DNA of 64,000 nt, taken from positions 15,810,001-15,874,000 of the forward strand of contig NC_135826.1 of assembly GCF_964213995.1 (NCBI RefSeq), in the 5' to 3' direction. Below the pieces are notes generated by a model. The model ran no database searches, was not told where the DNA came from, and worked only from the letters and a program-made list of their open reading frames with translations. This document shows, in pieces, positions 1 through 64,000 of the stretch; within the stretch, counting starts at the first letter, position 1, and every line of letters begins with the position of its first letter. The position numbers were made by a program, and so were the translations under genes. Source of the DNA: Mustelus asterias (Eukaryota).

Positions 1-3000
1 TTCTAGAAAAAGTCGTCCCAGCACTTGGACAGATGAAAAGCAAAGTCAGGCTTTACAGGAGCAGGTGTCAGTAACATTCCAGGAAATGCAAGGCCAGCTG
101 GAGGAGTCTGGAAGCCTTCTCTCGCAGGAAATGGTGCTGGTATTGCATGGTACCCAGACCAACACTGCAAGGGTGGCGTCCGCAGTAGAAAGCATAGGGC
201 AGGACATCTGAGCCATGTCTGATGATGTCCAAAGTTAGGCTCACAACATGATGTCCATGGTTGAGGCCCAGGACAGCAGGGTCCATTCTCACACAGACAT
301 GTTCCAGAGGCAGACAGATATTGCTGTGGTGCTCCAGAGGTTGGCCCAATCTCAGAGGACCATGACTGAGGGTATCGCCAACATAGCTCAGACAATGACG
401 GGCCTCCAGGATTGGCATTCCCCAGATGACATTGGGCATTTGGAAACTCACTCCAACAGCCCCTCTGTCCCATGGAGTGACCCGGGGGCCAGCGAGCACC
501 CTAAGGGAGGAGGAAGCTCTGTAGTCCATCCTAGAGCCTCCCACCCAGGATGCTCTGGCAGTCTCCAGCTCTTCTGAATCCCCCCTCCTCCTGACAGCGG
601 TGTATCTAATGGGCAGTGGGGAGAACAGGATGACATGGCATCACTTGTTACACTCGAATGTCAGCTGGCGCCCACCAGGTCCAGGCCCTTCAGAGAGCAC
701 CAGCCAACGGCATCATAAACCAAAGGGAAAGCAGCAGGCTACCTCCACATCAGATGTGCAATCTGGGGGAACACCTAGAAGCAGCGGGACACAGTGTAAG
801 TTAGGGAGAAGGGGATACAAAATGTACATTTACACTAAATCATTGTTACAATCCACTGTGCGGGAACCCTCAGCAATGGGCGTTGGGGTATCGGCTTGGG
901 GGCAAGGGAGCTTCTTTCTCCAGCTCAGACCTCAGATTTTTCCCAGGTCTTGCAGCCTTACCCTTAAGTGGGAGACCCCGAGAACCAGAGTTTGCCATTC
1001 CAGGTTGAGAGCACCACTATTCAGTAATACAGAGGTTCACTCCATTCCCAACACAAACCCCTCCCCCCGTCCCCCAACTGTGTCCCAGATGAAAGTGCTT
1101 CCATCGCACACTCGAAATGAGCCAGGAGGTCAGTGGGATGTCATCAAAAAGGAGTCAGATATTTTGTCACAATGAGGAGCACCATGTGAGCTTTCCTCAC
1201 AGTGAGTTGTCATCACTTGTGATCAGACCTGCTAACATTGCCAACCCAGGCCCATCACCCTGCTGTGGTGTAATGGTGACCCTTGAAGAGGGGGAGTGGG
1301 GGAGACAATGGTTGAGTGGGAGGATGGGCAAGACAAAGAAAGGTCTGAGGATAAGGGGGAATAGTGGGGATTGAGCTGCCGTACATTTATCCTTTAGGAG
1401 GATAATCTGGAGGCTAAGTAGGCCTTCCTGGTTCTCCGGCCTTGTAGTAACCTGGCCGCCACTGCCTGTCCAGGATCCTCCAGTTCCTCCTTGGGCTCCT
1501 CCTCAAAATCATCCTCCTCCATATCCTTGTCTGGTTAGACTGCCTGTTCCTCCTCTCCAGCATGTCACCCCGCTGCTGGGCAGGATTGTGTAGCACACAG
1601 CAAGCAACCACGATCCACATGACTCTCTGGGGGCTGTATTGAGAAGTCCAAACAGCAGAACCATACCTTCAGGAGACCTATTCACTGCTCATGACGTTCT
1701 AGTGGCAGAGTGGGCCGTGTTGTAGCAGGTTTCCACCTTGGTATAGGCCCTCTACTCAGATATCATTAGCCACGACCTCAGCGGATAACCTTTGCCCCCC
1801 ACTAGCTGCTTTAGTGGAGCTGCTGCCCACAGGGTCACTGACACAGCCCCGTGTCCCCTCATCTTGCAGCATAGCCTCATGTCTGCATCATCCCTCCCTT
1901 CACCTCAACATTTATGCAACACATCTTGTGAAAGTGGAAGCCACTCAGTGGTCCCATGCCCGCGAGCCTCATGGTCTTGAGCGTGACTGCCTCTTCCCCT
2001 AACACCTGATTATGTTCACCTCTGGGGGATAGCTGCCAAGTCGATGTTGAGAAACAGTTGATAGGAGGATCAGGGGTAGCTTGAATGAGAAAGGCCACAT
2101 CTTGATATGACAGGCAAGGAGGGAGGCCCAATGAAAGCTCCTGAGTTTCTCGCCACCTTCTTCCAGGCAGGTTGGCAGACTCCACATAGCTGGGCAACCA
2201 CAGTATGACCTGGCACATAATGTTTGATTAATGGTACACCGTACCCCAAACTCCCAGTTCCTTACAGTGACTGCAGTTAACACTGCAGCCCTGTAGACTT
2301 CAGGGAGTTGACGGCTGTCCCTTAGTATGAAACACTTCACTCCTCACAATCCCTCCCTCACACTTAAGGAGCTTGTGGGCGCTACACTGGGTGTTAGCAA
2401 AATGGTCCATGGCCCTTCTCCTGGATTTCCCAGGAGTCCAAGGGGACCTCTGCAATGAGGTTCCCGTGTGGCTGCTTGTCTGAGCTCTGGCAGCTGTTTA
2501 TGTGCTCCAGATGTTAATTCTGTGCAGATAAACATCTCCTGAAGAAGCAGACTAAGTATTTTGGACTGAGAGGGATGTGTGCCTTTGCTGGAACCTCAGC
2601 TACACTGAGTGATATAGCCACTGGTTTGTGGTCAAAAAGCCTAGAGATCTTCAGCAAGGTTCGGAGAGTGTTAATGTTAGCCAGAGGGAAAAGGATGAGA
2701 GCAGCGGGAACAGCTGCAGGGCAGGGGCAGAGAGCAGCAGCCCAATGGGCACTCTACAGATGTTTCAACAATGCAACGTTGGATGTAATATGGGCTGATT
2801 TCCAGCACATCTTTTACCTGTTACTGGGGCATCTGATCATTGTGTGCTCAAACCTCAGTGATTCATCTCCCTCATCTGCTGTGGCACCGACAATGAAGGG
2901 AGTTCCATGAGCTGTGCCAACAGCTTGTGTTCATTCAGGCTGAGAAAACAGAGAGTCCTTGGAGCACAAACATATCCTGAGAGTGACGGGAGTTCAGAGA

Positions 3001-3647
3001 GGGCTGGTAACAGCTGGCAGCGGTTAAATAAACCCAGGGCGAGGCCAGATTGAGAGTGGGTTGCGTTGGAGGTGCGCAGGGCTCCCGGTGAGCATGGATT
3101 AACATTGAGCAGAAACCTCAGAGCTGTTACAGGACACAGAGGACTGAATACTTTTAACAGTCGGTTGACCAATAGTGACGTTGTGGGTTACAGTTAGAAC
3201 TGCTTAAATGCACCAGTCATCCAAGGCACCCCCCCTCACCCAGAGGTCAGCCTCTTCACTCATGCTCAACCCCCCCATCCATCCCAATTGAGACACTTAA
3301 CCCGCCCCCATACAGATACAGAGAGGCCACTTACCTCCTTTCTCCCCCTCAGAAGCCATGGTGCCAGGGCAACCCCAAAACATGCCCATGTGACTTCCGG
3401 CTGTGGAGACAGGTGAATAGCGGGTGGCCGTTGAATGGCCCATCTCGCCTGCTGAGGATATTTAAATTTGGGGTCTAAGATAATTATCGGGTTGGCGCCC
3501 GCTCTGGGTGGGAACCCGATCTGGGACGGGCCAAGTGAATCCAAAACACTCCCACGCCTGATGTGGATCCCAATTTGGAGCCGACGCCCCATTCAGCGGG
3601 ACATCAGAATTCCCACGAGTGACGAATGAAGCCGATGAATCCCCCCC
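1..3647 (-). mobile_element. Decayed PIF/Harbinger DNA transposon (left end outside window)
   Basis: Minus-strand HARBI1-like transposase remnants at about 1414-2340 (GGKGYPLRSWLM, IGLLKVWFCCLD, IVVACCVLHN). Opposite-strand coiled-coil partner-gene remnant at 1-830. Terminal GAATCCCCCCC ends at 3647. Confidence 0.75.
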
Positions 3648-3698
3648 ATTGGTTCATAGGTCAATTGAAGCAGATCATCCACAGCTTCTGTTTCTTAC

Positions 3699-20134
<16,436 letters not shown>

Positions 20135-20499
20135 GCTGGACAATCTAATGGAGCAAAACCAATGGCATTAGACATGGTGTGGACAATCTTCACACATTGA
20201 TGGGAAAATAGCTGTTTGGGAAAATTATTCTGCAAATGTACAAATATTATCCTCCTCAATCAACTGCTGTCTCTTTTTATATTTTAGCTGCACTGAGCAG
20301 ATAAAATACTTCATGGTCATGGTGAGTGGATTGGGATCTTCCTGTTATTTAATTAACGTTGTTCAATATTTAAGACTAATTATTGGAAAGAGTAGGTTAT
20401 AAAGAAAACATGTGAAATTAATTTAAATTTTACTGATTGGATAAATAATTCTCATTCAGTGACAGCATTCCAGTCTCTGAGTCACTAACCTAATGGTTC

Positions 20500-20960
20500 A
20501 AGTAGTATAGTGGTCATGTTTCATGTTTAGTACTTCAAAAACTTAAACTAAGCATCCAGAAAATGTGTTCAAATTCCACTAAATGTCTGCAGATAAAAGA
20601 AGCTGCTTTTAGTAAAATAATGGGCTCCAAATGTGATTGACAGGAGAATTAGCCGTTTATCTCCATTCTGGTCAATAATACTGGTGTCACTGTATGCAGC
20701 CATTAAAATGCCAAAAAGCTGTTGGATTGTTATGAAAATCCAATTGGTTCACTTGTTCCCCAAATGCCCTTTCTTCTCGAAATGACTATCCTTACCGCAT
20801 CTCGCCGATACGTGACTCCAGTCCCGCACAGTCCCAATGGTTTATTCTTAATTACCCTCTGAACTGCCCCAGTCAGCTATTCTGGATCAGAGAAACTGGG
20901 GATGGACAATAAATCGCAGTCTTGTCAGAAATACCCACATTCCAAGAATTAATTTTAAAA
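20500..20960 (+). mobile_element. Old SINE-like interspersed repeat
   Basis: Its 3' end (CTCTTAA..GCCCTCTGAA...GGGATGG.CAATAAAT) recurs at about 23490-23525 and 61480-61610. Confidence 0.45.
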
Positions 20961-21879
20961 GCCTCACACCAGACCAGAGCAAAGAATTGTGTTCTCTGAA
21001 TACGGCATTCACATCCAAAAAGATACTCGTAACTTAGGGAACAGAGACCTCCTCTCCCTCCCCATCATAGCTTCACTGAGCAGAGAATGGAGCACAAGCC
21101 TCTGATCAATGATATTTTATTGCAAATGTATCACAATTAGACTATAATGATTATTATATATGTACAAGTTAACATGTACACATTTTAGAGAATGTAAATA
21201 ATTACATACAAATATTTGGCACATTGTAGTGTTCTAATCAGTTTCTCCTGGATCTTCCCATCTTGTTTTTGCTAAACTCTAAATTCCCTCCCCAATACAC
21301 AGCTCCCTCCCCATTCCCTTTGCCCTTATTGTCTGAAGTCAATGGTGGAAGGCACAGTTTGCAACATTATTGTATAGATGGTATTAGTTTTCATGGGATG
21401 TGGACATTTTGGCAAAGCCAGCGTTTGTTGCCCATCCCCAAATTGCAATCTTTTTGGCAAATCAAATAAACAAAATCAAACCAACTGATGGAGAAAGTGA
21501 AAAGGAGCAGCCCTTTATAAAGGGGTGGTGGGGGGGAACTGCCCAAAATAGAGGAAAGCTTTGCTGGGATATTTCAGAGGGCAGTTAAGAGGCAATCAGG
21601 CTGCTGTGTAGGCCAGAGCAGGCAAGACAGATTTCTTTCTCTGCAGGACATCAGTGAACCAGATGTGTTTCAACTTCAATTCCACCAGGCATTATGGTGG
21701 CATTTGAACCCATGTCCCCAGAACATTAGCCTGGGCCTGAGGATGACTAACCCAATGAGAGCACCATCCCACCACCATCACTGCATAATGCATTTTCTCT
21801 ACCCAATCCCTTTATCTAGCGCTGTGTAATAAAATGATTTGATGTAGTTGGGGGAGTCTGGAATTTGTTTCAAGATATT

Positions 21880-22790
21880 CACTCTTTATATAAACAATTC
21901 TGACTTGGGAATCTGCAGTACAATTTCAGAATGAACAGATGACACCAAATTGGAGGGTGTATCTGAGACAGTGTCAATGTACAGGAAAGCATTAATAAAT
22001 CTGCAAATGGATATATAATTGGCAAATGAACATCACGAGAGATAAAAACAGCTGATACATTTTGGCAAGAAGAATAAGACGACAGATATTCCTCGGAAAA
22101 TAGATATTTCAAAGGAGTACAGGAACAAACAGATGTGGGGGAACAAATATATAAACCACTAAAAGTAGGGATGCAAGTAAATAATGTCTTGAAAAAGCAA
22201 CAAAGCACTGGGTTCATTTCTAGAAGGATAGAATTGAAAAGTATAGTAGTTTTGTTACACTTCTACATAAAACTTCTGTTACAGCACACTTGGAGAATTT
22301 TGAATGGTTCTGGTCTCCATACCATAAAGAGCATAGAGTTTTACTGGAGAAGGTGCAAAAAAGATTTATCGGAATTATGCCAAAATTGAGAGATTACTCC
22401 CTCCCATCAAGAAATATCAAATAAACTGGGGCTCCTCTCTCTAGGAAAGAGAAGATTGCTGGGGAACCTGATAGATGTCCTCCAGATTATGAAAGGGTTT
22501 GATAGCGTAGAGATAAATATAAATATAAAATATTCACTAACAAATCGAATGAAGAATTCAGGGGAAACCTCTTTATCCAGAGAGTGGCTAGAATGAGGGA
22601 CTGACTCATCATTATCACAGGGAGCAGGAAGCTTAAGGGTAAGGTAGAGAAGCAGATGAGGGAAAAAGGAACAGAATGAGAAAGAAATGGGGTGAGATAA
22701 TGAGGGATTGGACAAGGGTCATGTAGGGCAGGGACACTAGCACAGATCTGTTGGGCTGAATAGCCTGTTTCTGTGCTGTAATACATTGCG
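21880..22790 (+). mobile_element. Old CR1 3' fragment
   Basis: ADDTKLEG-like RT end; tail TTGGGCTGAATAGCCTGTTTCTGTGCTGTAA. Confidence 0.65.
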
Positions 22791-23559
22791 ATATTTTGCA
22801 AGTTTGACATTATCAAGTCCTCCTTGATTTAGTTTCCATTTTCTCTGATTTTTTACAAACTTGTTGTTCTGCTTCATGGCCATTGACCTTTCACCTTTGT
22901 TTCTCCATTGAAAAATAAAACCCCACTTCTGTCAATTTATAGTGTACAGCATTGAGCAGGAGCTGCACTGGGGCAGCCCTATCAACACTATGGCTATACA
23001 TGCAGGCCAGAGGCTGGGTATTCTGAGACAAGTGTCTCACCTCCTGACCACTCAGGACCTCTCCAAAATCTACAAGCTTCAAGTCAGGAGTGTGACGGAA
23101 TAATCACCACTCAACTGCAGCCACAACAACACAACACCATCCAGGACAGAGCATTTCACTGGATTGGTGCTCCTACTGCTCGACTCAAGTTTCTCCTGCA
23201 CTGCCTACCACACTGCAGCTGCAGTATGCACGATCTACAGGATGTATTGGAGCAAATTAACAAGGTTATTCCTTCCCTTACAATCTCTACCACCAAGAAG
23301 GACAAGAGCAGCAGTGGCTTGGACACAAGCCCACCTCCACATTCCCTTCCAAGCCCATCCTGACTTGGACATATATTGCTGCTCTCTCGTCATTGCCTTG
23401 GGAATTTCTACCCAAGAGCATTGTTGAAGCACCTTCACCACAAGGACTGCAGCAGTTTAAATAGAAGTTCCCCACCATTGTCTCAAGGCAGTTAGGGATA
23501 GATAATAAATGCCAGCCTTACCAGAATTGGCCAATCTTTTTGGGAAAGCAAATAAACTA

Positions 23560-23770
23560 AATCAAATTAACAAGGAGCCAAATTAAAAGGAGCAGCTCCC
23601 AAAAGGAAGAGAACCGCCCGAAACAAAAGACAAAGTGGAAAGGAAACTTAAAACATCAAATCAAAATGTGATTAAAGGGGTCAATAATGCACCCCAGTCC
23701 CTGAGGTGTCCAACAGGCATGGAAGGCGATAACAGTGCCCTCGGACACCGCATGCTCCCTCTCCAAGGAT
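23560..23770 (-). mobile_element. Tx1-like LINE 3' fragment
   Basis: Minus strand reads LEREHAVSEGT...CWTPQGLGC followed by a T-rich 3' UTR. Family assignment is from recall. Confidence 0.4.
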
Positions 23771-23988
23771 CAGCATTGGCCACATCCTGAAAATAAATTA
23801 AAAATAGCACAGAGCAGGTGAAGCCCATTGGCCTGGTGATTAGAAACAGGCTAAATCACTTTCCCAGAATATTGAAACTTAGAAATTTATACCCTGTTCC
23901 ATCTGGATAGACACACAGAATGTGAACTGAACCCATCCCATTCCACCCAATTAATCAATGAACACTGGAAGGAACGAGACAAACTCAC

Positions 23989-24012
23989 CTTGTGTTCATC
24001 TGAGCAGCTCCA
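23989..24012 (-). other. Probable short non-coding exon 1 of the cathepsin gene (TSS approximate)
   Basis: Consensus donor AAG|GTGAGT at 23989/23988, about 50 nt downstream of a TATA box. Vertebrate cathepsin L/K/S genes have a non-coding exon 1. Confidence 0.65.
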
Positions 24013-24036
24013 CTGAACGGCGGATAGACTCCCACA

Positions 24037-24098
24037 TTATATAGACACACAGTCTTCCAGGAGCCATCCCTTCAGATCTATGGCGACATAATTGATTG
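24037..24098 (-). promoter_or_regulatory. Cathepsin core promoter: TATA box and CCAAT box
   Basis: Minus-strand TATATAA at 24037-24043 and CCAAT at about 24095-24099, with canonical spacing. Confidence 0.65.
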
Positions 24099-24346
24099 GG
24101 AAATAGAAGACAATATTGCTTAAGAATGGAACTTCTCTTTTAAAAGGGAATACAGTCATAATATTTTGAAATGTAATATTTGCATGGCCTCCTTTCAGTT
24201 TATTTAATTTTTGGTTTCCTTTTTTATCTCGACCACTATGTGTCTGTAAATCTGCTTTCAGACTTCATTAAGATTGGTCCAGTCGTTTTAAAACCTCTGA
24301 TACCAAATAACATGTCTATTGAGCTTGCTGTGTTCCAAATACATTA

Positions 24347-25794
24347 TGTGGAGATGCCGACGTTGGACTGGGGTGGGCACAGTAAGAAGCCTCACAACAC
24401 CAGGATAAAGTCCAACAGGTTTATTTGGAATCACGAGCTTTCGAAGCGCTGCTCCTTCCTCGAATCAATTCCAGCCTCCCGGACTGCCTGGATCCACTAC
24501 AGTTTGCCTACCACCGCAACAGGTCCACAGTAGACGCCATCTCCCTGGGCCTGCACTCAACCCTGGAACATCTAGATAACAGAGACACCTATGTCAGACT
24601 CCTATTTATTGACTACAGCTCAGCCTTCAACACCATTATTCCTACGAAACTCACCTCTAAACTCCCTGGCCTGGGCCTCGGCTCCTCCCTCTGCAACTAG
24701 ATCCTGAACTGCCTAACTCACAGACTGCAATCAGTAAGCATAGGCAACAACACCCCCTCCATGATCATCCTCAATACGAGTGCCCCACAAGGCTGTGTTC
24801 TCAGCCCCCTACAATACTCCTTATGCACCTATGACTGTGTGGCAAAATTCCCCTCCAACTCGATTTTCAAGTTTGCTGACGACACCACTGAGATAGAGTA
24901 CAGGAATGAGATAGAGAATCTGGTGAACTGGTGCAGCGACAATAATCTCTCCCTCAATGTCAACAAAATGGAGATTGTCATCGACTTCAGGAAGCATCTA
25001 GGAGAGCATGCCCGTCTACATCAACGGAGACGAAGTAGAAAGGGTTGAGAGCTTCAGGTTTTTAGGTGTCCAGATCACTAACAACCTGTTCTGGTCACCC
25101 CCTTGCCAACACTATCGTTAAGAAAGCCCACCAACGCCTCTACTTTCTCAGAAGACTAAGGAAATTTGGCATGTCAGCTACGACTCTCACCAACTTTTAC
25201 ATATGCACCATGGAAAGCATTCTTTCTGGTTGTATCACAGCTCGGTATGGCTCCTGCTCTGCCCAAGACCACAAGAAACTACAAAAGGTCGTGAACGTAG
25301 CCCAATCCATCACGCAAACCAGCTTCCCATCCATTGACTCTGTTTACACTTCCTGCTGCCTCGGCAAAGCAGCCAGCATAATTAAGGACCCCACGCACCC
25401 CGGACATTCTCTCTTCCACCTACCTCCGTTGGGAAAAAGATACAAAAGTCTGAGGTCACTTACCAACCGACTCAAGAACTCCTTCTTCCTTGCTGCCATC
25501 AGACATTTAAATGGACCGACCTTGCATTAAGTTGACCTTTCTCTACACCCTCACTATGACTGTAACACTACATTCTGCACTCTCTTATTTCCTTCTGTGA
25601 ACGATATGCTTTGAGTGTATAGCACACAAGAAACAATACTTTTCACTGTATGTTAATACATGTGACAATAATAAATCAAATTAAATCCTCAGGTGAGACT
25701 CACCTCAGGAAGGAGCCGTGCTCCGAAAGCTCGTGTTTCCAAATAAACCTGTTTTACTTTAACCTGGTGTTGTGAGACTTCTTACTGTGCCCAC
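24347..25794. mobile_element. Penelope pLTR-derived fold-back element (two 96-bp inverted arms, each with a hammerhead motif), split by a Rex LINE
   Basis: Arms are 24373-24461 plus 25691-25697 versus 25699-25794, with a 1-nt centre at 25698. Flanking ACATTA duplication. Homologous to the Penelope end at 55440-55552. Confidence 0.85.
24462..25685 (+). mobile_element. Rex1/Babar LINE, 5'-truncated
   Basis: [48 protein letters not shown]; tail AATAATAAATCAAATTAAA; TSD TCCTC. Confidence 0.9.
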
Positions 25795-26807
25795 ATTAAA
25801 CGGTATGATCGGCCTGATAAAATATAAGTGAACTGACCCTGTGTTCCAGCTCTGACCAGCTCACTACACCACAGGTATGCAGTGTCCAGCTTTACAGGAA
25901 CATTGGCCTAAAGTGTAATTGTGACATTGGATTCTCACTCTTTGTTGGTGTTTTTTTGATGAATTTTAAATTATCAGTAGAAACATTGTCAGCACTAGGA
26001 AGGAAAGGTTTTGTGGACAGTTTTCACCCAAGTACCAGAATCGAACAGGTTAATTATGGGCCAAATGACAAGATATCTTCCTTTCTGAACCCCAGAAAAA
26101 CACCGCCACTGAAAAGATCAGAACAGGATGAGTCTATTCAGCCCCTCCCCCCTCAACTGCCCCACCAAACTTCGCTACCCAAACTGACTGACTGCATTTG
26201 ACATCATCTACCTTCGGCGATGTTCATTTACACTTATCTGTCCTCAGTTGTGTTCAGGACAACAATTTAGCTGTCATTTGTCATCAGTTGCACTCAGAAG
26301 CAGTCATGTAACTATCATTATTGTTAATACCATAACTGACATCAATGTCATCAGTTGCCTCAAACTAGTGTTCAAATATTTACCATTGACAATATCACTG
26401 AAGCATTTGGAAGCCAAAAATCACATCTATTTTCCATTTTTCTGAATTTCCATATCTTCAAACATTCTATAACTGAGCTAACTTTAGCAAAACCAGACTC
26501 TGTTTAAACAAATGTTTAAATCAGCTACTTTTATGTTTTTCTTCATAACCTATGATTCATGCATCAAATTTCTGACTCCTGCTCCCCCAGATTGCAACAG
26601 ACTCACTCCCACCCCAATCCTTGGAGCAATTTCCTCCTGTTACCCCAACACTAACCCTCAAATTGCAGCATCTCTTCACCTCCCTCACATCTTCCCCACT
26701 TCTTCCCCCTTCCTCTCACCTTCTCTCCCTCCTCTCATCCCCCTTCCCACTCTCTGCCTCCCATTCACCCGCCACCTGCAAATCACTCCCCATCTCCTCC
26801 TCGCCGC

Positions 26808-26921
26808 TCGCCCCGCCCCCGGGGGTTCAGGTGAGGACGGTTAGAACCGGTTTGGACCGGCTGGAACTAGCTGAAGGTGAGCTCGGCGCGGGAGCAGCAA
26901 TGGTGCCGCCAGGAGGTGAGT
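26808..26921 (+). other. Candidate CpG-rich first exon of an unidentified divergent gene (ATG 26900, MVPPG, phase-1 donor)
   Basis: GC box CCCCGCCCC at about 26811, local CpG enrichment, GCAATGG Kozak context, GAG|GTGAGT donor at 26915/26916. Downstream exons not identified. Confidence 0.4.
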
Positions 26922-27650
26922 GCAGTGCGGCCTGAGGGGGAAGAGTTTGCAGATTGAGGGAGAGAGAGAGAGATTGGAGGGAGGGAGGGTTATAGTTTGG
27001 ACACCTCCTGTCCCGCCCGTCAATCAAAGGACAGCAGCTGTCCATTGCAGGCAGCGACAGCAGGTGGTGTTGGGCAGCTGTTGCCCTGCCCCCATGGAGA
27101 GGCCAAGGACACTGAGGCGCCCAGGCCACAGTGAGGTGGATTGGGATTGAGGGGCTAAAGGGAGAGGTGATCTCTCAACAAGATCACCCCTTCCTTCCCA
27201 AAGCAAGGCTCCTCCAACAGGCAATGAGAGCCTTTGAACCAGAGGATTAGTGTGAGCAGCTGTGAGTAACACACATCAGGAAGGATATATTGGCCTTGGA
27301 GAGAATGCAGCTGAGATTTACCACAATGATATCTGAATTCCAAGGGTTAAATTACAAGGAGAGATTACACAGTGTAGAGTTGCATTCCCGAGAGTTAGAG
27401 GGTTAAGGGATGTTTTATCTGAGTTTTGAAGATCAAAAAACGGATAAATACTGTTACCACCTGTTGGGGAGTTTAGGATGATGAGAAATAGTTTAAAACG
27501 TAGAGCCAAATATTTCAGGAGTGAAATCAGGAAACAATTCTACGCACAAAGGGTGGTAGAAGTTTGTAACTCTCCCACAAACAGTAACTGAAACTTAAAA
27601 AAAAGATCTTAAATATTTTAAGTGGTTGCAGGTTGCTTTAAAAGCTAGTC

Positions 27651-30227
27651 ACATAGAAAATAGGAGTGGGTAGAGGCCATTCGGCTCTTCAAGCTTGCTC
27701 TGCCATTCATTATAATCGTAGCTGATCATCCAACTCAGTAGCCTGATCCTACCTTCTCCCCATATCCTCTGATCCCCTTCGCCTCAAGTGCTATGTCCAA
27801 CTGCCTCTTGAAAACATACAGGGGGTGATTTTAAGTGTCGAATTCATGTAAAAACTGGAGTAAATCCTGCTGGTTTTTTCAGCAGGACTTTAAAAATGAA
27901 TCTCCTACAGAGTGCACCAACATGAATCACTTCAAAAAGCTGTGGGCGGGGCCTATTTGCGCTGGAGAGACCGGCAGCATAGCGCTGAGCGGGTCACTGC
28001 GCATGCGTCGATCGGTCAGAAATGAAATTGGCACAGGCGTAGTGGCCCCACACTGCTGGCCTCCCGACCGCTGGCCAGTTCAATCGCTGGCCAGCCCCAT
28101 AACTCCACATCTCTGCTGCTCTAACACCCCCACAAACCGATCGCTGGCACCCCCGGTTGTGTCCGGTCCAGCTCTGCCCACCCCTCCCCCCTGTAGCTCC
28201 ATCCTCCCAGCAGGCTGACCCCAGCCCCAATCACTGGTCTCCCCGTCTCTGTGTCACTCAGCCCGAGTGCAGAGTGGCAGCTGGACACCACAGCCCCACC
28301 GATCTTTCCCTCCATTAAGCCGACCCCCAATAGGCCCCACCCACTGGGCATTGCCACTTTTCCTCTTTGACAGTGCCAGGGCCCTGCCAGGGCCCTGGCT
28401 GGCAGTGCCTAAGGGGCACCCTTCTGGGGCCCGACCCACTGGGGGACCTCAATGGCCCCACTTTACTCCAGCGGGGTCAGGCCGCCAGCTCCCCATAAGT
28501 GGGGAGCTGCACTAAAACCTGCTGGAGTGAACCACTCCTGGTGGGGGGGAGACGCTAGCAGGTCTGGAGCTTTCAGGCCCGGGCCCGCTAATCAAATGTA
28601 AATTAGATTTAAATGAGAATGAGCATCATTTATTCAGCTCTGCGCCTATTTCTGGCATGGAGCTGACAGCGCCGAAAATCTGGCTCCTGGAGACTCGCGG
28701 AGAGCCCGCTCGAGTCTCTGGGCCCGCTGCACTACAGAAGCAGTGCAGCTGGCTGGGAGAATCGCCCTTGCGATGTTTTAGCCTCAATTAATTTCTGTTG
28801 TAGCGAATTCCACAGGCTGACCACTCGTTGGGTGAAGACATTTCTCCTCATCTCTGACCTAAACTGTCTACCCTGTAATCTGACCCCTGGTTCTGGATAC
28901 CCCCACCACTGGGAATACCCTTCTTGCCTCTGCCCTGTTAGAATTTTATAGATTTCTATTCGATCTTCCCTCATTCTTCTGAACTCCAGTGAATTCAATC
29001 CTAACTGACTCAATCTCTCCTCATGCGTCAGGCCTGCCATCCCAGGAATCAGTCTGGTAAACCTTCTCTGCACTTCCTCTACAGCAAGAACATCCTTCAT
29101 CAGATAAGGAGGCCAAAACCGCGCACAATATTTCAGGTGTGGCCTCACCAAGGCCCTATGTAATTGCATCAAGACATCCCTGCTCCTCTTCAAATCCTCT
29201 CACTATGAAGGCCAACATGCCTTTTTTACTGCTTGCAGCACCTGCTTGCTTAATTCAGTGACTGGTGTACAAAGACACCCAGGTCTCATTGCACATTCCC
29301 CTCCTAATTTATGGCCATTCAGACAGTAATCTATCTTCCCGTTTTTGCTACCAAAGTGGATAACCTCACATTTATCCAAATTATACTGCATCTGTCAATC
29401 ATTTACCCACTCAACTTTCCAAATCACACTGAAGGATCTCTGCATCCTCCTCAGAGTTCACCTTCCCACCCAGCTTTGTGCCACCTGCTAATTTGGAGAT
29501 ATTACATTTAGTTCCCTCATCTAAATCATTAATATATATAGTGAGTAGCTGGGGCCCCAATACTGACCCTTGCAGTATCCTACTAGTCACTACCTGCCAT
29601 TTGGAAAAAGACCCGTTTGTTCCTATTCTTTGCTTCCTGTCTGCCAACCAGTTTTCTATCCATCTACCCCAAATCCCATGTGCTTTAATTTTACACACTA
29701 ATCTCTTACCTGGAACTTTGTCGAAAGCCTTCGGAAAGTCCAAATAAACCACATCCATTGGCTCTCCCTCATCAACACTACTAGTTACATCCTTAAAAAA
29801 TTCCAGTACATTTGTAAACCATGATTTCCCTTTCATAAATCCATGTTGAATATGTCCAATCCTACCACTGTTTTCCAAGTGTTTTGCTATAAAATCTTTA
29901 CTCATGGATTCTAGAATTTTGCCCACTACCAAAGTCAGGCTTACTGATCTATAATTCCCTATTTTCTCTCTTACCTCCCTTTTTAAATAGTGGGGTTATG
30001 TTAACTACCCTCCAAGGTGTAGCAGCTGTTCCAGAGTCCATAGAATCTTGGAAGATGACCACGAGTGCATCCACAGTTTCTTGGGCCACTTTCCTGAAGT
30101 ACTGTGGGATGCAGATTATCAGGCTCTATTTATTGGCCTTCAATTTAATCAGTTTCCCCAACACCATTTCTCTACAAATATTGATGTTCACTTCCCCCCT
30201 CTCACTAAACCCTGTGTCCCCCAACAT
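27651..30227 (-). mobile_element. CR1 LINE 3' half
   Basis: RT motifs YLDFPKAFDKV, QGSVLGP and RPHLKYC; CR1 tail near 27651. Confidence 0.88.
27821..28768. mobile_element. Non-autonomous Harbinger-type TIR element inside a CR1 3' UTR
   Basis: Ends GGGGGTGATTTT / GAGAATCGCCCT; GC-rich interior; host CR1 continues on both sides. Confidence 0.65.
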
Positions 30228-33200
30228 TCCACACTTACCTTTACCTACTGAGCAGATACCACCAACTAGTTTTGCTAATATTCTTTATTTTCCACTCGTA
30301 GCTCATTTGCTTTTGACAGCTTCTCAAGTTCAGAGACATACAGGGAATAATCCTGTGATGGGGAAGGCGATAGATATGGCATTGAAAGGAACAATAGCTG
30401 GAATGCATCATCTGCATTCTGATTTGAAACATATGTGTCAAAAAAAATGAGTGACTGTCCAAGGTGGGTATCTAGTGTGGGGAATGCGAGTGATCATTCC
30501 TCCTAGTCTGCATGGAAGAATTCTTGATCAACTACATGAGTGGCATCCTGGTATAGTCCAGATGAAGGAATTAACACACAGTTATTTTTGGTGGGCAGAT
30601 CTGGTTGCTCAGATTGAAGTGGGACAGTGTCAATCCTGGGCATGAATAAGAAATACACCACCGCTATCTCCTTTATACCCTTGAGAGTGGCCTAAAATGC
30701 CACGGCAATGATTGCGTGCAAATTTTGCTGGTCCATTTGAGGGTTATGTGTTCCTAGTCATAACTGATATGCAGTCAAAGTGGCCAGAAGTTGTTGCCTA
30801 CTACATCTGAACAAACTATAGAAAAACTTGAAAGTTTTGAAAGACTTGGTAAATCAGAACAGACTGTTCGTAATAATGGTTCACAGTTTACTTCACAAGA
30901 GTTTGAGGATTATCTCAAAGTAAATGGTATTCGGCATATAAAATCTGCACACTATCATCCATCAGCCAATGGATTAGCTAAAAGGTTTGTTCAATTTTTG
31001 AAACATTCCTTAATATCCTCAAAAGAGCAAGGTTCATTATCAGGTCATGTGAATAGCTTTTTGGCATTTGCTTGTGATTACCCAAAGTTCACCTGCATTA
31101 TTATTCTAAAGAGTAAGTTGAGAACTACATTTGATTTGGAGTCACCTCCAGAAATTTCAGAGATAGTAGTGCATCAACAACAATCTCCAGTTGCTAGGTG
31201 AAACGTGAGGGGAAAACAGCCCTCATTTCAGCAAGGAGATTGAACCTTAGGACATAATTATACCATGAGTAAGAAATAGGTACCAGCATTAGTTTTAGCA
31301 AAAAGAGCTCCAATTTCTTACATGGTTCAAACCAAAGATGAACTAATTTGGCGAAGAAAAGCTGACCAATTGTTATTATCTTGAAATGATTCCTCAGAAT
31401 CATCTCCATAAGTAACAACTTCTTTAGTCCCTCGTGTTGTGAATGCTACTATGGACGATTTAGTCGAATTTGAGTGGACTGATGACTGTGTGTTGGCTAA
31501 TATACCAAGTGAGAATGATACAGAATTAGTCCCAAGAGAAGAGTCTATTGCAGTTCCAAATCATGCTTTGAGGGTCAAGGACAGACAAATTCCAGAACAT
31601 TGTATACAACCAAAGAGGAATAGATGTCCTTCTAACCGACTTTCTTATTGACTGTCAATAATGAGTCATGGTGCATAGAACTGTGTCTAGAGAATTATTG
31701 ATGCTATATATAACATCATAGTAATTTGTTGCCATGACCACAGAAGTACAGAGGGAGGGATGTTTTTTATTTAAGTGGTTGTAGTTTGCTTTAAGAACTG
31801 ACCACATGATTTAATGGTGAAGTCATCAGGGTGTTACCATAGGTTGCTGTTTGATTTTCAGTTTGTACTCTGCACAGTGCAGAGAGCATCTCTTTCAATA
31901 AACCTTGTTGTTGTTAGTTTGAATCTACATGTGCAAACCACATTCTTTTCTTTCTGTTAAAATCCCCAACCCCTAACATAATTAGGATCTTGTAATTTCC
32001 AATTTTGTGATTGATATTTTATTGATCACTAAACATATGAATTAATACGGGTCAAATGCTGGTATTTGGAGTTGGGTCTCGGATCAGCCATGATCTGATT
32101 AAATGGTGGAAGGGACTGGAGATGTTAAATCCCCTCCTCCTGTTCCTATATCACTGCACAAAGAATGAAGGGTTCATGAAATGAGCCGCTGGTTAGAGAG
32201 GAGGAAATCCACTGAAATCATTGAACAGACAATGACTGCAGGCTCCTTCTGGATTATTCATTAGGATTGGCCAAATGGCCTTCCACATCTGGAATTGTAA
32301 TGTGAGCTTAATATCAATTTTACAAATACCTCCTTCACTCTTATTTAGAGGCTATTATCGGTTCTGCTCACACCATTACATTTAGTAAGATGTTCCGGGT
32401 ATTCTGTATTCAAAAAATCTCTCCCATCATTCTTTTGGTAATGATTATGAATTTACACCTTCCAGTTGCCGATCAGTGGAACTTGTTTTTCTCAATTTGC
32501 TTCATCTATCAAAGTGTCACGGCAACTTTCTACTCCCATCTTCACGACTTACTCAGCACCTAATTTAGTCCCAACAGGAAACTTGGGTTTCTGACTCTCT
32601 CTTCCTTCATCTCAGTCATTTATCAGTGGAATGAAAAGCTGAGGCCCCAATACAGATCCCTGGGAGAAACCACGAGCCACATTCTGCCAATTGGGGCACA
32701 GACTGATTATTCCCACTGTCTGCCTCCTACTCTCTCACTCATTCCTCACTCATATCAATAGATTGTCTCCAATTCTCTCAACCCTGTTTGTTCTGATGAA
32801 GGCTCCAAGTCTTTCCTCATAACTAAATCCTCTCATCCCTTAACACAAGTGGGATTCATTTCCTCAGGCCCTCTTCTGCTCCACCAGCATAACATTAGTG
32901 ATTCCACTGGGAGAAACTCCAGGGAATTTTACTCCCAATAGGAACGAGCAGAAATTGTAACATCAGAACAATGCAAATAGAGAACTGGCAATAGAAATGG
33001 AGAATGTTTGGAAATTGCGGTTAGCGGTTATAACGAACAAAATTAACAAATGTTCAGAATATTGGGAAGTTGCGTGAATTGTAAAACTTCATTTCCCCAC
33101 TTCTTGCAGCAGCCGTTTTATTGCAGAACCAGAAATCCTTAAGTCACTGCCATGATCTGTTGTAACCCTCTCGAGGGCAAAAAAAAATTAAACTCGCTTC

Positions 33201-33353
33201 TAAATGCTGAAAAACTGATTGTCTTTTAAACAGCAGTTACAACCCTTTCAGCAGTGGTAACTAATACTTCCAAATTGGGAAGCTCTCTGTAACCAGTAAG
33301 TTCAATGTCAAGAGCTGTCTGAAAAGCACAATGATGTCTGATCCTGGAGAATC

Positions 33354-36300
33354 TGGCAGCGATTCTATGGTTCTATGGAAATCTATGGTTTCTATGATTC
33401 TCCCATCGCGACCCACAACTTTTCTGGCGTGTTGTGCCTGGAGATGCGCGTTTTGGCCATTTTACGGGTTCCCCTCCAGCTTTTACGATCCGCGCACATC
33501 TCCCAGCCAGAGAAAAATGGCGCCGCCAGGAACCCACAGAAAACGGGCGGGCTGCTGATTAGCATGAGTTTATGTACCTTTACATGCCATTATCGGGATC
33601 CACACGGCAATCTCCACCCATGTCTGCATCTCCCACCTCTTTGGCATGATGTAACTTTGGTGCGAATCAGTGTAGGTATTTAAAAGTCGCAACCTGGTGT
33701 GGCAGCCTTGAACTGGCATATGGAGGTAAGTGTTGCTAGTGGAGCGCGAGGGATGTTGCAGACAAGCCCTGGAGATGCCTGATGGCCTTCCTCCTGCTGC
33801 CTTCAGGTGTTGGCACATTGACCAGTGATATCTGGAGGGGGGATTGGGGGGGGCTTCTATTTCCTCACAACTCTCTGGGTGAGGTTCCGTCAGGGATTCC
33901 TGCTCACCGCCACCTCCCCCGCCCCCGCTCCCCCACTGCCTCTCCCCTGGCAGCGCTGTCGCGCAGTGTGGGAGGCGGCCTCTCAGTGTGGGAGGGAGCT
34001 CCCGCTCCCCTGCCCATTCCTGGGCAGCGCTGCCGCGCAGTGTGGGAGGCAGCCTCGAGGCTCCCGCTCACCTTCTCCCTCCATGGCACTTTGCAGTGGC
34101 ATTGTCTTGCCGTGGGGTGTGGTCAGGGACCCGACTACATGCTGGTGTTCCGGGGAGGGGGAGAGGAGTGTACCATGCGCTGACTGAGGCCTAATCAGAT
34201 GAAGCAGCTGCTGCTCCAGGCCAGGGAGCAGAGGTTCAGACAGGGACTGCATGGAATCTGCTTTCACTGGGCACACATCAGGTGCTGATTTGCAGTCTGT
34301 CCCTGCCCTGTGACACGGACCAGCAACACATGCTTGTAACAGATGCTGCAGTTGCACACAAAGCAGTGGCTGAAGGGTGCGCATTGCCCACGTCTGCTCA
34401 CTGACCTGCATAATCTGTGCCTGCATTTGCCATGATGGGAATCTCACACAACCCTAATCGGGCCACGCATGGCACCATGGATTGTGTGGTGTTGCCAGCT
34501 CCCACAAGTGAGTGTTCTTGCCCAAGTGAGGGATTGGGGTGATGCTGGGTCTATGCAGCCAATAAGAATAATCCGTCATTCTATGCTCTTTCCAAACCCC
34601 ACTGTGCAGCTGAATCTCGGTTTGCTCGATCTGGAGCTGGCCATGTTGGTGGCAGCAGGGGCGGAGGAGGAGGCGGCAGCTCAGGAGGTGACGGCCGTGG
34701 AAAGACCACTGCAGGAGCAGCCACCACCAGACCCTCAGGAAGGAGGGCAGGGGGCTGCCGCTGAGGGCCAGGAGGTGAGTGGGCAGCCTCCCAAGAGAGT
34801 GCACAGAAGCAGAGGGTGCCAAGGGCAAGGAGGTACAAGCCCCCGCAATTCCTTTGAGGCCCTCTTGGAGGAGATGTGCCATCGCCGGCTGCGCCTGTCC
34901 AAGACCAGGGTACATCATATTTGTGAGGTGCTGTCACACCTGGCACCTGAAGGGAGGGGCAGCCACCCGCTCCCTGTAGACGTGACGGTGACGGCTGCCG
35001 TCAATTTCTATGCCTTTGGATCATTCCAGGTCTCGCGACGTCCGGGAGCTCCTGGTTGGAAGAGCCCGGCATGGGCTCAAGCCCTTCCTCCTCCCATGGG
35101 GTGCCCAGAGACCCTGAGGGCACTCCATGGGATGCCAGGGTGGCTGGACTGAGCTTCACCTGGCACTGCCAGCCCTGGAGGCCTAGATGCGTCTGCTCCA
35201 TGATGTGTGATCCTTCAGCCCTGGCCCTCTGAGACTCGGCCAAGCTCCGGAGCCCCTCCGCTACAGCATTCTGTGAGCAAGCCAGATTCTGGAGTCCCTC
35301 AGCAGCAGTCCTCTGAGCCTGGGCTAAGTTGTCGAGGCTCACAGACTCTCGCTGTGTCTCCAGAATGCCAGCGTGAGTCCCAGCCATGGCCAGCAATGTC
35401 TCCCACATGCCACCGACACCCATGGCCATCGAACGCTGTGCCACCTGGATGCCGGAAACACACTCGCCCGTGGCCCATAGTGCCTTCAGGATGGCCTGGA
35501 CCCTGTCACCCATGAGGACAGACCCCTGAGCCAGACTTTCCACTGCGGTCGCCACCCTTGCAGTGTTGGCCTGGGTCTCATGCTGTATCGGCACCACCCC
35601 CTGTAATGGCACTCTGTTTGACTCCCCTAAACAGCCTTGCTGTTGCAGCATGGTTGCTGACAACCCTTCCACAACTCCCCGGGTTTCCTGATGCATCTCC
35701 ACCAGCCATGGGAGGAACAAACCCAGAGGCCCAGCAGCTGGCTTGGGGATAGCTGAATCCTGGCCTCCGGTAGACCTCCATGTGCCTGAGCCCTCGGATG
35801 TGCCCGCCTCCACCTGATGTGCATCAGCGGCTGTGATGTGCTCACCAGATCGTAACCCAGAAGCCTCAACACTAAAGGTACCCACCGTGGTGATCTTCTC
35901 TGTCTTGGTGGGTTGTGTGGTACATGCCGGTGATGCTTTAGTGGTGCTGTCCTAGGAAGATTCCTCAGTGCCTCCCTCCGAGGTGTCACCCAGGGGGGTC
36001 ATGGGCAGTTTGGCTGTCGGTGACCATTCGGTCTGGCCATCAGCCCCTGCCAGCTCCATGGCACACTCCTCCATGCTGGTCGGCTGCCGCAGGTCAGGCA
36101 CACCACGACCAGTCTGTGTCGTTTCCAGTGCGTTGTGGATGTTCTTTTCCTGTGGCAACGTAAGGTGGATAGCAAGCATTAACATATTGCAGTGCATGGT
36201 GCGCAATGCGTGCCTATGTCTCGGGCGTTGTACTGAAAGTTTTGGGGAAAGTGGTCACCACTGAAGGGTGCTCATTGAGGGGTGAGGGGAAGGAATCAGA

Positions 36301-37875
36301 TTCCGTTCTTGGGGGAAGGGTCACTTGTTGCATGCCCTTCAGGTGTCTAAGCAGGCTTAGAGATCCGTGCCAAGCATGTTTTGATTTGATTTGATTTATT
36401 ATTGTCCCATGTATTAACATACAGTGAAAAGTATTGTTTCTTGTGCGCTATACAGACAAAACATAACGTTCATAGAGAAGGAAATGAGAGAGTGCAGAAT
36501 GTCGTGTTACAGTCATAGCTAGGGTGTAAAGAAAGATCAACTTAATGCAAGGTAAGTCCATTCAAAAGTCTGACAGCAGCAGGGAAGAAGCTGTTCTTGA
36601 GTCGGTTGGTACGTGACCTCAGACTTTTGTAACTTTTTCCCAACGGAAGAAGGTGGAAGGGAGAATGTCCGGGGTGTGTGGGGTCCTTAATTATGCCGTC
36701 TGCTTTGCCGAGGCAGCGGGAAGTGTAGACAGAGTCAATGGATGGGAGGCTGGTTTGCGTGATGGATTGGGCTGCATTCATGACCTTTTGTAGTTCCTTG
36801 CGGTCTTGGGCAGAGCAGGAGCCACACCAAGCTGTGATACAAACAGAAAGAATGCTTTCTATGTGTGGGGTTCCAAGTGGGATGCTCACTCATCGTTGCT
36901 GCTCGCAGAAGGTTGTACATTTTTTGGCGACACTGCCTGCCAGAGCGGTGTGTCAGGCTCCTGGCATTCACCGCTTCAGTCACCTTTTACCACAAAGCCG
37001 TGGCAGATGCACCGCTTGGGTTAGAGCCCTGTCCGGGGAAGAGACGATCACGCCTCTCCTCCGCGGCATCTAGCAGGTGCTTCTGGTCGGCCTCTGAAAA
37101 TCTGGGAGCAGGTTTCCGCACAGCCATTTTTGTGGCGTGACTGGCTGTGTGTCCATTCCTGCAGCTTATATACAGCTCTGGATTATTAGGGGAGTGCAGG
37201 TGCAGTGAGTGTGGCCAGTCAAGGGCTCTTTGGCAACAAATACTTGTGAGAGATTTTGAAGGCTGCATTCAGTTGAGTGTCATGCATCCCTCAGGGTGCT
37301 GATTGGCTGCCATTGAATAGGCTGCTGTGTCCAGGGGGGTGCAATACTCAAGGCTCCCATTCAAGAGAGGGAATGATCACAAGCTGGGGTTGTACACGTC
37401 AACACAACGCTAGTTCTCTGCAGGGCAGCAGTGAGGACAGTGTGTTCAAGGGATGGAGGGATTGCGTTCCCGCATTATCTGGATCCATGGGGGCATGAGG
37501 TGAGCGGGCAGCCATGTCTGTGTGTGGGCGGAGACGGGGGGAGGCCAGCAATGAGGCCAGCGATGTCTGTGTGTGGGGAGGTTGTGGGGGCCAGCGATGT
37601 CTGTGGGGGTTGGATGGCAGTGACCTGGATGCTCGGAGGTCTTTTCAGCGATCTCTCAGTGATGTGCGCATGTGTGGGTTCCCACTCATCCTGCCGATTT
37701 CAGGCTCTTTGGCGTGAATAGGCCCCACCCCTTGGGTTTTTAATGATATTCACGATTGTGACCTCTGCAGAGGTCACAGAGTGGGAAGATTCGAGTGAGA
37801 AGCTGAACTGAGAAAACAGTCGTGACCTGGAACAGTTTTCCCGCCAATTCGGTGCTTTTGGGAGAATTGCAGCCC
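33354..37875. mobile_element. PIF/Harbinger element with internally deleted transposase (+) and Myb/SANT partner gene (-)
   Basis: TIRs (T)GGCAGCGATTCTCCCA / TGGGAGAATTGCAGCCC. Transposase N-terminus RRLRLSK...LPVDVTVTAAVNFYAFGSFQ at about 34870-35030. Partner APRFSEAD...LW...QCRQKMYNL at 36890-37128 and a coiled-coil ORF at 35001-35885. Confidence 0.85.
36379..36864 (-). mobile_element. Rex1/Babar LINE 3' fragment
   Basis: ESILSVCITAW...NRLKNSFFPAAVRLLN with an (AAATC)n tail; same family as 24462-25685. Confidence 0.88.
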
Positions 37876-38259
37876 TATCGCAATTGGCTGTGTGTTACTG
37901 TGCTGGATACATTCTGAAACAACTACTTTCAAACAAGATGGACAAACATCACAGCCTATTCTGACTTCCTTTCCATCTCTGCATCATGAGACAGGCAAGA
38001 GACTACATTAATATCTTGGCTCTTGTCATGGTTACTGCATAATTAGTCTTGTGGTGTCTGTTCATTATCAGCCACAGATGTACAGATGTCTGCTCTTTCC
38101 ATTCATTCCCCCAGTGCCTGGGAAAATCCTCAGCTCTCTCTCTCTCCAGTTAGTGTTGGTGTGACAGTGATGGTTAACTTTCGGAATCAATATTTTCATT
38201 CCTGGTAATCACATGTAAGCAATTGGTTAATGCAATAATTACTGTAGCAGGAAGCTATA

Positions 38260-39100
38260 CTCGGCAATGACCTGTGAGAGGGTCTATAAAAAAAAAGAAT
38301 GGATGATTCTCCGGGGCCACGAGACACGGCCAGAATTCACGATGGCCTATTGAATCGGAGATGACAACCAAAACGTGATTTGTGCTGTGTGTTAAATGCA
38401 TTTTGAGTCTCCCACCCATTGCACCTGGCCCAATCCGGTTCTCAACCAAAGCAGGAGAGAACCTGCGACTACTAATTTAAATGCATTAAAATACAATTGT
38501 ATCTACAGGCCTCCATAAGAGTGATAGTGGAGAGGACAGTCATGTTGCTGAAGATGTACTTCAGATGTCTGGACTAATCAGGGTGGGCATTGCAATATCC
38601 TCCAGAAAGTGTCTTCCCTCATAGTTATCTATGCCGTGCCCTGCTCAACCTGGTTCTAACAAGGGGGACCTAGTGGAGGCTGAGGAAAGTGAGGCAGTGC
38701 CACAGGTCCGGGAGAATGATCCAGTGAAGGGTCAGAGGAAGAGCTGGAAACATGTGGAGTGAGGACATCGAGGCGGACAACACGAACATTCATGAGGGTA
38801 GGGACAAGAGGGATGCTTTGAAAGACGCTTTGAGTCTTTGAACGCTTTGAACCTTTTGTGACACTGAAACCGTGTGCAACGCATCATGATATGCCCACTG
38901 ACCGAAGTGGTGACCTCTGACCAGGCTTTATTGGTCAGGTGGGATGGCCTTCTCTTGTCATTCCTGGGCATGTGAATGTTCCTCCTGGCACTGACATCCT
39001 GAACCAGGACACTTGGACACCCATCTGTGAAACGGGGGAACGTTGCCTACCCACCTTCCCTGACCATCCAGTGCCCATGCCATTTCTGGACAACAGGTCA
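38260..39100 (-). mobile_element. Harbinger remnant (Myb/SANT partner fragment and transposase end)
   Basis: KRRPSHLTNKAWSEVTTSVS...RCTRFQCHKRF trihelix-like motif. Confidence 0.55.
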
Positions 39101-39216
39101 TAATAAAAGGAAAATACTGCGGATGCTGGAATCTGAAATAAAGACAGAAAATGCTGAATAAACTCAGCAGGTCTGGCAGCATAGAATCATAGAATCCTTG
39201 CAGTGCAGAAGGAGGC

Positions 39217-40372
39217 TGTTGTGGGAAATTCTTCCAAGGTAGCCTAATTAATTTAAAGACTGAATCTTTTTATTAACTTCCTTTCACAAAGGCAGTAAAA
39301 AAATTATTCAATTCAAGGAAACTCTTCAATTAGACTGGCTTTATTAAAACATTGAAATGTTTGAATAAAACAACATTACAACTTAATATTAAGAAAATAA
39401 ATACAAACATACAATGAGAACAAGACAAATCTCATTTTGGCCAAAATGGGAGATCTAGAGTTCCACCTACACAGCTAATGCGCTCGCAGGCTTTCTCAAA
39501 AGATCTCGGATTTCATGCCAAAAAGTACAATAGTTATACTTTTTGTTATCAGATTAATCAGCCCAGCACTTAATTAAAAGCAATTTCATTCATTCACTGT
39601 TCTGTCAATCTAACAATGGCATTTCCTTCCATCAATTATAGTTTGACACCTTCAAATATAAATCTGTCATTTGTCCATTTTACGGAAGTTCTCTCCCAAA
39701 AATGGATTCTTATGATTCATCATTCCTCTAACCAGTTTAAACCGGCTCTAATACCAAATGAAGGCACCTTTATTTTTTGGCATTATCCCCCGGCCTGGAT
39801 ATGCATCAGTAATTTATTTTGTTGCATAATTTGTGCCTGACTTGTGCTGGTATCATTCATGAATACACCTTCCATTTTCCTGGCATGTTACTTAAATATT
39901 TTGTATTATTCTCAAACCACGTGTTAAAACATTAGCTGCTAATTATCCTCCAGTTGGGTATTTAGAATTAATCAGAATTCTCAACTACAAATTACAATGT
40001 GTTAGCAATTTTCCTAGTAATAACTGGCTTTTTCTATATCCGATATTGACCTGCTGTCTGGCTTCGTCCCAGAATATTTCATACTTTATGTTTCAGTTTT
40101 TTAATCAAAAAGTCCATTGTGTTTCTTTGCCTGTTTACTAATTTGCTACATCTTTCATTTGAGTTTGTATTTATCTTGCACATTGGCCTTGAATGAATAT
40201 TCAACTTTTTTTTCCATATAAAGAAACCCTTTTTTAAAATCTTACAACATATTAAAAATGTGAAAAATAATTTAGTTACTTATATAAAACAGCTGTTTAT
40301 CTGATGCTAAGTTGATTCCTATAACTCATTCCTAATCGACATAGTCCCTTCTACTGTTAAATCCCACCTACA
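39217..40372 (-). repeat. ERV 3' LTR (about 1.16 kb)
   Basis: PPT GAGTAGGGGAAT is followed by TGTAGGTGGGA and the repeat ends TTCCCACAACA (imperfect terminal inverted repeat). AATAAA near 39270 and 39340. Single copy, so boundaries are inferred. Confidence 0.7.
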
Positions 40373-40443
40373 ATTCCCCTACTCGCTACATTGGTCACAG
40401 CAATATTAGGCCAAATTTATTTAACCTCTATTATTTCTTTTCA

Positions 40444-41790
40444 TCAATGTATTATTGCATCTATATTGATTCTTGATGATGCCCATAAAGTATTAATAGT
40501 GTATTCGTTGTCATAAATTGGAGCATCTACAGAAGTTGAAGTCATTGGTATTTCTTCCTTCTGTTCCTTGATTGATGCTATTCTTGCCACAGTCTGGCTT
40601 GTTAAACAACACCTGAGTAGCATTATAGTCGCAATAATCAGCAGTAAATAAACAAAAAGATATATAGTTCCAATTAATATGTTTTTTCCCAAATTTCCGA
40701 TCCATTCCGTTGTCCATTTTTCCAGAGAGAATGGCTCTGGTTTTTCTGACTTCTTGACCTCCTTCCGAATATGAGTTACCAGATTGGTGATATTCTCCAA
40801 AAGATCTGGTATGTAGGTGCAGCATTTCGATCCAATCAAAGTTTCTCCTCTTGCTGCAAGAATGAAATCCAACGTCATCCGATTCTGTAACACTGTACAC
40901 ATTGCTACCATCTCATCATTGATTTGTGATAAAGCAATGCTTGTGTCATTCGCTACCTTTTTCTAAGATATGGGCAATATTTTCCAATTCCATTGTCAGT
41001 CTTATATGTGAATATCCTGGCACCATTATTCCAAAGAAATAGTCTATGCCCACTGCAGTACGTCGATGTCTGGTAGTTTCCATTGGTAATTGATCAGTGT
41101 GATAAATATATGGAACTACATATCCTAAGTAACAAACTCCTCTCCAACCTTTGGGCAGCCAGGGTAAGCTTTGTTTCTCCAAATCCAATAAGTTCTATTA
41201 AACGTTGGGTAAATATGTTCTCCTCTGAAACAATATCGAATGTTGCACAAGCGATCATCTCCTAGTGGGCTTAAGCAAATCCTACTCTTGACATTTATGG
41301 TGTAGTTGCATTTACTAATCCCAATATCTATGCTTCCCTGGTCATTCTTGATGCATAATATTCCTTGTTTCTCTAAGCCTGTATCAATCAGAATCAAATT
41401 GGGTGCTTGTTTGAATACAGCTGAGTATCTATTCAAGTAACCTGACTTTTCTGTGCATGATCTGTCATTGAAAAAGTCTGCTCTTTCACACTCCTTTATA
41501 TATCCCACTGCTCTTCCTCTGGGTTTTCTGAACAATTGGGTTAATTGATCCCATATTATCAATTCTTTCCACCTTAAAGGGATTGGCTGTAAAGGAATTC
41601 CCTCCCCCGAATGAATTGGTCTACGAGTACATACCCAACATTTAGATACATCAGCTGTTTTAGCATAAGTGTTTGCCAAATACAGATAAGTGTTTCTGTT
41701 AAACTCCTGATAATCCACTTGCACTATACAAATCATACAAGTTATTACAAGATGTAATGTATTCATTTTTACCATTTTGTTATCACTCAA
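40444..41790 (-). pseudogene. env: ERV env (gamma-type SU-TM), frameshifted
   Basis: Signal peptide, CWVC isomerase motif, WLPKGWRGVCYLG, furin site RHRR, ISD LQNRMTLDFILAARG, CC, transmembrane helix. Confidence 0.9.
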
Positions 41791-42030
41791 GTTCTGTGTA
41801 TGTTAATAACAATAATGTACTTATTTTGACTGTGCCTTTTTTTAAAGATAGTTTTAATTTGTTATTCATTGATGTTTTCTTTCTTCGACGGATTGTTGAT
41901 TTTTTTTCATACGTACAATTCTGTAATTTTACACATAATATGGCCCTAAGGCCTCACAATTAGAATCAATAATCATAAATACAACATTTGATTATAAGCA
42001 TTTTCTAGATTGCTTTACTATACCGTCTGA

Positions 42031-44872
42031 TTAGACTAAAAATCTGAAACATTTTAGACAAATGAATTTATCCAGATTTGTTTTGCTAATTTGATCCTTT
42101 GGGTAAGGTTTTAGCTGTGTCCAGTGTCTCCATGTTGAACCATGTTTTGCATCAATTAAAGCACATGTTTCTCCTGCAATGATTATTTCAAATGGCCCCT
42201 CCCATCTAGTGCTTAATCCTTTTTTGTCAGACATTAATTGTACCATAACCTTATCTCCTGCAGTTGGTAAATTTGGATTTTCTTTTTCAGCTAATTTCAT
42301 CCAATCCTTATCTTGTTGTTGAATGACTACTTGTTTTTTCAGGAATGTAATTGGGTTATTAAGTGTCTCATGCATTGATAAACTGCTCCTTTTCCATTCG
42401 GTAACTCCTGTCCTCCTGTGATAACATCTTCTGGGAGATTCATTGCTCTTCTTGTCTTCAATTCAAATAGGGTTAATTCCATTCCTTGAGATGGAGTGGC
42501 TCTTTGTCTTAATAGAATTGCAGGCGAAGCCTGCATCCAATTATTCCCTTCTTCTAACATGGCTTTAGCCAAACTGTTTTTCAATGTCCTGTTCATTCAT
42601 TCTACCATCCCTGACTCTGTGGATGAAAAGGTAAGTGAAATTTCTGTTTAACCCCTAACATTCTACATACTTCTCTCAGAACTCTCCCGGTGAAGTGAGT
42701 TCCCTGATCTGAGTCCAATTGTAATGGCATTCCCAATCGGCGTATGATTTCATTGGCGAATATCAAAGCCACAGTCTTGGCTGTTGCATCTTTACATGGA
42801 AATGCTTCTACCCATCGTGTGAATTGGTCAATAATCACTAAGCAATAACTTTTCCCTTTCTTCCTTGGTAAAGGCCCTGTAAAGTCCATTTGTAAATTTT
42901 CCCATGGTCCCTTGGGTCTGGGTTGGTTTCCCATTTTTATTTTGCAATGTCATCCGGGTTCTACTTGAGCACACTGAATGCATTTTTGGCAGAACTTGGC
43001 GATCATTTCTCCCATTCCCTTCCAGCATCAGCAATTCTTAATTAAAGTGGTCATTTTATCTCTGCTGGTGTGTGCTACTCCATGATATAAAATCATCAGT
43101 GTTTGGTGTATTGCTTCTGGAACTATTATTTTCCTATCTTTCCTCCATATTCCATCCCACTCTTTCTTTGCTCCCAGTTCTTTCCATCTGTTTTTCTCTC
43201 CCTCTGTGACTTGTTCTTGAATCTGTTTGATGTCTAATTCAGTATCATCTTTAGTTTGTATAGCAGCTATATCAGCTAATTGGGTTTCTTCTAACTTTTG
43301 TTCTAATAATCTTTCAGCTGCTAAATCTGCTTTGTAATTCCCTTCTTGGTCCTTTCTAGTGATTCGTTTATGTGCACAAATTTTGATCACAGCTGCTTCC
43401 TTGGGTGTGTGTACTGCTTAAATCAAATCTTTGATCAAATTTTCACATTTAATGAGTCCTTCACTGGAAGGAACAAACCCTCGTCTTTTCCATGCAGTTA
43501 TGTAGTCATGTACTACCCCAAATGCATATCTGCTGTCTGTGTATACATTTATTCTTTTTCCTGTTCCGCATGTTAAAGCTCTAGTCAGAGCGATCAATTC
43601 TGCTACTGGTGCTGACTCTCCTCCTGGAATTTGTTTTCCTGCAACTATTGTTGCTTCCTCACTTACTACTGCCCGTGCAGAATGTGGTGCACCATCTATG
43701 TATTTCCTGGATCCATCCACATACAGATTAATCACATCACTCCCTGACAATGGTTCTTCTGACATGCCTTCACAAACTTCTTCATTGGCTTCAGATACAC
43801 ATTCATGTTCAGTCCCCAGCACTATGGGCTTGATTTTACCATCAAGTTGCGCCTGTTTTCGGGCGCGAAACTTATTCAAGTCGGGCATGAGGCGAGTAGT
43901 GTGATCCGCGCTTGCCTCCATGCCGGTTCCCCCTTTACCAAGGCCTGAACGTGGCCGCAAGCGGGACCGTGCCCGAAGTGTGCGCAACGGATACTTTAAT
44001 GCATTTGGATCATCGAAACTCACGCGAAACAGACATGGTCCACAAAAGTCCAATTAGGGCACTGCAGTTAGTGAGGAGGTCAGTGCTGAGCGTCCGATGG
44101 CTCTCTGCTTGAGATCGTGGGGGTAGGGGTGGGGGAGGTGAGTCTGACGGCTCTCTGCTTGAGATCGGTGGGGGGGAAAGGGGGTTCGCTGCGACTGCCT
44201 GAGATCAGTGGGTTGGAAGGGGGGCTCCGCTGCAACTGTGCCTGAGATCAGTGGGGGGGGGGAAGGGGGATCTGCTGCCACTCTGCCTGAAATCGGTGGC
44301 GGGGGGCAGGGGGGTCCACTGCCACTCTGCCTGAGATCGGTGGCGGGGAAGGGGAGAGGGGCCTGTGATCAGTCTGGGTGGTGGAGGGGGTGGTGGGATA
44401 AGGGGGTCAGTAATGTTGTGGGGGTGGGGCAATGTCTCTGGGAGCCAGGGGGAGGCATTATCCAGCCTGGGAAGGATGTGGCAGGGGAGCCGCATTCTAT
44501 CATTTTTATTCTGGGCATCAGCAGTTGGCGGCGCCGATTCGAGCTGCAGGGATTCGGGCGCGTTAAGCCTTGTCCACCGGCTTGTGCAGTACGATTCGGA
44601 ATCGCTGATATTTTTGTGGGTAGAGTGTGTATGGGGGGGGGTGTCTGAGAACGGGCCCAAAACTTGGATCTGAAACACCCCCAGTTTCAAGTCCAGCACT
44701 TGTATTCAAAATGGTCAAAAGGGCCCTATGTGTCCCCCAACTGGACCATCTCTCACCTCCTTACTGATTTCCACATGCTTATCCCATTTTGATCTTCTTC
44801 CACCTGAGACTCCTTTTAGTCTTCCTGCTTCTAACAACTGCTGCGTGGACTATGAAGGATTCTTTTTCCCAT
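42031..44872 (-). pseudogene. pol: ERV pol remnant: RT connection, RNase H and integrase (protease and RT core absent)
   Basis: LYVDGS, AELIAL, VYTDSRYAFG (RNase H). LQMDFTGP, IDQFTRWVEAFP, DSDQGTHFTG, HPQS (integrase). RWEGPF (GPY/F). Confidence 0.9.
43826..44726. mobile_element. Non-autonomous Harbinger-type TIR element (same family as 7862-8958)
   Basis: TIRs GGGCTTGATTTTACCAT / ATGGTCAAAAGGGCCC; TSD TAT; the pol frame is restored when it is removed. Confidence 0.85.
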
Positions 44873-44874
44873 AA

Positions 44875-45041
44875 GTGTGGAAGAGAGAATGTCTGGGGTG
44901 CATGGGGTCCTTAATCATGCTGGCTGCTTTGCCGAGGCAGCGGGAAGTGTAGACTGAGTGAATGGATGGGAGGCTGATTTGCGTGATGGATTGGGCTACA
45001 TTCACGACCTTTTGTAGTCCCTTGCGGTCTTGGGCAGAGCA
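44875..45041 (-). mobile_element. Internal Rex1/Babar fragment truncated at both ends
   Basis: CSAQDRKGLQKVVNVAQSITQ...HSLFH; no 3' tail. Confidence 0.85.
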
Positions 45042-45049
45042 ATTCAAAA

Positions 45050-46322
45050 TGCTGGACTCAAACTCAATCCTAACAAGGCAATGTGTCCTTTTTGCATGCA
45101 TAACAGTTCTTATAACCTTGTGTGTAATCTGTTTTCCTGATGCATGTATGGGTGTTTTCTCTGACTCCTGTTCTTCTGGCTCTTTGTAAATCCTCAGCTC
45201 TCACTGCCCAATTAATTATTTCTCCATATGTTTCCCCCATCGGTATCCCCATTTTAATGATATGAGTCAATTCTGGGCTGAATCTATTTATTAACAATTG
45301 TCAGAAGATGTCATCATCACGGCTCGGGTAATCAATTCCGCTGTTATCTACATAAGCTTTGAATTTTCTTTCAGCATATTCCTCTGCTGTCTCGTCTGCT
45401 TTTTGTTTAATTGCTGTTACCCTAATCCGATTTGCAGCCCCATCTCCTAATGTTTTTCTTAACGCAGTTTTGTAAGCAAAGTATTTTATGTCATCATCTG
45501 TCCCCCCAGTAATTATCCAATCTCTGTTCTTTAATGCATCATTGGCTAACATTTCCCATCCTGGTCCTGATAACTTTAATAAGTGCTCTTACATCATCTA
45601 AAGTTAAATAATGCAGATTTCTAGCTTCATCCGCATGCTCCCAAAAGGCTGAATTTTTGTGGTTTCTTTTCAAGGGTCCCAATGCTTCTGTAATCATTTG
45701 TTTATCAGAGGGAGACAAGGGAACTTCCTCAGTTACAAAAGTAGATCTTACCCTTCCTCCACGAGAATGATGTACCTTTGTCCTAATGGGAGCCATGAAT
45801 TTAGTTTTAATGGAAGATGGTGTTAATATCTTTTTTTTCATAAAATTTTTTCTTTAGTTCATTCCCCCTGTCACCACTGGATGGAGCTTTGTTCTTACAA
45901 ATTTTCATATTCTCAAATCAACTGTTAATCTTAGAACTGTCTGATCCTGAGGTCTCACCTGATTCTGATGATGAACTTGTTTCATCAGAACTGATTTCAG
46001 CCTCAGAATTGTAAACTTCCTTTTTAATTTTATGTTTAATTTTTCCCTGCTTGTTGTTTTCCTGATCTGTATTTTTAAGATGCCGTTCTTTTTCCCTAAC
46101 CTCTTTTACTAATTGATTCCTTGTTGTAGCGGCCAAAATGATTCCAGCCATCTCCGATTTTTGTTCAGTTTGCTGATTCCACCAATCTTTTTGAATCTCG
46201 TCTAATGCATCGGGGTTATGGCCCTTGCTAATCATTTTCTTGATTAATTTACTATTTTCATTGGCAAAGGTTTGAATTACGGAACCAGCAATTCCCCAAA
46301 CTGGATTATCTCCTTCTGCCAT
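45050..46322 (-). pseudogene. gag: ERV gag, frameshifted
   Basis: MHR-like IKQKADETAEEYAERK, INRFSPEL and a degenerate CYACKK.GH zinc knuckle; lies upstream of pol. Confidence 0.75.
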
Positions 46323-47606
46323 TTTATATGTGAAAATTGCTTTATTTTTTTCTTTACTTTTTCTGTTAAAAACTTTTTTTTTAAAAAGAAATGACTTCCT
46401 TTTAGCTGTAACCTTTTTACGGCTTCTCCAATATTAAACTACCATTTAACTCTTGTATTCCCTTTTTTTAAGTTGTATCTTCCGTATTTTACAACATCTC
46501 CGTCGTTAGACTACTGTTTAAATCTGCTGTATTTTTACTCGGTCTGTTTAACCAATAAGTGCGCAGAACTCTGGCACTGTTGTTTCAGCGAAACTAACTC
46601 CCCTTACCTTAGTTTCCTGTTTTACGCGCACTTCACTACTTCTGTGTAATCAGCACACCTTTCAGGGACCTGCTGCATGTGGGTAGAGTGTCTTTTCTTT
46701 CCCCCCACTTTTGCGTTGATAAACCAGTAAAAAAATTACCTCGCGCTACAACATTGGCAATGAGACTAAATCATCCGACAGTCGCTAAATTGTCAACATC
46801 TGGGGGCGGAAGGGTGAGTCTCCAAAAAACTTGCAAGGAAGGTAAAATGTCATTGTACCAATCATAGCCGAGTCGCCATGCCATTGTTCCGGAAAATTAA
46901 TCTTTTTGATCCAGAGGTTGAAAATTGTTGCCAGTACATCAAAAAACTTCAATACATTTTCGCAGCCAATGAAATAACGTCCAAAGAAAAGCAGAAAGTT
47001 ATTTTACTCATGGTTTGCAGCCCATAAGCATATGACCTCGTAAGAAGCCTGACTTCTCCGGAGATATCGGGTATGAAACCCTTTGACCAGTTAGTCGCAC
47101 TAGTGAGGGACCATTACAATCCCCAACCCTCCATTATTATGCAGAGATATAAATTTGATTCGGCTATTAGGGACTGAGGGGAAACAGTTTCTGCTTCTGT
47201 TGCCAGGCTTTGCCAAATGTCCTTACACTGAGAGTTTGGCCTGTCTCTAAATGATATGTTAGCTGACCGTCTTGTCTGTGGTATTAACAGTTTGAACATT
47301 CAGAAGAAGTTGCTGGAAGAAACTGAAATTTGCCGAGATAAGGCGATTGAATTGGCTGAAGTGACTGAAAGCTCTAAACACGACACTTCTGAACTGCAAA
47401 GCGTGCAGGATGAGGTGAATAAAATTTGGCGGGAAATGGTGACCGCTGAAATCCCAGTAGCGAGGACCCAGCGAAGCCTGAGAAAAGGAAGAGAAATCAT
47501 CAGCCACACGGTTTGGTGAGTGTTATTGTTGTGGAGGAGGTCACCTCCAAGACAGATGTGAATGTAAAGAACTCATTTGTTTCAGATGCAATAGAAAGGG
47601 CCACAT

Positions 47607-47957
47607 ACCAGCCTCCCACCCATTGACACTGTCTACACTTCCCGTTGCCTCGGAAAAGCAGCCAGCATAATTAAGGACCCCACGCACCCCAGACATTCTC
47701 TCTTCCACCTTCATCCGTTGGGAAAAAGATACAAAAGTCTGAGGCCACGTACCAACTGACTCAAGAACAGCTTCTCTCCTGCTGGCATCAGACTTTTGAA
47801 TGGACCTGCCTCACATGAAGTTGATCTTTCTCTACACCCTATCTCTGACTGTAACACTACATTTTGCACTGTCCTTTCCTTCTCTATGAACGGTATGCTT
47901 TGTCTGTATAGTGCACAAGAAACAATACTTTTCACTGTATACTAACACATGTGACAT
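47607..47957 (+). mobile_element. Rex1/Babar LINE 3' fragment
   Basis: Matches the 3' part of the Rex copy at about 25320-25670. Confidence 0.85.
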
Positions 47958-48256
47958 GGGCGGCACGGTGGCACAGTGTTTAGCACTGGTTGCCTCACAG
48001 TGCCAGAGACCCAGGTTCGATTCCCGGCTTCAGCCACTGTCTGTGTGGAGTTTGCATATTCTCCCATGTCTGCGTGGGTTTCCACCGGGTGCTCCAGTTT
48101 CCTCCCACAGTCCAAAGATGTGCGGTTTAGGTGGATTGGCCATGATAAATTCTCCTTCAGTGTACCCGAACAGGCGCTGGAATGTGGCGACGAGGGGATT
48201 TTCACAGTAACTTCACTGCATTGTTAATGTAAGCCTACTTGTGACTAATAAATAAC
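47958..48256 (+). mobile_element. tRNA-derived V-SINE with non-CR1 tail
   Basis: A box GGTGGCACAGTG, B box GGTTCGATTCC, V domain; tail GTAAGCCTACTTGTGACTAATAAATAA. Confidence 0.85.
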
Positions 48257-48761
48257 TCAAATCAAGTACAAAAGCCAGATGCAGAGTCAGATAGACGACA
48301 TCTAGTTTCCAGAAAAAGAAACATGGATCCAGTGAATAAGCTTGAGAAAGATGTGGAAGAGAAGTCTGAAGTTTATATGTTCAACTGTGTCAGATTAAAT
48401 AAAATACCCCCCATCGAAATTGTCCTTATGGTTAACGAGCACTCATTAACTATGGAGGTCGATACAGGTGCTTCAGGATCAGTAATAGGAGACCAAACAT
48501 ACAAGTATTTACAGGATGGGTTGCAATCTATGAGGCTTAGCAGTACAGTGGCCAACTTGACTAAGATAATGGGCACAACATCAACACTGTGTGTCTTATC
48601 AGCATCAGTCTGCCCAGCTACCCATGATGGTAGTGAAAGGACAGAGGCCTAGCCTGGTGGCACAAGACTGGTTGAAGCGAATGAGGTTGAATTGGCTGTA
48701 AATATTCAGCATTACGGAAAAGGTTTTCCAGAAACTCTTGTACAAGTATCAAGAAATCTTT

Positions 48762-49080
48762 CTGAGAAAAGGAGGAGAAATCATCAGCCACATGGGTTTG
48801 ATGAGTGTTATTTTATGGAGGAGGCCATCCCCCAAGACAGATGGACAATTTCTTCAGCCAGAGGGTGGTGAATCTTTGGAACTCATTGCCACAGAGGGCT
48901 GTGGAGGCCAGATCATTGAGTGTCTTTAAGGCAGAGATAGATAGCTTCTTGATCAATAAGGGCCTCAAGGGTTACGGGGAGAAGGCAGGAGAATGGGGAC
49001 GAGAATCATATCGCCATGATTGAATGGCGAAACAGACTCGATGGGCATGAATGGCCCAATTCTGCTTCTATATCTTATGG
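48762..49080 (+). mobile_element. CR1 3' tail carrying a 5' Gypsy gag-derived segment
   Basis: CR1 UTR at 48844-49080; 48762-48843 resembles 47478-47558; TSD TCTTTC. Confidence 0.75.
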
Positions 49081-50112
49081 TCTTTCAGAGAGAGCTGGGG
49101 TGCATACGAGGAGTTATGGCTAAAATTTATGTGAACCCTTTGTCAACGCCAAAATACATTAGAACCCGCCATGTCCCTTATGTTCTACATCAAAATGAAG
49201 AGGTAGATTTGAAGCGATTGGAAGACTAAGGGATAATTAAACCATTACAATTCTTCGAGTGGGCTGCGCCAATAGTCCCAGTGTTAAAACCAGACCGCAC
49301 AGTGAGGATTTGTGGCGAGGACATATTGACCATGGCCAAGGCTGACCAAATAGGTAGCTATCCTATTCCTAGGATAGAAGACCTTTACGCTAAACTTGCA
49401 GGAGGCTTCAGGTACAAAAATTGGAGTTAAATCATGTGTACCAGCAGCCTGGGCTGGAGGAACATGTGAGGAAATTTGTCACCATTAATACACACAAAGG
49501 CTAATTCCAATATACCAGACTATCCTTTGTCATTTCATCTGCATGGTGAATGCACCCATGGAAAGCCTTCTGCAAGGAATTCCAAGGGCTGGCATGTATC
49601 TGGATGATGTCTTGATGACGGGGACATCACCCGAGGAGCATAGGGCCTAGGACTAATTGGGAGGAAGTCCTCAAAAGATTGAAAGAAGCTGTCTGCTTGA
49701 AAAGAGAAAAATGTACTTTTCAGGCTGATGAGGTCGTATAGTTAGGATTCAGAGTCGATGCAAAAGAATTGCACCCACTAGAAGCAAAGGTAAAGATTAT
49801 AAAAGAGGTGTCTGCGCTGAAGAATGTTACAGAGTTGAAGTCCTTCTTAGGAATGGTCAATTTCCATGGCTGCTTTTTAACCAACCTGTCTACCATTTTG
49901 GCACCCTTAGAACGACCTCTAAAAATAATCATCCATGTCACCAATGGGAAGATTCTCAGAGAAAAGCCTTTGACCAAGTGAAACAGGTCCTACAATCATC
50001 TGCCTCACTCATCCATTTCGATCCAGTTAAGCAGATAATAGTGTCATGTGATGCGTCACCTTATGACATTGGGGCCATACTTTCCCAAAAGATGGAAGAC
50101 GACAGGGAGCGC

Positions 50113-50338
50113 TGTAATACGTCTGTGGAGGCAGAAGTCCCTTCACCAATATCCCTTTATTTACAAACTCTAACAGCAGTACACAGAATGCTAACAGTTA
50201 GAAGTCTACCTCCGGGGGTGCCAGAGTTACTGACACTCCTAGTTAAGTACAAGGCAAAGACTCCCTGATTGGCCCATCAATTGGATCCTTAATCAGGGAG
50301 TTCATACTAATCTCAATGGCTTAATTGAAGTCATTGCA
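50113..50338 (-). repeat. Solo LTR inserted in the Gypsy RNase H region
   Basis: TGTAAT...ATTGCA termini; 5-bp TSD AGCGC/AGTGC; minus-strand AATAAA near 50155. Confidence 0.75.
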
Positions 50339-50474
50339 AGTGCCCTTTCACTTTTGCTTCCAGGGCCTTGTCTGATGCCAAAAGGAAATGATAACAGATT
50401 GATAGAGAGAGTCTGGCAATCATGTACACCATTCAGAAATTCCACCAATATGTTTATTGCCTTTACTTCACCAT

Positions 50475-50820
50475 CACGGTGGCACGGTAGCACAGTGGTT
50501 AGCACTGCTGCTTCACAGCTCCAGGGACCTGGGTTCGATTCCCGGCTTGGGTCACTGTCTGTGTGGAGTTTGCACATTCTCCTCGTGTCTGCATGGGTTT
50601 CCTCTGGGTGCTCCGGTTTCCTCCCACAGTCCAAAGATGTGCGGGTTAGGTTGATTGGCCATGCTAAAATTTAGTGTCCTGAGATGCGTAGGTTAGAGGG
50701 ATTAGTGGGTAAAATATGTAGGGGTATGGGGGCAGGGCCTGGGTGGGATTGTGGTCGGTGTAGACCCGATGGGCCAAATGGCCTCTTTCTGTACTGTAGG
50801 GTTTCTATGATTTCAATGAT
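50475..50820 (+). mobile_element. Full-length HE1/V-SINE with CR1-type tail
   Basis: A and B boxes, V domain, tail GGGCCAAATGGCCTCTTTCTGTACTGTAGGGTTTCTATG. Confidence 0.88.
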
Positions 50821-51408
50821 CACCTCGGACCACAAGCTGTGCAATGATAAACTGATTCTGTCAATCTAATTGACCAGTGTACAAAGATGAGCCTTTTGGC
50901 TGCTTAGAGCTACACCTTTCAACACAGGCCAGAGGAACATTTCTCCAATGCCAATGCTCTAAGTTGGCTTCCACTTCAACAGACGATATCGTCACCGCTC
51001 GTTGCACAGGAGATAGTCCTTGGTTTGAATTTTCTGGACATTCTACCCATTTCGTCAACCCTCATCAAGATATGGACGCAGAGGAACCTCGTTCCATCAA
51101 AGGTTAAAAGAATAGTTTTAATCAGCTGGCATTTTGACAAATTTGAACAGGTCTGGCCCTGCAGTGAAGGGATGAAATTAGCTATGAAGACAGGGTGGTT
51201 TCTGGGAGAGCCAAGTGATAGTACCAGCCCCAGGGTGACAGCCACTCCCCCAGGAGCTGCACAGAGAACGTCTTGGGCAAACCGAGATGAAGATGTTGGC
51301 CAGAAGCTACATTTGGCCTGGAATTGACAAGCAAATAGAGAGTGTGGTCAGCCGTTGTGAGCATTGCCAAACACAGCAAAACCTTCTGCCCACAGCAAAC
51401 TTACACCA

Positions 51409-51735
51409 CTGGGAGAGGCCCGGCTGCCCTGGGGGTGAGTGGCCCGGCTGCCCTGGGGGTGAGTGGCCCGGCTGCCCTGGGGGTGAGTGGCCCGGCTGCC
51501 CTGGGGGTGAGTGGCCCGGCTGCCCTGGGAGTGAGTGGCCCGGCTGCCCTGGGAGTGAGTGGCCCGGCTGCCCTGGGAGTGAGTGGCCCGGCTGCCCTGG
51601 GAGTGAGTGGCCCGGCTGCCCTGGGAGTGAGTGGCCCGGCTGCCCTGGGAGTGAGTGGCCCGGCTGCCCTGGGAGTGAGTGGCCCGGCTGCCCTGGGAGT
51701 GAGTGGCCCGGCTGCCCTGGGAGAGGCCCGGCTGC
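51409..51735. repeat. 24-bp minisatellite GTGAGTGGCCCGGCTGCCCTGGG(G/A), about 13 copies
   Basis: Near-perfect tandem array inside the Gypsy integrase linker. Confidence 0.96.
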
Positions 51736-54700
51736 ATTTTGACGAGGCTCCACATTGATTTTGCCAGCCCTTTCATTGGAATGATGTTTTTAATGTTAGT
51801 GGATGCCCACTAAATTGACATTCAGATCATGCATTCAGCAACCTCATCATCCACAAGCAGTGACAAATTTTCACAATATGTAGCATTCCAGAGGTGATCG
51901 TTTCTGACAATGGCACCGTTTTCGCAACCAAAGTGTTTCAACAGTTTGTTGAGATTAATGGTACCCAAGAGATACAGATGACCCCATCCCACCCCGCCTC
52001 CAATGGGTTGGCAGAAAGGGCAGTGCAAGCTTTTAAAGCATCGATAGGGAAGCAGTCCAACAGACCACTGCCATCTGGTTAGCCAATTTTCTGCTGTCAC
52101 ATAATGTGACCCCTCACGCTGCCACAGTGGTACATCGGTCAAATTGTTGATAGGACGATACCTTAGAATCTGCCTTGACATCTTTTTCCCAAATTTCTGG
52201 GAAGGGTGGGGGCTAAGCAAAAACCTGACAGAAGGCATACCACGATTCAGCTAGGTTTACTCTGTCGGGTTGGGGGGGTCTCGAACAATGGATCACAATC
52301 TCCATTTAGGACTGAGATGAGGGGAAACCTGTTCACTCAGAGGGAGGTGAACTTGTGGAATTCTCTTCCTGTGGAGGCCAAGTCACTGAATATATTTCAG
52401 AAGTAAACAGTTGGATTTCTAGACCCTAAGTTGTCAAGTGGTCTGGGGAGAAAGCGGGAATATGGCATTGGGATACAGGAATAACCATGATCATAGTTTC
52501 TATGTTACTGTGTAATAGAGCAGATGTAACAATAGATGCTGATTACTTTGCAGATAACTTGCAGATAATTTTGAGCCACACATTTCAGGTAAAGAGGCAA
52601 AGCAGTAACTGGCTTTATTAGAGCAACCCTGCCAGGGCAAAGAAGGAGATCTTGTGGTGCAATGATTGGTGTCCCGCTATCCCACTGGGAGGGTTTATCT
52701 TGCCATCTGAGCTCAGGTCTTCCTGCAGGCCCTCCAAGCCAACCCAACAGGTAGACTCCATGAGGCCCACAATGACAGGCATCCTGGAATAACTGCTTCT
52801 TCTGACTGAACCCTCGACCTTGCCCCTTCTCCCCCCCTTCCCCCGCCTTGAATCAGTGGGATAAACCATAGAGTCCCTCACCCTCACTCAGACATGAGCC
52901 CAGGAGTCAGTGTGTGGTCAGCTCAAAGGCAGGAGTCAGACACGAGCAGAAACTGAGGAGCGTCACAGCTTTCTCAAAGCGAGTTGTGATCGTCTTCCTG
53001 CCTTGTCAAGTGACTCACGCACACTGCCAGCCCAGGCCCATCACCCTGGTGAGATGTCAATGACCTCTTCAGGATTGAGGTGGGTCGAGGGGTGGGGTGT
53101 CGAGGGAAAGGATTGGGGGGTGTTTGAATGTGTAGGGGGCAGGGTTGAGATGGTGTTGTGGCTATTGAGGTGGGGCTTGGGTGGGGCTGATGGCTATGGT
53201 GCCGCTAGACACCAAACCCTAATGAGCAAATCTTGAGGTTATGTGGACCTTCCTGGCCTGTCACACACTGGGTGCTGCTGACTGTTCTCCATCCTCCAGC
53301 TCCTCCTTGCCCACATTGCCCACTCCCTCCTGGTTTCCCCCACACAGGAAGAAGACCATTCCTCCTCCAGAATGTCACCCCACTGCAGCACAAGGTTGTG
53401 GGGTGGACATCAAACTACTAAACCACAAGTGTTTCTTTGGCTGCTGCTCTGCAGACACCGCTAGAGTGGTCAAGGCAGTGGAATCGCATCCCCAGCAGCC
53501 TTATGAACTGTTCAGTCAATGTCCCGGGTAGCTCTGTGAGCCTCATATCGCAGGATTCCGCTTCAGACTCAGGCCTCCGCACTGGCATCATCAGCCATGG
53601 CCTCTGCTGTGGTAGCCCTTGTCCCCCCCACGAGCTACCCCAGCAGCCTGGGTAGGTCTTCAAAGACCCCGGGGGTCTGCGAGTGCCCCACTATGTAGCT
53701 ATCATGCATGCTTCCTGGGTGCGTTCACGTACACGCATGACGTTGAGTGCACGGTCATAAGAGTCATAGACATTTACAGCATGGAAACAGGCCCTTTGGC
53801 CCAACTTGTCCATGCCGCCCTTTTTTTTAAACCCCTAAACTAATCCCAATTACCCGCATTTGGCCCATATCCCTCTATACCCATCTTATCCATGTAACTA
53901 TCTAAATGTTTTTAAAAGATAAAATTGTACCCACCTCTACCAACTACCTCTGGCAGCTTGTTCCAGCCATTCACCACCCTCTGTGAAAAAATTGCCCCTC
54001 TGAACACTTATGTATCTCTCCCCTCTCACCTTAGACCTATGCCCTCTAGTTTCAGACTCCCCTACCTTTGGGAAAAGATAATGACTATCTACCTTATCTA
54101 TGCCCCTCATTATTTTATAGACCCCTCTAAGGTCACCCCTCATCCCCCTACACTCCAGAGAAAAAAGTCCCAGTCTATCCAGCCTCTCCTTATAACTCAA
54201 ACCATCAAGTCCCAGTCGCATCCTAGTAAATCTTTTCTGCAGTCTTTCGAGTTTAATAATATCCTTTCTATAATAGGGTGACCAGAACTGCACACAGTAT
54301 TCCAAGTGTGGCCTTACCAATGTCTTGTGCAACTTCAACAAGATGTCCCAACTCCTGTATTCAATGTTCTGACCGATAACACCAAGCATGCCGAATGCCT
54401 TCTTCACCACTCTGTCCACCTGTGACTTCACTTTCAAGGAGCTATGAACATGTACCTCTGGACCTCTTTGTTCTGTAACTCTCCCCAATGCCCTACAATT
54501 AACTGAGTAAGTCCTGCCCTGGTTCAGTCTACCAAAATGCATCACCTTGCATTTGTCAAAATTAAACTCCATCTGCCATTCATCAGCCCACTAACCCAAT
54601 TGATCAAGTTCCCGTTGCAATTGGAGATAACTTTCTTCACTGTCCACTATGCCACCAATCTTGGTGTCATCTGCAAACTTACTAACCATGCCTCCTATAT

Positions 54701-54827
54701 TCTCATCCAAATCATTAATATAAATGACAAATAACAGTGGACCCAGTACTGATCCCTGAGGCACACTGCTGGTCACAAGCCTCCAGTTTGAAAAACAACC
54801 CTCTGCAACCATCCTCTGGCTTCTGTG

Positions 54828-55551
54828 CCGGATCATCGACACGGATGCCATCATCTCACGTGAGAACACCATCTACCAGGTACACGGTACCTACTCTTGC
54901 AACTCGGCCAATGTTGTCTACCTGATACGCTGCAGGAAAGGATGTCCCGAGGCATGGTACATTGGGGAAACCATGCAGACGCTACGACAACGGGTGAATG
55001 AACACCGCTCGACAATCACCAGGCAAGACTGTTCTCTTCCTGTGGGGGAGCACTTCAGCAGTCACGGGCATTCAGCCTTGGATCTTCAGGTAAGCGTTCT
55101 CCAAGGCGGCCTTCATGACAGCGCAGAGTCGCTGAGCAGAAACTGATAGCCAAGTTCTGCACACATGAGGACGGCCTAATCCAGGATGTTGGATTTATGT
55201 CACATTATCAGTAACCCCCACAGCTTGCCTCCTGGATTTGCAGAATCTCACTAGCTGTTCTGTCTGGAGACAATACACATCTCTTTAACCTGTGTTTAAT
55301 GCTCCCTCCACCCACATTGTCTGTACCTTTAAGACCTGGCTGGCTGTAGGGATTCGCATTCTAATCAGTATTCTGTAACTTGATTTTGTGTCTCTGTGCA
55401 CTGTTTGAGAGCACATTTCCACTCCATCTGACGAAAGAGCAGCGCTCCGAAAGCTTATTGTATTTGCTACCAAATAAACCTGTTGGACTTTAACCTGGTG
55501 TTGTGAGACTTCTTACTGTGTTCACCCTAGTCCAACGCCGGCATCTCCACA
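54828..55551 (+). mobile_element. Penelope-like element 3' part (GIY-YIG endonuclease and pLTR)
   Basis: NVVYLIRCRKGCPEAWYIGETMQTLRQRVNEHR; flanked by TTCTGT duplication. Confidence 0.88.
55424..55460 (+). ncRNA. Minimal type I hammerhead ribozyme motif in Penelope pLTR
   Basis: CCAT-CTGACGA-A-AGAGC-AGC-GCTCC-GAAA-GCTT-ATTG; one mismatch each in stems I and II. Confidence 0.65.
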
Positions 55552-57937
55552 TTCTGTCAAGAAGCCAATTTTGTATCCATTTAGATACCTCACCCTGGAT
55601 CCCATGAGATTTAACCTTCTGCAACAACCTACCATGCGGTACCTTGTTGAAGGCCTTGCTAAAGTCCATGTAGACAACATCAACTGCACTGCCCTCATCT
55701 ACCTTCTTGGTTACCCCTTCAGAAAACTCAATCAAATTTGTGAGACATGATTTTCCACTCACAAAGCCATGCTGACTGTCCCTAATCAGTCTCTAAATGC
55801 CTGTAGATTCTGTCTCTCAAAATACCTTCCAACAACTTACCCACCACAGATGTGAGGCTCACTGCCTGTAGTTCCCAGGCTTTTCCCTGCAGCCCTTTTT
55901 AAACAAAGGCACAATATTTGCCACTCTCCAATCTTCAGGCACTTCACCCGTGACTATCAATGATTCAAATATCTCGGCTAGGGGACCCGCAATTTCCTCC
56001 CTAGTCTCCCACAATGTCCTGGGATATAACTCATCAGGTCCCACAGATTTATCTACCTTGATGTACTTAAAGACTTCCAGCACCTCCTTCTCTGTAATAT
56101 GTACACTCCTTAAGACATCACTATTTATTTCCTCAAGTTCCCTAACATCCATGATTTTCTCAGTAGTAAATACTGATGAGAAATATTCATTTAGGATCTC
56201 ACCCATCTCTTGTGGATCCGCACACAGATGACCTTGTTGATCCTTAAGAGGCCCTACTCTCTCCCTTGTTACTCTTTTGCCCTTTATGTATTTGTAGAAG
56301 CTCTTTGGATTCTCCTTTGCCTTATCTGCCAAAACAATTTCGTATCCCCTTTTTTCCCTCCTGATTTCTCTCTTAACTCTACTCCTACATTCCCTATACC
56401 CTTCAAGGGATTCACTTGATCCCAGCTGCCTATGCATGTCATGTGCCTCTTTCAACTGGTCGCAGACAGTCTGAACATTGAAGGAGTGGAACCCTTTCGG
56501 TTGATGAAGGGCACTCCCTGATGCCACTGTTCTCTAAACGTGACAAGCATCCAGTCGATATCCCCTGGACCTGAGGCATTCTTGTGATGGCGGTGAGTCC
56601 TGCAGCCCTTGCCTTTTGGTGTGCCTTGTCCAGGTGGAGATCATGTAGTCTGAGGCCTGGTAATACAGAGCATATGTTACCTCTTAGTTCCACGGTGGGC
56701 TGAGGATTTTGGGAATCTGGTTTGAAAGGATGTTGGAGAGAGGGGAGAGAATCCAGTTGTTGTCATCCATGTTGGGACCAACAAACAGAAGAGCAGCCAG
56801 GATATTCTGTCAGGTACTGGGAGATAAATTGTAGAACAGGACTTCAAGGATAATAATTTCTGGATTATAACACAAGTCATGTGCAAATTGGCACAGGAAT
56901 AAACAGATTCGGAAGGCGAATATGTGGATGAAAGAGGACTCCAAGGACCAATGACATGAACTGAGACAGAAAGGAGCAGGACAACTGGGCTGATTCCATT
57001 TTAACTGGGCTGTTATAAAAAGCATGTGCACAAAGCATGAATGTTATGTTGCCATGGGCCAAATAAGCATTTGTTATAAGAACACACAGAGTATCAGGAA
57101 CAAATTCATTGCTTTCAACCTGGAGGGTTTGACATTTTAGATATTACTTTAACCTATAAATGGGGATTTGAGGAGTGTGTGCCTGGACCAAGGAAGGTGG
57201 CTGAGCGGAGTGTGGGGGAGGGGGTGTTGGTTGGGGTTGGTGGTGGTGTTGGGGTAGGTTATTGTGGAGCAGGTAGTGAATGTCTTGCGTGAGAACTGGG
57301 TAGTTTTCTGTGATATGACCTCACACGGGTGAGGCAATCGGCCAGTTTTGATTTACTCCCAATAAAGAACTGGCGGAAATTGTAACAGTTGCAGAAAGAT
57401 CAGGCTGGTTGAGATGAAGAGATAACAGTCAATGGTGTGTCTGTGGCATGTTGAGCCTCTCGCAGGCCTGTGACAGGTTTATACTATAATACATTTACAC
57501 ACCATGAAACAGTTTTCAATAAACCTTCAGGATAAAGTCAGCAGCATACATGAATCCCATACTGTCTGGTTCACAGTTGTTTAAAGGTGATGTTTCGCAG
57601 TTGGCTTTGTTGTGATTTCCTTGTTTCACTCTGCATCACAAGGAAGGGGTACAGGAGAATGGCAGCTCACATAGAGGGACAGGAACGATAGTGATGACGG
57701 GGGCTTTGGAATGGTGTCACACGGCTTTGAGTTCACCTACAACAGTCCAATTGCCCTGTTGAGGATGTTCTTGAACAATCTGCTTTACTCTACATAGAAA
57801 AGAGGGCCAGCTGAACCTGCAAGTTCAGCCCTGTCGCACAGAGTGGGAGTACAACACACACGCTAACATTCAGTAACGAGTAATCACCACATTGTTTCTC
57901 CTACAATAAAGGAAGTTTCCCGAAAAAAAAACCTTCA

Positions 57938-58107
57938 GGGCAGCACGGTGGCTCAGTGGTTAACACTGCTGCCTCATAGTGCCAGGGACTCAGGTTCAAG
58001 TGCAGTCTCTGGTGACTGTGTGGAGTTTGCACATTCTCCCCGTGTCTGTGTGTTTCCTCCAGGTGCTGCGGTTTCCTCCCACAGTCCATAGATGTGCGAG
58101 TTAGGTA
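57938..58107 (+). mobile_element. HE1/V-SINE 5' part, cut by Penelope
   Basis: A and B boxes and V domain; tail missing. Confidence 0.8.
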
Positions 58108-59080
58108 GCCAAAAGAGAAAATGCTGGAAAATCTCAGCAGGTCTGGCAGCATCTGTAAGGAGAGAAAAGAGCTGACGTTTCAAGTCCAGATGACCCTTTG
58201 TCAAAGCTAAAAGGCCTAGAAAGTGGGAAATATTGATACTATAGGATGAGGGAATGAAAGATGAGTCATAGCCAGAAAAGCGAGGGGAAGGCTAAGAGAT
58301 TCTAATGACAGTCGATAGAGACAATAGAAGGTGTGAATGGCCAAACGGCAGAGAAGCTGAAATCCGAGGATAAGTTGTGACAGGTGAAGATGTTGGGGAG
58401 GGGAGGGATGGATGGGAGAGAGGTAACATTGCGAAAAGGGAAGCAAAGAGGGGGAAAATGGGGGGGTGGGGAAAGAAAAATAAAGAGAGACAAGAAATAA
58501 AAGATAGAGAACAGTTAAAAAATAAATAAAATGAAAACAAAGGGGTCGAGGTGGGGTAGAGCTAATCACCTGAATTTGTTGAATTCGATGTTGAGACCGG
58601 AAGGCTGTAACGAGCCCAGCCGGAAGATGAGATGCTGTTCCTCCAGTTTACGCTGAGCTCCACTGGAACATTGCAGCAGGCCAAGGACAGACATGGGAAT
58701 AGGATCATGTGTTAAAGCAACCGGAAGGTCAGGGTCCAGATTGTGCACAGACTGAAGGTGCTCAGCAAAGCGATCGCCCAGTCTACGTTTGGTTTCTCCG
58801 TTATAGAGGAGACCACATTGGGAGCAGTGAATGCAATAAACTGAATTGAAAGAGGTGCAAGTGAAACGCTGCTTCACCTGGAATGAGTGTTTTGGACCTT
58901 GGATGGTAAGGATGGAGAAGTAAAGGGGCAGGTGTTGCACCTTCTGCGATTGCATGGGGAGGTACCATCGGTGATGGGAGAGGTGTTGGGTATAATGGAG
59001 GTGTGGATTAGGTTATCCTGGAGGGAACAGTCTCTGCGGAATGCTGGCAGAGGGAGTGAAGGGAAGATGTGTTTGGTGGT
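58108..59080 (-). mobile_element. Penelope-like element 3' part (second family)
   Basis: VYCIHCSQCGLLYNGETKRRLGDRFAEH...EQHLIFRLGSLQPSGLNIEF (GIY-YIG); pLTR end TGCTGCCAGACCTGCTGAG also seen at 39104-39182. Confidence 0.9.
58170..58208 (-). ncRNA. Minimal hammerhead ribozyme with U3:A8 core variant
   Basis: Minus strand AGCT-TTGACAA-A-GGGTC-ATCTG-GACTT-GAAAC-GTC-AGCT. Confidence 0.65.
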
Positions 59081-59609
59081 CAGATTGCAGCAGGTCAGAT
59101 GGCTCTCTGGTGGGGGGATGGAGGGAGGCATGTCAGATGGCTCTCTAGTGGGGGCAGGGGGTTTCCACTGCCACTCTGCATGCAATCAATGGGGAGAAGG
59201 AGGGGTCCACTGCCACTCCGTGTACGATTGGTAGGGGGGCAGGGGGCTGCGATCGGTCTGGGTAAGGGGGGGGCTGGGGGGATAAGGGGGTCAGTTATGT
59301 TGTGGGGGTGGGGCAATGTCTGTGGTGGCCGGGGGAAGGCATTATCCAGCCCGAGAGCGATGTGGCAGGGGAGGGTTTTTGTATTTTTTTTACTGCGCAT
59401 GGGCAGGTGAAGGCTCCGATTGGAGCTGCAGTGTTTCGGGCACGATATGCCCCGTCCACAGGCTTCTGCAGTGCAATTCAGAATCGCTGATTTCTTTTCA
59501 GGCAGAGTGCGTATGGGGGCGCCTGAGAACGGGTCTAAAAGTCGGATCTGAAACACTCCCAGATTCAAGTCCACCCAGCACTTCGAATCAAAATGGTAAA
59601 ACCGGGCTC
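59080..59609. mobile_element. Right half of the 7862/43826-family TIR element
   Basis: High similarity to 44300-44726; ends AATGGTAAAACCGGGCTC. Confidence 0.8.
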
Positions 59610-61446
59610 CATAACATTAATGCTTTGTGCACGTGCTTCTTATTTTTCTCTCCTGGTTTGGTTACTTTACAGCTTTTATTTCCCCATGACTGATGGTGCC
59701 TTAATCACAATTTTAACTCCTGCTGTCCTCTTTTACATTCTTTTTTCAAACTTTTATTTATCCAACCTTTTCCACGTGAACCCTTCTGCATTTACTAGTT
59801 TTAATTCCTCGTTACCGCCCTGTTTATCCTTCCCACGAGGAGTCTCTTAACAGGCCAGTTAAATTGGAACCATCCCAGAGGTCCTGTTCCCTCCCGAGGG
59901 AGACCAGACATGATGATCACACTGGGAGCTCGGAGGCCAGTATCCCCAGGTAGTCAGGGTCAAGATAGGGCAGTGCACTGGCACCTTGGCAGCGCCAATC
60001 TGGCACTACCAAGGGTGGGGCGTGATGGGGGTGGGGACAGAAGGGGGCAGGGCCTGTTTGGGGAAGGGGCCTGTGTGCAGAGATTTGCTTCATGGTGGAG
60101 GATTGGGGGGCAGGGGAGGTGGCAAAGGGGGAGCACTTATGTCTTGAAGAGTCGATGCCAGCGATTAGTGGGTGGGGGGATGCCTGGAAGGACTTATGCT
60201 ACATTGATGGGGGCAGGGGATCTTTAACTTGGAATAGAGATTGGCACCCTTATCTCTGTGGAGCCCAACCTGCTCATTCTCTATCTGAACTGAGTGTCTT
60301 TTACAGCGTGCTGGAGAGATTCAAGATGGAGATGTTTACTGCAAACATCCATGACTGTCGACAATCTCCCACGTTCTGTGGTCCTGACACAACATGCCCA
60401 TCCAGATCTGAGAGTTGATTATTTACATTATTAATGTGCATGTTTCATTTTTTTGTCAGTTTTTTCCTTTTTCAGCATAAAAACTTACAGAAAGTACGAT
60501 AACAATTCAAAGAAAGATTTTTACTTCTTATTGTTCAACATTTACATCAAATATCACAACTATTGAAGACAAATTGCATCATCTCCCCTGCACCAAATTC
60601 CCACTCTCTCCAAATTCCCACTCTCACCAAATTCCCAACCTTTACACTTGGTTAATGATGCATTCCATTTGCCACCACTCTGAAGGAGAATTTCCTGATA
60701 TTATTTGAACCCAGGTATCCTCGACTCATTCTCATTGTTTAATTTAGACAAATATTCCAGATTTACTTCGACATCTCTTTAAGTACTATCAGATTCTCCA
60801 GCCTTTTCTTATCGCTCAGGTGTTTGACTTTGGGAATTGATTTTGTTGCTTTTTCTTGCTCAGCCTCCTGGACTTGAATTTCTCTCGTGTGTCTCATAGA
60901 CCAGAACAGGACACAATGCTCAATGTGCAGTCTGACCACATCATTGTACCAATCAAAACTTTCTGAATTGCATTCTGCTCTTTTGGCCATGGGCTTTAAT
61001 GATCTGTTGATTTATTTTGATCATTTCTCAGTATTAGTTGGACATGTTGACCATGAACCAAACTAGATCAATTACTATTTTGACCATTGCTATTTCTGAA
61101 ACAATTATTTAGTCCGGTACACTTCTTGTTACGTGCAATTGGCCATTGGCCTATCCAATTCTATACTTTCTCCAACCCATTTAGCCACTCACAATACCGA
61201 CAAAACATGAAAAGAAAACGTATCAAACATTTGTTGAGTTTAACCTTTCTCTGTCAGTTGTGTCATATATCATTATTCATTCCAAATTGTGATCTTTACC
61301 GACAATATAATTACGGCTACTTAATGGATTAACGTCCCACAAGGAATGTTGGTATAAATTCACAGTGATAGCGTAAACTTACCAAACACTTATATTGAAT
61401 TTCTTAGAATGGATGGAATTTTCCATTTTCACTTTTTCACTCTTCG

Positions 61447-62830
61447 GGCTGAATTCTCCGACCTCGCCCTCCTGACCTGGCCTGGTTGACTCTTAAAATG
61501 CCCTCTGAAATGGTCATTCAGTTAAAAGGATGGCAACTAGGGCAATTAGGGACGGGCTATAAATGCGAGACCAGCTAGCGACGTCCATACCCCATAATTG
61601 AATTTTAAAAACCCTATGGCATTCTTCTCACCAGTAACGCAGAGACAGATAGCAGCAGCTGTGGGGGCCACATGAGGGTATGTAGGCAAGGATGCTGTCA
61701 AAGTGCTCCTGTACCCATGCCCATGTCTCTTAATGCTCCTCTCTATCTGCAGGATAAGTGTGAAAGAGCACAGACATGGGCAGGAATCCTGACGTTAGGA
61801 TCCTAATCCCCTTTAAAGAAGATGGTATGGAGCTGGCAAGTGAGGAAGGTGACTGGACTCGAGTTAAAGGGGCTATTGGACATGTCCAATCAACCATTAA
61901 AAATGCCTCCAGTCTGCTCCCCATGGATGGACAGAGCTCACGACTTGAATAATTCTTTATGTTCATCAATGCAGCCTCCAGAGCCCACTCTCAAGGCAGA
62001 AATGGAGAAGACCAGCCCCACCTCCACCTCTCAGGAGAAAGAAATGGCACCCTGACAGGATGCACTGTCAAGCGTTTTTCCACATTCTTCACCAGTGCAG
62101 ACATGCACCTCACTGAACGCATGTGCCAGAGTAGGCTCTGGGTCACAAGCTGGTGAGTACAGCACTGACACAGGTCCACAGCTGTGGAGAAAGTGACAGC
62201 TGAGGTCTCTGACACTGGGAGGATTCTGGAGACCAGGCCCCTGCTGAGGCCGCATGCAGACAGCAAGCCTCAGGACTCGGCCAGAAGAGACCTGTTGAAA
62301 CTGCGAAGACAGACAGACGGCATCATGAAGCTAAGAGTCCATCAGTCATGTGCAGACTTGAGCAAAAGATGGAGGGGTCCATTGGGGTTCTGTCTCCCGT
62401 TGTGGCTCTGGCATGTGAGTCCACGGGAAGGGCAGCAGCTGCCTTAGAAGCCAAGGTCTAGTTGAATGCACATTGTCTGCTGGATATGTGCTCAGACCTG
62501 CACTCCACCACTCTAACCATAAGTGCTGTTCGCAAATGGCAAGGCAAGAAGGACACAAGGCACCTCACCCTTCCCCTAGGCGCTCCTTCTCCTCAGAGAG
62601 GTGGAGCGTCAACAAGGTACTCCAGGGGCTCCACCTTCTCTCTTTCAGTGACTCCATCGCATCCAGCAGGTCAAGCGAATAAGGGTGCACCTACATCTGT
62701 GCAGGAGACCCTCAGCAGGCCAGAGCCCTACCAGCGAGACGAAGCACCAAGTGGTGAGCTCAGCAATTCCAAACCGTTGGGTACACAAAGAGGTGGAAGG
62801 AGGGAAAACATGTTCGCTTTTCATAACAGT
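61447..62830 (+). mobile_element. Harbinger remnant (TIR-like start, partner-gene fragments)
   Basis: Starts GGGCTGAATTCTCC; segments resemble the partner-gene regions at 1-830 and 35000-36200. Confidence 0.45.
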
Positions 62831-62851
62831 TACTCCGTATTCAGGTAAGTT

Positions 62852-64000
62852 ATTAGAGTCATAGAGGTTTACAGCATGGAAACAGGCCCTTCGGCCCAAC
62901 TTATCCATGCCGCCCTTTTATTTTTAAACCCCTAAGCTAATGCCAATTGCCCGCTCTATATCCATCGTACCCATGTAACTATCTAAATGCTTTTTAAAAG
63001 ATAAAATTGTACCCGCCTCTACTACTAACTCTGGTAGCTTGTTCCAGACACTCACCACCCTCTGTGTGAAAAAATTGCCCCTCTGGACACTTTTGTATCT
63101 CTCCCCTCTCACCTTAAACCTATGCCCTCTAGTTTTAGACTCCCCTACCTTTGGGAAAAGCTATTGACTATCTACCTTGTCTATGCCCCTCATTATTTTA
63201 TAAACCTCTATAAGGTCACCCCTCAGCCTCCTATGCTCCAGAGAAAAAAGTCCCAGTCTCTTGAGCCTCTCCTTATAACTCAATCCATCAAGTCCCGGTA
63301 GCATCCTAGTAAATCTTTTCTGCACTCTTTCTAGTTTAATAATATCCTTTCTATAATAGGGTGACCAGAACTGTACACAGTATTCCAAGTGTGGCCTTAC
63401 CAATGTCTTGTACAACTTTAACAAGACGTCCCAACTCCTGTATTCAATGTTCTGACCGATAAAACCAAGCATGCCGAATGCCTTCTTCGCCACTCTGTCC
63501 ACCTGTGACTCCACTTTCAAGGAGCTATGAACATGTACCCCTAGATCTCTTTGTTCTGTAACTCTCCCCAACACCCTACCATTAACTGAGTAAGTCCTGC
63601 CCTGGTTCAATCTACCAAAATGCATCCCCAAGCATTTGTCTAAATTAAACTCCATCTGCCATTCGTCAGCCCACTGGCCCAACTGGCAGAAGTCGGGAAC
63701 CCTGGATGTCTCGGGTTATTGAGGCCCTAGTCAAAAAGAAGAAAGAGGCACATGATTTGCATAGGCAGCTGGGATCAAGTGAATCTCTTGAAGAGTATCG
63801 GGGGTGTAGGAGTAGAGTTAAGAGAGAAATCAGGAGGGCAAAAAGGGGACACGAAATTGTTTTGGCAGATAAGGCAAAGGAGAATCCAAAGAGCTTCTAC
63901 AAATACGTAAAGGGCAAAAGAGTAACAAGGGAGAGAGTAGGGCCTCTTAAGGATCAACAAGTCATCTATGTGCGGATCCACAAGAGATGGGCGAGATCCT
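62852..64000 (-). mobile_element. Young CR1: minus-strand 3' part (62852-63685) joined to a plus-strand upstream ORF2 segment (63686-64000)
   Basis: WADEWQMEFN...RPHLEYCVQFW on minus; REPWM...KENPKSFYKY on plus; same subfamily as 53755-56445. Confidence 0.9.

Follow-up and report, generated by a model that had tools for sequence, protein, structure and literature searches.

A LINE-split fold-back upstream of a cathepsin gene in Mustelus asterias is probably an old head-to-head insertion of two short Penelope pLTR copies

An inverted repeat interrupted by a LINE is located upstream of a cathepsin gene in the 64,000-nucleotide stretch of Mustelus asterias DNA analyzed here (contig NC_135826.1; herein referred to as the window), and the locus raises the question of how this structure arose and whether it does anything. 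In the first-pass annotation, it was described as either an extreme truncated and inverted Penelope insertion or a non-autonomous ribozyme-bearing hairpin retroelement, possibly serving the neighboring promoters as a two-way cleavage/polyadenylation cassette. The reading preferred here, to which a probability of about 0.88 is assigned, is that two short pLTR copies of a Neptune-type Penelope element entered in a single old insertion, placed head to head presumably by twin priming, and that the structure was later split by the LINE and is likely functionless now.

After the LINE was excised by script, the fold-back measured 217 bp, close to the 220 bp estimated previously, with 122 nt to the left and 94 nt to the right of a central A at position 25698. 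Two 96-bp arms around one nucleotide had been described. The paired arms and the single-base centre were confirmed: 94-96 bp are paired within the LINE-free fold-back, mismatches are found at 9 of 94 positions, and the centre reads GTGAG-A-CTCAC. The equal arm lengths, in contrast, were not, because the left arm exceeds the right one by a one-sided Penelope tail of 26-28 bp that had been missed. Complementarity between the inverted arms 24373-24460 and 25707-25794 is 91%. A chance origin of the 19-nt centre is ruled out by its 133 exact copies genome-wide, as compared with none for the reversed control.

From left to right, the insertion starts after the left copy of the target site duplication (TSD), ACATTA (24341..24346, plus strand), with the single-copy tail (24347..24372, minus strand). 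In autonomous copies this tail extends to the ATG of the ORF; here it corresponds to the end of the 5'UTR and stops just before that ATG. The tail is followed by the tail-bearing left pLTR arm (24373..24461, minus strand), the LINE, the rest of the left arm (25686..25697, minus strand), and the central A, which is the modal arm 5' end in the Penelope family and a putative transcription start. The right pLTR arm (25699..25792, plus strand) has no tail, contains a hammerhead at 25700-25736, and is followed by the right copy of ACATTA (25793..25798, plus strand), the first bases of which also match the element (microhomology). The AATAAA signal reported for each strand is indeed present on both, at 25742-25747 on the plus strand and at 24425-24420 on the minus strand.

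The LINE (24462..25685, plus strand; 1.2 kb) is 5'-truncated and broken. It is bracketed by two copies of its target duplication TCCTC, at 24457-24461 (plus strand) and 25686-25690, and matches the RVT_1 and ALKBH8_N profiles, corresponding to a reverse transcriptase (RT) and a C-terminal ALKBH8_N/DUF1891-type domain. Its identity to a copy at locus L223 is 89%. It is provisionally labeled a Rex1/Babar element.

The state of the site before the insertion can be seen in paralogs of the same region. The cathepsin upstream region forms a tandem cluster with at least five copies on the contig, at approximately 15.83-16.06 Mb, and the insert is found only in the copy of the window. All five paralogous upstream regions without the insert, four on the same contig and one on another, hold the target once. 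The empty target fixes the boundaries of the element and demonstrates a single insertion in one paralog, with the ACATTA flanks as a true target duplication. The duplication would be 7 bp long if position 24340, which differs from the C of the paralogs, were counted; the TSD was probably 7 bp originally (CACATTA). Locus L217, on another contig, and locus L218 align identically to the window; they are possibly the same locus, represented twice in the assembly. Read contigs from sequencing runs were dominated by repeat copies; two of them extend 20-22 letters into the tail, short of the 31 required for bridging, too little to claim the insertion for a related organism.

The arms belong to a very large repeat family. 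Across the 3.7-Gb genome, 154,065 exact matches were found for an arm 35-mer that includes AATAAA. The tail runs on into the beginning of the ORF of an element with an RT, a C-x4-C-x2-C linker, and a GIY-YIG domain. At locus L223, this element has the layout pLTR-ORF-pLTR and matches RVT_1 (E 3.2e-9) and, slightly below the curated cut-off, GIY-YIG (E 1.9e-4). The C-x4-C-x2-C motif precedes GIY-YIG in loci L225 and L227-L230; in the available part of PMC8557442, a CX2-5CxxC motif within the linker that joins RT to endonuclease (EN) is given for the Neptune/Nematis clade. The arm is the pLTR of an endonuclease-bearing Penelope element, labeled Neptune-type here by the linker motif and the vertebrate host. 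All the features by which insertions of EN+ Penelope-like elements (PLEs) are recognized, namely the element layout, an inverted 5'-truncated copy, a one-sided tail, and a TSD, were found. The first of the two earlier proposals, a truncated and inverted Penelope insertion with minimal hammerheads, is borne out. Head-to-head pairs are the usual product of the family.

The frequency of such pairs was estimated in a centre-blind sample of 206 arms, taken from the surroundings of 86 matches to the 35-mer, the first of 100 listed (the first 2.5 Mb of contig 1), and from arms away from the centre of 40 stretches, each 10 kb long; the sample represents one chromosome end and is biased to young copies. 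In total, 142 of the 206 arms were found in 71 head-to-head pairs. Exactly one tail was present in 65 pairs, none in 3, and two in 3. The side of the tail varies, being left in 46 and right in 56 over all 109 pairs. Arm 5' ends, that is, the turn points of the palindromes, range from -805 (the edge of the reference) to +48 relative to C3 of the hammerhead, and the palindromes found include examples measuring 220 bp, 2.0 kb, and 3.8 kb. The largest of these (L227:2958-6742) is 97.8% self-complementary and consists of two halves bearing RT and EN; it has a single tail, and its target is duplicated over approximately 12 bp.

The outer ends of the pairs cluster at -1..+3 and at -40..-30 relative to the ATG, approximately 35 nt apart; the tail-less end in the window, at -31 to -28, lies at the edge of this distribution. 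The TSD length has its mode at 12-13 bp (93 pairs), and the TSD of the window is shorter (6-7 bp). Microhomology between target and element averages 1.41 and 1.15 bases at the two end clusters (71 pairs with TSD of at least 9), as compared with a shuffle null of 0.4, which is understated since choosing the longest TSD adds about as much, a fair null being estimated at approximately 0.8. Additionally, short composites were found at loci L157, L160, L162, L163, L171, L172, and L178, in which the second piece runs from the tail through 30-100 nt of the ORF start and back to the pLTR. These may point to additional RT starts within the ORF and to template jumps.

The second proposal, a discrete non-autonomous hairpin retroelement that carries ribozymes and is copied as a unit, would account for the 133 exact copies of the centre and for the 9 of 58 closely joined pairs in which both ends lie at -12..0. 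However, these 133 copies are only a small part of the 2,467 joins in the genome whose spacer is 0-8 nt long, and in a hand count of the first 50 of these joins the centre of the window occurred 6 times, as compared with 18 for the commonest centre, which is 2 nt shorter. Copies sharing the centre of the window are themselves heterogeneous: the 26 that were compared carry at least five subfamily signatures, with the tail on the left in 8, on the right in 15, and unclear in 3, and the two arms of each copy match one another. Nor do they share a common set of arm differences. Among the 14 comparable copies (11 of the 26 were excluded for gaps or more than 16 differences, and the fifteenth is the window itself), 11 have none of the nine differences of the window and 3 share a CpG site, one of these together with one further site.

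Copies with the same centre and ends had been suggested as support for a discrete family; in the centre-blind sample the turn points span more than 800 bp, and the sizes form a continuum up to 3.8 kb. Differing inversion points had been named in advance as the mark of ordinary Penelope truncation, and such varied turn points, together with several subfamilies at one centre, are what was found. Moreover, the pairing of the two arms in a transcript, predicted at about -150 kcal/mol before the LINE insertion, would mask the hammerheads. A hairpin copied as a unit is considered very improbable, and the comparisons indicate that the fold-back is rebuilt at every insertion.

How it is rebuilt may be read from the commonest turn point. 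The arm 5' ends peak at -12..-1 (38 arms, the bins on either side holding 10 and 13; p 3e-6), and the class of the window is the mode. Among CAC-type arms that extend far enough, 40 of 49 have a TATA box 27-34 nt above the centre A; among CAT-type arms, none of 27 do. The peak is weaker in the TATA-less CAT subfamily (6/53 as compared with 22/93), the difference not being significant (p 0.08). The A at the peak, 29-32 bp beneath a TATA box at the commonest turn point, is likely the start of a capped RNA. In non-native contexts, this A is preceded by G in 69 of the first 100 of 1,776 matches, as compared with 16 of the first 100 of 491 matches at a control site (hand counts in both cases). The preceding G mostly occurs in TG (54/69), and where the base before it is A, G is found in 15 of 27. 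This extra G could come from the cap or from templated extension on the partner cDNA.

The two arms of a pair also resemble each other. Arm divergence is 0.037 within pairs, as compared with 0.086 when arms from different pairs of one class are set side by side (permutation test on 28 pairs, p 1e-4; both cores were scorable in 37 close pairs), and the 5' ends lie within 15 nt of each other in 37 of 58 pairs, where 11.7 are expected (p 1e-4). Such sharing of donor variants and of lengths is consistent with priming on both strands of the target, and the similarity of the arms could be inflated by later gene conversion.

In the mechanism favored here, the RT-endonuclease of the element would make a staggered cut at the target, and each DNA end would prime reverse transcription on element RNA of one donor. 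One start, at the ATG site, would produce the tail, and the other, approximately 35 nt upstream, would leave none. In the window, both cDNAs would have reached only the 5' end of the capped mRNA, approximately 30 bp below the TATA box of the pLTR, and joining of the cDNA 3' ends would have produced the mirror image. The more specific claim that the shortest fold-backs are full run-off copies of the capped mRNA 5' leader, made by a dimeric RT twin-primed at two RNA sites on one donor, with a base added at the cap showing as G and the cDNA ends joined, is held at about even odds.

A partial precedent is the Poseidon element PAc of Anolis carolinensis (Frangieh et al., 2024; PMC11167929), for which the available text describes in vitro cleavage and extension of both strands by the PLE protein, with initiation at two internal RNA sites between which the tail lies; inverted copies are not discussed in that text. 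It also describes an ATT-containing target, and the target in the window likewise holds ATT. In contrast to the family studied here, with starts at the ATG and approximately 35 nt before it and a Neptune/Nematis linker, the same text places the starts of this Poseidon-type element 111-118 nt inside the ORF.

The identity of the element would be unchanged if the palindrome had instead formed by self-priming, that is, by fold-back of antisense element RNA or of the first cDNA, the tail being added by later endonuclease resolution. In the available sections of the respective papers, self-priming is proposed for head-to-head junction palindromes (Arkhipova et al., 2013; PMC3846280) and the tail is ascribed to EN-mediated resolution (PMC8557442). 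Shared donor variants and matched 5' ends follow directly from such a process, and self-priming on antisense RNA accounts for the matched arms as well as twin priming does. However, snap-back of the first cDNA predicts that the tail-bearing arm is never the shorter one, and in the 14 pairs unequal by more than 20 nt this arm was longer in 7 and shorter in 7. It also predicts that the centre base follows the side of the tail, against which stand the 8 left, 15 right, and 3 unclear cases among the 26 copies described above. Furthermore, one-base loops are not foldable, and a peak at a sense-strand initiator (Inr) below a TATA box suits a sense template. Self-priming is regarded as unlikely, though a serious competitor to twin priming.

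The hammerheads of the fold-back are in a different state from that first described, which was a CTGAGGA hammerhead on each strand. The plus-strand core reads CTCAGGA (25704-25710), the conserved G5 being replaced by C at 25706. On the minus strand, the CTGAGGA core (25692-25686) is intact and lies, together with the 5' strand of stem I and the right TCCTC, in the 25686..25697 segment. It is parted by the LINE from the 3' part of the same hammerhead in the left arm, which comprises stem II (24455-24443), GAAA (24442-24439), and a predicted cut after 24435. An intact core followed by the start of stem II was searched for in both hammerhead copies and found in neither; thus, this copy has no intact contiguous catalytic core, and both of its present hammerhead versions are predicted to be inactive. 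A scan of the element against Rfam, a library that need not contain minimal hammerheads, gave no match at E<=1. Folding of single hammerhead halves gave z-scores of -0.38, -0.13, and -1.80, none of them significant, as expected of minimal motifs.

At the level of the family, the motif is better preserved. Among 179 arms, collected with a search pattern that itself demanded a near-core, CUGANGA was found in 168, with C, U, A, or G at N7. Positions U16.1-N17 are UU, UA, or UC in 172 arms, GC is present at 15.2-16.2 in 167, and the first stem I pair is C-G in 107 and U-A in 51. With a conserved core that varies mainly at N7 and with covarying stems, the motif of the family is a sound minimal type-I hammerhead. 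In a small sample of short arms (from loci L046-L155), the starts of 8 of 29 fall no more than 1 nt from the predicted cut of the hammerhead, which is a weak hint that arm starts may be traces of in vivo cleavage. In a transcript of the fold-back, the arms would pair with each other, with 76-79 pairs predicted today, and the hammerheads would thereby be hidden.

The neighboring gene was identified as a cathepsin by a Peptidase_C1 match in a downstream exon (E 6.9e-33). A TATA-like box (24043-24037) and a candidate non-coding first exon (23989..24043, minus strand), with a donor at 23988, lie in a region conserved in the five paralogs. Exon 2 (20144-20003) carries the ATG and begins 10 nt ahead of it. 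Based on the TATA-like box, the donor site, and the start of exon 2, we infer a cathepsin promoter at approximately 24.04 kb. The region proposed as a divergent promoter at 26.9 kb is single-copy save for a GA-rich stretch and only weakly similar in the paralogs. The interval 26760-27060 is GC-rich and single-copy, with several GTGAG donor-like sites and no gene linked to it.

A host-adopted two-way cleavage/polyadenylation or double-stranded RNA cassette between these two promoters would fit the position of the fold-back, which is separated by approximately 300 bp from the candidate cathepsin TATA box downstream of it, as well as the AATAAA on each strand and the predicted pairing of the ends around the LINE. 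However, both proposed promoters have the element upstream of them, and it is absent from five of five paralogs. Its arms have drifted at 9 of 94 positions, including the catalytic G5, and the LINE is located inside the other core, so that both hammerheads are broken. The hammerheads are on opposite strands, and no dimer is possible within one transcript. AATAAA, for its part, is present in nearly every arm of the Penelope family. The cassette is the least probable of the readings considered; a dead insertion without a control role is the likeliest one. If it were transcribed, double-stranded RNA could possibly be formed.

In their general form, such insertions have precedents. Inverted pLTRs with a junction palindrome, a one-sided tail, and a TSD have been published for Adineta and Drosophila elements, and the available parts of these papers describe several traits shared with the present copy (Adineta vaga Pen2a/Pen2, PMC3846280; Drosophila virilis Penelope, PMC2377424; see also PMC8557442). 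The shared traits are the inverted 5'-truncated head-to-head pLTR with its junction palindrome, a tail of 30-40 bp on one end into the ORF start with a short TSD, and a TATA box with an Inr-like motif in the pLTR. Unlike the insertions described there, the copy in the window has no ORF between the inverted copies and is split by a LINE, and its family is very abundant, with head-to-head pairs as the majority product.

The hammerheads are likewise comparable to the minimal ones described in PLEs from metazoans (Cervera and de la Pena, 2014; PMC4209133). In common with the motifs given in the available text are the CUGANGA and GAAA boxes, an extra base between positions 9 and 10.1, the G10.1-C11.1 pair, the palindromic 15.2-16.2, and a short stem I. 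Stem II is 5 bp here as compared with 7-8 bp there, and in the present copy one core is mutated and the other interrupted. For Schistosoma, the same source reports pairs of hammerhead motifs on opposite strands, 100-700 bp apart. Non-LTR retrozymes (bioRxiv 10.64898/2026.07.22.740005) are also short, non-coding, hammerhead-bearing, and related to pLTRs. As defined in the accessible part of that preprint, they consist of direct tandem units with complete hammerheads; the fold-back is an inverted pair in which the arm is not directly repeated and neither hammerhead is intact, and this assignment was rejected.

A literature search that covered few subscription journals and not Repbase found no paper on such fold-backs from cartilaginous fish and none on Penelope twin priming. 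The origin of inverted pLTRs in PLEs is described as an unsettled matter in the available parts of PMC8557442 and PMC3846280. The thousands of junctions in this genome allow twin priming and self-priming to be tested against each other by statistics on tails, donors, lengths, and the TATA-associated peak. If the run-off interpretation were true, the junctions would record both the transcription start and twin-primed insertion, and the question of inverted pLTRs with a one-sided tail would be settled. The paralogous empty sites make the copy in the window an unusually clean, boundary-verified example. The locus itself is of little weight. It is an ordinary, dead head-to-head Penelope stump with a nested LINE, one of thousands of such stumps, beside one member of a set of duplicated cathepsin genes.

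Other repeats were also found in the window. The Penelope family of the fold-back is represented once more, by a longer 5'-truncated copy from another subfamily at 54824..55550 (plus strand), which retains a GIY-YIG remnant, the 3'UTR, a hammerhead, and the tail. On the minus strand, at approximately 40400-46400, broken open stretches resemble, by eye, the gag, RNase H/integrase, and envelope of an endogenous retrovirus. Long simple tandem arrays at 11200-12700 and 51340-51790 give rise to spurious open frames.
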